Part shown: positions 1 to 64,000 of the stretch, one piece after another | Position numbering within the stretch: the stretch's first letter is position 1 | How the letters are laid out: every line of letters starts with the position of its first letter | Source of the DNA: Armatimonadota bacterium | GTDB taxonomy: Bacteria; Armatimonadota; Armatimonadia; Armatimonadales; Armatimonadaceae | Assembly (NCBI GenBank): GCA_043754515.1 | Contig: JAYUUO010000150.1 | Coordinates: 32,001-96,000, forward strand | Direction: 5' to 3' | Length of the DNA: 64,000 bases | The notes under the pieces: model-generated | Told to the model about the DNA's origin: nothing | The model's database searches: none | Seen by the model: only the letters and a program-made list of their open reading frames with translations | Position numbers and translations under genes: made by a program

Positions 1-371
1 TGACAGCGGCCGGGGGGAAATCACTGCCCGCCGTGGAAGCCGCCGCGCTCGCCGAACTGGACGTCGTTCGCGCCGCGTCCGTGACCCCCGCCGAACTGGC
101 GAAGGCCAAGAACAACCTGATCGCCGGTATAGTCCGCTCCCGCGAGACCGTGAACGGCACCGCGAACTACCTCGGCTCGGCGGCTGTGTTATATGGCGAC
201 CCGAACCGCATCAACACCGAACTGGACGCGATCAACGCGGTCACCGTGCAGGACGTGCGGCGGGTGGCGAATCAGTACCTCGCCCCGAGTAACCGCACGC
301 TGATCAGCTACACTGCGAAAGTCGTCGCGACCCCAAAAGATGCTACGACCCCGAAAGGCGGCACCCGATGA
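1..371 (+). CDS. M16 (pitrilysin-family) zinc peptidase, C-terminal part; gene starts upstream of the window
   Basis: Frame is open to the window edge. 'VTPAELAKAKNNL...INAVTVQDVRRVANQYLAPSNRT' is a typical M16 C-terminus. Overlaps the next M16 gene (ATGA). Confidence 0.85.
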   Translation, partial: TAAGGKSLPAVEAAALAELDVVRAASVTPAELAKAKNNLIAGIVRSRETVNGTANYLGSAAVLYGDPNRINTELDAINAVTVQDVRRVANQYLAPSNRTLISYTAKVVATPKDATTPKGGTR

Positions 372-1864
372 AACAAACTCTTTACGCGTTCTTGATGGGC
401 CTGACCTTAGCCAGCGCGGCTTTCGCGCAAAACCCAGCCACGAACACCCCGCTCGCGCCCAACCCATACCCGACGCCGCCCGCGCCCTCCGCGCCACGAA
501 TCGTCTCCGTGCCGACGCCGGTCGAGTCGAAACTCGCGAACGGTTTGCGGGTGATCGCCGTACCGCGCCCCGGTTCGGGTCTCGTCTCCGTGCAACTACT
601 CCTGCCCTATGGCGAGGCGACTCAGCCAGGTGACAAAAATGGCACCGCGGTAACGGTCGCCGAACTGCTGACGAAGGGGACCACGACCCGCACGGCGACG
701 CAGATCGCGGGCCAGGTGGAGCAACTCGGCGCGTCGCTCGGCGCGAGTGCCGGGTACGACAGCACCGTGGTTTCGCTCGGGGTCCTCAAATCGCGCCTGA
801 ACGAGGCGATGCCGCTACTCGCGGACGTGTTACAGAACCCGACCTTCCCCGCCGAGGAGTTGACACGCTATCGCACCCAGACCACGGATGATCTCACGGT
901 CGCGTACCGCGCGCCGGGGACTCTCGCGCGGCTAGTCGCGGCGCGCGTCCTGTACGGCGACAGTCGCTACGGTAACCCGGCGACCGGAACTCCCGATAGT
1001 CTGAAAGTGATCACGCGCGATGACCTCATGGGCGCGTATCGGAGTCAGTACCAGATCGGGTACGCGGTGCTGGTCATCTCCGGCGACATCACGCCCGAGG
1101 CGGCGCGGGTACTGGCGCAAACCTACTTCGGCGCGTGGCGCAACCCGAAGGCGGGGTACATCACTGGCAACGGTCTGACTGCCCTCCCGCCTCCGGAGAA
1201 GCGGCATATCGTGGTTATTGACCGACCGGACGCGGGACAAGCCGCCGTACAAATCACGCGCTTCGGCGTGAAGCAGAGCGAGCTGAATCTGGAGATCGCC
1301 CAACTCACCAACGATATCCTAGGCGGCGGCTATTCGTCGCGCCTCAACCGGGAGGTGCGCGTCAAACGTGGGCTTTCCTACGGCGCGAACAGCTCGCTCG
1401 CGGCCCGCGCCGAAACAGGGCCGCTGTCCCTATACGCGCAGACCAAGAACGAATCGGCGGGCGAGACCGCGCAGGTTCTCGTCGAGGAATTGGGCAAGCT
1501 GGGCACTTCCGCGCCGACGCCCGATGAGTTCGCCGCCCGCAAGTCCGCCCTGTCCGGCGACTTCGCACGCGCCCTGGAGACGGGGGGCGGGATCGCGGGA
1601 TTGGTCGGCCAACTCGCGCTGTATCATCGCCCGCTATCCGAGTTGCAGACGTATCTGTCGCGGGTGCAAGCCGTGACGCCGGATCAGGTGCGAACGTTCG
1701 CCGATCAGCGGTTCGGGGCGGCCACGGCGAGCGTCGTGATCGTCGGCAACGCGGCGAAGTTCCTGCCCGACCTTAAGACGCGCTTCCCAAGCGACGCGGT
1801 GACCGTGATCCCGTTCGCTGCCCTGGATCTGAACTCCGCGACGCTCGTGAAAGACGGGAAGTAG
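368..1864 (+). CDS. M16B peptidase, probable non-catalytic partner subunit, secreted
   Basis: Signal peptide (…SAAFA-Q), 'LANGLRV', 'ILGGGYSSRLNREVRVKRGLSY'. HxxEH is absent ('AVTVAELLTKGT'). Confidence 0.88.
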   Translation: MKQTLYAFLMGLTLASAAFAQNPATNTPLAPNPYPTPPAPSAPRIVSVPTPVESKLANGLRVIAVPRPGSGLVSVQLLLPYGEATQPGDKNGTAVTVAELLTKGTTTRTATQIAGQVEQLGASLGASAGYDSTVVSLGVLKSRLNEAMPLLADVLQNPTFPAEELTRYRTQTTDDLTVAYRAPGTLARLVAARVLYGDSRYGNPATGTPDSLKVITRDDLMGAYRSQYQIGYAVLVISGDITPEAARVLAQTYFGAWRNPKAGYITGNGLTALPPPEKRHIVVIDRPDAGQAAVQITRFGVKQSELNLEIAQLTNDILGGGYSSRLNREVRVKRGLSYGANSSLAARAETGPLSLYAQTKNESAGETAQVLVEELGKLGTSAPTPDEFAARKSALSGDFARALETGGGIAGLVGQLALYHRPLSELQTYLSRVQAVTPDQVRTFADQRFGAATASVVIVGNAAKFLPDLKTRFPSDAVTVIPFAALDLNSATLVKDGK

Positions 1865-1866
1865 CG

Positions 1867-2484
1867 GTGGCGACGTTCGACCTGTCCGCTTTATCCGGCG
1901 GCGAGGCGTACCGCGTGCTTTCCTCGCTCGTCGTGCCGCGCCCGATAGCCTGGGTGATGACGCGGGACGTGGAGAGCGGTGTGGTCAATGTCGCGCCGTT
2001 CTCGTTCTTCAATCTGGTCGGGTCCGACCCGCCGACGGTCGCGCTGGGTGTTAGCCCCGCGAAGCGGAGTGGCGAGCCGAAAGATACCGGGCGGAACCTG
2101 TCGCGGGTCGGGGCAGGATTCGTAGTACATATGGTAGACGAGGCGCACGCGGACGCGATGAACCGCACGGCGTCGGAACTCCCGGCGGACGCGAGTGAGG
2201 TTCACGCGGCGGATCTAGTGCTCGCCGAGACTGTGAAGATCGCGCCGGTGCCGCGCGTCGCGTCCGCGCCCGCCGCCCTAGAGTGTCGCGTCGCCGAGAT
2301 TGCCGTGGTAGGTAACAACCGGATTGTGCTGGGCGAGGTGGTTTATTTACACCTGCGTGATGATTTATGGGACGCCGGAAGTCGGCGTGTCCTCACGGAG
2401 GAGGCCCACATGATCGGGCGGATGCACGGCGGTGGCTGGTATCTGCGCACCACAGATCTTTTTTCGCTGGATCGCCCGCTCTAG
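1867..2484 (+). CDS. flavin reductase-like (DIM6/NTAB) family protein
   Basis: 'VVPRPIAWV', 'NVAPFSFFN', 'KDTGRN', 'IGRMHGGGWY'. Confidence 0.88.
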   Translation: MATFDLSALSGGEAYRVLSSLVVPRPIAWVMTRDVESGVVNVAPFSFFNLVGSDPPTVALGVSPAKRSGEPKDTGRNLSRVGAGFVVHMVDEAHADAMNRTASELPADASEVHAADLVLAETVKIAPVPRVASAPAALECRVAEIAVVGNNRIVLGEVVYLHLRDDLWDAGSRRVLTEEAHMIGRMHGGGWYLRTTDLFSLDRPL

Positions 2485-2526
2485 CGGCAGAACACAGATA
2501 TTTTATTCATGGGCGTCCCGTAGTCA

Positions 2527-2555
2527 TTGACAACGCGCCAGATTTGGGGTAAATT
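2527..2555 (+). promoter_or_regulatory. sigma-70 promoter of the LacI gene
   Basis: TTGACA (2527-2532), 17 bp spacer, TAAATT (2550-2555). Confidence 0.7.
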
Positions 2556-2561
2556 GTGCTC

Positions 2562-2575
2562 ACCGAACGTTCGGT
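2562..2575. promoter_or_regulatory. LacI-type operator 1
   Basis: Perfect palindrome ACCGAACGTTCGGT with central CG, at the expected transcription start. Repeated at 3695. Confidence 0.75.
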
Positions 2576-2615
2576 AAGACACTGACAGAGTGGAAGCGGC
2601 CGGGGATGCGACGTC

Positions 2616-3665
2616 ATGAAAACAACCCTACGAGAGATAGCACGCCATGCGCGCGTGCATCAGAGCACCGCCTCCTATGTCCTGAACGGTAGCGGGGGAA
2701 GTACGCGCGTCTCCTCGGAGACGCGGGATCGTGTCCTACTGGCTGCGAAGCAACTCGGGTACAGTGCTAATCGCGCCGCGCAACAACTGCGTACAAGTCG
2801 GAGCATGGTGGTCGGGTTGCTCACGGGTGACGTGGAAAACCCGTTCTTTGCCCGCCTAGTCTCGCTCTGCACGGCGGAACTGGAGCGGGCGGGGTATGAG
2901 TCGGTGCTAGCTATGCGGCGGCAGGGCGAGGTGAGCGATTTTCACCTTCTGGAAACGCTGGCTTCGAGACAGGTGGACGGACTACTCATTTGGAGTGAGT
3001 CGGCGTCCGAAATACGCACTTGGCTCGAGAAGAACCCGCGTTCGACTAATGTAGTGGTTCTCGGGTACCGGATCGAGCAGTGCGATAGTGTCGAGGCGGC
3101 CTTAGGGCAGGGGGTGCGGGATGCTCTGTCGCATTTCCAGGATCAAGGATCGAAGCGAATAGGGTATCTCGCGCCGCTCTCCTCGCTCATGACGACCGGA
3201 GACCCGCGCGTGGGCATCTATCGCGAGTTTGTCGCGGCGCGGGAAAGTGAGCCGCTGGTTTACACTTACGATGGCTCCGCGAACGACCCGAAGGCCGCGC
3301 GGATCCGCGCGGAGGAGATCGCGTGCTCGCGCCCGACCGAGCGACCAGATGCTCTACTGTGCTTTAACGACATGACCGCGTTCGGTGCTTTGATGGGATT
3401 ACGTCGGCGCGGGCTACGTGTCCCTAACGACATCGCGATAATCGGTTGCGACGACATCCCGCTCGTGTCGCAACTAGATGTCCCATTAACGAGCATTGCG
3501 TATCCGATCGTGGAGTTGTGTCGTAGCGCGGTGGAGATGTTAATCGGACGGATCGAGTTCAAGGCTGAGGGCGACTCGATAGACCCCCCGCGAAAGTACA
3601 AGATCATACCGGCTCCACTCAGCGTCCGAGAGTCCAGCATTGTTTCGCAGTACGGCATCAAGTAG
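2616..3665 (+). CDS. LacI-family transcriptional regulator
   Basis: HTH 'TLREIARHARVHQSTASYVLNG', hinge 'YSANRAAQQL', 'CFNDMTAFG', 'VPNDIAIIGCDD'. Confidence 0.95.
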   Translation: MKTTLREIARHARVHQSTASYVLNGSGGSTRVSSETRDRVLLAAKQLGYSANRAAQQLRTSRSMVVGLLTGDVENPFFARLVSLCTAELERAGYESVLAMRRQGEVSDFHLLETLASRQVDGLLIWSESASEIRTWLEKNPRSTNVVVLGYRIEQCDSVEAALGQGVRDALSHFQDQGSKRIGYLAPLSSLMTTGDPRVGIYREFVAARESEPLVYTYDGSANDPKAARIRAEEIACSRPTERPDALLCFNDMTAFGALMGLRRRGLRVPNDIAIIGCDDIPLVSQLDVPLTSIAYPIVELCRSAVEMLIGRIEFKAEGDSIDPPRKYKIIPAPLSVRESSIVSQYGIK

Positions 3666-3694
3666 TTAATCGGATCGAATTGATGGGTAATTCG

Positions 3695-3712
3695 GTACCG
3701 AACGTTCGGTAC
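3695..3712. promoter_or_regulatory. LacI-type operator 2
   Basis: Perfect 18-bp palindrome GTACCGAACGTTCGGTAC upstream of the lipoprotein/pilin/ABC operon. Confidence 0.8.
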
Positions 3713-3760
3713 AGGGCACGAGCCGCTCTATATTACACTGCGGAAAAGGATTAGAACTAA

Positions 3761-4033
3761 ATGGCGGAGCCACTAAACATCATGATTGAAAAAAGAACCG
3801 GAAATACTCCGAGCAAACCGCTCATCGTGGCGATGTTCGCCGCGCTCGCGGTGACGGCAGTTTCCCTCGCGGGATGCGGCGACAAAACAGGGGCCGCGGC
3901 GTCCGGGGGGGGGGGGCCTACGTCCGCGAAGGTGCCCGCGGCGTCCGCGCCCGCGAGCAAGACTCAGTCGGTACCGCCTGAATATCAGGACAAAATGAAA
4001 GCGAACCCCGGAGTTGTACCAGGCGCGCGATAA
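3761..4033 (+). CDS. small low-complexity lipoprotein (start may be a later Met)
   Basis: Hydrophobic stretch plus lipobox 'SLAGC'. Contains an in-frame G12 run at 3905-3916. Confidence 0.7.
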   Translation: MAEPLNIMIEKRTGNTPSKPLIVAMFAALAVTAVSLAGCGDKTGAAASGGGGPTSAKVPAASAPASKTQSVPPEYQDKMKANPGVVPGAR

Positions 4034-4085
4034 GCGGGCGGGGAACACCCGCGAGCCCTGAACAATATACCTGATTCTTAACACC

Positions 4086-4110
4086 GCGTGCCGTGACTAA
4101 CACGGCACGC
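4086..4110. other. intergenic stem-loop before the pilin-like gene
   Basis: GCGTGCCGTG-actaa-CACGGCACGC, 10-bp stem, no U tract. Confidence 0.55.
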
Positions 4111-4155
4111 TCTCAGACGCAACGGAAGCGTCACTGATCGAAAGGAAGTTCTTTA

Positions 4156-5058
4156 ATGTCCACTCGTTTATCACAGAAAGCCGTCCGTAGCGGCTTCACT
4201 CTTATCGAACTGCTCGTGGTCATCGCTATCATTGCGATCCTCGCCGCGATCCTGTTCCCCGTGTTCGCCCAGGCGCGAGAGAAGGCGCGACAGACCTCCT
4301 GTATGAGCAACATGAAGCAGTTGGGACAGGCGGTGGCCATGTTCACCCAGGACCATGAGGAACTGCTACCGAAAGCGTTCTTCAACGATCAGGGTGACTC
4401 CGCTTCCCCGTGGGGTTTCCCCTGGTTCACGGGATGGGACGCGGTCATATACAACTACGTTAAAAGCACACAGGTGTATCAGTGCCCGTCCGACGTTGAC
4501 GCGCGCACCTATAACCTCAACCCTGTTATTATTCCGGGCAATCTCATCATGCCGACTTCGTATCGCTACAATGTGAGTAATCAGGAGAACGGCGCGTTCA
4601 ACGCCTTGCAGCTCTCGAAGTTAGATAGCCCCTCCGACTCGATCGTGATCGCGGAGTCCAGCACCGGGGTGGATGAGGCGAACTACAATCAGCTCGCTTC
4701 CTGGGAAACCGAAGACCGGGGATATGTCTGTATTGACTGGCCCAACAACACAGCGATGGATCGGCATGTAAGCCATGTGCCCGGTCGCGGACCCGCGACC
4801 TGGAAGCAGCATAATCCCGAGTCTATTGACAAGGGTGCGCGAAATAAGGGATTGTCGAACTACGTCTTCGCCGATGGGCACGCCAAAGCGATGAACTGGG
4901 CACAGACATGGCGGCGGATCGGGCCGGATAAGCGCGCGGCGGACGGCACGATGATCACGCCTACCCCGTGGCGGCAGAACTTTGGCATCAGCGACGACCG
5001 CTCGGATAACCCGTCCCGCACCGACCGGTGCCAGTATAAGGATGGCGACACCCGGTAA
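4156..5058 (+). CDS. prepilin-type N-terminal cleavage/methylation protein, DUF1559 / H-X9-DG family
   Basis: '[40 protein letters not shown]', 'CPSD', '[10 protein letters not shown]'. Confidence 0.92.
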
Positions 5059-5071
5059 TCGGGTACCTCTA

Positions 5072-5100
5072 GGTGGCGGCACGCGCCCCGTGCCGCCGCC
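5072..5100 (+). terminator. stem-loop after the pilin-like gene (weak terminator or mRNA stabiliser)
   Basis: GGTGGCGGCACG-cgccc-CGTGCCGCCGCC followed by only TT. Confidence 0.45.
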
Positions 5101-5125
5101 TTCGTGAGATTGATCCGCGAAAACT

Positions 5126-6436
5126 ATGTCACGCCTTATCAGCCGCCGCCGCCTTCTGCAAGTCGGTCTCACTCTTTCTCCCGCGCTACTGGGCGGGATT
5201 GGATGTGTTTCTCGCGGGCGCGGCGTCGTCCCAACAACGCGGGACGAGCGTGGGCGCGTGGTGCTCCGGTTCTGGAACGGCTTCACCGGCCCCGACGGCA
5301 AGACGATGGAGCGGATGATCGCGGGATTCCGCCGCGATAACCCGGACATCGCCGTGCGGATGCAGATCATCCCCTGGGGCACGTATTACGACAAGTTGAC
5401 CCTTTCGCTCGCGTACGGTGGCGCGCCCGACCTGTTTGTGATTCACGCCGGGCGGCTTCCCGAGTTCGCCTCGTTCGGCGTCCTGCGTTCGCTCCGTGAC
5501 CTGTACATGGGCGCGGGCGTGGACTTTGACGAGTCGCGGTTCGCGCCCGTGCCGTGGAAAGCGACGTTCTATAACGACACGCAGTACGCGTTGCCACTCG
5601 ATGTCCATCCCCAGGGCCTGTACTACAACACCGACCTGTTCGAGCGTGCCGGGATCGTGGACGCGCGGGGCAAGGCGAAGCCTCCGACCACCGGGGCGGA
5701 GTTCCTCGATGCCGCGCGGGCGTTGACCCGAGGAGCGGACGGCGGTGGAGCGGGCGAACAGTGGGGCTTCGTTCTGACCTGGCAACGCACCAACTTCATG
5801 ACGGTGATGGGGCAGTTCGGGGGCGGGGTGTTAACGGATGACCTGAAGCACGGCGCGATGAGTTCGCCCGCCGGGATCGCGGCGGTCGAGTGGATGCGCG
5901 ACCTGGTTTTCAAACACAAAGTTGCCCCGCGCCCCGAGGGGCTTGACGCATGGATGACGTTCCGGCAGGGGAAAGCCGCGATGGCGTTCGAGGGGATTTA
6001 TATGCTGTCCTCGCTGGAAGAGCAGAAGGGGCTTGCGTACGCCGGGGCACCCGTCCCGCTGATTGGCACCCGGCCCTCCGTGTGGGGTGGCTCACACTTG
6101 CTCGCGCAACCCGCCGCCGCTAGCGATGAGGCGGCGGCGGCCTCTTGGCGGCTGATGCGCTACCTTTCCGAACACAGCATCGAGTGGGCGAAGGGGGGGC
6201 AGGTACCCGCGCGCAACACGGTGCGGGAGTCGGCGGAGTTCGCGTCGCTCCCGGTCCAGTCCGCGTTCGGGTCGCAGATAACTGACGTGCGGTACGAGCC
6301 GCTCAGCCCACGTACGAACGCCCTATTTCCGTTCATTGACCCGGCGATAGAAGCGGTGCTTTTGAACTTGCAATCGCCGCGCGCCGCGATGGCGGATGCC
6401 GACCGGCGAATCAACCAGGTGCTGGAGCGACCATGA
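5126..6436 (+). CDS. sugar ABC transporter substrate-binding protein (Tat lipoprotein)
   Basis: 'SRRRLL' twin-arginine and 'GIGC' lipobox, 'FWNGFTGPDG', 'LYYNTDLF'. Confidence 0.92.
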   Translation: MSRLISRRRLLQVGLTLSPALLGGIGCVSRGRGVVPTTRDERGRVVLRFWNGFTGPDGKTMERMIAGFRRDNPDIAVRMQIIPWGTYYDKLTLSLAYGGAPDLFVIHAGRLPEFASFGVLRSLRDLYMGAGVDFDESRFAPVPWKATFYNDTQYALPLDVHPQGLYYNTDLFERAGIVDARGKAKPPTTGAEFLDAARALTRGADGGGAGEQWGFVLTWQRTNFMTVMGQFGGGVLTDDLKHGAMSSPAGIAAVEWMRDLVFKHKVAPRPEGLDAWMTFRQGKAAMAFEGIYMLSSLEEQKGLAYAGAPVPLIGTRPSVWGGSHLLAQPAAASDEAAAASWRLMRYLSEHSIEWAKGGQVPARNTVRESAEFASLPVQSAFGSQITDVRYEPLSPRTNALFPFIDPAIEAVLLNLQSPRAAMADADRRINQVLERP

Positions 6437-7356
6437 GACGGTCCCGCTCTCTAACCGGCTGGCTTTTCGCGATGCCGCATCTCGTGCTGTTCACCGTGTT
6501 CCTGCTCGTGCCAGTCGTGTACGGCTTCTGGATTTCGTTGCACCAGTGGCACATCCTGGCGCGGACGCATCCGTTCGTGGGCTTCGGCAACTACTGGGCC
6601 GCCCTGACCGACGACATCTTCTGGGTCGCGGCGCGGAACACCGCCTACTTCGGGCTGATGATCGTGCCGCTCGGAAACGCCGTTTCGCTCGCGTTCGCGC
6701 TGGGCATTCACGCCCTGAAGCGGGGCCAGGCGTTCTATCGGGTCATCGTCTACCTGCCGGGTGTTATCTCCATTGCCGTAGTCGCCGTTTTATGGAGGTG
6801 GTTGTATGACACGCAGAACGGGCTGATGAACCTGAGCATCGGCGGCGTGGTCAACGCCCTGCGCGGTGTTCACGTCCCGCTCGGCGCGTTCCTTCCGATT
6901 CCATGGCTCTCCGACCCGCGCATCGTGATGCCCGCCATCGTGCTGATGACGATCTGGTGGACGACGGGCGGAAACATGGTGCTGTATCTGGCGGGTCTCG
7001 GCGGGATCCCGGAGGAGTACTACGAGGCGGCCCGCATTGACGGCGCGTCCACCTGGGGGCAGTTTCGGCACGTCACCCTGCCGCTGCTCGCACCGACGAT
7101 CCTGTTCTGCCTCGTGATCTCCGTGCTCGGCGCGTTCCAGATCTTCGGGCAGTCCTATGTGCTGTTCGCGCCCGGCTCGGGACCGGTGCGCTCGGGCCTG
7201 ACGCTGTCGCTGTACATGTATCAGCAGGGCTTTAACCAGTACGAGATCGGGTACGGTGCCGCCATCGCCTACTTGCTGTTCGCCGCCGTCGCGATCATGA
7301 CGCTGATCCAGTTCCGGTTGCTGAGCGGAAGAAAGTCAAAGGAGGAAACGTCCTGA
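6433..7356 (+). CDS. carbohydrate ABC transporter permease 1
   Basis: TM helices and EAA loop 'YEAARIDGAS'. Confidence 0.93.
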   Translation: MRRSRSLTGWLFAMPHLVLFTVFLLVPVVYGFWISLHQWHILARTHPFVGFGNYWAALTDDIFWVAARNTAYFGLMIVPLGNAVSLAFALGIHALKRGQAFYRVIVYLPGVISIAVVAVLWRWLYDTQNGLMNLSIGGVVNALRGVHVPLGAFLPIPWLSDPRIVMPAIVLMTIWWTTGGNMVLYLAGLGGIPEEYYEAARIDGASTWGQFRHVTLPLLAPTILFCLVISVLGAFQIFGQSYVLFAPGSGPVRSGLTLSLYMYQQGFNQYEIGYGAAIAYLLFAAVAIMTLIQFRLLSGRKSKEETS

Positions 7357-8216
7357 TGAATCGCCAACGAATCGCCACCCGAAGTCGTAACTGGCAGCCT
7401 GGTCTCCACCTGGCTTTGCTGGCGGGCGTGTTCCTGTTTCTGGCTCCCGTGCTGTGGATGTTGTCCACCGCGCTGAAGTCGCCGGACGCCATCATCAAGG
7501 ATCTGGCGTCCCTGCGCTGGCTCCCGCACCCCGCGACCACGCAGAACTTCCGGTATATTCTGGCGAAGGTCGAGGAGTTCCCCGTGTGGCGATGGACGTC
7601 GAACAGCGTGTTTGTCTCGCTGGCGACCACCGCGCTGATACTTATTGTTGACGGACTCGCCGCGTTCGCCTACGCCCGCCTGAAGTGGACCGGGCGCGAC
7701 AAGGTGTTCGGGGTGCTACTCGCGACGATGCTGGTGCCGGGTCAGGCACTCCTGATCCCGTCGTACCTGCTGATCCGATCGCTTGGCTGGTTCGACACAT
7801 ATGTCGCGCTGATCGTCCCGGCGGCGGCGGGGACGTTCGGGGTCTTCCTGTTGCGCCAGTTCTTCGCCGCGATTCCGGTCGAACTGGAGGAGGCGGCGCG
7901 CATAGACGGCTGTAGCCCGATGGGGATCCTGCTCAACGTGATCGTGCCGCTATCCCTGCCCGCGTTCGCCGCGCTCGGGATCTTCACGTTTATCGCCACC
8001 TGGAACGCGTTTGAGGCACCGCTCCTTTTTACGGACAGCCTGGAGATGCGGACGCTCCCGATCGGAATCACCATATTCCAGGGTCACTACAGCACCGAGT
8101 ACGGCCCGATGATGGCGGCGGCTAGCCTCGCGGCGGTGCCGGTCATTATCGCTTTCCTCCTGTTACAGCGACATATCATCCGGGGGATCTCGCTCACGGG
8201 GATAGCTGGCAGATAA
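7356..8216 (+). CDS. carbohydrate ABC transporter permease 2
   Basis: 'IPVELEEAARIDGC', 'TLPIGI'. Confidence 0.93.
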   Translation: MNRQRIATRSRNWQPGLHLALLAGVFLFLAPVLWMLSTALKSPDAIIKDLASLRWLPHPATTQNFRYILAKVEEFPVWRWTSNSVFVSLATTALILIVDGLAAFAYARLKWTGRDKVFGVLLATMLVPGQALLIPSYLLIRSLGWFDTYVALIVPAAAGTFGVFLLRQFFAAIPVELEEAARIDGCSPMGILLNVIVPLSLPAFAALGIFTFIATWNAFEAPLLFTDSLEMRTLPIGITIFQGHYSTEYGPMMAAASLAAVPVIIAFLLLQRHIIRGISLTGIAGR

Positions 8217-8226
8217 CCAACCGACC

Positions 8227-10065
8227 ATGACACGAAAAATACCTCCTCTCGCCGTCCGTCTGAGTCTCTCAAATGTCGCGCGGTTCGTCAAGAAACGCGG
8301 GTTGAAACCCACGTCTGTAGGCACTCCGTGCCGAACGTCCTCTGGACGGGGATGGCTTCACTTGCCCCTGGTGGGCGACCACGCGACTTTAGCGATCCCT
8401 TTATTTTTGCTCCTGCTTCTCTCGCTGTCGGCCTGCCGTACCGAAGGGCAGGTCGTCGCGCCTCGCCCGGACGCTACCACGCGGTGGCCACTTCCGAAGG
8501 CGGCGGGCAAGTCGCGCCGGGTTCCCGCTGCCGTCCGGGAAGCCGTGCCCGCGCTTCGGACGTTCACCAACCCCATCGTCACCTCGCGCGACGCCGCCGA
8601 CCCGTGGCTCGCCTACCGGAACGGCTATTACTACTTCACCTTCACCGTCGGCAAGAGCGTTGAGGTTTGGAAGTCTCCTTCCTTGACCGCGCTAGACAAA
8701 GGCACGAAGGTCACGGTCTGGCGGGCACCGGACAAGGGGCCGAACGCCGAGGATGTCTGGGCTCCGGAGATCCACTTCCTGGACGGCAGATGGTACATCT
8801 ACTACACCGCGTCGGATGGGAACGACTTGCACCGCCGCCAGTTCGTTCTGGAGTCTGTTACGGACGATCCGCAGGGGGCGTACACCGAGAAGGGGCGGAT
8901 AGTGGTTCCCGGCACCGACGTTTACGCGATTGACGGCACCGTGGCCCAACTACCGGGGGGCGGCCTGTACTTCTTCTGGTCGGGACGCGCTCAGGACGCG
9001 CCGGGAACGCAGAATATCTATGTCGCGCCGATGAAGAACCCGTGGACGCTTTCCGGGAACCGCGTCCTGCTGTCCGAGCCGACGTTCGACTGGGAGCGGC
9101 GCGGCTGGCCCGTGAACGAAGGGCCGGAAGTCCTCACGCGCGGCGGGAAGACGTTCATGATCTACTCCGCGAGCGGCGGCACGACGCCGGACTACTGTCT
9201 GGGGATGTTGACCAACACGGACGGGAACCTGCTCCGCCCCGAGTCCTGGAGCAAGTCCACCGTGCCGGTTTTCCGCAAGTATAGCGGCCGCGACGGCGTG
9301 GTCTACACGCCGGGCCATAACGGCTTCTGTCTGTCGCCGGACCGTACACAGAACTGGATCGTGTACCACGGCAAAGAGGGGATTGACAACACCTGGCGTG
9401 GGAGGACGGCGCGTGCGCAACAGTTCGTCTGGAACAGCGAGGGCGTGCCGTACTTCGGACACCCGGTTCCCGCCGGGGTGCCGCTCGCGGTTCCTTCGGA
9501 CGACGGCGCGGGTGGGCGCGCACCCCGCGCTATTCAGGGGACGGGCTTGACCGGCGAGTATTTCGCGGGGGGCGCGCCGGGGGAAGGGATGCCGCGGAGA
9601 ACGCGCCTGGACCCGGTTATCGGGTTCCAGTGGGGCGGGGCGACTGACGCGGCGACGCCTGGTACGTCGGTGCGCTGGCACGGCGCGGTGGTGCCCCGAT
9701 TCGATGACACCTATACGTTGCAGACTTACTCGGAGGGTGGCGTCCGCGTGTGGGTAAACGGCAAGATGCTGATTGATGACTGGGACGAGCATCCATTGAC
9801 TGCCGACGAGGGAACGGTGTCGCTGGCCGCGAACAAGCCGCATGACCTGCGTGTGGAGTACCGCGCCGGGAAGAACGCTTCCAATATCATGCTCGCGTGG
9901 TCCAGTCCGCGCCAGCCCTTCGAGATCATCCCGGCGCGGGCACTGTTCCCCGCAACGCGGACAGCGGGGCGCGGCGTACCCGGCGGCGTAACGGTGGTCT
10001 CGCGCTCACGCTGGGTCCGCGGCGCGGGCCGGCGCGTGGTAAACGTAAAGGCGGCCGATAAGTGA
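8227..10065 (+). CDS. GH43 glycoside hydrolase (arabinofuranosidase/xylosidase-like) with C-terminal PA14 domain; lipoprotein, true start probably later
   Basis: 'AADPW', 'WAPEIH', 'AIDGT', 'VNEGP', 'PGHNGF'. PA14 'GTGLTGEYF…SVRWHG…GVRVWVNG'. Lipobox 'LSAC'. Confidence 0.88.
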   Translation: MTRKIPPLAVRLSLSNVARFVKKRGLKPTSVGTPCRTSSGRGWLHLPLVGDHATLAIPLFLLLLLSLSACRTEGQVVAPRPDATTRWPLPKAAGKSRRVPAAVREAVPALRTFTNPIVTSRDAADPWLAYRNGYYYFTFTVGKSVEVWKSPSLTALDKGTKVTVWRAPDKGPNAEDVWAPEIHFLDGRWYIYYTASDGNDLHRRQFVLESVTDDPQGAYTEKGRIVVPGTDVYAIDGTVAQLPGGGLYFFWSGRAQDAPGTQNIYVAPMKNPWTLSGNRVLLSEPTFDWERRGWPVNEGPEVLTRGGKTFMIYSASGGTTPDYCLGMLTNTDGNLLRPESWSKSTVPVFRKYSGRDGVVYTPGHNGFCLSPDRTQNWIVYHGKEGIDNTWRGRTARAQQFVWNSEGVPYFGHPVPAGVPLAVPSDDGAGGRAPRAIQGTGLTGEYFAGGAPGEGMPRRTRLDPVIGFQWGGATDAATPGTSVRWHGAVVPRFDDTYTLQTYSEGGVRVWVNGKMLIDDWDEHPLTADEGTVSLAANKPHDLRVEYRAGKNASNIMLAWSSPRQPFEIIPARALFPATRTAGRGVPGGVTVVSRSRWVRGAGRRVVNVKAADK

Positions 10066-11051
10066 CGTTAAGTTATACGAACCCCGTTTGGGACGGGTAC
10101 ATGGCGGACCCATTCGTGCTAACAACGCGGGGCGGGTACTATGCGTACGGCACAGGCGATGTGTCCCGCGATGGCCGCCGGTTCCCGGTGCTCTTTTCGC
10201 GCGATCTGGCGAACTGGGAGTCGGTCGGCGGCGCGCTGGAGCCGTCGGTGCACCTGCCTGATGACGCGGATTATTGGGCACCCGCCGCCGCCGAGCGCGA
10301 TGGGCAGTTTTTGCTTTACTACTCGGCGGCACCGGCGGGAGAATTTATACGGCAGCGGTTGCGGGTCGCGACCGCGTCGCGGCCCGACGGCCCGTTCCGT
10401 GATCTGGGCTATGAGATGCTACCGGAGGATGGGTTTTCGATAGACGCGCACCCGTTCACCGACCCGCGCGACGGCGGCCATTACCTTTTCTTCGCCCGTG
10501 ATTACCTTGATGGGGAACGGCCTGGCACGGGCCTCGCCGTCGCGCGTCTCGCGGACGACTTGATGACCGTTATCGGCGATTCGCGTCCGATCCTGCGCCC
10601 GTACGCCGACTGGCAGATATTCGAGCGGGAGCGGGACCTGTATGGACACCGATGGGCGGCGTGGCACACGCTGGAAGGGCCTTGCGTGATCGAGCGCGGC
10701 GGGCTTTATTACTGCTTCTTTTCGGGCGGCTGTTGGGAGGGCGCGGGGTACCGTGTCTCCTACGCCGTGTCGGAGCATCCCCTCGGCCCCTGGATTCCGG
10801 CACCGACATCCGGTAGTGAGACCGATCGGGGCACGCTACTGCGAACCGAGCCGGAGGGGGTGCTTATCGGCCCCGGCCATAACACGGTGGCGACCGCGCC
10901 CGACGGCGAGACCCAGTTCATCGTATACCACGCCTGGGATAGCGACCGAACTGCCCGCCGGATGTGTCTTGACGTACTCCATTGGGAGAACGGTGTGCCG
11001 CGTTGCAACGGGCCGACGCATGAACCGCGACGAGTGCCACTCCGCGACTGA
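10062..11051 (+). CDS. GH43 glycoside hydrolase, cytoplasmic
   Basis: 'MADPFVL', 'YWAPA', 'SIDAHPF', 'TLEGP', 'GPGHN'. Confidence 0.9.
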   Translation: MTLSYTNPVWDGYMADPFVLTTRGGYYAYGTGDVSRDGRRFPVLFSRDLANWESVGGALEPSVHLPDDADYWAPAAAERDGQFLLYYSAAPAGEFIRQRLRVATASRPDGPFRDLGYEMLPEDGFSIDAHPFTDPRDGGHYLFFARDYLDGERPGTGLAVARLADDLMTVIGDSRPILRPYADWQIFERERDLYGHRWAAWHTLEGPCVIERGGLYYCFFSGGCWEGAGYRVSYAVSEHPLGPWIPAPTSGSETDRGTLLRTEPEGVLIGPGHNTVATAPDGETQFIVYHAWDSDRTARRMCLDVLHWENGVPRCNGPTHEPRRVPLRD

Positions 11052-11123
11052 CCTGGTGCCAGGTGTTACCACGGGCGAACTGCGGTTTGGCGCGTACGCC
11101 ATGGGCGCGGTATTGTGAGAGCC

Positions 11124-11927
11124 ATGACGGAAACTGTAAGCGGTATCAAGCATCCGGCGTTCCGGGACGCCCTCGCGCTGACCCGGCAGGGCGGGCGCGA
11201 GGCGACCGGGCGATATTTAGTCGAGGACGCGGATCAGGTCGCGCAGGCACTGCGTTCGTCCTGTGATGTTCACGCCGTGTTCTGCGCCCCGGAGTCGGTC
11301 GGTGCGCTTACGCCGCTCTGTGAGGCCCGAGGGGTGCCGATATACGCGTTGGGCGGGGGGCTCATCACCAAACTGCTCGGCACCGCCTATGCGACGGCGA
11401 CAACGGCGGTCGCCGCCGTGTCCAAGCGCGTAATGACGCTTGAGGCGGTGCTGGAAGCCCGCCCCGACGCCCTGCTCCTCGTCGCGGAGCGGATCCAGGA
11501 CCCGCGCAACGTCGGCGTGCTGGTACGCACGGCGGAAGCGGCGGGTTGCGCCGCGCTGGTGCTGTCGTCCGATTCGGCGGAGCCGTGGTCGCGGCAGGCG
11601 GTGCGCTCCACGACCGGCTCGATACTGCGTCTCCCGCTGGTGATCGCGGACAAACTGTCGGCGACGCTTTCGTCATACCGGCACGGCGGGTTACGTATCA
11701 TCGCCACATCCGCGAAGGCCCCCGATCTCGCCTACGCCGCCGACTTGTCCGTCCGCCCGCTCGCGCTCGCGGTCGGCAATGAAAGCGACGGCATCAGCGA
11801 TGCGCTCCGCGCGGTCGCGTCGGACTTCGTCCGGCTCCCGATGGCACCCGGCGGCGCGTCATCGCTCAATGTCACGGTCGCGGCGGGCGTGCTGGTGTAC
11901 GAGGCGGTGCGGCAGGGAATGCATTAG
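11124..11927 (+). CDS. TrmH/SpoU family RNA methyltransferase
   Basis: 'IQDPRNVGVLVRTAEAAG', 'GNESDGI', 'SLNVTVAAG'. ATG 11124 lies 7 nt after TATTGT. Confidence 0.9.
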   Translation: MTETVSGIKHPAFRDALALTRQGGREATGRYLVEDADQVAQALRSSCDVHAVFCAPESVGALTPLCEARGVPIYALGGGLITKLLGTAYATATTAVAAVSKRVMTLEAVLEARPDALLLVAERIQDPRNVGVLVRTAEAAGCAALVLSSDSAEPWSRQAVRSTTGSILRLPLVIADKLSATLSSYRHGGLRIIATSAKAPDLAYAADLSVRPLALAVGNESDGISDALRAVASDFVRLPMAPGGASSLNVTVAAGVLVYEAVRQGMH

Positions 11928-11945
11928 ACGATGTCCCACAACCGA

Positions 11946-12527
11946 TCACGCTTTGCCCGTGGAACCGGGACGATGGACGGGAATCGCCGCCAGCCACTCC
12001 GGCACCACGTCAGGCGCGAAGGACTCCACCTGTAGCGAAAGCAGGGCGACGACGGGCACGTCCCCAAAAGTCACCGCGCCGCCCGAGCGATCCACGAGTA
12101 AGCCTACCGCGCACAGTATCGCGCCTCGCCTCTTGACTAGCTCGATGCACTCGCGCACCGAACCGCCTGTGGTTAACACGTCGTCTACCACCGCGACCCG
12201 CGCCCCCGGCGCGATATGCTCCGGGCGGCGCAGGAACCGATTGCCGTCCGCGCCCTTCTCGCCGTACGCGGCGGGAACGCCGAGATGCTTCGCCGTCTCG
12301 TAAGCCAATAAAACCCCGAGGGTGGTAGGGCCGAGCACCACGTCGGGGCGGAAGGGCGCGAGACGGGCGGCGAGTTCGCGGCACAGCGTTTCCACATGAC
12401 GCGGCTGATTGAGCACATGAAACTTCTCGAAGTAGCGGGAAGAGTGGTTGCCGCTGGTGAGGACGAAGTGCCCGGTGAGCAAAGCCCCGGACTGCTCGAA
12501 AATCTGGAGGACGTCGGTATCGGTCAT
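11946..12527 (-). CDS. pyrE: orotate phosphoribosyltransferase
   Basis: 'GHFVLTSGNHSSRYFEK', PRPP loop 'VVDDVLTTGGS'. Start taken at MTDTDV. Confidence 0.93.
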   Translation of the reverse strand: MTDTDVLQIFEQSGALLTGHFVLTSGNHSSRYFEKFHVLNQPRHVETLCRELAARLAPFRPDVVLGPTTLGVLLAYETAKHLGVPAAYGEKGADGNRFLRRPEHIAPGARVAVVDDVLTTGGSVRECIELVKRRGAILCAVGLLVDRSGGAVTFGDVPVVALLSLQVESFAPDVVPEWLAAIPVHRPGSTGKA

Positions 12528-12635
12528 GCCCTGCGTTATACCACCGCCCTCCGTGTTCATGCCTGTTCCTTCTTCCGCCGAAGCGGTCACACGCAATCGC
12601 GCCCACGTCCTCAAAACGAAAGAGCGGCGAGGCGG

Positions 12636-13082
12636 TCATTGTGTGAAAGAGATGATCGCCTTCGGCGCGTGATACTTCGCGGGCCAATCCTCGTACTCCA
12701 CGTCAGTCACCCACGCGGCTTTGTCTACTAGTTTCCACTTCCCATGTATCTTGTGAAACAGGGCGGTTATCGAGTTCGAGTTGCCCTCGGGGTTGAGACC
12801 CGCCTTCGCGAAGTCGAGTGGCTTTCCGCCTGGTTGTAGCGCGACGACGTCCACGAACGCCCAATCCTTTATAATGTTGAACCCGGTGACCTTGAAAATC
12901 ACTTTCTGGTGCGCCTCCTTCTCGACGCCGGGTCGCAACAGATTGAGAATGGTCTTCCGCAAAGGATCGCCGACCTTCGCAGTGATCGGGCCATCCTGCG
13001 CCGCCGCGCCGCGACACAACAGGAGCAAGACGCAGACAGTCGGCACTGTTACGGCGGTTCCCCGAATCGAGTAGTTGTTCAT
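12636..13082 (-). CDS. secreted hypothetical protein
   Basis: Signal peptide 'LLLCRGAAA-Q' and protein-like composition. Confidence 0.7.
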   Translation of the reverse strand: MNNYSIRGTAVTVPTVCVLLLLCRGAAAQDGPITAKVGDPLRKTILNLLRPGVEKEAHQKVIFKVTGFNIIKDWAFVDVVALQPGGKPLDFAKAGLNPEGNSNSITALFHKIHGKWKLVDKAAWVTDVEYEDWPAKYHAPKAIISFTQ

Positions 13083-13139
13083 GGCTCACTGTACCCTATA
13101 GCGTGGGGCGTCACTCTCAAAAACGTCAACTGTGCCCTG

Positions 13140-13775
13140 TCACCGGTCGGCGTTATTCCGCAGCGGCTGGACATTTCGCTCCTCGGGCGGGATCGCAGTC
13201 CACCACCGGGTAGCGGGCAGGACGGACGCGCCGTTCACAAAGGCGGGGACGGGAACCGGAACAGCCGCGAACCGCGCCCGCGCCGCTTCGAGGAGCGACA
13301 GCGCCTCCGCGACAGGAATCCCGATGTCATTCTGCCCCACGATACAGGGAGTGCCGTGAACCGGGACGCTCCCCGCTAGCAAGGCGCGTTTGGCTTTCGG
13401 GAGGCGGTCCAAATAGGCGAGCGGGTCATGGAGATGAATCAGCAACGCTGGTTGACCGCTCACAGTCGCCTCCGCGAAGCCAGAAATCTCATGCCAGTGG
13501 ACGAGGCCACCATGCGCGGTCCCGGTGGCATCCGTTATTCCTTCCGCGTCCCCGAGTAGCGCGGGCACCGTCCAGGTCGCTACCCAGTTAGAAAGGCTGA
13601 ACAGGAAAACTAACAGGCAAGGAATTGCTAATATAAGGTAGGGGGGAGAAGCCCAACTGCTAACGAAAAGGAAAAAGATCACCGCCAGTTGAAGAGCGGC
13701 ATTGAACAGTACGCTACCGATGTTAGCGGGGATGCGAACTACTCCTCCTTCGTCCATGGGGGTGTCACCTGTCAT
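13140..13775 (-). CDS. STM3941-like membrane protein, paralogue 1
   Basis: Two TM helices, then 'PALLGDAEGITDATG…VHWHEI…DPLAYLDRLP'. Confidence 0.65.
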   Translation of the reverse strand: MTGDTPMDEGGVVRIPANIGSVLFNAALQLAVIFFLFVSSWASPPYLILAIPCLLVFLFSLSNWVATWTVPALLGDAEGITDATGTAHGGLVHWHEISGFAEATVSGQPALLIHLHDPLAYLDRLPKAKRALLAGSVPVHGTPCIVGQNDIGIPVAEALSLLEAARARFAAVPVPVPAFVNGASVLPATRWWTAIPPEERNVQPLRNNADR

Positions 13776-13816
13776 AATGGAAATATTGTACCACCGGCAC
13801 CGTTAAAAACCGTCGG

Positions 13817-14440
13817 CTACCGGTCGCGTCGAACCGCGACCACGGCGCGTTCTTCGGGCGGAACCGCCGTCCACCAGTGGCGGGTCGTACCCGCGTCAGG
13901 TGACACGCACCCCGCCTCCCGCGACGCACGCCATGTCGCCTCGACGAGTGCTCGTACCTCGTTCAACGGGATGGCCAGCTCCTCCTCCGACACCAGGAAC
14001 GGCGACCCGAACATGGTGACGTTCGCGGACAGGAGCGACCGCTTCCAGAGGGGCAGTCGGGCGAGGTACGCCGCGTCGTCGGTCAGTTCGATGGCGAGTG
14101 ATGTGTGTCCGCGTATCCGTACCTGCGACACCGACCATATCTCGCTCCAGCGCGCCATGCCGCCCGTGACGATGCCGGTCGCGTCCGTGATTCCCTCGTC
14201 CGTCAGCAGAAGGGCAGGGGTGGTGTTAGCGCGGCACCACTTGGCTAGATCCATCGCGCCCGCGACGATGCCATAAGAACCCAGTGCCCCGATGAAGAGA
14301 GCCGCTACCAAAATCGCCCCGCCAGGCTTCCCGCTCGCGAGCAACAGCCCCACGTCGGCAAGCGAAATCGCCCCGAGGAGGAGCATGGAGATACCGGCTC
14401 GGTACAGGGCGGAGTTGGCGGGGATCAGGATAGGTTTCAC
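13817..14440 (-). CDS. STM3941-like membrane protein, paralogue 2
   Basis: Two TM helices, then 'PALLLTDEGITDATG…ARWSEI…DDAAYLARLP'. Clearly similar to its neighbour. Confidence 0.65.
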   Translation of the reverse strand: MKPILIPANSALYRAGISMLLLGAISLADVGLLLASGKPGGAILVAALFIGALGSYGIVAGAMDLAKWCRANTTPALLLTDEGITDATGIVTGGMARWSEIWSVSQVRIRGHTSLAIELTDDAAYLARLPLWKRSLLSANVTMFGSPFLVSEEELAIPLNEVRALVEATWRASREAGCVSPDAGTTRHWWTAVPPEERAVVAVRRDR

Positions 14441-14586
14441 AAGTGGCCTCTCATGTCAACGCTCGCGCGGCGCGGGCGTTTGTACGATTATACAACGTGC
14501 CGACCGGCTAAAAGTCACCGACGATGGATAGTTTTCCGCGGTGCCGAAGCCGCATGGGGTGACAGATAGGGTGCTATAATCAGAGC

Positions 14587-15618
14587 GTGATTCATGCCCC
14601 CGAAAAAAACCGCGTGGCCGATGACGTACTGCTCGCCGTCGGCAGACGCACCCTGACCGAGGCCGCCGACGCGCTCCACCAGATAAGTGGCCGCCTCGGC
14701 GCGGACTTCGCCCGCGCCGCCCGACTTATGCTCGCCTGCGACGGGCGCGTTGTCGTCACCGGAATGGGCAAGTCCGGGCTGATCGGGCGCAAGATCGCGG
14801 CGACGCTTGCGTCAACGGGCACCCCCGCGCTCTTCTTGCACCCCGCCGAGGCGTTGCATGGCGACCTCGGCATGATCGCGCCGGGTCGGGATGTGGCCCT
14901 CGCGCTGTCCTATTCGGGCGAGACCGACGAACTGCGGGCGATATTGCCCGCCCTGAAACGCCGCGCCACCGCCCTGATAGCGGTCACCGGCAATGTGAGA
15001 TCGTCGCTCGCCCGTGCCGCCGATGTCGCGCTCGATGCACGGGTGCCGAAAGAGGCATGCCCACATAACCTCGCGCCGACCACCTCGACTACCGCCATGC
15101 TCGCGCTCGGCGACGCGCTGGCCCTCGCGGTGATGGAGGCGCGGAACTTCTCCCAAAGTGACTACGCTCTTTTGCATCCCGCCGGGTCGCTGGGACGCCG
15201 CCTCCTCCTGCATGTCGGTGATGTGATGCGTACCGGCGATTCGCTCGCCGTGATTGGGGAGGAGGCCTTGCTCGCCGATGCCCTGTTCGCGATCACGAAG
15301 GCGGGTGCCGGTGCCGCCTGCGTGTCGGACGGGCGTGGCAAACTTTCTGGCATTCTGACCGACGGGGATATACGCCGCTTCCTGCTCCGCGTCGGTGACG
15401 GGGCGTTGAAGCGTTCCGTCGCCGACGCGATGAGTCGGAACCCACGCGTCACATCCCCGGACAGGCTCGCGGTCGAGGCTATGGATCAGTTCGAGAACGA
15501 ATCGGTGCGTCCCGGCGATCTACCGGTCGTGTCGGAGGATGGTCGCCCGGTCGGGATGCTAATGCTCAAAGATCTGGTTCGCGCTGGGATTGTCCTGCCC
15601 GACGGCGGTATGTCGTGA
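14587..15618 (+). CDS. kdsD: arabinose-5-phosphate isomerase (KpsF/GutQ; SIS plus CBS domains)
   Basis: 'VVVTGMGKSGLIGRKIAATLASTGTP', 'HPAEALHGDLG', 'APTTSTT', CBS pair. Confidence 0.93.
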   Translation: MIHAPEKNRVADDVLLAVGRRTLTEAADALHQISGRLGADFARAARLMLACDGRVVVTGMGKSGLIGRKIAATLASTGTPALFLHPAEALHGDLGMIAPGRDVALALSYSGETDELRAILPALKRRATALIAVTGNVRSSLARAADVALDARVPKEACPHNLAPTTSTTAMLALGDALALAVMEARNFSQSDYALLHPAGSLGRRLLLHVGDVMRTGDSLAVIGEEALLADALFAITKAGAGAACVSDGRGKLSGILTDGDIRRFLLRVGDGALKRSVADAMSRNPRVTSPDRLAVEAMDQFENESVRPGDLPVVSEDGRPVGMLMLKDLVRAGIVLPDGGMS

Positions 15619-16196
15619 CGCAGGCCATCGAAGCGGCGTCCCCGAGCGTGACCGAACGCCTCGCCCGTGTCCGGCTCCTCGCGCTCGACGTGGACGGCAC
15701 ACTGACCGACGGCGCGGTGACTTTCACCGACGACGGGCGCGAACTCAAAACCTTCCATATCCGCGATGGCCTGGGGATCGTGATGGCGTCGCTGGTCGGT
15801 CTGCAGACGGCGTGGATTACCGGACGGATGTCGCCCATCGTGGAGCGTCGCGCCCGCGAACTGGGGGTGTTGCATCTGCGGCAGGGGGTGCGCGATAAGG
15901 CCGGAGAACTGGCGCGGCTCGCGGCGCAACTCGGCGTCGCGCCGGACGCCGTGGCGTATATGGGCGATGACTGGAACGATCTGCCCGCATTCAGGGTCGC
16001 CGGGGTGTGTATTGCGCCCGCCGATGCCGATCCGCTCCTCCTCGCCGCTGCGCACTATGTCACCCTTCGGAACGGCGGGCGGGGGGCGGTGCGCGACGCG
16101 ATCACGGCAATCCTCGAAGCCCGGAACGAATATGCCATTGCGCAAACCCTTTACCTGGCGTCGCTCGCGGCTCCGGCGGCGGGGAGCGGCCAGTAA
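15615..16196 (+). CDS. kdsC: KDO-8-phosphate phosphatase (HAD family)
   Basis: 'LALDVDGTLTDG', 'FHIRDGLGI', 'YMGDDWNDLP', 'GGRGAVRD'. Confidence 0.92.
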   Translation: MTQAIEAASPSVTERLARVRLLALDVDGTLTDGAVTFTDDGRELKTFHIRDGLGIVMASLVGLQTAWITGRMSPIVERRARELGVLHLRQGVRDKAGELARLAAQLGVAPDAVAYMGDDWNDLPAFRVAGVCIAPADADPLLLAAAHYVTLRNGGRGAVRDAITAILEARNEYAIAQTLYLASLAAPAAGSGQ

Positions 16197-16287
16197 AGTC
16201 GCGACCCTGAGTGACGCCCATTCAAGCGCATCAGAATAGCCTGCCTTTTTTGCATCCCGCCCCCGCGCGGCGATACAGTTTACAATC

Positions 16288-17628
16288 ATGGAACGGATCA
16301 TACTCTCCTACCCGCCGACCGCCGTCCTGATGCTGGTCGGCCCGTCCGGCTCGGGCAAGTCCACGTTCGCCCGCACGCATTTCCTGCCGACCGAAGTCCT
16401 CGCCTCCGACGAGTGCCGCGCCCGCGTTGCCGACGACCCCGCCGCGCAACAGGTCACGGAAGACGCGTTCGCGCTCTTGCACTTCACGCTGGATTTGAGA
16501 TTGAAGCACCTCCGGTTTACTGTGGTGGACTCGACCGCGCTCAAACCGTCCGCCCGCGCCCAGATCCGCGAAACCGCCGCGAAACGGCACGTCCCCGTCT
16601 ACGCGCTGATTCTGGACGTGCCGCTCGACGAGTGCATCCGCCGCGACGAGAACCGCGCCGACCGCTCCGTGGGGGCGAAGGTGATCACGCGTCAGTATGC
16701 GACGTTCGAGCAGGCGCGGCGTGAGCTTCCGAAGGACACGTCGCTCGCCGGGGTGGAAACACTGACGCCGGAGACGGTATATGGGGTTCAGATCACGCGC
16801 GGTGCGTCCGCCGTGTCGGGGAGCCGCTTTGACGTCATCGGCGACATCCACGGATGCTACGGCGAATTGTGTGACCTGCTTGCCGAGTTGCGGTATGAGT
16901 GGGGCGCGAAGGACGGCCTGCCGCGCCACCCGGATGGCCGCGTTCCTGTCTTCGTCGGCGACCTCGCCGATCGGGGGCCGGACTCGCCCGCCGTGCTCAA
17001 ACTCGCCTGCCACCTCGTCGCGACCGGGCTTGCTCTGTTCGCGCCCGGCAACCACGACGACAAACTGTTCCGCTTCCTGAAAGGCGCCAATGTCACGCGT
17101 ACGCACGGCCTAGATCTGACTATCGCGCAGTGGGACGCGCTCCCGCTCGCCGAGCGGGACGCGCTGACGACGGATATTCTGACCTACCTCGCGCCCGCGC
17201 CGACGCACTTGGTGCTCGATAATGGACACTTGATCGTCGCGCACGCCGGGATCCGCGAAGAGTGGGTCGGCCAGCACCACGCGTCCGTGAAGTCGTTCAC
17301 GCTCTACGGCGATGTGCGCGGGTTCGAGCCGGGCACGAACAAGCCCATTCGGCATGACTGGGCGGGGGAGTATGTCGGCGCGGCGTTCATCGCGTACGGG
17401 CACACGCCGCGTCCCGACCTCGACTGGCAGACAGACCCCGAAACGGGTCGGCGGTTCGTTGCCGTGCCGGTCGTCAACAACACGGTGAACCTGGACACCG
17501 GTTGCGTTTTCGGCGGGGCGTTGACTGCGCTTCGCTACCCGGAGCGCGACCTGTACTCGGTCCCGGCACGTGCGGCGTACGCGGAACACGAGAACCTGCC
17601 ATATTCGCGGGAGACAGCGGCGGGCTAG
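16288..17628 (+). CDS. polynucleotide kinase-phosphatase-like protein (P-loop kinase plus metallophosphoesterase, no ligase domain)
   Basis: 'GPSGSGKST', 'SDECRARVADD', 'GDIHGC', 'GDLADRGPDS', 'GNHD', 'YGHTP', 'DTGCVFGGALTALRYPE'. Confidence 0.88.
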   Translation: MERIILSYPPTAVLMLVGPSGSGKSTFARTHFLPTEVLASDECRARVADDPAAQQVTEDAFALLHFTLDLRLKHLRFTVVDSTALKPSARAQIRETAAKRHVPVYALILDVPLDECIRRDENRADRSVGAKVITRQYATFEQARRELPKDTSLAGVETLTPETVYGVQITRGASAVSGSRFDVIGDIHGCYGELCDLLAELRYEWGAKDGLPRHPDGRVPVFVGDLADRGPDSPAVLKLACHLVATGLALFAPGNHDDKLFRFLKGANVTRTHGLDLTIAQWDALPLAERDALTTDILTYLAPAPTHLVLDNGHLIVAHAGIREEWVGQHHASVKSFTLYGDVRGFEPGTNKPIRHDWAGEYVGAAFIAYGHTPRPDLDWQTDPETGRRFVAVPVVNNTVNLDTGCVFGGALTALRYPERDLYSVPARAAYAEHENLPYSRETAAG

Positions 17629-17653
17629 GCGCGCCTGCGAACAGGGCCTGACG

Positions 17654-17693
17654 AAAAACAAAGACGCCCCGCCGAACTCCGGCGGGGCGTCTT
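17654..17693 (-). terminator. intrinsic terminator of the TonB operon (possibly bidirectional)
   Basis: 14-bp stem AAGACGCCCCGCCG/CGGCGGGGCGTCTT followed by TGTTTTT on the minus strand, between convergent genes. Confidence 0.8.
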
Positions 17694-17709
17694 CCACAGG
17701 CATCAGCCT

Positions 17710-19836
17710 TTAATCCTTCGGGTCGAAGGTGATGCGCTGCTTGGACTCGATAGGCTTATCGCCGCGAGTCGCCGGTTTCCAACGCCACGACTGGCAGGCG
17801 CGTAGCACCGCCGCGTCTACTTCCTCGTTCCCCGAGGATTTGATAATCTTAATCGTGGACGAGCCGTTCGCGCTGATCGAGAACTGAACCTCGACCGATT
17901 TCGGATCGGTCGCCTTCATGTCATCGGTAATCGCCGGATTGCGCCGCGAGGTGGCCCTCGCTTCCGTCAGTGCCTCCACCGCGACCGGATCGACATCCTT
18001 GGAAATTTCGCCGCCCTCGACGTCACCTTTCCTACGATCACCAGTCTTACCCGATCCGCTACGAACCTGGATAGGCCCGTTGTTACTGCCCTCTTTAGTA
18101 CCAATCTTGGTGGTTTTGATATCGGCTCCGCTGTCGCCGCCGCCGACCTTGATGTCGGAGCGTTTCGCCTTGCCCGCGGAGCCGGTGCCGTCACTGTTTA
18201 GATCAGGTCCTTTCCCTGCCCCGCCCTTGACACCGAATGAGCCTGGCGAGCCGCTCCCGCTTCCGACGCCGACCCCGGCACCGCCGCGAACGGGGCCACC
18301 GCCGCCACCTCCAGGGCCGTCGCCCGGCCCGCCGGAGCGACCGTCCCCGACATCGCTGGGAGTACCGCCCTGCTTCCCGCCGCGCACCCCGCCACTGACT
18401 CCCGCGCCGCCCGCCGCGCCGCCAAGCCCGGAAGTGCGGGGCGCGCCGCTACCGGGTGCTCCCTTACCACCGGCGACACCCGCCGCGCTGACACCGCCCT
18501 GTTCGCCGCCCGCGACTCCTGCCGCGTCGCCGCCCGCACCGGCACGCGGACCCGCGCCGACTCGAAGCCCGACCGGGCCACCCCCGCCGCCCCCGCCCAC
18601 GGAAAGTCGCGGGGCACCGAGGCTGTCCCCTCCGTTGCCAACCTGATTACCCCCGCCGCCCGAGACGCGGGACGATAACGTGGCGTTACTGTTCGCGCCC
18701 GGCGCGCCGCCCGCCTGGGTCCCACTCATTCTCGCCACGATGGATCCCGGCCTGAGTCCGCTACCTTTGGCGACCGTGAAGTCGCCCTTGTTCGAGCCAG
18801 TACCGCCCGCATCTGCTTGTGTCAGTATGTTATTGCGCAGGCCAGACTTGCCGCCTAGCACGCCCATCGTCGGCCCGGACGAAGCACTGAGCGAAGGCCC
18901 AGAGATCGCGCCGGCGGAAGCACCGGAAATCCCAACCGATCCGCGCGCCGCTCCGGCGATACCGGCGGGGCCGGAGGAAGTGGCACCGCTCTGGCTGCCG
19001 AGCCGTAGGGACGGCGCGCCCGTCGCGCGATTATTAGACGAACGCGCGGAGGTAAACTGGCCCGCTTCCAGAACGGCGGACGCACCGGCCACCCCTTCCG
19101 CCACGTTAGCGGCAGAGCGACTGCCCCTAGCAAGCGAAGCCGAACCACCACCCGCAGGACCGCTGTTCGGCAGTGAAGGAGCGGTGATATTCGGATCAAC
19201 GGATTGGACGCCGCCGCGGGCACTCGGTGCCGCGGTGACGGCGGTCGTCGCCATCGCCGCGTTCGTGGAGCGGTTCGCCGCCTGCGTAGGGGCCGTTCGC
19301 CCGACCGTGCTCGTTTGTACCGGCTCGGTTCTATCCTGCGTCGTCGTGGTCACTTCCTGTTCCACCGGTTTGGGCGGGGGAGGGGTTTGCGCTGGTTCCG
19401 GGGGCGTCTCGTCGGGCGGCGTTTCCCGTGTCACCGTTTTGGGTTCCGGTGTGGCTTGTACCGCTTCGTTCGGCTTCGGCTTCGGTGGGGGAGGAGTTTG
19501 CACCGGTTCCAGCTCACGTGGCGTCGGCGTCTTCTCCGGCTGTACCTTGGCGACGTTCTTGGGGGCGGGTGTCGGCACTGGCTTCGGTTCATTTGCCTTG
19601 GGTGTTTCCACCGGCGCGGGGGTGATCGAAGGCATCTCGATGATAAGCGGTGGCGTTTCTGCGGCCAGTGAGAGTTGTCTCTCCTCCATACCGCGCGCGG
19701 CCCCGATGAGGAACAGCAAGTTGACTGCGAGGGACGTCGAGAAGCCAATCAGAACCCGCTGGCTCTGCTTGCGCTCTACCTCGGGGGCGATAAGTGCCCC
19801 CGAGGAAGGGGATGTATTCTGAGTGTTATCTGCCAT
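17710..19836 (-). CDS. tonB: TonB-family energy transducer with Pro-rich and very long Gly-rich linker
   Basis: N-terminal TM helix, Pro/Glu/Lys-rich region, TonB C-terminal domain 'VEVQFSISANG…SSGNEEVDAAVLRACQSWRWKPA'. Follows the exbD genes. Confidence 0.8.
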   Translation of the reverse strand: MADNTQNTSPSSGALIAPEVERKQSQRVLIGFSTSLAVNLLFLIGAARGMEERQLSLAAETPPLIIEMPSITPAPVETPKANEPKPVPTPAPKNVAKVQPEKTPTPRELEPVQTPPPPKPKPNEAVQATPEPKTVTRETPPDETPPEPAQTPPPPKPVEQEVTTTTQDRTEPVQTSTVGRTAPTQAANRSTNAAMATTAVTAAPSARGGVQSVDPNITAPSLPNSGPAGGGSASLARGSRSAANVAEGVAGASAVLEAGQFTSARSSNNRATGAPSLRLGSQSGATSSGPAGIAGAARGSVGISGASAGAISGPSLSASSGPTMGVLGGKSGLRNNILTQADAGGTGSNKGDFTVAKGSGLRPGSIVARMSGTQAGGAPGANSNATLSSRVSGGGGNQVGNGGDSLGAPRLSVGGGGGGGPVGLRVGAGPRAGAGGDAAGVAGGEQGGVSAAGVAGGKGAPGSGAPRTSGLGGAAGGAGVSGGVRGGKQGGTPSDVGDGRSGGPGDGPGGGGGGPVRGGAGVGVGSGSGSPGSFGVKGGAGKGPDLNSDGTGSAGKAKRSDIKVGGGDSGADIKTTKIGTKEGSNNGPIQVRSGSGKTGDRRKGDVEGGEISKDVDPVAVEALTEARATSRRNPAITDDMKATDPKSVEVQFSISANGSSTIKIIKSSGNEEVDAAVLRACQSWRWKPATRGDKPIESKQRITFDPKD

Positions 19837-19986
19837 GTTGTTATTGAACTCCGTTCACGGTCGCGCCGTTCCCCGCTAAATATCAAAGAGCGGCGGGCGT
19901 GGTATCGGAAAGCCGATTTTCATCCGCTGTCCGTCGCGCTGTTGGACACCGCACGCCGCTCTCTGCTTCAAATCATGCTTGTAAAA

Positions 19987-20496
19987 CTATTTGGCTGGTT
20001 GCACGGGCGCGGGTTGCAAGGTTTGCGGGATGATACGCCGGTCCACCGAGATCGCGAAGCGCTGGATGCCCTTCTGGCGCGCCGAGTCAATGCAAGTGAC
20101 CACCAGCCCATGAGTTACCCCGGTTTCGGCATTGATAACCACGCTCATGGTCGAGATGGCCTTCTTGGAGAGCACTGCGGTCGGTTTCTTCTGTTTGATC
20201 CGCTCCTGAGCAGTCGCCGCGTCGAGCACCGATTGGCCCACTTTATCAATGGTGACGGGGTTGTTGTTGACGAACACGCCGCCGTCGCGCTTTATCTCGA
20301 CCGTTAGTTGCGTATCAACCTTGTTGATCTTCGGCTGAGTCGTGGAGTCTTCCTTCGGCAGGTTCATGCCGATGGACTCGAGATTGATGATGCTCAGTGC
20401 GGAGAGCAGGAAGAAGACGAGCAGGAAAAACATCGTGTCGATCATCGGGATGATCTCGATCTTGGTACGCTTCGTCTCTCGGGACCGTCGTTTCAT
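19987..20496 (-). CDS. exbD: biopolymer transporter ExbD
   Basis: 'KIEIIPMIDTMFFLLVFFLLS' with the conserved TM Asp. Confidence 0.9.
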   Translation of the reverse strand: MKRRSRETKRTKIEIIPMIDTMFFLLVFFLLSALSIINLESIGMNLPKEDSTTQPKINKVDTQLTVEIKRDGGVFVNNNPVTIDKVGQSVLDAATAQERIKQKKPTAVLSKKAISTMSVVINAETGVTHGLVVTCIDSARQKGIQRFAISVDRRIIPQTLQPAPVQPAK

Positions 20497-20509
20497 AAAA
20501 GTTGCTCCT

Positions 20510-20995
20510 TCACTGCTTTCCGGCCGTTTCCTGCTCGACAGTGTTCCTGCCCTTGGCGGCGATCCCGAACTTGACGAACCCCTTCGCCCGCGCCGAGTCA
20601 ATCGCCTTCACGACCGCCGCGTTATCCGTCTCATAATCCGCGTTGATGACCACGATCAGGCTCTTCACCTTCTTACTGAGCAGAGTCGCGTCGGCGGTGT
20701 TCGGCAACAGGTTCGACTTCTGCGCGGAACGGATCAACGCGTCGCCGACATCCGCTGGCGCGAACGTCGTGTTGTCTATCTGCGTGGAGCCGTCGGGGCG
20801 CACCGTGACCGTAAGGTCCGCCTTTCTCTGCGGCTTGGTCGCGGTCATCGCTTTCGGCAGTCGCACCTTGGACCCGGAGAGGCTGATGATGTTGAGCGAC
20901 GAGAGCAAGAAGAAGACGAGCAGGAAGAACATCGTATCGATCATCGGGATGATCTCGATCTTGGTCTCTTTGATGTGTGATTTGCGTTTTTTCAT
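20510..20995 (-). CDS. exbD: biopolymer transporter ExbD (second copy)
   Basis: Identical TM motif 'KIEIIPMIDTMFFLLVFFLLS', 'VVINAD…VVKAID'. Confidence 0.9.
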   Translation of the reverse strand: MKKRKSHIKETKIEIIPMIDTMFFLLVFFLLSSLNIISLSGSKVRLPKAMTATKPQRKADLTVTVRPDGSTQIDNTTFAPADVGDALIRSAQKSNLLPNTADATLLSKKVKSLIVVINADYETDNAAVVKAIDSARAKGFVKFGIAAKGRNTVEQETAGKQ

Positions 20996-21094
20996 GGGTT
21001 CAGTGGCCGTGGCAACGAGCACCATCGTATGGGGAACTTTCGCCGCCGCCCGATTCCGGGCGGCGGATGCGACAACACCCCGTACCCCGCCTAT

Positions 21095-21895
21095 CTAGCG
21101 AGGCGGCGCGATTTTGCGCTGTGCTTCCTCAAGCGCGGTTATAGTACGCGTGGCTGCTTGTTCCGTCTCCCCGAGCGCGTTGCGGCGGCGCGAAGTGAAG
21201 TAGTTGTAGAACCCGAAGCAGATCAGCGCGATGAAGATGCCGGACGCGGTCGCGTACAGCGACTCGCCGACCCCGCCCAGTACCGACGCCTTCGCGGCTT
21301 CCGACTGGCCCGCTCCCTGGAACTTTTGGAAGACGCGTACCATGCCGATGATAGTCCCGAGCAGACCCAGTAGCGGCGAGAGGGTGGTCGCGGAGTCCAG
21401 CAGCCACATGAATTTCTCTAGCTTCAACTCGTAAGCGACGACTACTTCCTCTGCTCGCGATTCGAGCAGATCCTTCGTATCGTTGCGGTTCTGAATCAGG
21501 GTGGTTAGAACATCGGCGACGGGACCCTGCTGTTGCCCCGCAAGCCCAAGTGCCCCCTGAAAATCACCGCCGCGCAACTTCTGGATCACGCTCGGCACCA
21601 GACCGGGCGCGGTGTTCGCTAGCGTCCTATACGCCATGAACCGCTCCACGATGACCGTGATCGCGGTTAAGGAGAGCGCGAGCAGTGGCCACATAACGAA
21701 GCCGCCGGCGTTGAAAAACTCAACCGGCCCCATCGTTTTTGCTTCCGGGGCGGCGGCGGTGTCCTGTGCCCAAACGGCACCGGATGCCGCGACGAGCGTA
21801 GCAAACGTGGCGGCCCCCGTGACCCAGCTACGTAGTGTGCGCGATTTTTTGACGGCGACATGTGCCGCGCTATTAATGGTGGCTTGAAGATTCAT
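21095..21895 (-). CDS. exbB: MotA/TolQ/ExbB proton channel with N-terminal signal peptide
   Basis: 'GGFVMWPLL', 'SPLLGLLGTIIGM', 'ESLYATASGI'. Confidence 0.9.
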   Translation of the reverse strand: MNLQATINSAAHVAVKKSRTLRSWVTGAATFATLVAASGAVWAQDTAAAPEAKTMGPVEFFNAGGFVMWPLLALSLTAITVIVERFMAYRTLANTAPGLVPSVIQKLRGGDFQGALGLAGQQQGPVADVLTTLIQNRNDTKDLLESRAEEVVVAYELKLEKFMWLLDSATTLSPLLGLLGTIIGMVRVFQKFQGAGQSEAAKASVLGGVGESLYATASGIFIALICFGFYNYFTSRRRNALGETEQAATRTITALEEAQRKIAPPR

Positions 21896-22303
21896 GGTTC
21901 TCCAGTCTTCTCCCGACACGGCTTGATCTGATCGTTGCCGCTCGGGCTCGGTATACCTTAGAAAAGCGTTTGGGTATAGTTACGCTTCCAGCAAGGCGCG
22001 GCGCGGATGAGTTATAGTCCATCCGGACGGCTATAGTTTATAAATATCCGCGACCGCTGTCTCGCGGCACGGAGCGATTGTACCCGCAAATCGTGCCCGT
22101 TCAACAGACATGCAACACGTTTCTCACCGTCACGCTAAAATAATTAGCGACAAGGCGGCTCTCACGCGTGGCGCCGCAAGCCCCCGTCACGCCGGTAATG
22201 GGTGCGGCATCGAGCCGGGTGGCGTGGTGCCCCCGAATCTCCATGGTTTATCCGCGACACAGGCAGGTTCTTGTGACCCGTGCCACATATAGACGATCTT
22301 TTT

Positions 22304-25300
22304 TTAGAACCGCGTGTAAACCGACGTCAGAAGGCGGCGCCCGATCTGAACACGACTCGCCTCGTACGCGTTGTACGAGTTGTACCGGTTCCGCTGGTCG
22401 AACGCGTTCTCCACGGATATGTCGAGGCCGAACAGCCGCCGAAAGAAGCGCGGGCTACTCGCCAGGTGAAGGTTCACCTCCGCGATCCCCTGGCGGCTGT
22501 TACTATTCGGCAGGCGCGAGCCGTACAGCCCGCTCCCGAGGTAGGCGCTAAGCCCTACCATATAGCTCGCGCGGAGCCGGTAAGACGCGCCGAAGTTCAG
22601 CGTCTGCTCCTGATCCAGATCCGGGCGGCGGCGCTGCACCTGCCGTCCCAGCGAGTCGAAAGTATAGCCCAGATTTTGGAACTTCACCCCGCCGTTCGTG
22701 TAAGTCGCGAAGGCGGTGAGCGGGTTACCATTCCGAAAGGTCGGATTGTAGTTGTAGGAGATTTCAATCCCTTCGGAGATCGCCCTCGGGTAATTCACCA
22801 AGACTAGCGCCCCCGTACTAAACTGCGCCCCCGGGAAAAGTCCCTCCACGTCCAGGTAGTTCTGGAACTGGATCGTGTAGAAGGTGCCTTTAACGACCTG
22901 ATTCGCGCCCAGCTGTTTCTCCAGCCCCAATTCGTAGGAGTCGCCGGTCTGCGGGCGGATCGCGGAGGCTCCGAAGTAGGTGCCCTGCGACAGCGGGGGC
23001 CTTTGGAAAAGGCGGTCGTACGAAGCGCGTAGCACCGCGCGGCGGGTGCCGACCCCGCCCAGGAAGCCTAGCGGCCCCCGGCGCGGCAGTTGCAGGGCGA
23101 AGTTCAGGCGCGGTGAAATCTCGCCACGATCCGAGCTTGGGCTACCCGCCACGCCCGTCGCGGCGTTGCCGCTCACCCGGTTCAGGCTGAACCCGTCGTA
23201 TCGAATCCCGCTGTTAAGCGTGAGTGCCTGATTGAACGACCATGTGTCCTGTATATAGAGTGCGGAGTAAGTGCCGTCGCGGCGTATCCGAAGCGACGGT
23301 GATTCGGCGGGTAGGCCGGTTTGATAAGCGACGACTCGGTTCCCGAAACCGTCCCGAATTCCGGAAGGGTCCGCCGTCACGCTGGGGGGCAACAGGGAGG
23401 GGCTTCGGGCGTACAGGGCGTCCAGCGCGACCTGACTACCCGGCTCGAACCGGTACCGCTCGTTCAACTGGTAGCTGTTGTACAGTACGCCGCCTTTTAT
23501 GATGTGATTTCTACGCGCCGCCACGACATCCGCTTGTATCTGGATCTGGCTGTAGTCGCGGCGTACAGTCGGATTGTACTCCACCGAACTGTTGCGCCGG
23601 TAGAGAGGACTGTTCGGGTTGGTGAGGTCGCGGGGGTCGAAGTTGCGGTTCGTGTTCTCGAGCCGCACCTGGTTGTCCATGCTACCGATGGTCAGAGTCA
23701 CGGTCGAGTCGGGGTTGGTGACGATGTCCTTCGGGCGGAGCGTCCGGCGGAGCGTGATCAGGGCGAGGTTGTTGTTCTCCTTCTGGTGTTGGCTCTGATA
23801 CTCTTCGTCCTGGGACGGCAACGTCGCGGGGCTCTGCTGGAAGGCACCCGTGTTCTCGACATACCCGAGATAGCCCACGCCCCCGGCGCGGTCCCTGTTC
23901 GCGATGCCGCTCCGCGCCCCGTTGATGTTGATCAGCCCCTCGATCTGTAGCTTAGGGCTGGGCACGAGCTCGAACTTGCCGAACAACGAATTGTTGTAGC
24001 CAGCGTTGTTCAGCGTCGCCTTTTTCTGCGCCGCCTCCGCGATCGCGCTGGTGTTTCGCTGGCTGACGTGGAGTAGATAACCGACGCCCGGCTTCGTCAC
24101 CGTCTCCGCGCCCGGCGCGACGAACGCTCCGCCGATGACCGATTTTCGCGGCTTCGCCCGATCCAGTACCGCCTGCTGGCGCGCGGCGGCGGCGGCGAAG
24201 CGGCCGCCGAGCGGGAATCGCTGGCCGACCGTGATGTATGCCTCGGCACCGTTATAATCGCCGGTGGTTAGCAGTCCCTCGATGGTCGGCGTGGCCCCCG
24301 CCGAGCGGGTCGTTAGATCTACCGCGACGCCCACGTCGCCGCCGTACTCAGCGGACAGGCCGCCGGTTCGTATGTCGTAGCGTGCGATCATCTCCTGCGG
24401 CAGAAAGCCCTGGAGTTCCCCGGCGGGGAGCGACGGCAGAAGAAACCCATCCAAGTACGTCGCTATCCCGAATCGCTGGCCACGCGGATGCACCTGATTG
24501 AGCGAGTTGCGTACGAAGCCGGGCGCGCTAGCAAGGACGTCGTTGATCTCCTGTCGGCTGCTGACGGCGACCGGGATTTCACGGACGAACTGCTGTGAAC
24601 GCCGGACGGTGTTCGTGGTTTCGCGGGTAGACAGCAACGTGAATGGCTCGATCCGCTCGCGAAACCGCAGGTAGACCGTGACCTGTGTGATGCGGTCGGG
24701 GAGCACATCCACCACGGCGCGGCCCGTCTCGTAGCCGTCCTTGAGGACAACTACCACCCATCGGTGGGTGGTGAGTGGGTCGGATATGACGAACCCCGGA
24801 CCGCCGAGAGGACGATTACTCTCGTCGCGCCGCGTGGAGTCGCCGACATAATAGGGAACGGATCGTAGATCGGTCAGGGTCGGGTCGTCGAAGAAGATCG
24901 CCGCGTCGCTCAGGAATTCCTTCGAGATCGCGTCGCGCACGAAAACCCGGACTCTGCCTCGGGGCAACGTGGCCGGCGAGGGGGGGGGCGCGATCGTGGG
25001 CAGGGGGGTCGCTTGCGCGGGCACCGCCGGGGCGTTGGGAGTCTGTGCCAGAGCGGGCGCGGAAGATAGGGCGGCGACCAGAATCGTCAAGGGGAGCGAC
25101 GACAAAGGGCACCGCCCGGCGGACGTTCCCCTTGACGGCACCACGGCCGTTAAACTCACCGAGCGTGACCCCTTATTGCTCCGGTGAGCGGTGGTCGCGG
25201 CGAGTAGTTCGCCCCATGTGGGTAAACCGTGTGTTTCCCCGACGTTCCGAACTCGCATTGGCAATCCTCCTGAGTATTTTCCGCGGTAACCACTTTCGCG

Positions 25301-25339
25301 GTCGGCGGCGTCAATTTTATACATGGCGGGGATGAGCAT
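22304..25339 (-). CDS. TonB-dependent outer-membrane receptor (true start probably ~200 bp inside the ORF)
   Basis: Signal peptide 'ILVAALSSAPALA-Q', plug 'HPRG…YLDG…TGGLSAEYG', 'LYIQDTW…GIRYD', 'ENAFD', C-terminal Phe. Confidence 0.85.
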   Translation of the reverse strand: MLIPAMYKIDAADRESGYRGKYSGGLPMRVRNVGETHGLPTWGELLAATTAHRSNKGSRSVSLTAVVPSRGTSAGRCPLSSLPLTILVAALSSAPALAQTPNAPAVPAQATPLPTIAPPPSPATLPRGRVRVFVRDAISKEFLSDAAIFFDDPTLTDLRSVPYYVGDSTRRDESNRPLGGPGFVISDPLTTHRWVVVVLKDGYETGRAVVDVLPDRITQVTVYLRFRERIEPFTLLSTRETTNTVRRSQQFVREIPVAVSSRQEINDVLASAPGFVRNSLNQVHPRGQRFGIATYLDGFLLPSLPAGELQGFLPQEMIARYDIRTGGLSAEYGGDVGVAVDLTTRSAGATPTIEGLLTTGDYNGAEAYITVGQRFPLGGRFAAAAARQQAVLDRAKPRKSVIGGAFVAPGAETVTKPGVGYLLHVSQRNTSAIAEAAQKKATLNNAGYNNSLFGKFELVPSPKLQIEGLININGARSGIANRDRAGGVGYLGYVENTGAFQQSPATLPSQDEEYQSQHQKENNNLALITLRRTLRPKDIVTNPDSTVTLTIGSMDNQVRLENTNRNFDPRDLTNPNSPLYRRNSSVEYNPTVRRDYSQIQIQADVVAARRNHIIKGGVLYNSYQLNERYRFEPGSQVALDALYARSPSLLPPSVTADPSGIRDGFGNRVVAYQTGLPAESPSLRIRRDGTYSALYIQDTWSFNQALTLNSGIRYDGFSLNRVSGNAATGVAGSPSSDRGEISPRLNFALQLPRRGPLGFLGGVGTRRAVLRASYDRLFQRPPLSQGTYFGASAIRPQTGDSYELGLEKQLGANQVVKGTFYTIQFQNYLDVEGLFPGAQFSTGALVLVNYPRAISEGIEISYNYNPTFRNGNPLTAFATYTNGGVKFQNLGYTFDSLGRQVQRRRPDLDQEQTLNFGASYRLRASYMVGLSAYLGSGLYGSRLPNSNSRQGIAEVNLHLASSPRFFRRLFGLDISVENAFDQRNRYNSYNAYEASRVQIGRRLLTSVYTRF

Positions 25340-25734
25340 GCAATCCCCGCGCCGACTTCGGCGAACCTATCACCCGTTTGCCGTCATCACTCGGCCTACT
25401 CCCCGCCACGCGACAACCGCGCGGCTCTCGCGATGAGACAACGGCGGTGAGGGAAGCGTTGCTTGGGCGAACCCGAGTCATCACGCGCGGCGAGTAGTCA
25501 TGTGTTCCTTCGTCGCGCGTGCCAAGTATACGGTCGCGAGGCGAACCCTGTCAAGCATCGCCCCTACGCGGCCATCCCGTGTTCGGTGAGGACAGCAGAA
25601 CGCGGGAACCGCGTTCGGGGACGCGCGTTGAAGACTTCGGCACACGATACCACGCTTCGGGGCATTTCAAACGTTAATTGTTCCGTCCCTGGGCGCGTAT
25701 CGTGACGTCTGCCACTAGAAAAATATCCAAATCC

Positions 25735-26493
25735 ATGAGCGAAATAATCTACTCCGGCGGCGTCACCCTCGCCGATAAAACGATCCTGATCGCCGGTGCC
25801 ACCGGCGGCATCGGGAGCGTCGCCGCGCTACGACTCGCCCGTCTGGGCGCACGCCTCTTCCTGTCCGGCAGGAGCGAAGCCAAATTGCGCGCCCTGGTCG
25901 GCGAAATCGAGTACGCCACGGGTGCCGAACCCGGCTCCTCGCCAGCCGATCTCGGCGACGCCGAGCAGGTGACACGCCTGATGGGGGAGGCGAGTGCCGC
26001 GTTCGGAGCCGCCCCCGATGTCGTGATCAACGCCGCTGGCGTCGGCGCGATTCGCCCCATCGAGAGTCTAACCCCGGAAGACTTTCAGACGCTGATCGCG
26101 ACGAACCTGCTCGGCGCGATGTATCTGTCGCAGGCGGCGGTACGCGTCATGGCTCCGAGGAAGAGCGGGCACATCCTGCACGTCGTCGGCATCCTGGGCA
26201 AAGCACCGATGGCGAACGCGACGGCATACTGCGCGAGCAAATACGGGCTGACTGGCTTCCTCGCCGCGCTCCGTGCCGAAGTGTCGCGTCGCCATAACAT
26301 CAAAGTAACCGGCCTCTACCTCGGCGGGGTGGACACGCCATTTTATGACAACCCGGCGGTCGAGATGAAAGTGCAACGCGACAAGATGTTGTCCGCGGAC
26401 GACGCGACGAACGCCGTTTTGTACGCCCTCGCCCAACCCGCCCATCTGGTGATGGGCGAAATGACTCTGCAACCCGAGAGTCACCAGTTATAG
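25735..26493 (+). CDS. SDR-family oxidoreductase
   Basis: 'AGATGGIG', 'INAAG', 'YCASK'. Confidence 0.92.
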   Translation: MSEIIYSGGVTLADKTILIAGATGGIGSVAALRLARLGARLFLSGRSEAKLRALVGEIEYATGAEPGSSPADLGDAEQVTRLMGEASAAFGAAPDVVINAAGVGAIRPIESLTPEDFQTLIATNLLGAMYLSQAAVRVMAPRKSGHILHVVGILGKAPMANATAYCASKYGLTGFLAALRAEVSRRHNIKVTGLYLGGVDTPFYDNPAVEMKVQRDKMLSADDATNAVLYALAQPAHLVMGEMTLQPESHQL

Positions 26494-26537
26494 GAGATGC
26501 GACGGACCGGTGTCGGTGCCCCGACCAGCGTGCTCGG

Positions 26538-27536
26538 TCAGGGCGTACAGCCGTAGGCGGGCTCGAGACACGGCGACCACCACTGCGAATACCCGGCCGG
26601 GCGGCGCGGGTCTTCTGCCTGCCCCGGAACATGGTAAAAACTGGCTGTGGAGGCGGACTTCGCGTGCCCGTCACCCCACAGCACGACGGCTCTGCCCCCA
26701 TGCCGCGCGAGCGGCGCGCCGTACTCCGGCAGATTGATGCCCGGCACCGCGCCCGCGTGGGTGAGGAGGTAGCCGGTGCGCCCCGCCGTGTCTGGCTGAC
26801 CGGGCGCGGGGCTTGATGCCTGTTTCCGGTACCACTTCTCCGGGGCGATGCCCAGTACAGGTGCCGACACGCCGTCGGTTATCATCACCGTCTCGGCTGG
26901 CTTCGCGGTCTGGGGCAGATTACTGCCACCTACAGTGCCGGTGCCGGGAAAAAAAAAGTTGTAGGCGTAAGTGACGGGGTAGCGGACGGCGGGGGTGTCC
27001 CCGGTGCCCGGGGTGTTGCCGAGGTCAGCCGACTCCGACGGGCAACGGAAGATCGCGTTGCTTTTCACGTACGGTTGCAATAGCCGTGCCCAACTGTGCG
27101 TGGTATTTGTCGCGGGTGCCGCCGGGGTGACGCGGTAAAACGCGAGTATGTAAGTCTCGTCGTAATCCTGGCTGTACTGGAGCATCGCAAGCCCGATCTG
27201 CTTCATGTTACTGACGCATGTCGCCTGCCTCGCCTTCTCGCGGGCTTGCGCGAACACCGGAAATAATATCGCGGCGAGGATCGAAATGATCGCGATTACG
27301 ACGAGCAGTTCGATCAGCGTGAATGCGGCTGCCGCATTCGTGAACGCGGAGCGTTTGACGCGGGTAAAACCGCCTCCTCGACAAACGTGGCTTTTATCTG
27401 TCGCGGATTGTGCCCGCGTGAGACCGCACGGGGCGGTATGTACCGGGGTATAGGTCGGCGCGGTGAGCGGGCGTGCCCGCGGCGCGTGGGCTTCGGTTCC
27501 TGGTCTTACGAGCGGCCTGATAAAGTTTGTTCGCAT
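26538..27536 (-). CDS. prepilin-type DUF1559 / H-X9-DG protein
   Basis: '[34 protein letters not shown]', 'RCPSE', '[16 protein letters not shown]'. Start uncertain. Confidence 0.9.
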
Positions 27537-27633
27537 GGGTTGCTGTCGTTTCTATCCGGTTGTCGCGCGGTGGGACGCCGCGCGGGAATATCTGGTCATA
27601 ATATCAGACGCGCCGCCCCCGTCTCGGAACTCC

Positions 27634-28179
27634 TCAGTGTCGCCGACCGCGCCGGAACGGGTTCGCCTTGCGCAGGCCGGTTTGGAGCGCGTCCGCGCCG
27701 ACGTGCATCCCCGTGCCGAGAACCAGACCGACAACCGCCGCGTCGAACAAGCGCGGCTGACGCTTCGGAAAGTCGACCAGCGCGGCGAACGCGGAATCGG
27801 TCATGGCGTTGCGGTTCATCGGTGCCACGAACGCTGCTACCCATGTCCCCGCGCGGAACACGATGTAAGCGATAGCCAGGAAGTAGATCACCCGCAGGAG
27901 CGGTGCCAGCAAAAGCGAATGCGAGAGGAACGAGCGGTGCGGGATCAGTTTCTGGTAGGGCCACCATAGGAAGCGGAGCAAGCCCCAGCGGTGATAGATG
28001 GAGGAGTCGAGGTCCAGATCCGGCGACAGCATCAGCCCGGAAAACAGCGTCGAGACGACGAGAACGGCGCAGGCGGCGTAATCGCCCCGCCAGGCGGGTG
28101 GTGCCATTAGAAGCCACGCGGGCACGCTCAGGGCGGCACCGAAGAGGGTTAATCGGTCGTGTGTTTTGCCGTCCGGCAT
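27634..28179 (-). CDS. DUF2227 putative metal-binding membrane protein
   Basis: 'MPDGKTHD', 'SPDLD', 'WWPYQKLIPHRSFLSH', 'HVGAD'. Confidence 0.85.
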   Translation of the reverse strand: MPDGKTHDRLTLFGAALSVPAWLLMAPPAWRGDYAACAVLVVSTLFSGLMLSPDLDLDSSIYHRWGLLRFLWWPYQKLIPHRSFLSHSLLLAPLLRVIYFLAIAYIVFRAGTWVAAFVAPMNRNAMTDSAFAALVDFPKRQPRLFDAAVVGLVLGTGMHVGADALQTGLRKANPFRRGRRH

Positions 28180-28185
28180 GGTGAA

Positions 28186-28689
28186 CTATAGTTTATCATG
28201 GCTTGGGGGGATGTCCGCCACGCGCGGGCGGACGAGGAGCCGGGTCATCAGCGCACCTACACCCGCGCCCAGCAACAGTCCGCCGAATACGTCCCCCGTC
28301 TCGTGGTAACGCAGATACACCAGAGCAAACATCATAAGCGCGGTAGCGGGGACGGCTAGCAGGAGCCATGGTTTGCCGCGGTACGCCACGATGACCGCGG
28401 ACGCGGACGCGGCGAAGGTAGTGTGCCCGGAAGGGAACCCGGAATGCCCCTGCCAAACAACATACCTCTTACCTACTTCGGCGAATACCACGGGTACCGC
28501 GATAGCGACGCAACCGACCGCGCAGAGCCATAGGGCGCGGCGGAGCGAGGCCGCGCGGGTCGCGGGCGTCGCCGATGACAGTGCCGACAGTACCCCCATC
28601 AATATTACGACAAACAACACCGGGTTGATCCCGTTCACCAGCATGTCCATGACACCATGTATGGTCTGAACGTCCAGCAGATTGATCAC
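28186..28689 (-). CDS. PAP2-family membrane phosphatase
   Basis: 'FPSGHT' and 'YHETGDVFGG'. Motifs 1 and 3 are degenerate. Confidence 0.75.
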   Translation of the reverse strand: MINLLDVQTIHGVMDMLVNGINPVLFVVILMGVLSALSSATPATRAASLRRALWLCAVGCVAIAVPVVFAEVGKRYVVWQGHSGFPSGHTTFAASASAVIVAYRGKPWLLLAVPATALMMFALVYLRYHETGDVFGGLLLGAGVGALMTRLLVRPRVADIPPSHDKL

Positions 28690-29213
28690 GCGCCAACCAC
28701 TTTCGGGCGTTCGCGAAATCCGTGCCGCTCGTAGAGCACGACGGCGGTAATTCGTCCCGACGAGGTGATGAGAAACGTCTCCTGGTGGCCGAGGTCGCGC
28801 AGGCGATGCAGGGAGTGCAGAAACAGTGCTTTACCGATGCCGCGGCCCTGGTACGCGGGTAGCACCGCCAGCCAGTGGACGCGCCCCCACCCCGCGAGCG
28901 CGGGGTGGCCTTTGCTCGGTGTCTCCTCGCTCCAAGCCGTCACTGTACCGACCGTGGTGCCCGTCGCCTCGTCCACGGCGAAGTACACCCGCGCGGCCAG
29001 CAGTGCCTCGTCATTACCGAGCGAGTCGCGGAACACGGAGTCGGCGATCTCGTCGAACGGCTCGGCTTCGCGCCAAATGTGCGTCCAAACAGATTCGTCG
29101 CCGGTCTGGTATGCGCTTAAGGCGACGCCGACCGGAAGACCGGCGGGCGGTAGGCCGTTCAGATCGGGGCGTTCCAGTACCAGGGAGCGGTTCGCGGGAT
29201 TTTCGGGGGCCAT
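28686..29213 (-). CDS. GNAT acetyltransferase
   Basis: 'LAVLPAYQGRGIGKAL', 'LYERHGF'. Confidence 0.88.
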   Translation of the reverse strand: MAPENPANRSLVLERPDLNGLPPAGLPVGVALSAYQTGDESVWTHIWREAEPFDEIADSVFRDSLGNDEALLAARVYFAVDEATGTTVGTVTAWSEETPSKGHPALAGWGRVHWLAVLPAYQGRGIGKALFLHSLHRLRDLGHQETFLITSSGRITAVVLYERHGFRERPKVVGA

Positions 29214-29275
29214 ATGTTGTGGTTACGTGCTCACCGGGCGGGCGGTTCCGTAGCCGCCCGCCCCGGCCACCCCGG

Positions 29276-30772
29276 CTAGCCGTAGATCGCCCGGAACTTA
29301 GTGTTCAGATAGCGCAGGTACGAGCGCGACTGCGCGGGTTCCCCGCAGACCCGCTCGACCAGTTCGGCGGGGAAGTAGCGGCGGCCCGGCGCGTGGACGT
29401 TCTCGCGGAGCCAGAGGAGGAGCGAGTCGAACTCGCCCCGCTCCAGGTCGGTCGCGATGTTCGGGTGATCACCGGTCGCCTTATCGTACAGTTGCGACGA
29501 GAGCATAGTACCCAGCGCGTAGGTCGGGAAGTAGCCGAACAGAGCCGCCGACCAGTGGACGTCCTGCAAACAGCCGTTCGCGTCCGAATCCGGCGCGATC
29601 CCGAGATACTCCTCCATCAGTGTGTTCCACGCGCCGGGAACGTCCTTAACCGCGAGTTCCCCCGCGACCATCCGCTTCTCGATCTCGAAGCGTAGCATGA
29701 TGTGTAAACAGTAGGTAGCCTCATCCGCTTCGACCCGTATATAGGACGGCTCCACCTTGTTGATCGCGCGATAAAATGCGTCCACGGAAACGTCGTCCAG
29801 CGTGCCGGGGAACGCCTTCCGCAGGTCGCCGTAGTAGACGTCCCAGAACACGCGGGAGCGGCCAACCAAATTTTCCCAGAGCCGGGATTGTGACTCGTGG
29901 ATGCCGAGCGACGCCGGGCCGGAAAGCGGGGTGAAGTCGTCCTTCATCTGGAAGCCCTGTTCGTAGAGCGCGTGCCCGGTCTCGTGGATCGTGCCCATCA
30001 GCGCGGCGGGTAGCCAGTCGGCCTCGAAGCGTGTCGTGATGCGCACGTCATCTTTGCCGAACGAGGTGCAGAACGGGTGTACAGCCTTGTCCTGCCGCCC
30101 GCGCCTGAAGTCGAACCCCATCTTTTTGATGATCGCCTCGCCGAAGGCGAGTTGACCGGCTTCGGGGAAGCCGCGTCGGAGGGGGGAGTCGTCCTGTTGT
30201 GGGCAGCTCTTGATGTGACGTACCAACTCGACAAGTCCCGCGCGCAGTTCGCCGAAGACACGGTCTACCTCCGCCGTGGTCATCCCCGGCTCGTATTGAT
30301 CCAGCAGGGCGTCGTACGGGTGGGTGACGTAGCCCAGATAATCCGCCTTGCGCCGCGAAAGTTCGAGTAGTTTCTCCAGGGTCGGGGCGAAATGGGCGAA
30401 GTCATTTTCGGCTCGCGCCTTCACCCACACCTCATGCCCCAGCGTCTCGGCTTTGGCTAGTTCGGCGACGAGGCTGGACGGGATTTTCACGGCGAGATCG
30501 TAGTCGCGGCGCACCGCGCGGAGCGTGAGACGCTCGTCAGAGTCCGTGCCTAGGTCCCTCGCTTCCGCCTCGGCGGCGGCAAGCAGAGTGCCGGTTTCGG
30601 TCGCGGTGAATCGCTCGTGCGCAATGGTGCCTAGGACGGCGAGTTGCTCGGCCCGTTCCGCCGTGCCCCCGGTGGGCATGTAGCACTGCTGATCCCACCC
30701 GAGGACGGCGGCGGCACTGGCGATGTGGCCAATCTCTTTGCAACGGGCCATCAATTTATCGTAGTTTTCCAT
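29276..30772 (-). CDS. M32 (Taq-type) carboxypeptidase
   Basis: 'HPF', 'DVRITTR', 'HETGH', 'HESQS', 'IRVEADE', 'GCLQDVHW'. Confidence 0.95.
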   Translation of the reverse strand: MENYDKLMARCKEIGHIASAAAVLGWDQQCYMPTGGTAERAEQLAVLGTIAHERFTATETGTLLAAAEAEARDLGTDSDERLTLRAVRRDYDLAVKIPSSLVAELAKAETLGHEVWVKARAENDFAHFAPTLEKLLELSRRKADYLGYVTHPYDALLDQYEPGMTTAEVDRVFGELRAGLVELVRHIKSCPQQDDSPLRRGFPEAGQLAFGEAIIKKMGFDFRRGRQDKAVHPFCTSFGKDDVRITTRFEADWLPAALMGTIHETGHALYEQGFQMKDDFTPLSGPASLGIHESQSRLWENLVGRSRVFWDVYYGDLRKAFPGTLDDVSVDAFYRAINKVEPSYIRVEADEATYCLHIMLRFEIEKRMVAGELAVKDVPGAWNTLMEEYLGIAPDSDANGCLQDVHWSAALFGYFPTYALGTMLSSQLYDKATGDHPNIATDLERGEFDSLLLWLRENVHAPGRRYFPAELVERVCGEPAQSRSYLRYLNTKFRAIYG

Positions 30773-30986
30773 GTGGCTATGGTATCATCGGGGGGCGGAA
30801 AAAAGCGTCGCGTGTTGCCAGTTAAAGATAATCAACCGATCCGACCGATCCGAGGTTTGATAAAGAGACGATGCGGGCAATAACATCTGTAAATGCCTCG
30901 ATTAGAAGGCAACGCGCCTGACGAATCCTCTTTCCCCGTGCTTACCTACGACCGACTGTAAATGTTTAGATAAAGGATGGCAGTGC

Positions 30987-32354
30987 TTGTCAGCACCAAT
31001 CGCTCGAACTAGCGACACCGCCGACGGCGGTGGCGGTTTCATGTCCGGCGCGCCCGATAGTATCGGATCCCCCGCGCCGGGCGACATAGGCAGTGCTCTG
31101 CTAAACTGGCTCAGTGAGCCGGACGGCCCGTCCCGCTGGCGCGGTCTGTGGGGCGAATGGCGACCAGCGGATGGTGACGAGGAGGCCGTCGCGCTCGCGG
31201 CGGAGGGATCGGCACGCCACGAATTGCTCGACGTCCTGACCGCGATTACCGCCGAGTCCGACCAGCGGCTCGCCCTCGCCCTCTGGTACATCCGCGCCCG
31301 CGCCGGTTGGAACATGATGAACCTCCAAACGGGGTACGAGGCGAACGCGGGCTTCTGGAACCTCCCGGCGATCTATGGGCTGTCCGCGCTTTCTACCCTG
31401 ATCGGTTCCATCGAGCCGTTGCTCCCCACGGCGTTCCGAAACATCACGCAGGACTTATGGGCGCAAGCCACGGTGCAGGCGGTGACGCCGGAGCAGATCG
31501 CTCCCCAGGAGTCGGACGAACTCGCGACCGCGCTACCGGTCGGCACCAACTTCGGCGTGCATGGCGAGAATGACGCCCTGCGCGACCGGCTCCAGCAGTT
31601 GCGGCAACTGCTTAACGAACGCGACCGCGAACGTTCCCTGCTCGCGGCGGAGGTTGGCGCGACCGTGGTCGCCGACGCTACGGAAGCTGCCCGCCAGAAG
31701 TTGCGCCGCCTCAACAGCCGCGTTGCGGAGCAGGCCCGCGAGATCGCCCAGTTGCGCATGGAGCGCGACGAGATTGTCGGGCATCTGCCCGGACGCGAAC
31801 CGGCGACCGACGCCGCCGAGAAGATACGCGCCCTGACTCAATCGGTGCGGCAGCTCGAAGGCAGACTCGCTGTGCGGGAGTCGGACCGCCGCTCTTTCGA
31901 GAAAGAACTCGGCACCTCCAGCGCGGAGGACATACTAGCCTACGTTCAGGAGTTGCAGAGTAAGGAGGCGAAACTACGGAACCGCGTTTCCTTGCTACAA
32001 ACGAACGGACTGTTTCTGTTGCGGGAACTCGGCGGGGACGACACTGATCCCGGCGCGGTCAGCACCGACGACGGCTGGTTTTGGATGGCCTCCGAGCGGG
32101 CGCGCGCGTTGAAAGAAGCGGTGGCGGACCGCGCGGCGGATCTGGCGTGGCTCCGGGCACAGTGGGAGCGGGTGGGTCTGGAGACGGGAACCGCCGACCC
32201 CAACATCGCCGCCGACCGGATCCGCGCCCTGAACATGGAGCTACGTCGCGTGCAATCCGAAGTGGAGGAGGTGTTCGGTAAGAGTGCGTTCGACGAGTCG
32301 AACGCGTCGCCGTTGCCGCCGCTTCCCCCATCACTCTTCGGGCGCAGACCTTAA
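30987..32354 (+). CDS. uncharacterised protein: helical N-terminal domain plus long coiled coil with degenerate repeats (first gene of the PYP operon)
   Basis: 455-aa ORF, TTG start after AAAGGA (ATG 31041 is an alternative), heptad-rich, no TM helix or signal peptide. Confidence 0.75.
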   Translation: MSAPIARTSDTADGGGGFMSGAPDSIGSPAPGDIGSALLNWLSEPDGPSRWRGLWGEWRPADGDEEAVALAAEGSARHELLDVLTAITAESDQRLALALWYIRARAGWNMMNLQTGYEANAGFWNLPAIYGLSALSTLIGSIEPLLPTAFRNITQDLWAQATVQAVTPEQIAPQESDELATALPVGTNFGVHGENDALRDRLQQLRQLLNERDRERSLLAAEVGATVVADATEAARQKLRRLNSRVAEQAREIAQLRMERDEIVGHLPGREPATDAAEKIRALTQSVRQLEGRLAVRESDRRSFEKELGTSSAEDILAYVQELQSKEAKLRNRVSLLQTNGLFLLRELGGDDTDPGAVSTDDGWFWMASERARALKEAVADRAADLAWLRAQWERVGLETGTADPNIAADRIRALNMELRRVQSEVEEVFGKSAFDESNASPLPPLPPSLFGRRP

Positions 32355-32395
32355 TCGGCTCGCCTGATCTACTACCTTGAAGGGAACTAACTATC

Positions 32396-33091
32396 ATGTT
32401 CGCGGGTTTATCCGGAGCATCACGCCAGCAACAGGAACACGAGCGGAGTGTCGCCACCAAAGTGCTGGAAAGCATGGAGGGCCAACTGATCGCCGTCTAC
32501 GCCGAGAAGGAGTTGTTACACAACGAGATCGGCGTCAGCGAGGCGACGGAAATCATCGCGCTCGTGAACGCTCTCGTGGAGCGGGTGCGGCAACACGAGC
32601 CGGACTTCGACTACCAGGGCGGCGGGGACGCGGGAGGGACGGACGCCGTTGGAGAAACAGCGGAAAGCGACCTGCCGGAAGGCGTGGACGGGTTCAAGGA
32701 TCTGTCGCACCGCGTCCGCATCCTCACCGGGACTATCAACAGCATGGAGGCGCAACTGATTGACGTTTACGCGGATCGGGAATTACTCTACCGTGAGGGC
32801 GGGATCAAGCAGACGCAGGATGTGTTGACCCGGCTACGCGAGAACGAGAAGTTGCGCGCCCAGGTGTCCGTGATGGAGGATCAGGTCGCCGCCCTTTACG
32901 CACAGCGTCACGCGCTCACGCAGGGGCTAGGCAGGAGCGACGCCGGTGAAATCGTGGCTATCGTCCGCGCGATAACCGACGCGCTCGAAACCGCGCAACA
33001 CGCCGCGGCAAGGCTGGTGCCCGCCCCCCGCGAGTCGGCGGGAACGCCGCCCGACGACGTCCACGCCACAGTCGCGGACGAGGTGAACTAG
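32396..33091 (+). CDS. uncharacterised coiled-coil repeat protein (three MExQ(L/V)xx(V/L)YA repeats)
   Basis: GAAGGGA RBS, three internal repeats, stop codon 15 bp before pyp. Confidence 0.78.
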   Translation: MFAGLSGASRQQQEHERSVATKVLESMEGQLIAVYAEKELLHNEIGVSEATEIIALVNALVERVRQHEPDFDYQGGGDAGGTDAVGETAESDLPEGVDGFKDLSHRVRILTGTINSMEAQLIDVYADRELLYREGGIKQTQDVLTRLRENEKLRAQVSVMEDQVAALYAQRHALTQGLGRSDAGEIVAIVRAITDALETAQHAAARLVPAPRESAGTPPDDVHATVADEVN

Positions 33092-33106
33092 AAACGAGAA
33101 TCGCAT

Positions 33107-33544
33107 ATGTTTAACTTGAAACGAAACACGAACACCCCGATGGGGACGCTGGGCGCGACACCTGGGGTCCTCCCGGCCAATACGATGGCGCGCCTGTCGC
33201 AAATGTCGCGCGGCGAACTAGACTCCCTATCGGTTGGGGTAATTCAGGTGGACGACGCCGGGGTTATTCTGCGCTATAACAAGACGGAGAGCGAACTCGC
33301 CGGATTTCGCGCCGAGGATGTCGAGGGTAAGAACCTGTTCTTCGAACTCGCGCCCTGTATGAATAACGGCTTGGTATATGGCAAGTTCCGGTCGGGCGTT
33401 GATGCTAACAGTTTGGATCAGGAGTTGGTATACGCGCTTACCTACCGCATGCGTCCGGTGCTGACGCAGATCCGCCTGTGGCGTGACATCCAAACCACGA
33501 CCAACTGGATTTTGCTACAACGCATCGGCACGTCCAGCAAATAG
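33107..33544 (+). CDS. pyp: photoactive yellow protein (PYP) homologue
   Basis: Ungapped match by eye to Halorhodospira halophila PYP: 'LDSLSVGVIQVDDAGVILRYNKTE', 'GKNLFFELAPC', 'YGKFRSGV', 'TYRMRP'. Y42/N43/E46/C69/Y98/M100 equivalents are present. Confidence 0.88.
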   Translation: MFNLKRNTNTPMGTLGATPGVLPANTMARLSQMSRGELDSLSVGVIQVDDAGVILRYNKTESELAGFRAEDVEGKNLFFELAPCMNNGLVYGKFRSGVDANSLDQELVYALTYRMRPVLTQIRLWRDIQTTTNWILLQRIGTSSK

Positions 33545-33547
33545 CGG

Positions 33548-34753
33548 CTACCGCGTTACGAACCGCCCTGGATTCAGCGAGTCGCCCGGATCCAGGGCGG
33601 TTTTTACGCGGCGCATGAGCGGCAGGGATGCTGCCTTGGGGAACCATACGCACTCGTCTTTGCCACGGTGCCATAGCGGCGCATGAACCATCGTGTAGCC
33701 GGTGAGGGAAGAACGGGCTCGCGTGCTTATTAGCTCTATCATTCCGCTCATCGCCGCCGCGACTCCGTCACTCCACTCCGGGAAGTACGCCTGCGTGGCC
33801 CCCGTGCCATACCATGTCTCTATGACCGTGCCCACCTCGGCAAGCATCGCGGACATTGTACAGAGTGCCCCCCATTGTTCGTCTACAGGCCCGACCGCGC
33901 GGAATACCACGGCTCCATGCGGGGAATCGTGCGCAGTCAGTTCCTCAATTATGGAAACCGCATGCCGGGACGTAACGCTTGCGCGGGCTAGCCCGGCGCA
34001 CTTCTCCGCCTCCGACACGACGGCTTCGGCGAACCCGTTGAAGTGCGCGACGAAGTAGGTTCCCGTCTCGTCCCGGCGCCCGTAGAAGCGGGTGGGCGAG
34101 ACCGCGTTCAGGGTATCGCGGATGAATCCGCTGATACTGGCCGCGTTGTCATCTCCAGGACGTACCAGCACCGTGCGCTCCGCCTCCGGTAGCGGCGCGA
34201 CTTTGAATGTCGCCTCCGCGAGAACCCCGAGGGTGCCTAGCGCGCCGATGTGCAACTTAGGGATGTCGTAGCCGGTGACGTTTTTGACGACTTTGCCGCC
34301 GCCCTTGACCAGTTTTCCCTCCGCGTTTACGAACGACAGACCGATCAGCCAGTCCCGCGCGGTGCCGTAGCCGAGCCGGGACGCCGTGAATGCGTTGGCG
34401 GCGAGTACGCCGCCGACGGTCGCCTCGGCGGGGCGAGGGGGATCGAGCGGAAGAAACAGGCCGTGCGGGCGTAAGGCGTCTTGCACGGCGGCGATGGTTA
34501 CCCCCGCCTCGACTGTGATCGTTAGGTCGCCCGGCTCTATCGCGACGACGCGGTTTAGCCCGCCTGTCTCGATCAGGGTGAACGCGCCGGGGCGGGGCGG
34601 GTAGCCGTAGTCCTGCCCGGTACCGCCGCCATTCGGCACGACGCGGTGCCCCGCTTCGACAGCCTCAAAAACCGCGTCGGCTAGTTCCGCGATGGTTTGC
34701 GGCGAGGCGACGCGGGTCGGTTCCGCGCCCAGCGTCTCGGTGTAGTTCGTCAT
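33548..34753 (-). CDS. FAD-binding oxidoreductase (glycolate oxidase GlcE-like)
   Basis: 'EPGDLTITVEAG', 'ATVGG', 'GGKVVKNVTGYD', 'GTLGVL', 'DPGDSLNPGR'. Confidence 0.85.
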   Translation of the reverse strand: MTNYTETLGAEPTRVASPQTIAELADAVFEAVEAGHRVVPNGGGTGQDYGYPPRPGAFTLIETGGLNRVVAIEPGDLTITVEAGVTIAAVQDALRPHGLFLPLDPPRPAEATVGGVLAANAFTASRLGYGTARDWLIGLSFVNAEGKLVKGGGKVVKNVTGYDIPKLHIGALGTLGVLAEATFKVAPLPEAERTVLVRPGDDNAASISGFIRDTLNAVSPTRFYGRRDETGTYFVAHFNGFAEAVVSEAEKCAGLARASVTSRHAVSIIEELTAHDSPHGAVVFRAVGPVDEQWGALCTMSAMLAEVGTVIETWYGTGATQAYFPEWSDGVAAAMSGMIELISTRARSSLTGYTMVHAPLWHRGKDECVWFPKAASLPLMRRVKTALDPGDSLNPGRFVTR

Positions 34754-34807
34754 ACGGGGCATTGTGCGACGCGGCGGGGCTAAAATCCTGCTCTCGGCGC
34801 GGTCGGA

Positions 34808-35665
34808 CTACGGCGTTAAGGCGCGGACTAGTTCGGCGGCGGGTAGGAGGGAGCGCATCCGCCCTATACCGAGACCAGCGAACAGCGATGCGTTATCTTC
34901 GTCACTGTGTGTCATCAGGCGGCGGCGTGGTGAGCAGGGCCAGTACCCCCTCTGCCGCAGGTCGAGCGTCAGGTGCTCTAGCCGCGCCCGCAGGAGCCGC
35001 GATTTATCACGGGGGGCGGCGTTCGACTCCTCGGAGAGCAGGAAGCGGGTGCCGAAGACGGCGGCATCCGCCCCCGCGGCGAGCGCGGCGCGGGTGTCGG
35101 TCGCGTCCGCGAACCCGCCCCCCGCGAGGATCGGTAGTGCCGCGCCGAACCCGGCGCGTAATTCCCGCACCAGATCCAGAATCGGGTGCGGGGAGCGCAC
35201 CTGCCCCCCGGCCTCCGTGCCCTGCGCGACCAGTACGTCCGCCCCGCTCTCCACCGCCTCGCGCGCCTGTCCGATCGTCCCGACCTGCCAGAACACTGTG
35301 CCGCCCGCCTTCTTGACGCGTGGGGCGAGCCGCGAGCCGTTCCACCAGAAGACGTGTATTATCGGGAAGCCCAGGGCGAAAGCCGTGTCCAGAACCGCGT
35401 CGCGATCCCATTCGGCGGTGAGCGCGAGTACAACTGGTCGGGGCGTCACGGCGCGGATGCGCAGTAACTGCCGCCGGAGGGCACCGGCATCTGGGTTGCG
35501 CGTTGATAGCGTGCCCAGCCCACCCGCTCGCGAGACAGCGGCGGCGAGACGTGGCCCGTCACAGACACCGATTGGTGCCTGCATAACTGGAATTATGAGT
35601 CGTAATCCGGGCGACAGCGTGGTCGCCCTGTTAAGCGTCTTAGATGGTCGGGAAGGTCTCACCAA
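34808..35665 (-). CDS. nitronate monooxygenase / 2-nitropropane dioxygenase family
   Basis: 'PVMQAP', 'AAVSRAGGLGTL', 'VAQGTEAGG', 'AGGFAD', 'FGTRFLLSEES'. Confidence 0.85.
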   Translation of the reverse strand: MVRPSRPSKTLNRATTLSPGLRLIIPVMQAPIGVCDGPRLAAAVSRAGGLGTLSTRNPDAGALRRQLLRIRAVTPRPVVLALTAEWDRDAVLDTAFALGFPIIHVFWWNGSRLAPRVKKAGGTVFWQVGTIGQAREAVESGADVLVAQGTEAGGQVRSPHPILDLVRELRAGFGAALPILAGGGFADATDTRAALAAGADAAVFGTRFLLSEESNAAPRDKSRLLRARLEHLTLDLRQRGYWPCSPRRRLMTHSDEDNASLFAGLGIGRMRSLLPAAELVRALTP

Positions 35666-35685
35666 AGTAGCATTCTCCGCACCTT

Positions 35686-36375
35686 CTATGGTGCCCCGGT
35701 ATCATTCATATCCACTTCTTTGCGGGGTGAATTAGAAGCGGAAGTTTTTAACGTGCGCTTGATGCTGTCGCGGGTGCGCTTCAAGCGTTGCTCCAGCCGC
35801 TTCGCGCGTTTCGTACCCAGCAAACTCCCTGCTTTTTTCGTGGTTCCGATGCCTTCCAGCCGCTCTGTAATGCCCTCGACCCGCTCGGTGAGCCGTTTGA
35901 CGACCCCGCCCCGCGTCTCGGGCGTGACTCGCCCTGGTAACTCGTCCGCGAGCCGCGCGAACCGCGAAAGCGTCTCGCTGAGTTTGGAGCCTTCCCCGGC
36001 GTGGCGCGACGCGTCGGCGATGGCGGCCCGCGCCCGGAGCGCGGCGCGTTCAAGACGCGTCGTTCGCGGAGCATCCTCCCCCGGCGCGAGCGACTCCTCC
36101 CCACCGGGCGGCGGTGGCGTGTCCGTCTCGGGAGCATGGTCGGGCGCGGTACCCCGGTTTGGGGGATCTGCCGCCGTCGCCACGGATCGCGCCACCTGCT
36201 CCGCGAGGCTCAGGGGCATCCCGGTTATGGAGACGATCTGCTCCGCCGTTGCCCGCGCGAGTTCGGCGCGGGTGGTTATCCCCGCCTCCGAAAGCAGTCG
36301 GCGGCGTACCGGCCCGAGTCCCGACACCCCGGACAGGTCGCTCGTGGTCGGCTCGTTCATAGCTGATTCGCTCAT
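35686..36375 (-). CDS. helix-hairpin-helix domain protein
   Basis: 'DLSGVSGLGPVRRRLLSEAGITTRAELARAT…ITGM' followed by a basic helical tail. Confidence 0.7.
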   Translation of the reverse strand: MSESAMNEPTTSDLSGVSGLGPVRRRLLSEAGITTRAELARATAEQIVSITGMPLSLAEQVARSVATAADPPNRGTAPDHAPETDTPPPPGGEESLAPGEDAPRTTRLERAALRARAAIADASRHAGEGSKLSETLSRFARLADELPGRVTPETRGGVVKRLTERVEGITERLEGIGTTKKAGSLLGTKRAKRLEQRLKRTRDSIKRTLKTSASNSPRKEVDMNDTGAP

Positions 36376-36509
36376 ACCCTGATGTTCTCATAAACTTCGC
36401 CACTTCGCACGGAAATGGGGGCAGTCGGGAAAGAAAATGCCTTCCGAGCCGGGTGTAGAGCCGACATCGTGCCAGTTTCGCGCGAACAGGGTGAGGTTCG
36501 CCGTTCTTT

Positions 36510-37122
36510 TCATGGCGCTTTTTTACTACCTGTCGCCGTCTCAACGTTTACTACGCGCGACGGCTTGGAGACAGTGGAGCCGGCATAGAGAATGGTCATA
36601 ATGAGAAGGGCCAGAAGGAAGCCGCACATCAGTGACTGCCATTTCTTGCTCAACTGTGCTACTCTCTCCTCTTCCCGCTTCCTTAGCCCGGTCAAGCCTC
36701 CACTGTGAGAGCAGAACGTCTATATCAGATAACTCCTCATGGAGACGGTGATCCACTTGGGGTGGCACGGGGGTCATTGCGGCAGAAGTAACGGGGGGAC
36801 GCGCGGCGGCGGTATCCGCGTGGGGTTGCCGCGCCGGGGCTGAAGGGACAGGTGGATTTATCGCGGCTTCGGAGGAGAGTGATCGCGCCGTAACTTCAAC
36901 GAACCCCTGGTCTGGCGGGGGGGCGGCGACCTGACCGCCTCGGGTAACATCATCCGGTTCACCGACCTGCGCGGCGTTCCCGAACCGTCTGAGATATTCC
37001 CTATGCTGACCGCTCGGCTCCGATGCGGGGCGTCGTCTGAACCGCCCGGTGTTCGCCCTGGAAGGTTTAGGGGTACCTCCCCCTCCGCCGTTGTTCGCGT
37101 TGTGTGAGGCAGTATTGTTCAT
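36510..37122 (-). CDS. hypothetical tail-anchored membrane protein, split by a +1 frameshift near 36688
   Basis: AGGAG RBS before ATG 37122. Removing one base from the C3 run at 36687-36689 gives …QWRLDRLRKREEERVAQLSKKW plus a TM helix. Confidence 0.5.
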
Positions 37123-37559
37123 AGTTCGTAAACTCCTTTTGTTGTGATGTAAGCTTCATTATAAATTCAGATGATATTTTTACTTGACGGTGCGTGGTCA
37201 CTGACGCTACCGCTCCGCGTTGAGGCGCGACCCGCCCCCGCTACCGCCACCATCCTGGCTGGCCACTGTCGTCCATGCCGCAGGCGATGCTGAGCCACCA
37301 CCACGGGGCACCGGAAGGCGCGACTAACCTCCCTCGAACAGGGCGGGCGGTGATCTCGCCGCGGCACGGTTGCTAGTTCCGCTCTCCTCGGGTAGATTCC
37401 GTCGGGGTATGCCCCGTGAGTGTTTTAGTGCTGTCAGCGGCCCGCGTGTACTGACAATCGGGGGAGGGGTGTGATTCCCTTGTCCCCCGCGCCGCAAGTC
37501 ATTTGAACTCGATTTCGGTGGCGCGGAACCTGTGGTACCGGAACTGTCCTCGGCGTAAT

Positions 37560-38000
37560 CCAGAATGTCGTCCCGCGCCGTGTCGCTCCGCGTCGCGCTC
37601 GCGCCCCGGCCAATACCGAGCAACACGGCGGCGTGTCGCGAGTCGCCGCGCCGCTCCGTAAGGTTCGCCACGGTTCGGAACAGGTAAGCCGTGCCGAGCA
37701 CGTCGCGCAGTCGCCGCCGCGTTGACAACGCCTGGAGCGGGATAGGGCGGTGTTCGCTGGAGACAACTCCGGTGTCGCATAGCGAGGACGGAAGGCGCGC
37801 GGCATTGTCGGAGACACGGGGCATGGAGCGGGTCCACGAACGAGTATTACACCTGCGAGGAGGAACCGCGTCCTTGCCTGACCTGCCCACGGCAGGTCAC
37901 GATCCGGTAGGTACTCGCCCGCGTCACGGAATCGGGCGAGCGTCGCCGCGTCGCCGGATTTATGGGCGACCTCCCACGCGTCGGTATCGGTTCGCACGTG
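37560..38000 (-). pseudogene. decayed TPR-repeat regulator fragment
   Basis: 'ALSTRRRLRDVLGTAYLFRTVANL…GDSRHAAVLLG' resembles the C-terminal TPRs of ATPase/LuxR-type regulators. Pieces lie in different frames. Confidence 0.3.
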
Positions 38001-38307
38001 CGAAGCGAGCGCGATCTGTCCTGGTATCTCCTGAACCGTCGTTCCCGGCGCGACAAGGCATGCCGGTTGGTTCCCTTTATAGGGGGTAAGTTGTTGCTTG
38101 TCGGTATCGTTAAACGATACATTTTCGGCTCTGCGTTGGGTACAGCAGTGGCAGGGTACGGACCGTGTGTGGTTCATCAAGTCAGCCTGACCCTGTTCGA
38201 TGCGTAGCCCCGCGCGGCCATCCTTTGGAAGGTGTGGTAACGAAACGCGCCCCCGGCTTCGAGATAGCGGAGGGAGCGAGGAAGGGGGGTGTCCTCGGAG
38301 CGGCGAC

Positions 38308-40011
<1,704 letters not shown>

Positions 40012-40324
40012 TCACTGCCCGGCGGCGATCTCGGCTTGCCGAAGGCGGGCGGCTGCCCGAAGCGGATTGTATCGGGTCGCGGCGGGTTTGGCAAACCGGG
40101 TGCTTGACTCGGCAGGTAATTCGACCTACTTTCGTAATCAGCCGGAGGAAGTAATGAGACGAGACGCAATGGAGTGCTGAACTCACAGTGGCGTCAGTCC
40201 GTAGCATGGAAAACCGTGGGTCACGGCGGGCAAGATGATGATCGCACAGGCGATACCATGTGCGAAGCGCGACCCGACGCGTCAGCGAGACTCTAGCCGC
40301 ATTCGCGTGCAGACCGGACTTTAT

Positions 40325-41023
40325 ATGATCATCAACGAAAATCCGGGGTGTCTAGGGTTCTTCCTACGAATCCTGGGTATAGGTTCGTCACCGGAGGAGA
40401 CATCCCGCGAAGAGTTCCCTTACATCGTGCGCGAGGACTTCCTTTCGCCTACGGAGCGCGCATTCTATGGAGTGTTGTGTTCGGCTACGGGAAGCCGGGG
40501 CGTGGTTTGTCCGAAAGTAAGGCTCGCCGACGTCTTCGTCGTTGCGCCCCCACGGCGGCATCGGACCGCGTTTAACCGGATCGCGCAGAAACATGTTGAC
40601 TTTCTCATTTGCGACCCCGGCACCATGAGGCCGTTGCTGGGAGTGGAACTCGATGACGCCAGCCACGCCCGCATGGACCGACAAACGCGCGACGCGTTCG
40701 TTGAAGAGGTGTTCAGAGGGGCGGGTCTGACCCTTCTCCGTCTCCCGGTGCAACGCGGATACAACCTCCAGGAATTGTCGGCGCGGATTGATTCCCTCCT
40801 GAACGAGTCGCCTTCTGCGGTTGATATACCTCGGGCAGTCTCCTTAACGGGGGACGGAGCAACAGATACCGGTAGCAACCTTCCCCCAATGTGCCCGAAC
40901 TGCGCCGTGCCCATGGTCATGCGGACGGCACGGAAGGCGGGATGCGGTGAGCCATTCTATGCCTGTCTTAACTACCCTCGTTGCCACTTGACACTACCTA
41001 CCTCAGCGCGGGAAACAACCTAG
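40325..41023 (+). CDS. DUF2726 protein with C-terminal topoisomerase-type C4 zinc ribbon
   Basis: 'LSPTERAFY', 'KVRLAD', 'KHVDFLICD', 'ELDDASH', 'CPNC…FYACLNYPRC'. Confidence 0.85.
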   Translation: MIINENPGCLGFFLRILGIGSSPEETSREEFPYIVREDFLSPTERAFYGVLCSATGSRGVVCPKVRLADVFVVAPPRRHRTAFNRIAQKHVDFLICDPGTMRPLLGVELDDASHARMDRQTRDAFVEEVFRGAGLTLLRLPVQRGYNLQELSARIDSLLNESPSAVDIPRAVSLTGDGATDTGSNLPPMCPNCAVPMVMRTARKAGCGEPFYACLNYPRCHLTLPTSARETT

Positions 41024-41064
41024 AAACTTGCTCACGCGAGTTAACAACCGTGCGGGGACTAGGA

Positions 41065-42789
41065 TCATTCCAGCCGCGTGAACCGCTCCGTGATCTGCCC
41101 CGCGTCTTGCAGGAAGTTCTGCGCGTAGGAGATGCGCTGTTTCGCTTCCGCGTGGTCGGCGTCGAGGCGGAGCACCTTTTTGAACTGGAACAGCGCGGGC
41201 GCGTATTGCCGGTCGTTGTAGAGCGCGTTGCCGAGCGCCATCGCTTCCCCGACGCGGGCTTGCTTGAGCAGGTTTGTCACCTCGGGGCCGGACGCGCCGC
41301 GCTTCTGCGCCTCGGTGAGGGACGAGACCGCGTCCGCCCATTCGCCCAGTGCCATCCGCTTCCTACCCTCGGTGATCGCGGCGTTCGCGGCGGCGAAGCG
41401 GGCGTCGGCGAGCTTTTCGCGGGAGACGGAATCGAGTGGGTCGGCGACGATCGCGTACAAAAGGTGCGCCTCGGCGGAGTCGCCGTCGCCGTCGCCCAGC
41501 GACTTTTCACCCAGGCTCCGCTCCAGCGTGTTCCACCGCTGCCGGAGCGACTGCCGCGTCCCGAACAGCTCGGCGTCGAAGGGGAGCACCACCAACGCTT
41601 CCGCGATCCGCTCGTCCGCGCTCAAAAAGTCGCCTATCTCCTCGGAGTTGGCCGACAGCGCGAGTGCCTGTTCGCGCGCCTCCGCGAGCGTCTCCTTGAG
41701 CAGATCACAGGCGCGGAAATCGCTCGGCACCGACTGCAACCGGCTTTGTAACAGCGCGACCGCTTGCAGGAGGCTGCCCTCGCCCGATCTCGCCGCCCGC
41801 GCCTCGGCTAGCACCGCGTCGCCGTCCGCCGCCGCGAGCCGATCCCCGTAAAAGAGTTTGTAAACGCACAGGGTCCCGTCGCGTAGCGAGACGCCGACGA
41901 ACTCGCCGTTCGCGGAGACGGACAGCCCGGTCGGGCGCGAGTCCTCGTAGTCAATCTCCCAGACTGGCAGGCCGTTCTCGCCGGACAGGAGTACCAGTCG
42001 GCCCTCGTTCGTGTCGGTCTGCACCAGCACCGCGACGGTGCGCGCGCCGGTATCCACGCCGACCGAGACTGGCTCGCCGACGACCTCGGTGAACCAGAGC
42101 AGCTGCCCCTCGGCACTCACGAACCCCGCGCCGCCGCCCCCCGCGAACGCGATCCGGTTCACCCCGGCGACCGCGACCGCCTGCATCGGCGCCTCCTGCC
42201 GGTGCTTAATCAGCGTGTTGCGCGCGTTGTCGAGGAGCCACAGGTCGCCTTCTTCGGCACCGATGGCGATAACCGTCCCGTCGCGGGAGATCGCTACCGC
42301 CGTGGCCGAGAAGGGCAGGTCTTTCGTCCACAAGGTGCGTCCGGTATGGTCGCCGAGCGCGGCGGTGTGGTGCGCGGCGAGCATGTCGCAGAAAACGGTG
42401 CCGAAGCGGTTCCCCGCTTCCGAAAGGGCGATGTCCGAGTAGTTGGCGCGGCGGTCGGACAGGAAGCGCGACTTCTTGCCGTCCTTGAAGATGTACAGGT
42501 CGTCGTCCGTGGACCCGATAAATGTCTCGCCGGTAGTAGCGATCTCGGTCTTGCGCAGGGTCTCCACGCTGTAGGTTTGTAGCGTGGTCGGCTTCCCCGT
42601 CGCCGTGAAACGCACCAGGTGGAACGAGCGCACCTCCATGTCATCCGGGACGCTGACGAGGGTCACCCCGTCGTCCTGCACGGCGAAGCGCGACAGCGGG
42701 GCGGTCCCGCGTGCCTTACGGGTGTAAGCTAGGTCAACGTTGCGGACTTCCACGGACGCGGAGGGGGCGAGATCGGGCGCGAGCGACAT
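41065..42789 (-). CDS. beta-propeller (WD40/PQQ-like) plus TPR protein
   Basis: Repeats such as 'AVAISRDGTVIAIG' and 'LSVSANGEFVGV', then TPR 'GNALYNDRQYAPALFQFKKVLRLDADH'. Confidence 0.75.
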   Translation of the reverse strand: MSLAPDLAPSASVEVRNVDLAYTRKARGTAPLSRFAVQDDGVTLVSVPDDMEVRSFHLVRFTATGKPTTLQTYSVETLRKTEIATTGETFIGSTDDDLYIFKDGKKSRFLSDRRANYSDIALSEAGNRFGTVFCDMLAAHHTAALGDHTGRTLWTKDLPFSATAVAISRDGTVIAIGAEEGDLWLLDNARNTLIKHRQEAPMQAVAVAGVNRIAFAGGGGAGFVSAEGQLLWFTEVVGEPVSVGVDTGARTVAVLVQTDTNEGRLVLLSGENGLPVWEIDYEDSRPTGLSVSANGEFVGVSLRDGTLCVYKLFYGDRLAAADGDAVLAEARAARSGEGSLLQAVALLQSRLQSVPSDFRACDLLKETLAEAREQALALSANSEEIGDFLSADERIAEALVVLPFDAELFGTRQSLRQRWNTLERSLGEKSLGDGDGDSAEAHLLYAIVADPLDSVSREKLADARFAAANAAITEGRKRMALGEWADAVSSLTEAQKRGASGPEVTNLLKQARVGEAMALGNALYNDRQYAPALFQFKKVLRLDADHAEAKQRISYAQNFLQDAGQITERFTRLE

Positions 42790-42839
42790 ATCCGTAATTA
42801 TACCGCGCTTCGTTCGGATTCCCGGTGTAAAATAACCGC

Positions 42840-43583
42840 GTGAAAACGCTCCTGGCCCGCCTCGCGAACGGTTTACTGGACCTGATCTATCCGGTGATGT
42901 GTCTGGTTTGCGGGGGTCATGCCGAGAGCGGTGCCCTGTGCGAGCGGTGCGTAACGTCGTTCCTGCCGATCCCCGAGCCGACGTGCGCCGTGTGCGGTCG
43001 GCCGAACGAGAGCGCGGCGTGCCGGAACTGCGAGCGTTTTGCCGCCGAGACCGGCGCGGGATTCGGGTTCGACGGGGCGTGTGCCGGGGCGGTGTTCGGC
43101 GGGGCGTTGCGGCACGCCATCCACCTGCTCAAATACCGGAGCCGGGAGCGTCTCGGGTTGCCGCTCGGCGCGTTCCTGGCGAACCGCCTGGTGGCGGACG
43201 GTTTGCTGACCGACCCGGACTCCGTGGATCTGGTCGCGCCCGTGCCGGTACACCCGTTGCGCGAGCGGGAGCGCGGCTACAACCAGGCGCGACTGCTCGC
43301 GGAGCCGGTCGCGGAGATGCTGGGGGTGCCGCTACTCGCGGGCGCGATCTTCGTGCGTGTCCGGCGAACCGAGCGTCAGGTGGGACTCGCGGATAAGGCG
43401 CGGCGCGGTAATGTCACGCCCGACGTGTTCGCCGTGCCCGACGTTTCCACGGTCGCGGGGAAGTGTGTCCTGCTCGTGGACGACGTGTTCACGACCGGCG
43501 CGACCGTGAGCGCGTGCGCGACGGTGCTGAAACGCGCGGGCGCGGCGCGGGTGCTGGTTGCGTCCCTCGCCGCGGGCGGCTAG
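42840..43583 (+). CDS. comF: ComF family protein (double zinc ribbon plus PRTase)
   Basis: CxxC clusters, 'RGYNQA', 'LLVDDVFTTGAT'. Confidence 0.9.
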   Translation: MKTLLARLANGLLDLIYPVMCLVCGGHAESGALCERCVTSFLPIPEPTCAVCGRPNESAACRNCERFAAETGAGFGFDGACAGAVFGGALRHAIHLLKYRSRERLGLPLGAFLANRLVADGLLTDPDSVDLVAPVPVHPLRERERGYNQARLLAEPVAEMLGVPLLAGAIFVRVRRTERQVGLADKARRGNVTPDVFAVPDVSTVAGKCVLLVDDVFTTGATVSACATVLKRAGAARVLVASLAAGG

Positions 43584-43584
43584 A

Positions 43585-44169
43585 ATGAGCCTTATGACCC
43601 GACCTCCCCGCCGCCGATTTCTCGCGCTACTGGCAATCGCGCCCGCCCTGCTCGCCGGATGCGCGGGCCGTCCGTCCGAGCGGGTGGGCTTGGACGATGT
43701 CGCCTCGCTCGCGAGCGAGGCACTACTCGGCACGTTGCTCGGCCCGTCGCCCGAGAAGCGCGTCACGATGATGGCACCGCCAGAACCGCCCCTGCTCGTG
43801 AAAGGCGTCGCCGAAAACGTCCTCCTGTCCACCGATTACGCGGACTTCGCGCGGGCGAGTAAGAAAGCACTGTCCGAGAAAGACGTTAAGGCGGTGGAAG
43901 CGGACGTATTACGTACCTCGGGCGCGGTGCTAAAAAAGCGGGGGTTCGCCATCGGCTTGCTTTCATACCCCCCGGTGGTGGACCCGGCGGCACAGAATAC
44001 GCTGGTCGCGACACTCACCCCGGTGACGGAGGAGGGCGGCTCGCCCGATGAAAAGCGCAATGGGCGCGGCAGAACCTATGTCCTGATCCGCCTCACGATC
44101 ACCGACCCCCGAACGAACACCGTGCTACGAGTGCGCGACTTCTATTCCGGGCGCGAGGCGGGCAAGTAA
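43585..44169 (+). CDS. hypothetical Tat lipoprotein
   Basis: 'RRRFL…LLAGC'. Confidence 0.7.
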   Translation: MSLMTRPPRRRFLALLAIAPALLAGCAGRPSERVGLDDVASLASEALLGTLLGPSPEKRVTMMAPPEPPLLVKGVAENVLLSTDYADFARASKKALSEKDVKAVEADVLRTSGAVLKKRGFAIGLLSYPPVVDPAAQNTLVATLTPVTEEGGSPDEKRNGRGRTYVLIRLTITDPRTNTVLRVRDFYSGREAGK

Positions 44170-44224
44170 CCGCTTTGCCCGCCCCACTAGTGTCGTGTGA
44201 TCAGGCAGGGCAACTGCTCTACCA

Positions 44225-46324
44225 TCACGCCCCGAACAAGACGACCTTCGCCCCGCGCGTCGTAAAGCGGGCGGTAATGTGTGCGTGCCCGCGTTCGTCG
44301 GCCCGGACCTCAACGCCGTCGTTGTGGTAGTGGCTCCCCGAAACGCCGGTCGCGTGGGTGACGTAGGTATACGTGCCCGGCGCGTTGCAGAAAATGCTCA
44401 CCACCCCGCGACCGCTCGCCGCGATCTTTTCATAGATTTCGGGACTCCCGCCGACGTCACCGGTGCGTATCAGCGTGCTTCCCGTGACGTCGGCGCGCAC
44501 CATTTTGTACCGGCGCAAGAAGTCGCCGATACGCCCAATCCCGTCCTCCGTGACCGCGAGCAGGTCACCCCAGATGCCGTTCTGCCCCAGCACGAGCGAC
44601 GCGAGGTTTACCCACTGGCTTTCACCATCCGTTACTTCCTCTGCCCCCGACCATCCATACTTGATGTACCGGTCGTCGGGCAGGTAGTGGGTCAGAAACA
44701 GCACGCTCGGTATCCACTTGTCGTACGTCAGCGGGGCGCGGCAGACCCACCCGCGCGCGGCTCCAGGGTAGAAGAACAGGTTGACGTTGCCGTCAGATGG
44801 GACGGGCATATTGTAGTCAAAGTTGTACGGCCCATTATTAATCAGGAAGTATTTGCCCGCCGTTAGGAACTGCAAGCCGACTGTACGTCCGCCCTCCGTG
44901 ATGTCGAAATCCACGATGGCATCGGGGCACGCCGCGCATACCTTGTTTACGACGTCTACCATCGCCGCGCCCAACTCGAAGCCGTAGCAGACGCGCCGCT
45001 CCTCGGGCGTGTTATCCGCCTCGCCGTGCCCGTGTCCCGGCGCGTCGCACCCGTACTGCCCGATAGCATCCCACTTGAAGTACGTCACGCCGACCTCACG
45101 GTGCAAGCGGATGAGTTCGTTCGCGAACGCGTCGCCGTAGCGAGACACGAGGCACAAGCCCTGACTCGCCTCGGTCTCCCATATTTCGTGGGGGGCGTGC
45201 GGCGCGCCGTTCGTCGTCATCAGACAGTCTTCGTGCGCGCGGCGCATCTCGCTCGACACGGCGGCGACCGTGGGGTTAAACCATAAGCCCAGTTTCATGC
45301 CGTACCCATCCAGTTTGGCTTTGATCGGCGTCATGCCGTTCGGGAACCGTTCGGAAGACACGCGCCAGTCGCCTGTTTTCTCGTACCAACCGGTGTCAAT
45401 CACGAACACATCAATGCCCATTCGGTGCGCGACCTCGATCTCGGCCAGCATCCGCGTCTCGTTCATGTCGGCGAGATAGGGCCTCTTCTGCCACGCCTTG
45501 ACGCGCTCCTGGTACGCCCAGGTGTTGTAGAAAATGAGCGGCTCACGGCTCGCCACGTTCGCGCTCATGTCGCGCAGGACGAACGAACGATAGGCGCGGG
45601 CGAGCACCCCTTCGTCGCCCGCGGTTATCGCCGCCTGCATCCACACCGTCTCGAACGGGTGATCGGCGTCAATAACCTGGCCGTCGTGATAGTTCCCTTT
45701 CACGGCATGTAGCGTCGCCGTCCGGTCCGCCGCGAGATCGTAGCGCAGGAAGGCGTCTGGAACCTGCGAGCCGTGTTCGTACCCGACCAGAAACGCGTGT
45801 CCCTCCGTTTCGCCGACGAGCAGGGGGCCCATGCGTGAAACGCCCGCGTCGAAATCGCGCGGCTCCACGGGGTTTTCGGCGAGGCAGAAGGAATGCACGA
45901 ACGCGTTGAACTGCGAGAGTTGCACCTCCTTGACCCGCGTCGCGCCCGCGAGCGAGACCGCGAAGTAGATGATCCTGTCACCGGTGCCGCCCTCTTTCGT
46001 CAGGCGGCGCGGCGATTTGCTGGTGATGCGGTAGCGGAATCGTAGCACGGGGCTGTCGAGGGAGTAGCGATAAACGACCTCCAGACGAAGCCCGGTCGCG
46101 CCGTCCACCGCGCCCGCGAGCCGGTGCTCCGTCACTCCGTTCGGTAGCAGGGTCGGATCACCGACCGGGGCGAGCTCTCGGGCGCGAAGCGTCACCTGTC
46201 CGCCGTCCAGCGGAAGTGTCGGCGGCGCGAAGACGAGCGACGCGCCTCCGTTATGGGCGGACAATCTCCATCCGCCATCCGCCTGACTTCCGGTTTCGAT
46301 CACGAATATGTTGTTCTCTGACAT
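44225..46324 (-). CDS. alpha-galactosidase-like glycoside hydrolase (GH36 / clan D)
   Basis: 'YNTW', 'FVIDTGW', 'RFPNGM', 'GLWFNP', 'YFKWD'. Confidence 0.82.
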   Translation of the reverse strand: MSENNIFVIETGSQADGGWRLSAHNGGASLVFAPPTLPLDGGQVTLRARELAPVGDPTLLPNGVTEHRLAGAVDGATGLRLEVVYRYSLDSPVLRFRYRITSKSPRRLTKEGGTGDRIIYFAVSLAGATRVKEVQLSQFNAFVHSFCLAENPVEPRDFDAGVSRMGPLLVGETEGHAFLVGYEHGSQVPDAFLRYDLAADRTATLHAVKGNYHDGQVIDADHPFETVWMQAAITAGDEGVLARAYRSFVLRDMSANVASREPLIFYNTWAYQERVKAWQKRPYLADMNETRMLAEIEVAHRMGIDVFVIDTGWYEKTGDWRVSSERFPNGMTPIKAKLDGYGMKLGLWFNPTVAAVSSEMRRAHEDCLMTTNGAPHAPHEIWETEASQGLCLVSRYGDAFANELIRLHREVGVTYFKWDAIGQYGCDAPGHGHGEADNTPEERRVCYGFELGAAMVDVVNKVCAACPDAIVDFDITEGGRTVGLQFLTAGKYFLINNGPYNFDYNMPVPSDGNVNLFFYPGAARGWVCRAPLTYDKWIPSVLFLTHYLPDDRYIKYGWSGAEEVTDGESQWVNLASLVLGQNGIWGDLLAVTEDGIGRIGDFLRRYKMVRADVTGSTLIRTGDVGGSPEIYEKIAASGRGVVSIFCNAPGTYTYVTHATGVSGSHYHNDGVEVRADERGHAHITARFTTRGAKVVLFGA

Positions 46325-46665
46325 GCCCTTTAGTCTACCGAATTACTCTCCGGCGCGCCGACGCGCGAACTCAGGGCTATTGCATCATTGTCCTCCTGAT
46401 CTCCCATGAATGATCCACGCGGGTTTCGCCCCCGCCGCACGTGGCCAGGCGGGTCCGTGTCTATGCGGGTCTCGCCTGCACATGGGCACGCGGGATGGCC
46501 ATACGTGGGGTTTACACTCCACGCCTCACGCGCCCGCCGGTAGCCACCGGCGGGCACGTGAGGCACCACCTGTCCCGAAACATTCGGGCACCGCTTTGGG
46601 CATAAAGACCCATCGTGCCCCCCCGCTAAAGGGCTTACAATCTGAATCATAGATCGGAGGCTAGC

Positions 46666-47022
46666 ATGGAAAATTTTTTCAAGGTCTGGGTCGTCTGCAT
46701 TTTGATCGCCGTCCCACTTCTGCGCCCTGTTTGGCGCGACAGCAGGCGGTTCGCGGTATGCCTCTTTGGCGGGGCGGCGACGTACTGCGCGTGGTGCGCG
46801 ATTTGCGTCCACTCCACGAAACACGGCGGGTCGGGGAGCGACGCGGCGGTGATCGCGCAGATCATGGTCGGCCCGCCGCTATGGTTCATCGGCGGGTTGA
46901 TCGCCTTGGCGCTCGGGGCGCGTTTCGTGCCGCCCGGTGCGGTGGTGTCGCTCGTTATCGCCGGGGCATTCGCCAATATTGCGGCTATCTATTTCTGCAT
47001 ATACCTCATGTTCTTGACCTGA
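46666..47022 (+). CDS. hypothetical membrane protein
   Basis: GGAGG RBS, about four hydrophobic segments. Confidence 0.6.
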   Translation: MENFFKVWVVCILIAVPLLRPVWRDSRRFAVCLFGGAATYCAWCAICVHSTKHGGSGSDAAVIAQIMVGPPLWFIGGLIALALGARFVPPGAVVSLVIAGAFANIAAIYFCIYLMFLT

Positions 47023-47243
47023 AAGCGCGTCGGGAGCGTAACCATGCTTCCCGTGTCCATCGGGCTGGGCCTGGCCGGTGCCGCCATGACGGTGGTTGCG
47101 TTCCTCTACTGGACGCGCCATCTATTCCCCTGGCATACCGCCCCGATACCGCCCCTGTGCAACGGGCGATTCCTCGCGATAGCGGATAAAGTGACAATCA
47201 AAGGCGGTCTCCTTCCTGCTTCCGAAGGACACTGTGTGCTCTC

Positions 47244-48125
47244 GTGAACCCGAACCAACCCAACACTCCCGCCCAGGTGACGTCGTCGCGCGAACTCGGT
47301 CTGGACATCGCGGCGGTCGCCGCTCGCTACCTGTTTCAAACGGACCATCTCCACTATGGCTTATGGACGGACGATCTGCCGGTACATATGAATAATCTGC
47401 GCCGGGCGCAGGAGAACTACGCCGACCTGATCGTGTCCACTATACCCGAGGGTACGCGGACGATCCTTGACGTCGGCACCGGCACCGGCGCGCTCGCGAA
47501 GCGGCTTCTGTCCGCCGGGTACGCGGTGGATTGCGTTTCGCCCTCGCCTTCGCTGACGGAGCGCGCCCGCGCGAATGTCGGGGACGCCGCGCATATCTTC
47601 GAGTGCAAGTACGAGGATCTTCAGACCGATAAGCGGTACGACCTGATCCTTTTCAGCGAAAGTTTCCAGTACATCCCGCTTGACCGTTCGCTCGCGCTGT
47701 CCAAAGACTACCTGAACACGGGCGGGCACATCCTGATCTGCGACTACTTCCGCAACGACACCCCGGACAAGGGGCCGTTCGGCGGAGGGCACTCGCTCAA
47801 AGAGTTCCGCGAAACCGTGGAGCAAAGCACCCTGATCCCGGTGATTGACCGAGATATTACGCCGTTCACCGCGCCGAATCTAGATCTCGTGGTGGATATG
47901 GTGGAGAATGTCGTGACCCCGATCAAGACACAACTCTTCGACTTCGCGCGGATTAAGTACCCGTTCCTGTTCCGCGTGCTGACGTGGACGTTCCGCAAGC
48001 AACTCGCGCATTTCGACGGGAAATACATGGGCGGGAAGCGGAGCGGGAAGAACTTCCAGGTCTACAAATCGTACCGACTCCTGCTGTTCGCGAGGCCGAC
48101 GCAAAGCAAGGTCGGCGGGATCTAG
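47244..48125 (+). CDS. class I SAM-dependent methyltransferase
   Basis: 'HLHYGLW', 'ILDVGTGTG', 'YDLILFSESFQY'. Confidence 0.88.
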   Translation: MNPNQPNTPAQVTSSRELGLDIAAVAARYLFQTDHLHYGLWTDDLPVHMNNLRRAQENYADLIVSTIPEGTRTILDVGTGTGALAKRLLSAGYAVDCVSPSPSLTERARANVGDAAHIFECKYEDLQTDKRYDLILFSESFQYIPLDRSLALSKDYLNTGGHILICDYFRNDTPDKGPFGGGHSLKEFRETVEQSTLIPVIDRDITPFTAPNLDLVVDMVENVVTPIKTQLFDFARIKYPFLFRVLTWTFRKQLAHFDGKYMGGKRSGKNFQVYKSYRLLLFARPTQSKVGGI

Positions 48126-48148
48126 CCGGGAAAACAGTGAACCGTCCG

Positions 48149-48386
48149 ATGTGGCTCGACCTGGTATACCTGTTCTGGCCGCCGTGCGTCGCGGTGGTCG
48201 CTTGTGGGGTCGCGTGCTTCCCCCATTAGGGTGGGCTTGTCGGTTTCGATCCTCGTCTTCGTTGCCGCCTTCTTCGTCCAGTTCATGATCCCGCGTGGGA
48301 AAGGGGCGAATCCCGACGCGCGGCAGGAAATCCCGGCTCCCGCCCCGAATAGTGCCGGTAAAATCCAAAAGAGCGATGTCAAATGA
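48149..48386 (+). CDS. small two-TM protein, split by a +1 frameshift in the C5 run at 48220-48224
   Basis: Removing one C joins MWLDLVYLFWPPCVAVVACGVACFP to IRVGLSVSILVFVAAFFVQF. Confidence 0.4.
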
Positions 48387-48719
48387 GTCCTGAAATGAAT
48401 GAACTACTCCCACAACCAATTATCGTCGCCCTTCTCGGACGGCGTGAAACTGATCATCGAGCACGGCAAGCATCTCCTTTTTAAGCCGGACTGGAAGTAG
48501 GTACTCGAGCCGGAATCGGTGAAGGAGCCGGTCCGCGCGATTGTAACGGGGACGTTGTCGCCGACCACGTGATCGAACCCGCCGCCTCTGGTACGCTAAT
48601 TGCTAGGTACGCAAGTGGGCAACGTGGTACCGCGCCGACCGCGACCACAAGCGCGGCGGATGACACGGTTTTTCGTAACGCGTTACGCCCGAAAAGGCAA
48701 GGATCAGGACAACACACCA

Positions 48720-49533
48720 ATGCGATTAGGAATCGGCTCGTTTTCATACCCGTGGGCGGTTGGGGTACCGGGGCAGGCGCAACCGCCGCGCCCGATGAAT
48801 GCGTTTGAACTCGTCGAAGCGGCGGCGCGACTCGGCGTACAGTCCGTGCAGTTCGTGGACAACCTGCCGCTGACAAATCTTTCCGCGCGGGATCGGGGCG
48901 AACTGGCCGCGCGCGCCGCCGCCGCCGGTATCCGCGTCGAGGTCGGGATGCGCGGCACGGACGCGAGCGATATTCGGATGTTCCTTGCGATAGTCCGGGA
49001 GTTCGGCGGCGACTACCTGCGCATCATGCTAGACGGCAACACGCCGGGCGACACGCCGGGCACGGACCTGATCCTGGAACGTCTCTTCCCGCTAATGCCC
49101 GAGTTCGAGGACGCGGGCGTTAAACTCGCGCTGGAAAACTTCGACCGGGTTCTCCGCCTACGACATGATCGGCATGGTAGAGGCACTCGGGGACGACGCG
49201 GCGGCGATCTGTCTCGACACGGTGAACTGTTTCGGGGCGGGGGAAGGCCCCGCGACCACGATCGAAACGCTCGCGCCGTACGCGGTCAACGTCCACATCA
49301 AGGACTTCGTGGTAAGGCGGCAACCGCACCGCCTCGGCTTCATTATTGATGGCATGGCGGTCGGCGAGGGCCAACTCGACGTGCCCGCCCTGATCTCGCT
49401 ACTACCCGACATCGTTTCGCTGACGCTGGAGCAGTGGACGCCGTTCTCGCCCGATGGGATAGAAGCCACGTGTCGCGAGGAGGCGTCGCGCGTCGAGCGG
49501 AGCATCGCGTACCTGAAATCGGTCGTACGTTAA
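48720..49533 (+). CDS. sugar phosphate isomerase/epimerase (TIM barrel), +1 frameshift at 49147-49149
   Basis: 'KLALENFDR' joins 'FSAYDMIGMVEALG…ICLDTVN…NVHIKD…GEGQLD' if one G is removed. Confidence 0.8.
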
Positions 49534-49636
49534 AATAATTGTTTCAGCGCGTAGTTAGTCTGGGTACATGGTATGGCAGGTTAGCAGGACACCATGCGCG
49601 GTATTCTCGGTCCCTCGCTAACCGGAAAGAGTCACC

Positions 49637-50170
49637 ATGAAACAACATGCCGTTCCGTTTCCTCGACGAATGTCGAGATCTTGTGCGCTAGTGGGCTTCG
49701 TTGGCCTACTTGCTCTCGTCGCAATCCCAAGAGCGAATGCCCAGGTCGTCGTGACTGGGTTCTACAACCGAGTCGGTGCCAGTTATCTGTACAATTTTCA
49801 GGTTGCTAACAAGAGCGGCTTGGATATATCCACCATCGGGGCGATTTACGGTGTAGAACTACCGGCCCCCGTCATTAGCAATATCGTTCAAGTGCCCGGC
49901 TTCACCTTTGATGTGGACTCGATAACCGGCTCCATTGACTTTGTTGAAGATACGTCTGTTTTCACGGCCAACCAAACCGTGGGCGGTTTCCGACTCACCA
50001 GTAGTAAGTTGCTGAATGTGACCAGTGTGACCGGACTTAACTCCAATTCGACCCCTTTCGTGGGGTCTTACGCCGCCGTTGCCGTCCCCGAAGCCGGAAC
50101 GCTCCCGCTCACACTGCTCGCCGGTTCCGCTTTGTTCGGAGCCATTGTCGTTCGCCGCCGTATCGCCTGA
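49637..50170 (+). CDS. PEP-CTERM surface protein
   Basis: Signal peptide (ANA-Q), beta-rich body, 'VPEAGT' plus TM helix plus 'RRR'. Confidence 0.85.
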   Translation: MKQHAVPFPRRMSRSCALVGFVGLLALVAIPRANAQVVVTGFYNRVGASYLYNFQVANKSGLDISTIGAIYGVELPAPVISNIVQVPGFTFDVDSITGSIDFVEDTSVFTANQTVGGFRLTSSKLLNVTSVTGLNSNSTPFVGSYAAVAVPEAGTLPLTLLAGSALFGAIVVRRRIA

Positions 50171-50204
50171 TCAGAACGGTTGATCACGCGGAAAGATTTT
50201 TCCT

Positions 50205-51737
50205 ATGAAACATGCCCTCCGTCTCGCGGCGACCGTCGCCGCAGGCTTCCTTGCTGGGATGCCTTGCGTCCTCGCGCCGTTATCCGCCTATGCTTCGTCG
50301 CACAGCGACGCGCCGCTGATCAAGCTCGATCCGCAAGCCAACCTGACCGACGTCTACGCCTTCGTCGGAGACAGCGCGAACGGCAAAGTGCTGAACATCG
50401 TCGTCAATGTCCACCCATTTTGCGAACCGGGCGACGGCGCGATCTACGACAAGTTCAGTGATGACGCCATCTATAGCATCCATATCGCCGACCCGAACAC
50501 CGGTGCCACCCTCCGCCGCTACGATTTCCGATTCTCCGGTCCCAGCGCGGGCTTGAAGAACCCGAATACGATCCTATCTTACGGCCTCGGTACGCAAGCG
50601 GGAGCGATCCAGAGCATCGGCGATTCCCACCAGAACTACACCCAGACCTATTCTCTGACCAGCATGTCGGGCAGTTCAGCCACATTGCTCGGTAGCAACC
50701 TGGTGACAGCCCCGCCCAATGTCGGTCTTCGTACGACGCCGCTATATAACGATCAGGTCGCTACCATCAACGGTAGCCCGAACCCGAACTACGGGTTCGC
50801 AGTCTCCGGAGCGACCTCGGATGCCACCCTCGATCCGTACACGAAGCAGGCAGTGAAATCGCTCGACAACGGGGTTCGTGTGTTCTGCGGCATGCGCGAC
50901 GATAGTTTCTACGCCGATATTCCGGGCATCTTCGATCTACTCGACCCGCGCATCCTGAAAACGCTGGGCAAGGCGAGTGGGAGCGATGGCACCGGCGTGG
51001 ACGGATTCAAGGGCTACAACGTTCTCACATATGCGGTGCAGATCCCGCTCAGTCAGCTACCGGCCGCAGTGTCGTACACGCCGGTCTTCGCCGGCGCGTT
51101 CGGCCTCAGCGCGTCGCCGACGACCGGCGTCGGCGTCTACGCCTCGGTGAGTCGCCCGCGCGTCACGTTGCGCTCGGCGGTTGGCGCGCCCGTGTCATCG
51201 GGTCCCTACATCCAAGTCAACCGGCTGGGTAATCCGCTGTTCAATGAGGCCTTGGTCGCCCTAAAGGATAAGGATAATTATAACCGCGACAGTCCCACCG
51301 TGGACGCTACGAAATATGCCACGTACGCGCTCAACAGCGAGTTGGCGACGCTGATCAACACGGTTCACGGGACGAATTTCGTGACCACGGGGCGGGTTGA
51401 TCTGCAAGCCGTGTTCATCCCCGATGTTCTGCGCGTGGACACTACGACCGACGCGGTAACGCTAGCCGGTCAATCCGGGTTCTCGCGCCTCGGTTTCATC
51501 GGTGGGGACACGGTCAACAGCCCCGGCGGAACGCGGAACGCGGGTTGGCCGAACGGCCGCCGCTTCGGCGACGATGTCGTGGATGTCGCGCTGACCGCGA
51601 TCGCTAGCGGCCCCTCCTACTCGACCGTGACGCTTGTCAGTGATAACATCGCGGCGAACGACCAGGTTTATAACCAGGTCTTCCCCTACTCGGCGACTCC
51701 AAACGCCGGCACACGCAACCGCAAAGACTCGTACTAG
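50205..51737 (+). CDS. DUF4331 family secreted protein
   Basis: 'SSHSDAP…DPQANLTDVYAF', 'RLGNPLFNE', 'GWPNGRRFGDDVVD', 'FPY'. Confidence 0.88.
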   Translation: MKHALRLAATVAAGFLAGMPCVLAPLSAYASSHSDAPLIKLDPQANLTDVYAFVGDSANGKVLNIVVNVHPFCEPGDGAIYDKFSDDAIYSIHIADPNTGATLRRYDFRFSGPSAGLKNPNTILSYGLGTQAGAIQSIGDSHQNYTQTYSLTSMSGSSATLLGSNLVTAPPNVGLRTTPLYNDQVATINGSPNPNYGFAVSGATSDATLDPYTKQAVKSLDNGVRVFCGMRDDSFYADIPGIFDLLDPRILKTLGKASGSDGTGVDGFKGYNVLTYAVQIPLSQLPAAVSYTPVFAGAFGLSASPTTGVGVYASVSRPRVTLRSAVGAPVSSGPYIQVNRLGNPLFNEALVALKDKDNYNRDSPTVDATKYATYALNSELATLINTVHGTNFVTTGRVDLQAVFIPDVLRVDTTTDAVTLAGQSGFSRLGFIGGDTVNSPGGTRNAGWPNGRRFGDDVVDVALTAIASGPSYSTVTLVSDNIAANDQVYNQVFPYSATPNAGTRNRKDSY

Positions 51738-51750
51738 TCGCGGGACTCGC

Positions 51751-51778
51751 ATGGGGCGGGCGCATTCTCCCGCCCCAT
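51751..51778. other. intra-operon stem-loop after DUF4331
   Basis: ATGGGGCGGG-cgcattct-CCCGCCCCAT. Confidence 0.5.
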
Positions 51779-51793
51779 CCGAAAGGGTTTTCT

Positions 51794-53290
51794 ATGTCTG
51801 TTTCTTCTTCCCCGGTGGTCGGCATGGCAGGCGCGCGACCGCTCGTGATCGGCTTAATCGTCACGGTCATCGCGGGCGGGGTCGGGTTCGCCCTCGCCAG
51901 ACGCGCTAAAACCGTCGCCACGCCGGTCGCCGTCGCATCGTCATCCGCCGTGCCGGTTATGGTCGCCGGGGCGTCAACTGTTACCGGAGTCTCGTCAGTT
52001 GCCGGTGCATCTGATGTATCTCCGACGCCGGAATCGGTGCGTGCCGGTATCCCCACCGTTGGGGGAACAACCGCCGCTGAGAGAGAAGTCGCCAAGCGGC
52101 TCCTCCTGACTCGATCGCACGCCTCCGACCCGCAAGCCTGGGTGAATCTGGGCGACGCGGTTATGCAACTGACGCGCGAACGCGCCGACCCGCACAACGT
52201 CGGTCCCGCCGAAAGTGCCTACCGCTACGCGCTGACGCTGAAGCCGAACCAGGCGGAGGCACTAACCGGCATGGCGTGGGTGATGGGGAATCGCCACCAG
52301 TTCGAAGAGAGCAAAGAATGGGCGCGGAAGGCGATAGCGGCGCGTCCCGACGAATCCGGTGCCTACGGGCTGATGGGCGACGCACAACTCGAGCGCGGCG
52401 ACTACGACGGCGCGTTCGAGACCTACCAGAAGATGCTCGACATCCGTCCCGACCTATCCTCTTATAGTCGCGGGGCGCACCTGCTCTACGTGACCGGCGA
52501 TACGGCTAAAGCCGTCTGGCTTATGGAGAAGGCCGTGAAGTCGGGCGGCCCCTTCGCCGAAAACACGGCATGGTGCCGTGGTCAGCTCGCCGAGATGCTT
52601 TTCAGCACCGGCGGGGTGTTGCCCGCCGAGTCGCAGGTCAAGGAAGGCATGAAGACGGCACCGGATAACCCGTTCCTACTCGTGATGGACGCCCGTATCA
52701 AACTCGCGAAGAAGAATCTCCCCGGCGCGATAGCCTCCGCCGAAAGAGTCGTCTCTGTCGCCCCGCAACATGTCGCGGGATTAATTTTGCTGTATGACCT
52801 GTACCGAAGAGCGGGCGAGACCGCGAAGGCGGAGGGCATGAAGGCACAAGTCGAGACCGCGGCGGTGCATTACAAGCAGCACGGGAACGCCGACCAGTTG
52901 TTTCTGGCTAAGTTCTACGCGGATCACGACCTTAAGTTATCCGACGCACTCCTGATCGTGAATGATCGGACCGCGAACGGGACGAAGGAACTAACCGCCC
53001 CGAACGACGCCGACATCTCCGCGTGGGTGTTTTATAAGAATGGCATGTCGAAAGAGGCGGAAAAATACAGCAAGATGGCGCGGTCGAAGGGCGGGCAGGA
53101 CGCGACACGTCTGTATCACGCGGGCATGATCGCGGCGAAGGACGGGTACTTGCAGGAGGCACGCCTGATGCTTTACAAGGCACTGTCCTTTAACCCAAAC
53201 TTCGACCCGATCCAGGCGGATGTTTGCGCCCAAACGCTAGCGGGTCTGGCTGGTAAAGCGGTGGGCAATGATAGAGTCGCCAAGCATTGA
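51794..53290 (+). CDS. membrane-anchored tetratricopeptide repeat protein
   Basis: N-terminal TM helix and multiple TPRs ('AYGLMGDAQLERGDYDGAFETYQKMLDIRPD'). Confidence 0.88.
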   Translation: MSVSSSPVVGMAGARPLVIGLIVTVIAGGVGFALARRAKTVATPVAVASSSAVPVMVAGASTVTGVSSVAGASDVSPTPESVRAGIPTVGGTTAAEREVAKRLLLTRSHASDPQAWVNLGDAVMQLTRERADPHNVGPAESAYRYALTLKPNQAEALTGMAWVMGNRHQFEESKEWARKAIAARPDESGAYGLMGDAQLERGDYDGAFETYQKMLDIRPDLSSYSRGAHLLYVTGDTAKAVWLMEKAVKSGGPFAENTAWCRGQLAEMLFSTGGVLPAESQVKEGMKTAPDNPFLLVMDARIKLAKKNLPGAIASAERVVSVAPQHVAGLILLYDLYRRAGETAKAEGMKAQVETAAVHYKQHGNADQLFLAKFYADHDLKLSDALLIVNDRTANGTKELTAPNDADISAWVFYKNGMSKEAEKYSKMARSKGGQDATRLYHAGMIAAKDGYLQEARLMLYKALSFNPNFDPIQADVCAQTLAGLAGKAVGNDRVAKH

Positions 53291-54369
53291 GACGCCTTGT
53301 CGCCGTGTTGCTTTGTTGCCTCGCCTTCTTGCCCACGGCGCGGGCACACGACATCCCGGCAAGCCGGGTAGATGTGCGTGTGTCCGGTTCACGCGTCGCA
53401 GTGGACATAGACGCGCCCGTTTCCGGCTGGATGTACGATATTGCGGTACTCACCCCGGAAAACGCGATCAGTCGGCAAATAGAGATTGAGTCGCTGGCGA
53501 TGAGCCGGCTCACCTTCTCCGCGGACGGGGCGACGTTGCCCGTTACTTCGGCGGGCGCGGCGCGGCTTCTGCCGCGCGTTCGGGACCAAACGCCGCTACG
53601 CCTGTCGCTCTCCGCCCCGCTACCGCCGGGCGCGAGGACGCTGACGATACGGGGGCAACTGTTCCCGACCGATCCGAAACATCACACCATCTTGACCGTG
53701 CGCGGGGCGGGGGGGCGGCTGGTACATGAGGCGATACTGACGCCAGAAGCCCCGGAAGCTGTCGTCCAGCTCGGCGATGTGACCAGACAGAACCCATTAT
53801 CCGTGTTCGCGCAGTTCGTTAAAGAGGGCGTTTTTCACATCGCCATCGGTCCCGATCATATCCTGTTCGTGGTCGCGCTTCTCCTGATGGGCGGGTCGGT
53901 AAAGCAGCTACTCAAAGTCGTGACCGCGTTCACGGTCGCTCACAGCATAACGCTGGTGCTCGCCGCCCTCGGAATCGTCAAGTTACCCGGTTCTATAATA
54001 GAGCCGACTATCGCGGCGAGCATCGTTTTCGTCGGCGTACGCGTGTTACAAACCAAATGGCGAATCAGCGGCGCGAAAGCCCCCGAGGAACGGTTACCGT
54101 ATGCCTTCGGATTCGGTCTTGTCCATGGCTTCGGCTTCGCCAGCGCACTTTCTGAGTTGGCACTGCCACGGTACGCGCTTGCGATGTCGCTGGTCGGTTT
54201 CAACATCGGGGTCGAGATCGGACAGGCGACGCTGGTTCTGACAATCGCCCCGATTCTCGCATGGCTTCACCGGGCGCATCCCGCGCTAGCCCACCGCCTC
54301 GTTTTAGCAACGGCTATTATTGTCATTATTGCTGGGGCTTACTGGTTTGGCGAAAGGGTCGCGGGCTAA
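53287..54369 (+). CDS. HupE/UreJ family protein with periplasmic N-terminal domain
   Basis: '[11 protein letters not shown]', '[11 protein letters not shown]', '[10 protein letters not shown]', 'FNIGVEIGQ'. Confidence 0.9.
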
Positions 54370-54388
54370 TCCCCGCTTGGAGAAGAAC

Positions 54389-55409
54389 ATGAAACAGAAG
54401 TCTAGTACCGTGGTATACACCGCGACAGACGAATCGAGAAGTCAAGGAGGCGCGGCGTCTCTCTCACATAAACCGTTTGACTACAAACCCCGACTCAGCC
54501 GCCTTTGTCGAGGGCGCGGTTTCACCTTGATTGAACTGCTCGTCGTGATCGCCATAATCGCTATCCTTGCCGCTATCCTGTTTCCGGTGTTCGCTGGAGC
54601 GCGGGAGAAGGCCCGGCAGACGGCCTGTCTGTCAAACGAGCGACAGCTCGGACTCGCCGCGCGGATGTATATGACCGACAACGACGACTCCCTGTACCAC
54701 CATCATGAAGGCTGGGTTCTGGACGACGGGACGCAACTAGATACTCTTCCCGCGACGCCCGATGGTTGCGTGGGCGGGGGGGGCGGGCAATAGCAACGCC
54801 GAAAAGCCCTGGGCGATCTTCTTCCAGCCTTACATGAAGAGCCGTCAACTGTTGTTCTGCCCGTCCGATCCGGAGCCGCGTTCCGACACCCTGGCTACCG
54901 ATATAAAAGGATACAACGGCGGCATAACGATGCTGGGCGGCGAGTGTGTCGCCGCGCCGGACGGCGAGCAGTGTCGGGCGGAGAAAGACCATACGGCGAT
55001 GTGGAGCTACGTTCTTAACTCGGTGTTCACTCACCGGTCGTGTCGCTACGCGACGGAGAAGGCACTACCCGATTTCGCGACGGACGCGGTGCTCGAGGCA
55101 CTGCCCGACCCCAACCTAATTATGTTCTCGGAGCGAAACTCTGCCGCGCTGGACGCCGTTGATAACACCGACTTCGGCTACGTGCCGCAGGACGATTACG
55201 ACACCTGGGCGGGCGAAGCCGCGCTCGTTAACTGGGGCGGCAGTAGCCGTTACGGAAGTCAAGGTTGGATCGTTTACAACCGGCATAACGGCGGGTCGAA
55301 CTACGTCTTCGCGGACGGTCATGTCAAGTGGATGCGCTGGGGGCAGGCACGCGGCTATCAGTATCCGGATCATAAAGTGCGGTTCCCTCTGACAAACCCG
55401 CCGCAATAG
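54389..55409 (+). CDS. prepilin-type DUF1559 / H-X9-DG protein, +1 frameshift in the G8 run at 54776-54783
   Basis: N-terminal half '[12 protein letters not shown]…'. C-terminal half 'FCPSD…[16 protein letters not shown]'. G7 would restore the frame. Confidence 0.85.
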
Positions 55410-55571
55410 TTCCGCGAACAAAGGGGAGGGGATGTGGTTTGTCGGGCTAGGCTTCGCGGCTTGTGGAGGTGCCTTTCCTCCCCACCTACACCACTTCCCG
55501 CCATTGCCGCGCCGAAGAAGTCGGCTGTCTTTTGACACCCGACCTCGGGCGTTTCAGGGTACAAACCTTGT

Positions 55572-56234
55572 ATGCAACTCCCGATAGTTCATTCTTTCGA
55601 CCTGACGCCCGAGGAAGCGGTCGCCCTGCAACGCGAACTCGCCGCCCAGGTCATTGACCGCGACGACTTCGACCCGTCCGCCCTTCGGACTATCGCCGGT
55701 ATTGATGTGTCGCTCGCGGGCGGGGGCCGGGCTGCGGTTGTCGTGCTGTCGCTCCCCGGTCTCGATGTCGTGGAGAGCGTCACCGCGTCCGCCCCGATCA
55801 CGTTCCCCTACGTCCCCGGCTTGCTGTCGTTCCGCGAAACGCCGCTGGTGCTCGCCGCGCTGGAGAAACTGCCCACGCCGCCCGACCTTCTGATGATAGA
55901 CGGGCAGGGGCGGGCACACCCGCGCCGGTTCGGCATCGCGTGTCACGTCGGCGTCCTCACCGGCCTCCCGGCCATCGGCGTCGCCAAATCCATCCTTTGC
56001 GGCAAACACGAGCCGTTCGACGAGGACCCCGGTAGCTCCGAGCCGCTGACCCACCGCGGCGAGACCATCGGCACGGTGCTACGCACGAAGAAGCGAACCA
56101 ACCCGCTGATCATCTCGGTCGGGCACCGCGTCTCGCTCGCCACTTCGGTATCGCTGGTGCGGCAGTGTCTGCGCGGCTACCGCCTGCCGGAGCCGACGCG
56201 TCAAGCGCACAACGCCGCCGGGGCCGACGAGTAA
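55572..56234 (+). CDS. nfi: endonuclease V
   Basis: 'AGIDVS', 'FPYVPGLLSFRE', 'DGQGRAHPRRFGIACH', 'IGVAK', 'YRLPEPTR'. Confidence 0.95.
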   Translation: MQLPIVHSFDLTPEEAVALQRELAAQVIDRDDFDPSALRTIAGIDVSLAGGGRAAVVVLSLPGLDVVESVTASAPITFPYVPGLLSFRETPLVLAALEKLPTPPDLLMIDGQGRAHPRRFGIACHVGVLTGLPAIGVAKSILCGKHEPFDEDPGSSEPLTHRGETIGTVLRTKKRTNPLIISVGHRVSLATSVSLVRQCLRGYRLPEPTRQAHNAAGADE

Positions 56235-56368
56235 AGTGTGAAACGGCTACCGGCACCGGGTTGATGCCGACGCTCTGAATCAACCATGTTGGGCGAAAAT
56301 CGGCTCTCGAGGTGCGCCTTAAGTAGTCGGCGAACAGAGATCGTTATCCCGACGCGGGAACAATATTT

Positions 56369-57887
56369 GTAACTATTCAGGCACCGTTCAAAGCGGGCAA
56401 AATCGGTTCCCCGGCAAAGACGGACTGCAAGCAGTCCAGCAACCGCATCCCCTGTTCGCGGCAGGTCACGATGTAACTGCGCAGTCGGCAGAACGTGTCC
56501 GCCCCCGCTTTCGTGCGGAAACAACCGCTCACCTCGGCTTTCACCTTCATCATCCGTAAGTCGCGCTCGGCTTCATTGTTGGTAAAGGGCACCCTCAGAT
56601 CGAACAGGAAGGCGAGGCATTCGTCCCGGTGGTTCCGTAGCCGCTCCAGAAGGCAGCGCGCCTTGCCCTTGGAGACCCGACGCCCTACCTCCTTCTCTAG
56701 CAGTTTAGTCGGTAACGGGTTCGCTTCCAATCCCTGAGCGACTATCGCGTCGAAGGCGCGGGCGAGTCGTCGCGCGTTCCACAACTTGGGTGAACCGCGC
56801 TCGCGTGCCCGGTGACACGCCGCGACCATGTCCTCCATTACCACCTTGAGCGAACCCGCCCAGTCTTGCCTCAAGACTTCGCGTGCGTAGGTCAACTCCC
56901 GCAACAGATGCGCCCCGCAGAACTGGTGATCACAGGCGAGCGTGACGTAATTGCTATAAAAGTCCGAGACGAGCCGCCCTCGGTAAGCGAGTAAGTCATC
57001 TACCGCCTCCTTACCGCGCCGCTCGTGGGCGAACAAATAACAAAGGGCGTCCGTGCTACGGGTGTGTACCCAGTGGAGTCTGCCGGCGACCCGCACGCCC
57101 GTCTCGTCCGCGTGGAGCAAGGGCGATCCACCCGCCGCCCCTTTGAAGACGTCGCTCGAACGGTACCAACCGATCCGTGGCGCGCGACAGAGCCGCTTGC
57201 AGGCTGCCCGCGCCGAAAGGGGCACCCGTCACGTCCCGCACGATTTGCGCAGGAAGTTCCGCAGCGGAACTGTCCGAGCAACGGGCGAAGGGCAGCAAAT
57301 GGACGCCCTGCGGATAGGCGGCGAAGCCCAAAAGGTTCGCGCCGTACTGAACCGGTTGCTCTACCCCGGCTGGGAAAGGGGCGGCGCATCGCTTCGCACA
57401 GCAAGGGCAAGTCAGGGTCAGCGCGCGGTGTTCCGTGACGACGACCCGAGGGGCAGGCATGTCGAAGACTTGTCGGCGTGCGTAAGGGGCGGACGGGTCG
57501 GCTTGCAACAGTGCCGGGCAGCGCGGACACGTCAGCGGGCGGTGTTCGACAACGACATCGGGCGCGGCGACCCGCGGGAGCGTCGTGCCTGTATGTCCGG
57601 GTTGTCCGCCGGGCTTCCTACCGCTTTTGGTGCGTAGGCTTCACGGCGCGGGCTTGCTCAATCCGTCGCTCGATGGTGGTTTGGAGGAGTTATTGGAGTT
57701 CTTGGCAACCCGCTCTTCTAACTGTTGAACTCGCCGGATAAGGTCCGCCAGAAACGCGACGACCGTCTCTTCGCCCTATTGGTAGAGGGCGCGGGCTTGT
57801 TCTTCGGGTGTCATGGCAGGGGACGGCATAGCGGGTTAGGACTATGCTATCATAGAGCTAACTGTCCGGCGACCGCTGAATAGTTAC
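56369..57887 (-). mobile_element. IS66-family insertion sequence (single-ORF ISBst12 type), 1519 bp, inactivated
   Basis: 12-bp terminal inverted repeats GTAACTATTCAG (56369-56380) and CTGAATAGTTAC (57876-57887) enclosing transposase remnants. Confidence 0.88.
56377..57829 (-). pseudogene. IS66 transposase pseudogene
   Basis: 'KNSNNSSKPPSSDG', 'PVQYG', 'HADETG', 'HQFCGAHLLREL', 'FTNNEAERDLR'. In-frame TAG at 57776-57778 and several frameshifts. Confidence 0.88.
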
Positions 57888-57888
57888 C

Positions 57889-57930
57889 AAAAAAGAACGC
57901 CCCCGATTCTGTTACAGAATCGGGAGCGTT
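57889..57930 (-). terminator. intrinsic terminator of the sigma factor gene
   Basis: Hairpin AACGCcCCCGATTCTG/CAGAATCGGGaGCGTT followed by CTTTTTT on the minus strand. Confidence 0.78.
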
Positions 57931-57950
57931 GGCTCATCTACCGCGAAGTG

Positions 57951-58967
57951 CTAGGCGACCACCGTCTCCCGCAGACGTCCGCCGATCTCCGAGCGGCGCA
58001 ACTTCTGCAACGCGCCCGCTTCGATCTGGCGCGCACGCTCGCGCGAAAGGTGTAGTTCCTTGCCCACCTGCTCCAATGTCATCGGAGCCTCGGCATCCTC
58101 CGACAGGCCGTAGCGCAGTTCCAGCACTTCCCGCTCCCGCGGGGTGAGCTGCTTGAGCGCACGCCCGATCTCCTCGCGCAAGGCGCGGCGGAACACGCGT
58201 GCCGACGGCAGGGTGGCATCCTCCGCCGGGAGCAGGTCGCCGAGTCGGGTCGTCGAGTCGCCGGCGGGCGCGTCTAGACTCATCGGCTCCGGCGTTTCCG
58301 CCTCCAGTAGTGTTTCCACCTTGTCCACGGGCAACCCCACTTCGGCGGCTATTTCGATAGCGGTCGGGGTGCGGTTCAGTTTCGTCGCCAGCATCTCGCG
58401 CGTTCGCTTGATCTTGCCCAGCGACTCGATGGCATGCGACGGCAGACGGATCGTCCGCCCCTGATTCTCCACCGCCCGCCCGAGAGCCTGCCGGATCCAA
58501 TGCGTCGCGTAGGTCGAGAACCGGAACCCGCGCCGGTAGTCGAACTTATCCACGGCGTGAATCAGCCCGAGCGTACCCTCCTGAATCAGATCCTCCATGG
58601 CGATCCCACGGTTCTGATACTTCTTGGCGATGGATGTCACGAGGCGCAGGTTGGCGTTCACCAACACTTCGCGCGCCCACTTCTCACCCTGTTCGACTTT
58701 GCGTGCCAACTTCCGCTCCTGCTCCATCGAGAGCAGGGCGGTGTTACTCGAACCGGTTCGGTCCGTGAGATACGAGGCGAAATCTTCCTTGTTCGCGAAT
58801 GCCGACTCGTCATCGAGATCGTCAACCGGTGCCGGGGGCTTCGGGTTGGTCGCAACCGCGAACGTCGCAACCGGTTTGACAACCGGCTCGCTCCGCAGTT
58901 CGTTCAACCCTTCCAGCGTCGTGTCGTGATTTTTAATTTCGTTATCCAATGTTTCTACCAGGAACAT
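57951..58967 (-). CDS. RNA polymerase sigma-70 factor, RpoD/SigA-like paralogue (group 2-like, no region 1.1)
   Basis: 'ANLRLVTSIAKKY', 'DLIQEG', 'FSTYATHWIRQA', 'RTIRLP', 'TLEQVG…SRERARQIE'. Confidence 0.92.
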   Translation of the reverse strand: MFLVETLDNEIKNHDTTLEGLNELRSEPVVKPVATFAVATNPKPPAPVDDLDDESAFANKEDFASYLTDRTGSSNTALLSMEQERKLARKVEQGEKWAREVLVNANLRLVTSIAKKYQNRGIAMEDLIQEGTLGLIHAVDKFDYRRGFRFSTYATHWIRQALGRAVENQGRTIRLPSHAIESLGKIKRTREMLATKLNRTPTAIEIAAEVGLPVDKVETLLEAETPEPMSLDAPAGDSTTRLGDLLPAEDATLPSARVFRRALREEIGRALKQLTPREREVLELRYGLSEDAEAPMTLEQVGKELHLSRERARQIEAGALQKLRRSEIGGRLRETVVA

Positions 58968-59330
58968 AATGTGTACTCTTCTTTGCCTATCCGGGGAAGG
59001 CAACGCACGTCAAAACTATCAGCATCGGCTACCGTCCCAGAAAAATGGGCGTGCCATTTAGTAACGCTAAAAAACCCTTGCAAGTTCCCTATCGTTCAAG
59101 ATACAATCGTTGCTAAGGCTAATTTTTCCCGCGTCGGTAGGTTTCTCCGGCGGGCGCGTGGATTCCTTCTTCTTGGACTAACCCTCGCGGCGGATTGGTT
59201 CCGGTTCGCAGGACGAGGAACGAGCCGGGTCCCACCGCTCCGGCGTTCCACCATCCGCCGCCGTGCTTTAACTCTCCACGTTTTCCGGGTGGGGCGCGGG
59301 TGGCAGATGGGCTGACTTGATACCAAAAGC

Positions 59331-60311
59331 ATGCAAGTAACGTTTCTTGGGACGGGATCCGGCGCACCGACGCGGGCGCGAAACGTGTCGGGGGCGACAC
59401 TATTCCTGCCTGAACGCGGCGAGCTTTTCCTCTTCGACTGCGGTGAGGGAACCCAGCATCAGTGTCTGCGGGCGGCGCAGGTCCGCCTGTCACAACTGAG
59501 CCGGGTCTTCATCACGCATATGCACGGCGACCACGTTTTCGGCCTCGTCGGTCTGCTCGCGTCCCGCGCCCTCGCCCAGGGGGGCACCTCGCCCGTCGCG
59601 CTGTACGGCCCCGCCCAACTCGAGACCTACGTGCGCGGGTGCCTTCACACGACGGGGACACACTGGGGATACCCTATGTCGTTCCACACCGTCCGCCCCG
59701 GCGTCCTGTTCGAGGATGAGCAAATGCTCGTGGAATGTGCCCCGGTCCGTCACCGTTGCGATGCCTTCGCCTACGCGGTTCAGGAGAAGCCGCAGGCGGG
59801 TCGCTTCGACGCGGAGGCGGCGCGCGCCCTGGGGATACCGCCGGGACCGCTCTACGGACGGCTCAAGGCGGGCGACACCGTAACCCTCCCGGACGGGCGC
59901 GAAATAAACGGCGCGACGCTGGTCGGCCCGCCGCGCGTGGGTCGCCGGGTCGTCTACTCCGGCGACACGGCGTACTGCGCGGATCTGGCGCGGCTCGCCG
60001 CCGACGCCGATTTGCTGATACACGAGGCGACGTTCGCGGAGTCCGAGCGCGGCCTGGCGGATCGGGCGGCGCACTCCACCGCGACCGACGCCGCGCGGAT
60101 CGCCGAACTCGCTGGTGTCCGGCAACTGGTGCTGACGCATATCTCGCCCCGCTACGACGCCGACGGGGGGGCGGGCCTCGACGCCCTACTTAGCGAGGCG
60201 CGCGCCATTTTCCCCGCGTCCGAGGTTGCCTACGATCTGATGCGCGTCGAGGTACCGCGCCGCGAACACGGCGACAGCGCGGACGATCCCCGGTCACCGT
60301 CCGCCGAATGA
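59331..60311 (+). CDS. rnz: ribonuclease Z
   Basis: 'FLGTGSGAPTRARN', 'DCGEGTQ', 'THMHGDH', exosite 'GIPPGPLYGRLK', 'HEATF', 'HST', 'LTHISPRY'. Confidence 0.95.
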   Translation: MQVTFLGTGSGAPTRARNVSGATLFLPERGELFLFDCGEGTQHQCLRAAQVRLSQLSRVFITHMHGDHVFGLVGLLASRALAQGGTSPVALYGPAQLETYVRGCLHTTGTHWGYPMSFHTVRPGVLFEDEQMLVECAPVRHRCDAFAYAVQEKPQAGRFDAEAARALGIPPGPLYGRLKAGDTVTLPDGREINGATLVGPPRVGRRVVYSGDTAYCADLARLAADADLLIHEATFAESERGLADRAAHSTATDAARIAELAGVRQLVLTHISPRYDADGGAGLDALLSEARAIFPASEVAYDLMRVEVPRREHGDSADDPRSPSAE

Positions 60312-60332
60312 TCGTTGCCGTGAAATGTTTTA

Positions 60333-60381
60333 ATGAACGTGTTCATAAAATATTGACGTCCCCCGATTCCTCTGTCATACT
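60333..60381 (+). promoter_or_regulatory. inverted repeat plus sigma-70 promoter
   Basis: ATGAAC-gt-GTTCAT (60333-60346), TTGACG (60353-60358), 17 bp spacer, TGt-CATACT (60376-60381). Confidence 0.5.
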
Positions 60382-60416
60382 ATAGGTAAACCTGTCCGCC
60401 GAAGGAGAACCAGAAG

Positions 60417-60875
60417 ATGACCGCCGAAACTTACCTGCGCCGCGCGTTGCTCGCGCCGATTCTCGTACCCGCGCTCGCCGCCGTCCCGCTTATAATCCCG
60501 GCGGGCGTGGGGGATGACGGATCGCCCATGCTTACCTCCAACGTCGCCTCCTTTCTGCTCTGTTCGCTCCTCATTGGTGGCATCCCCTACTTGTGGATGT
60601 TGTACTCGCGCCGGGAGGAGTTGCGGCGGCTGAGCGGGGGACGACTCGGCGCCGCCCTCATACAGATGCCACTGGATATGCTCCCCTATTTCTGGAAGTT
60701 CTGGGGCGTGGTGACGGCACTCTTGTTGGTCACGATTTGGGGCGCGCTGTATGGGCTGGTCTTTCTTATTGTCGGGACGCTCGCCGTGCCTGTCCTGGGT
60801 TATGGTTACGTGGCGGCGACGTTCGGGTTCCTACGGGCCTATCAGTGGCTGGGATTGGTGGAGCGGGAGGCGTAA
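60417..60875 (+). CDS. hypothetical membrane protein
   Basis: AAGGAG RBS, four hydrophobic helices. Confidence 0.7.
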   Translation: MTAETYLRRALLAPILVPALAAVPLIIPAGVGDDGSPMLTSNVASFLLCSLLIGGIPYLWMLYSRREELRRLSGGRLGAALIQMPLDMLPYFWKFWGVVTALLLVTIWGALYGLVFLIVGTLAVPVLGYGYVAATFGFLRAYQWLGLVEREA

Positions 60876-60977
60876 CCGCCTTCCGCCCTGCCGTTGCGGT
60901 GGGCGAGGCAACCCGCCATCTGAGGCGTGCTGTCTTGTGGAACCGACGCGTCGTGGTGCCGTACAATATGTGTAGCC

Positions 60978-63134
60978 ATGACTCAGACTAAATTTTACAT
61001 TTCCGCGATGGACTGTCCGACCGAGGAGCAGATCATCCGTAACGGGTTGAAGCGCGAGACCGGCATCAAGCAACTCGACTTCGACCTGCTGAACCGCGTC
61101 CTCACCGTTTCGCTCGCGCCGGACGGCGACGCGGGGTCCGTCCGTACCATCCTCAATAGTCTGGGAATGGCAGCCAAACCGCTCGACGAAATGGCCGACG
61201 ATCCGGCCATTCCGCAACCGGAATGGCGACGCTGGCTCCTGCCGGGCGCGGCGGGTCTTCTCGCTGCCGCCGCCGAAGTAACCGCGTGGGCGACCGGCAA
61301 AGACAACTCGATCCCCGTCATAGCGCTCGCGGTGCTGGCACTCGCGCTCGGTGGACAGGATACATTCCGCAAGGGCTGGGTCGCGGTGCGGACGTTCACC
61401 CTGAACATCAACTTCCTGATGACGCTCGCTATCGCGGGTGCCATCGCGGTGGGCCAGTGGCCCGAAGCAGCCATGGTCGCCGTGCTATTCGGTATCGCGG
61501 AGCGGATCGAAGGCTATTCGCTCGACCGTGCCCGGAACGCGGTCGCCGCGCTCATGGACACCGTGCCCGAAACCGCGCGGGTGTGGCACTCGCACGGCGG
61601 CGACGATCCGGGACACTGGCACGACATGGCGGCGAGCGGGGTATCGGTCGGGGAGCGGGTTCAGGTGCGACCAGGGGAGCGCGTCCCGATCGACGGGCGC
61701 GTGGTGGAAGGGCGTTCGGGTGTCAACCAGTCCGCGCTGACGGGGGAGAGCATCCCGGTAGAGAAAGAGCCGGGGGACGAAGTCTGGGCGGGAAGCGTGA
61801 ATGGGCGCGGGGTGCTGGTGTTTGAGACACTGGTCGCGAGTGGCGACACCCGGATTGACCGGATCGCGCGCGCGGTGCAGGCGGCGCAGGCGGACCGCGC
61901 CCCGACCCAGCGGTTCGTTGACAAGTTCGCCCGCGTCTACACGCCGACTGTGGTGGTGCTCGCGCTCCTGCTCGCTGTCGTCCCGCCGCTCCTGGGACTT
62001 GGCTCGTGGCACGACTGGCTGTATAAGGCACTGGTGATGCTGGTAATCGCCTGCCCCTGCGCCCTCGTGCTTTCGACTCCGGTCGCGGTGGTGTCGGGGC
62101 TGACGGCGGCGGCGAAGAACGGCCTGCTCATAAAAGGCGGTGCGTACCTGGAGGCGGGTGCCCGGCTTCGCGTGATCGCGTTCGATAAGACCGGGACGCT
62201 GACGAAGGGCAAGCCGGTTGTCACCGACATCGTGCCGCTCGCCGATGATTCCCCCGACGCGCTCCTGCACCTCGCGGCGAGTCTGAACGCGTCCTCGGAG
62301 CACCCGCTAGCGGGCGCGATTGTCGCGGCGTGCGCGTCGAAACATAGTTGCCAGTTGCCGCTCATCGGCGATTTCGAGGCACTGATCGGGCGCGGCGTGA
62401 CCGGGCGGCTCGACGGGCGACGCTACTACATCGGTAACCACCAACTCACCGAGGAGAACCGGGTTTGTAGCGCGGAGGTCGAGGCGGTGATTGATCGCCT
62501 GGAGATCGAAGGGAAAACGCCGGTGGTGCTGACAAGTGACACGCGTTCGCTCGCGGTGCTGGGCGTCGCCGACACGCTCCGCGAAGAGGCGGCGGACACG
62601 CTGAGCCAGTTGCGCGGACTCGGGGTTCAGACCGTGTTGCTATCGGGTGACAGCCAGCGCGTCGCCGACGCGGTCGCGTCGCAGGTCGGAATCGAGTCGG
62701 CGCGGGGCGGGCTACTGCCGGAGGATAAATTGTCCTTCATAGAGTCTCTCCGGTCGCCGCGCCACACGGTCGGGATGGTCGGCGATGGGATCAACGACGC
62801 ACCCGCGCTCGCCCGCGCCGACATCGGCTTCTCGGTCGGACAGGGCGGGTCGGACACCGCGACGGAGACGGCGGATGTGGTACTCCTGCACGGCGATCTG
62901 ACGAAGCTCGGCTACTTCGTCCGGCTGTCGCGGCGGGTGACGGGGGTACTAACGCAGAACATCGTGCTCGCACTCGTGATCAAGGTCGTCGTGTTCGTGC
63001 TCGCCCTGTTCAACCATGCCACGCTCTGGATGGCGGTGCTCGCCGACGTCGGCACGAGCCTGCTCGTAGTCGGGAACGGCCTGCGGCTTTTGCGGTTCGC
63101 GCCGGATAAGCAGACCCGGACGCGCGACTACTAA
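60978..63134 (+). CDS. heavy-metal translocating P1B-type ATPase (Zn/Cd/Pb, ZntA/CadA-like)
   Basis: 'MDCPTEE' metal-binding domain, 'TGES', 'CPC', 'DKTGT', 'SEHPLA', 'GDGINDAP', TM Lys and 'ADVG'. Confidence 0.93.
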   Translation: MTQTKFYISAMDCPTEEQIIRNGLKRETGIKQLDFDLLNRVLTVSLAPDGDAGSVRTILNSLGMAAKPLDEMADDPAIPQPEWRRWLLPGAAGLLAAAAEVTAWATGKDNSIPVIALAVLALALGGQDTFRKGWVAVRTFTLNINFLMTLAIAGAIAVGQWPEAAMVAVLFGIAERIEGYSLDRARNAVAALMDTVPETARVWHSHGGDDPGHWHDMAASGVSVGERVQVRPGERVPIDGRVVEGRSGVNQSALTGESIPVEKEPGDEVWAGSVNGRGVLVFETLVASGDTRIDRIARAVQAAQADRAPTQRFVDKFARVYTPTVVVLALLLAVVPPLLGLGSWHDWLYKALVMLVIACPCALVLSTPVAVVSGLTAAAKNGLLIKGGAYLEAGARLRVIAFDKTGTLTKGKPVVTDIVPLADDSPDALLHLAASLNASSEHPLAGAIVAACASKHSCQLPLIGDFEALIGRGVTGRLDGRRYYIGNHQLTEENRVCSAEVEAVIDRLEIEGKTPVVLTSDTRSLAVLGVADTLREEAADTLSQLRGLGVQTVLLSGDSQRVADAVASQVGIESARGGLLPEDKLSFIESLRSPRHTVGMVGDGINDAPALARADIGFSVGQGGSDTATETADVVLLHGDLTKLGYFVRLSRRVTGVLTQNIVLALVIKVVVFVLALFNHATLWMAVLADVGTSLLVVGNGLRLLRFAPDKQTRTRDY

Positions 63135-63190
63135 TAAATGGAACGGGGGTTTGTGAAGCGAGATCCTAACAGTGCGCGGGCAGAGCGAAA

Positions 63191-64000
63191 CTACCCTCTC
63201 TCCCTGGGGAATTGGCCGTGGATATAGAGTGCCCACTTCAGCGGTTCGGCATAAGGAGTGTCGTAACCTCTCGCGACGTATGCACTCAGTTCTGATAGCA
63301 CCCCGCTCACTTCGGTGTGGATCCGTGGTTCTTGCTCGGCGAGGAGTACCAGCGCAATAACCGCCGCGTTCACCGTCCAGTCCATAGTGCCGTTTATGAG
63401 CGATAGCAACATGTCGCGCCGCGATGAGCCATGCCAGCCCTCACCGACATGTGAAATCACCAGTGCGGTGGCAATCTGCACACGGTATAGCCATTGTCAC
63501 CACAACATGTTCTGGTGACGGGCGGGTTTGTCGGGAGCATGAACCATAACGGCTGCGAGATCCCGAACCGCGTCCTCCCCGAGTGATCGCGCCGCATCCT
63601 TCGCCCAGTAGCTCCAGGCGTCCGCCGCGTACCGCTCCCGACCCGCGATCACAATGATTTCCGGTGGCGGTTGTGGAACGTCTACCATCGCAACGAATTC
63701 GTCCCTACTGAAATGCCATAACTGAAACTTCACAGGGAAACGGGGACGGCGTGGATCGGAAGGTCGCGCACTCTCAACCCGGAACGTGGCACGCACGCCT
63801 ATCTCATTCAACTCGCGCCAAATGGCATAGCTGGCACTCGGCGACTCGACCCCATCCGAGATAATCAGAAGGCCGTCCATGATGGGTGTGTCGTCGCTGG
63901 GTGCTTTCTGTTCGCTGATACAAGTCAGTGCTTTCCGCGCGACATCAATTACCGCTTCTGCCGTGTAGCACAACCCCAACCCGAAGAACGGGACTGCCCG
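63191..64000 (-). pseudogene. C-terminal part of a helical-repeat hypothetical protein interrupted by an in-frame TGA
   Basis: ORFs 63497-63979 and 63191-63481 are in one frame, separated only by TGA (…TGG TGA CAA TGG…). Confidence 0.55.

Follow-up and report, generated by a model that had tools for sequence, protein, structure and literature searches.

Photoactive yellow proteins and their described partners

Photoactive yellow protein (PYP) carries p-coumarate as a thioester on a cysteine, and light drives it into a partly unfolded signalling state. How single-domain PYPs transfer that signal is stated as unknown in the parts of two surveys used here (PMC9664959 and PMC12826048). Clade B PYPs, such as those of Salinibacter ruber and Leptospira biflexa, are single-domain PAS proteins with Tyr42, Glu46, and Cys69; for this clade the relevant section of PMC9664959 proposes a sensor-less chemoreceptor as partner and gives the adjacent genes as 'None'. 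The only published PYP partner found in our literature search is PBP of Rhodobacter capsulatus (RCAP_rcc01067), a single 142-aa protein with predicted helices and beta-sheets. It is acidic (pI 3.9), is encoded adjacent to the basic Rc-PYP (pI 9.4), and forms with it a light-dependent hetero-oligomer without enzymatic output, according to the sections used of bioRxiv 10.1101/2021.06.01.446672. The signalling state of Rc-PYP is induced by UV, and the protein has no Met100. In pyp-pcl-tal operons, as in Halorhodospira halophila, PYP is encoded together with a lyase and a CoA ligase that supply p-coumaroyl-CoA. The recurring partners named in the sections used of PMC12826048 are GGDEF/EAL, kinases, MCP, V4R, REC, phytochrome, and BLUF.

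The locus described here is a variant of PYP signalling in which two unnamed protein families, N and U, are encoded beside the PYP. Neither was described in the literature that we searched on PYP neighbours and partners; older pyp gene-context surveys outside that literature may mention the ORFs. In the supplements of the two surveys, checked by organism name, neighbours of the U and N type appear as unannotated only, and neither family is named among the partners in the sections used of PMC12826048.

Organization of the operon

The window analyzed is a 64,000-nucleotide stretch of an Armatimonadota contig (JAYUUO010000150.1). Its + strand encodes gene A (30987-32354; 455 aa, TTG start), gene B (32396-33091; 231 aa), and the PYP gene (33107-33544; 145 aa), separated by gaps of 41 bp (A/B) and 15 bp (B/PYP). 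An M32 carboxypeptidase gene lies 214 bp off, divergently oriented (29276..30772, - strand), and a GlcE-like FAD oxidoreductase gene follows convergently after 3 bp (33548..34762, - strand). The ORF coordinates bear out this arrangement as given in the first-pass annotation. Neither flanking gene belongs to the module, as both are missing at a paralogous operon in the genome and at the other loci inspected. GC3 of the three genes is 0.73-0.80. An orthologous operon in a second genome (G483) sits beside the same M32 gene, with identities of 67.7% (A), 60.7% (B), and 73.8% (PYP), and keeps the TTG start context of A. Promoter and terminator scans of the region are at chance level throughout; the sole sigma-70-like site (30857..30886, + strand; 9/12) compares with 0.5 expected by chance. 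Nearly identical short contigs derive from a single ice-metagenome study, which is probably of DNA and possibly the source sample.

Alignment to Hh PYP places the chromophore-attachment Cys69 at Cys84 (codon TGT, 33356-33358, + strand), Tyr42 at Tyr57, and Glu46 at Glu61, confirming the earlier reading of this gene. Ala67, Pro68, Tyr98, and Met100 are also kept (the last in contrast to Rc-PYP), and Ala50 is present. The nine-residue pocket (I31 Y42 E46 F62 V66 A67 P68 C69 F96), as defined in the section used of PMC12826048, is identical at 6/9 positions, and the changes F62L, V66L, and F96L are conservative. Residues 29-140 match solved PYPs (Ppr-PYP, E 3.3e-21; Hh PYP, about 4e-20). The TIGR02373 score, 99.8 bits, is below the curated cut-off of 143; all the clade B rows seen in PMC9664959 are also below it, indicating that this model is narrower than the PYP family. 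Cys69 is kept in the G483 ortholog (74% identity).

The protein belongs to the PC[TM]NN...TNW group and is likely a clade B PYP. In a FastTree phylogeny of 81 PYP domains, made without printed support values and leaving out the sequences of PMC9664959 itself, it is a long-branch paralog that groups with PYPs of Leptospiraceae, Rhodothermia (Salinibacteraceae), Gemmatimonadota, and Armatimonadota, apart from other myxobacterial PYPs.

Two unnamed helical families

Gene A encodes an unnamed N domain and a hairpin-repeat stalk of about five repeats. The N domain (residues 31-167; 31077..31487, + strand) is a divergent copy of an all-helical family of about 135 aa, which comprises 376 clusters at E<=0.001 and has the consensus YIELKSxWxxLNT..NYQ with a strongly conserved Y/W/N/Y patch. 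It matches the family profile at 2.6e-25 and has lost several consensus residues, the terminal FLxxP among them. The AF2 model (pLDDT 90.5) contains six helices. The stalk (about residues 195-435; 31569..32291, + strand) is predicted to turn at residues 222, 266, 307, 347, and 399.

Gene B encodes an acidic protein (pI 4.66) in which U, a helix-hairpin repeat associated with pyp, occurs three times. The core of U is of the LEAQLxxLY type: MEGQLIAVYAEKEL (32474..32515), MEAQLIDVYADREL (32744..32785), and MEDQVAALYAQRHA (32873..32914), all on the + strand. AlphaFold models the repeat as a short two-helix hairpin, and on this model we reject, as a default, the view that B is a long coiled coil forming filaments. 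In the model of P0060, a natural fusion of N and the repeat, each part is confident (mean pLDDT 90.7; pTM 0.66); a loose linker joins them, with no defined N-repeat packing. A complex prediction for B residues 15-205 with PYP residues 21-145, supplied as alignments, scored 0.21 (mark 0.32), and we give it no weight for or against contact.

The first-pass annotation described A and B as soluble coiled-coil proteins sharing a repeat. Solubility stands, with no strongly hydrophobic segment in either (maximum KD19 1.36 and 1.04), and a shared repeat does exist, with low similarity (28% over 64 aa, E 2e-5). The N-terminal third of A is a separate globular helical domain and falls outside that description. 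The QLxxLY core occurs in 0 copies in A and 3 in B, and only a helix-E[LF]G-helix hairpin is common to the two proteins.

Neither A nor B matches Pfam or NCBIfam above cut-off, and profiles for kinase, GGDEF/EAL, MCP, and HTH domains also gave no match above cut-off in either, as the first reading had held. Kinship with SMC, FliJ, or PspA is ruled out by scores far below cut-offs. A membrane protein is likewise ruled out; KD19 1.8 is reached by 1/84 N sequences. Searches of Pfam, NCBIfam, and PDB sequences with N and with the repeat returned weak coiled-coil or designed-bundle matches alone. Foldseek with two N models gave nothing at E<=0.001, and an ESM Atlas search gave no usable match. VIA-align hits to the N models (best Z 9.3, rmsd 4.6, 119 aligned, a designed protein; next Z 8.3, rmsd 4.7, 111 aligned) are within the generic helical-bundle range. 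N is not an Hpt domain, as no column holds His in >25% of 84 sequences and there is no Hpt match on N. A and B are members of two unnamed families rather than generic coiled coils.

Association of U and N with PYP

The genome collection was scanned from the PYP side. Among the best 79 of 590 loci fetched by PYP alone (those closest to one query set, with kin not independent), the U repeat lies <=6 kb from pyp in 72 and <=1 kb in 71; the corresponding counts for N are 63 and 50. One or the other occurs within 6 kb at all 79 and both at 56; N without the U repeat within this distance accounts for seven (E<=0.001). A lyase or CoA ligase gene is present in 48 of the same best 79. The two families accompany the whole PYP branch in at least nine bacterial phyla, and over all 60,043 ORFs of G000 the same profiles match true copies only. 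The first-pass annotation placed the system in a lineage that it did not associate with studied PYPs; the system is not peculiar to that lineage but clade-wide, and Armatimonadota PYPs are already included in the surveys of PMC9664959 and PMC12826048, in whose sections used here they are not studied experimentally.

In the reverse direction, pyp is present in 20/30 loci fetched by N alone (11/17 after collapsing near-copies), and the other 10 hold N without nearby pyp. Homologues found mostly without pyp had been named at the outset as evidence against a link, and the counts from both directions go the other way. An unbiased class scan of 70 genomes found PYP in 8 and N in 11, including all 8 with PYP; in the remaining three, the PYP-like gene beside A is Cys-less or cut off by the contig end. 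Across 201 Myxococcota genomes, U or N lies <=1.5 kb away in 10/10 genomes with a PC[TM]NN-type PYP and at 0/10 loci with PYPs of other types (from 8 genomes), a specificity contrast that is drawn among Myxococcota PYP types.

The two families differ in how closely they follow PYP. N was not found on re-searching the Myxococcota genomes with U beside PYP (5/5), nor in G036, and in 4/5 genomes whose loci have N alone, U-like ORFs occur elsewhere (weak in two cases); for these reasons U looks more indispensable than N. Unlinked N is still present in the genome in 6/7 cases tested, and in G241 N is present and PYP was not found. Neighbours of the A/B type persist beside Cys-less PYP-like genes in three genomes (G175, G012, and G489). 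Together, the presence of pyp at N-fetched loci and of U or N at every one of the best 79 pyp loci makes a functional PYP-partner module well supported, and the two families are likely the signalling partners of this PYP clade. The earlier proposal that A and B serve PYP as output or binding scaffold is thus partly supported, as regards partnership; for the repeat the predicted form is a short hairpin and not a filament.

Among fetched loci we identified fusions in eight U-PYP ORFs, eight N-U, and no N-PYP. The PYP is Cys-less in 5/8 U-PYP fusions, which, with the A/B genes beside Cys-less PYP-like genes, indicates that the link need not concern light. Of 76 proteins scanned, 13 have N ahead of CheW-like domains and four have it after HATPase domains, and such CheA-like fusions are encoded beside pyp in several phyla. 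Compared with CheA kinases (Hpt - dimerisation - HATPase - CheW), N homologues near pyp replace Hpt or are C-terminal; unlike CheA Hpt, N has no conserved His, and A in the window has no kinase part. By strict patterns, fusions with N first have no intact N-box and G2 motifs (27/27), and those with N last keep both (5/5). Charge is also partitioned: the PYP set has a median pI of 8.6 (>7 in 56/82), and U and N both have 4.5.

Genomic context

The genome encodes a second A-B-pyp operon on contig C287 and two further N genes, both orphans with no nearby pyp. Its single aromatic amino acid lyase is 55% identical to a pyp-linked lyase and has the His-Leu motif of pyp-linked lyases (the His89 rule is taken from part of PMC8773403). 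With a CoA ligase that shares 49.6% identity with a pyp-linked ligase, this lyase is a candidate for p-coumarate chromophore supply. Unlike in pyp-pcl-tal operons (as described in the sections used of PMC12826048), these enzymes are encoded on other contigs (C10 and C156), and the operon holds the A and B families. The locus was first described as a self-contained unit, which is apt for the operon boundaries and only partly right overall, given the distant enzymes, the paralogous operon, and the additional N genes.

Searches of the genome, which is 92.7% complete, found no CheW, MCP, or flagellin. The CheA link therefore cannot be the output here, and chemotaxis output is ruled out for this organism. 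The absence of an MCP from this search also separates the system from the chemoreceptor proposed for clade B in the part used of PMC9664959; the conserved neighbours are instead the two unannotated families.

Proposed mechanism and alternatives

We favour, at a probability of roughly 0.55, a conserved PYP module in which PYP senses blue light, B docks PYP in a light-dependent way, and A acts as adaptor. Its observed base is the anatomy of the operon, the catalytic residues, the clade-wide co-occurrence, and the fusions. p-Coumarate from the candidate lyase and CoA ligase would be attached as a thioester to Cys84, and light would produce the signalling state. B would then bind PYP through its three LEAQLxxLY-type helices, and we lean towards contact between the acidic amphipathic U helix and the basic PYP. 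As several repeats would make binding multivalent, light could assemble or dissolve a PYP-B oligomer, comparable to the effect of UV on Rc-PYP/PBP. That pair, in the sections used of its report, likewise joins a basic PYP to an acidic adjacent-gene partner, and this likeness makes it a working model for B. PBP is set apart from the proteins here by predicted structures and not by sequence, B consisting of all-helical repeats and A of a helical bundle carried by a stalk. That N is a hand-over module is plausible at close to even odds. In other bacteria, N on kinase-dead or active CheA-like proteins could relay the signal from PYP to a chemosensory array. As the searches here found no CheW, MCP, or flagellin, A may display N on a hairpin stalk that forms an assembly together with B. 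There is no output domain within the operon, and the final target, the weakest step, would be a protein encoded elsewhere.

The roles could be exchanged, with N binding PYP, the hairpin repeats oligomerising or spacing the complex, and N taking PYP to CheA-like proteins or to the A stalk. The N fusions to CheA-like proteins next to pyp in several phyla, the seven N-only loci among the best 79 of 590, the acidic domain with its conserved Y/W/N/Y patch, and the persistence of unlinked N would all suit this. We nevertheless consider it unlikely, because fusions to PYP involve U eight times and N never, N was not found in the five Myxococcota genomes with U beside PYP or in G036, and the repeat is nearer to pyp than N (<=1 kb in 71 versus 50 of the best 79 of 590). 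Somewhat less probable again is that A and B serve in maturation or control, helping to load p-coumaroyl-CoA on apo-PYP, stabilising it, or sequestering and resetting the lit state. The frequent lyase or CoA ligase genes alongside (48 of the best 79 of 590 loci), the lack of catalytic or DNA-binding domains in A and B, and their retention in a genome where the chemosensory system was not found are consistent with such a role. Arguing for signalling instead are the N-CheA-like fusions, the fusion of repeats to PYPs that lack the Cys and have no chromophore to load, other PYP types with neither family nearby, and Salinibacter and Leptospira PYPs whose spectra and photocycles were measured as single-domain proteins (PMC12826048 Table 1, the portion used).

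The module could also be real while this PYP paralog is a structural or ligand-sensing PAS subunit, with light sensed by the second operon on C287. In related genomes, some PYP-like genes beside A/B do lack the Cys or the Tyr/Glu, and the three pocket changes and the low TIGR02373 score would fit. We regard this as improbable: the protein retains Tyr42, Glu46, Cys69, Ala67, Pro68, Tyr98, and Met100, its G483 ortholog has Cys69 as well, and the published clade B rows seen fall below the same cut-off.

Extending the favoured module of PYP, B, and A, we tentatively suggest, at somewhat under even odds, that one signalling kit, so far undescribed, serves clade B PYPs in many phyla; in it, U would capture lit PYP and N would be the adaptor to outputs. 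The LEAQLxxLY helix, in 1-13 copies and sometimes fused to blind PYPs, would form an oligomer or condensate with lit PYP. N would plug into pseudo-CheA scaffolds, active CheA, or a kinase-free stalk as here.

PYP serves as a model photoreceptor, and at this locus it is encoded next to members of two families of small, soluble proteins that carry no annotation. The families go with an entire clade of PYPs, among them relatives of the Salinibacter and Leptospira proteins, which are well studied. With a repeat hairpin of about 55 aa, a 135-aa domain, and a 125-aa PYP as constructs at hand, the question of the missing partner is directly testable. Binding, if true, would define a new photoreceptor-effector interface, tie PYP to atypical CheA-like proteins, and offer a possible optogenetic pair. 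A shared kit, if true, would be the general way in which single-domain PYPs of clade B transfer their signal, and would add a new protein pair that light can switch.

Operon and sensor

ORF A (30987-32354, 455 aa) is followed on the same strand by ORF B (32396-33091, 231 aa) after 41 bp and by PYP (33107-33544, 145 aa) after another 15 bp. These coordinates confirm the unit proposed in the first-pass annotation, which is flanked by an M32 peptidase gene transcribed divergently and a GlcE-like oxidoreductase gene in convergent orientation. An orthologous operon in genome G483 lies beside the same peptidase (identities of 68% for A, 61% for B, and 74% for PYP; Cys conserved), and close homologues bear Armatimonadota names. 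Elsewhere in the window, two minus-strand ORFs encode a helix-hairpin-helix protein whose C-terminus is basic and helical (35686-36375) and a 193-aa product without a family match (36541-37122).

The window PYP matches solved PYPs by sequence (E about 1e-20). The chromophore Cys (Cys69 in Hh PYP numbering; codon TGT, 33356-33358), Tyr42, and Glu46, all recognised at first pass, are kept, and six of nine pocket residues are identical, the other three being conservative changes. The protein scores below the TIGR02373 cut-off, as do the clade B rows (the PYP group with Salinibacter and Leptospira) in the accessible part of PMC9664959 Data Set S3.

The window's genome, G000 (92.7% complete), encodes a second A-B-pyp operon at a contig end (L001:51-2737, contig C287, minus strand), whose PYP retains Tyr42, Glu46, and Cys69. 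This operon is more canonical than that of the window, and the two PYPs are 53.6% identical. Two orphan N genes, named for the helical domain in the first third of A, have no pyp nearby (L002:4539-5669, 376 aa; L030:3130-3945, 271 aa); the former has orthologs in G483, G484, and G485. We identified one aromatic amino acid lyase, a candidate tyrosine ammonia lyase (L032:3540-5276, minus strand) that shares its His-Leu motif with pyp-linked lyases (for the His89 rule, see the available part of PMC8773403). The candidate CoA ligase for p-coumarate (L031:6932-8332, minus strand), encoded at the edge of its contig, is about 50% identical to a pyp-linked ligase. In the assembly, neither gene is linked to a pyp operon; related genomes have a CoA ligase-ammonia lyase fusion of 941-974 aa downstream of pyp (L011:8385-11210; L014:10448-13372).

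Architecture of the putative partner proteins

No family profile matched A or B above cut-off, in line with the earlier statement that they lack kinase, GGDEF, MCP, and HTH domains. They had been described as coiled-coil proteins sharing a repeat; the hairpin repeats and their relationship stand, but residues 31-167 of A form a separate family and the QLxxLY signature occurs only in B. B carries the repeat three times: a core, [LM]E.QL..LY.[ED][RK]E, whose Gln and Tyr were imposed by the search pattern itself, leads through an E[LF]G.SD turn into a further helix. Homologues have 1 to 13 copies per protein, and the AlphaFold model of the repeat, a hairpin of two helices, is confident. The N domain of A is modelled as a six-helix bundle (pLDDT 90.5). 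Its unnamed family of ~135 aa includes 376 clusters at E ≤ 0.001, and 62 of the best 150 clusters are shorter than 150 aa. Tyr, Trp, Asn, Glu, and Pro are conserved in the family alignment, which contains no conserved His. Beyond N, A has a stalk of about five hairpins akin to the B repeat without the QLxxLY core; judged from sequence, A and B are therefore related proteins, with the signature in B only.

Co-occurrence with pyp

PYP alignment against the genome collection confirmed 590 loci. Among the best 79 of these, a set biased toward close relatives of the query in which kin are not independent, the repeat or N is near pyp in all 79 and both are in 56: 72 have the repeat within 6 kb (E ≤ 0.001; 71 of them within 1 kb) and 63 have N within 6 kb (every match E < 1e-8). 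These best 79 of 590 loci span at least nine phyla by record titles, which may mislead for MAGs. Locus L100 (G257) is titled a betaproteobacterium, yet its genome's class is that of the window's relatives. Run on 60,043 ORFs of G000 as background, the same profiles returned true copies only.

One check suggested at first pass was to score how often pyp adjoins homologues of the upstream proteins. In metagenome loci fetched with N alone, pyp is present in 20 of 30 and absent from 10, or present in 11 of 17 after near-copies were collapsed. Where N is unlinked from pyp, N was still encoded elsewhere in that genome in 6 of the 7 cases examined. Across 251 Armatimonadota genomes, PYP occurs in 6, N in 7, and both in 5; kin here and in the other genome samples are not independent, and the direct comparison covers Armatimonadota, one class of the window's relatives, and Myxococcota rather than clade A and C PYPs of proteobacteria. 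G036 has a repeat-PYP fusion, and N was not found there; G012 has A beside a PYP-like gene without Cys. The A-B-pyp order survives at L012:7741-9643 even though position 69 of the PYP is Ser and position 46 is Ala. A counter-example is G241, with a lone stand-alone N gene (L028:6177-6614) and no PYP found in the genome. In one class of 70 genomes, PYP occurs in 8 and N in 11, including all 8 with PYP; in the remaining three, A adjoins a PYP-like gene that is truncated or lacks the Cys. PYP-like genes occur in 18 of 201 Myxococcota genomes. The repeat or N lies within 1.5 kb in 10/10 genomes with PC[TM]NN-type PYPs, and neither does at 10 loci of other types in 8 genomes; N occurs in 3 of the 201, each time beside pyp.

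Chemosensory connections

Among 76 N proteins scanned for domains (70 longer, 6 short), CheW-like domains follow N in 13, some with HATPase or dimerisation matches, and N stands behind a HATPase domain in 4. Of 24 long N ORFs adjoining pyp, 7 match CheW and 1 matches Hpt plus HATPase. By strict motif patterns, intact N-box and G2 motifs are absent from 27/27 N-first fusions and kept in 5/5 N-last fusions. CheA-like proteins near pyp in several phyla, with N in place of Hpt and no intact ATP-binding motifs, are likely pseudokinases (L014:8968-10482; L085:6431-7864; L099:6798-8213; P0065; P0134), and CheA-like kinases with C-terminal N are apparently active (L141:1081-3231; P0126; P0140; P0166; P0167). 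Given these fusions, N looks like an adaptor through which the PYP module would connect to chemosensory scaffolds or to kinases in organisms that have them. Low-GC loci (L056:4449-6534; L059:16-3719) cluster MCP, repeat, pyp, and N-repeat fusion genes, the same MCP-None-pyp pattern as in Leptospira rows of the accessible part of PMC9664959. The chemosensory route seems absent from the window organism, where A would display N on its hairpin stalk; searches of G000, at 92.7% completeness, found no member of the CheW, MCP, or flagellin families, and the operon encodes no downstream target.

Proposed mechanism and alternatives

Holoproteins of the PYP family sense blue light, and the window holo-PYP would do so too. 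B would bind it multivalently, in one photostate, and A might join via its stalk and signal onward through N; we assign this reading a probability of roughly 0.55. That N itself binds PYP is unlikely: N-CheA-like fusions are encoded beside pyp in several phyla, but the fetched loci contain no N-PYP fusion against eight repeat-PYP ORFs (five Cys-less), alongside eight N-repeat fusions, and N was not found in 5/5 Myxococcota genomes in which the repeat adjoins pyp. Repeat matches occur in 21 of 150 N proteins, and repeat-like ORFs lie elsewhere in 4 of the 5 genomes whose loci have N only, two of these being weak matches. Most PYPs of this group are basic (median pI 8.6; window PYP 8.85, or 6.45 minus its first 20 residues) and both neighbour families are acidic (pI 4.5), the pattern reported for Rc-PYP and PBP in the available text. 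Fusions, genome distribution, and charge thus favour, by inference, the repeat rather than N as the direct PYP binder.

A role for A and B as accessory or reset factors appears improbable. We consider it very unlikely that the window PYP is a non-light PAS subunit. Retention of A/B-type genes beside Cys-less PYP-like genes in several genomes speaks against a purely light-related role, although Cys is kept in 104 of 109 PYP domains (loci L033-L141). Five long proteins with 3-11 repeats end in a PYP domain, which lacks Cys69 in four (L111:1445-5032; L120:1279-5076; L128:1517-3826; L137:1212-3584) and Tyr42 and Glu46 in one (L015:6700-8229); comparable long "hypothetical" degenerate PYPs appear in the accessible part of PMC9664959 Data Set S3.

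The available portions of PMC12826048 place Armatimonadia among PYP carriers, list the partners that recur in pyp operons, the repeat and N families not among them, and describe a Leptospira biflexa operon of pyp plus a 134-aa hypothetical protein. Those of PMC9664959 call the signalling route of single-domain PYPs unknown, propose chemoreceptors for clade B, and give pyp-adjacent genes as "None" in Armatimonas, Salinibacter, Longibacter, Gemmatimonas, and Leptospira rows. The sole PYP partner found in print, Rc-PBP (142 aa), differs from A and B in its predicted beta-sheets, according to the accessible text, so it serves as a working model rather than as an established homologue. Searches of the openly accessible literature on PYP neighbours and partners turned up no description of either family. 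Overall, the sensor belongs to the known PYP family, and it has two undescribed, clade-wide partner families that lend themselves readily to testing.
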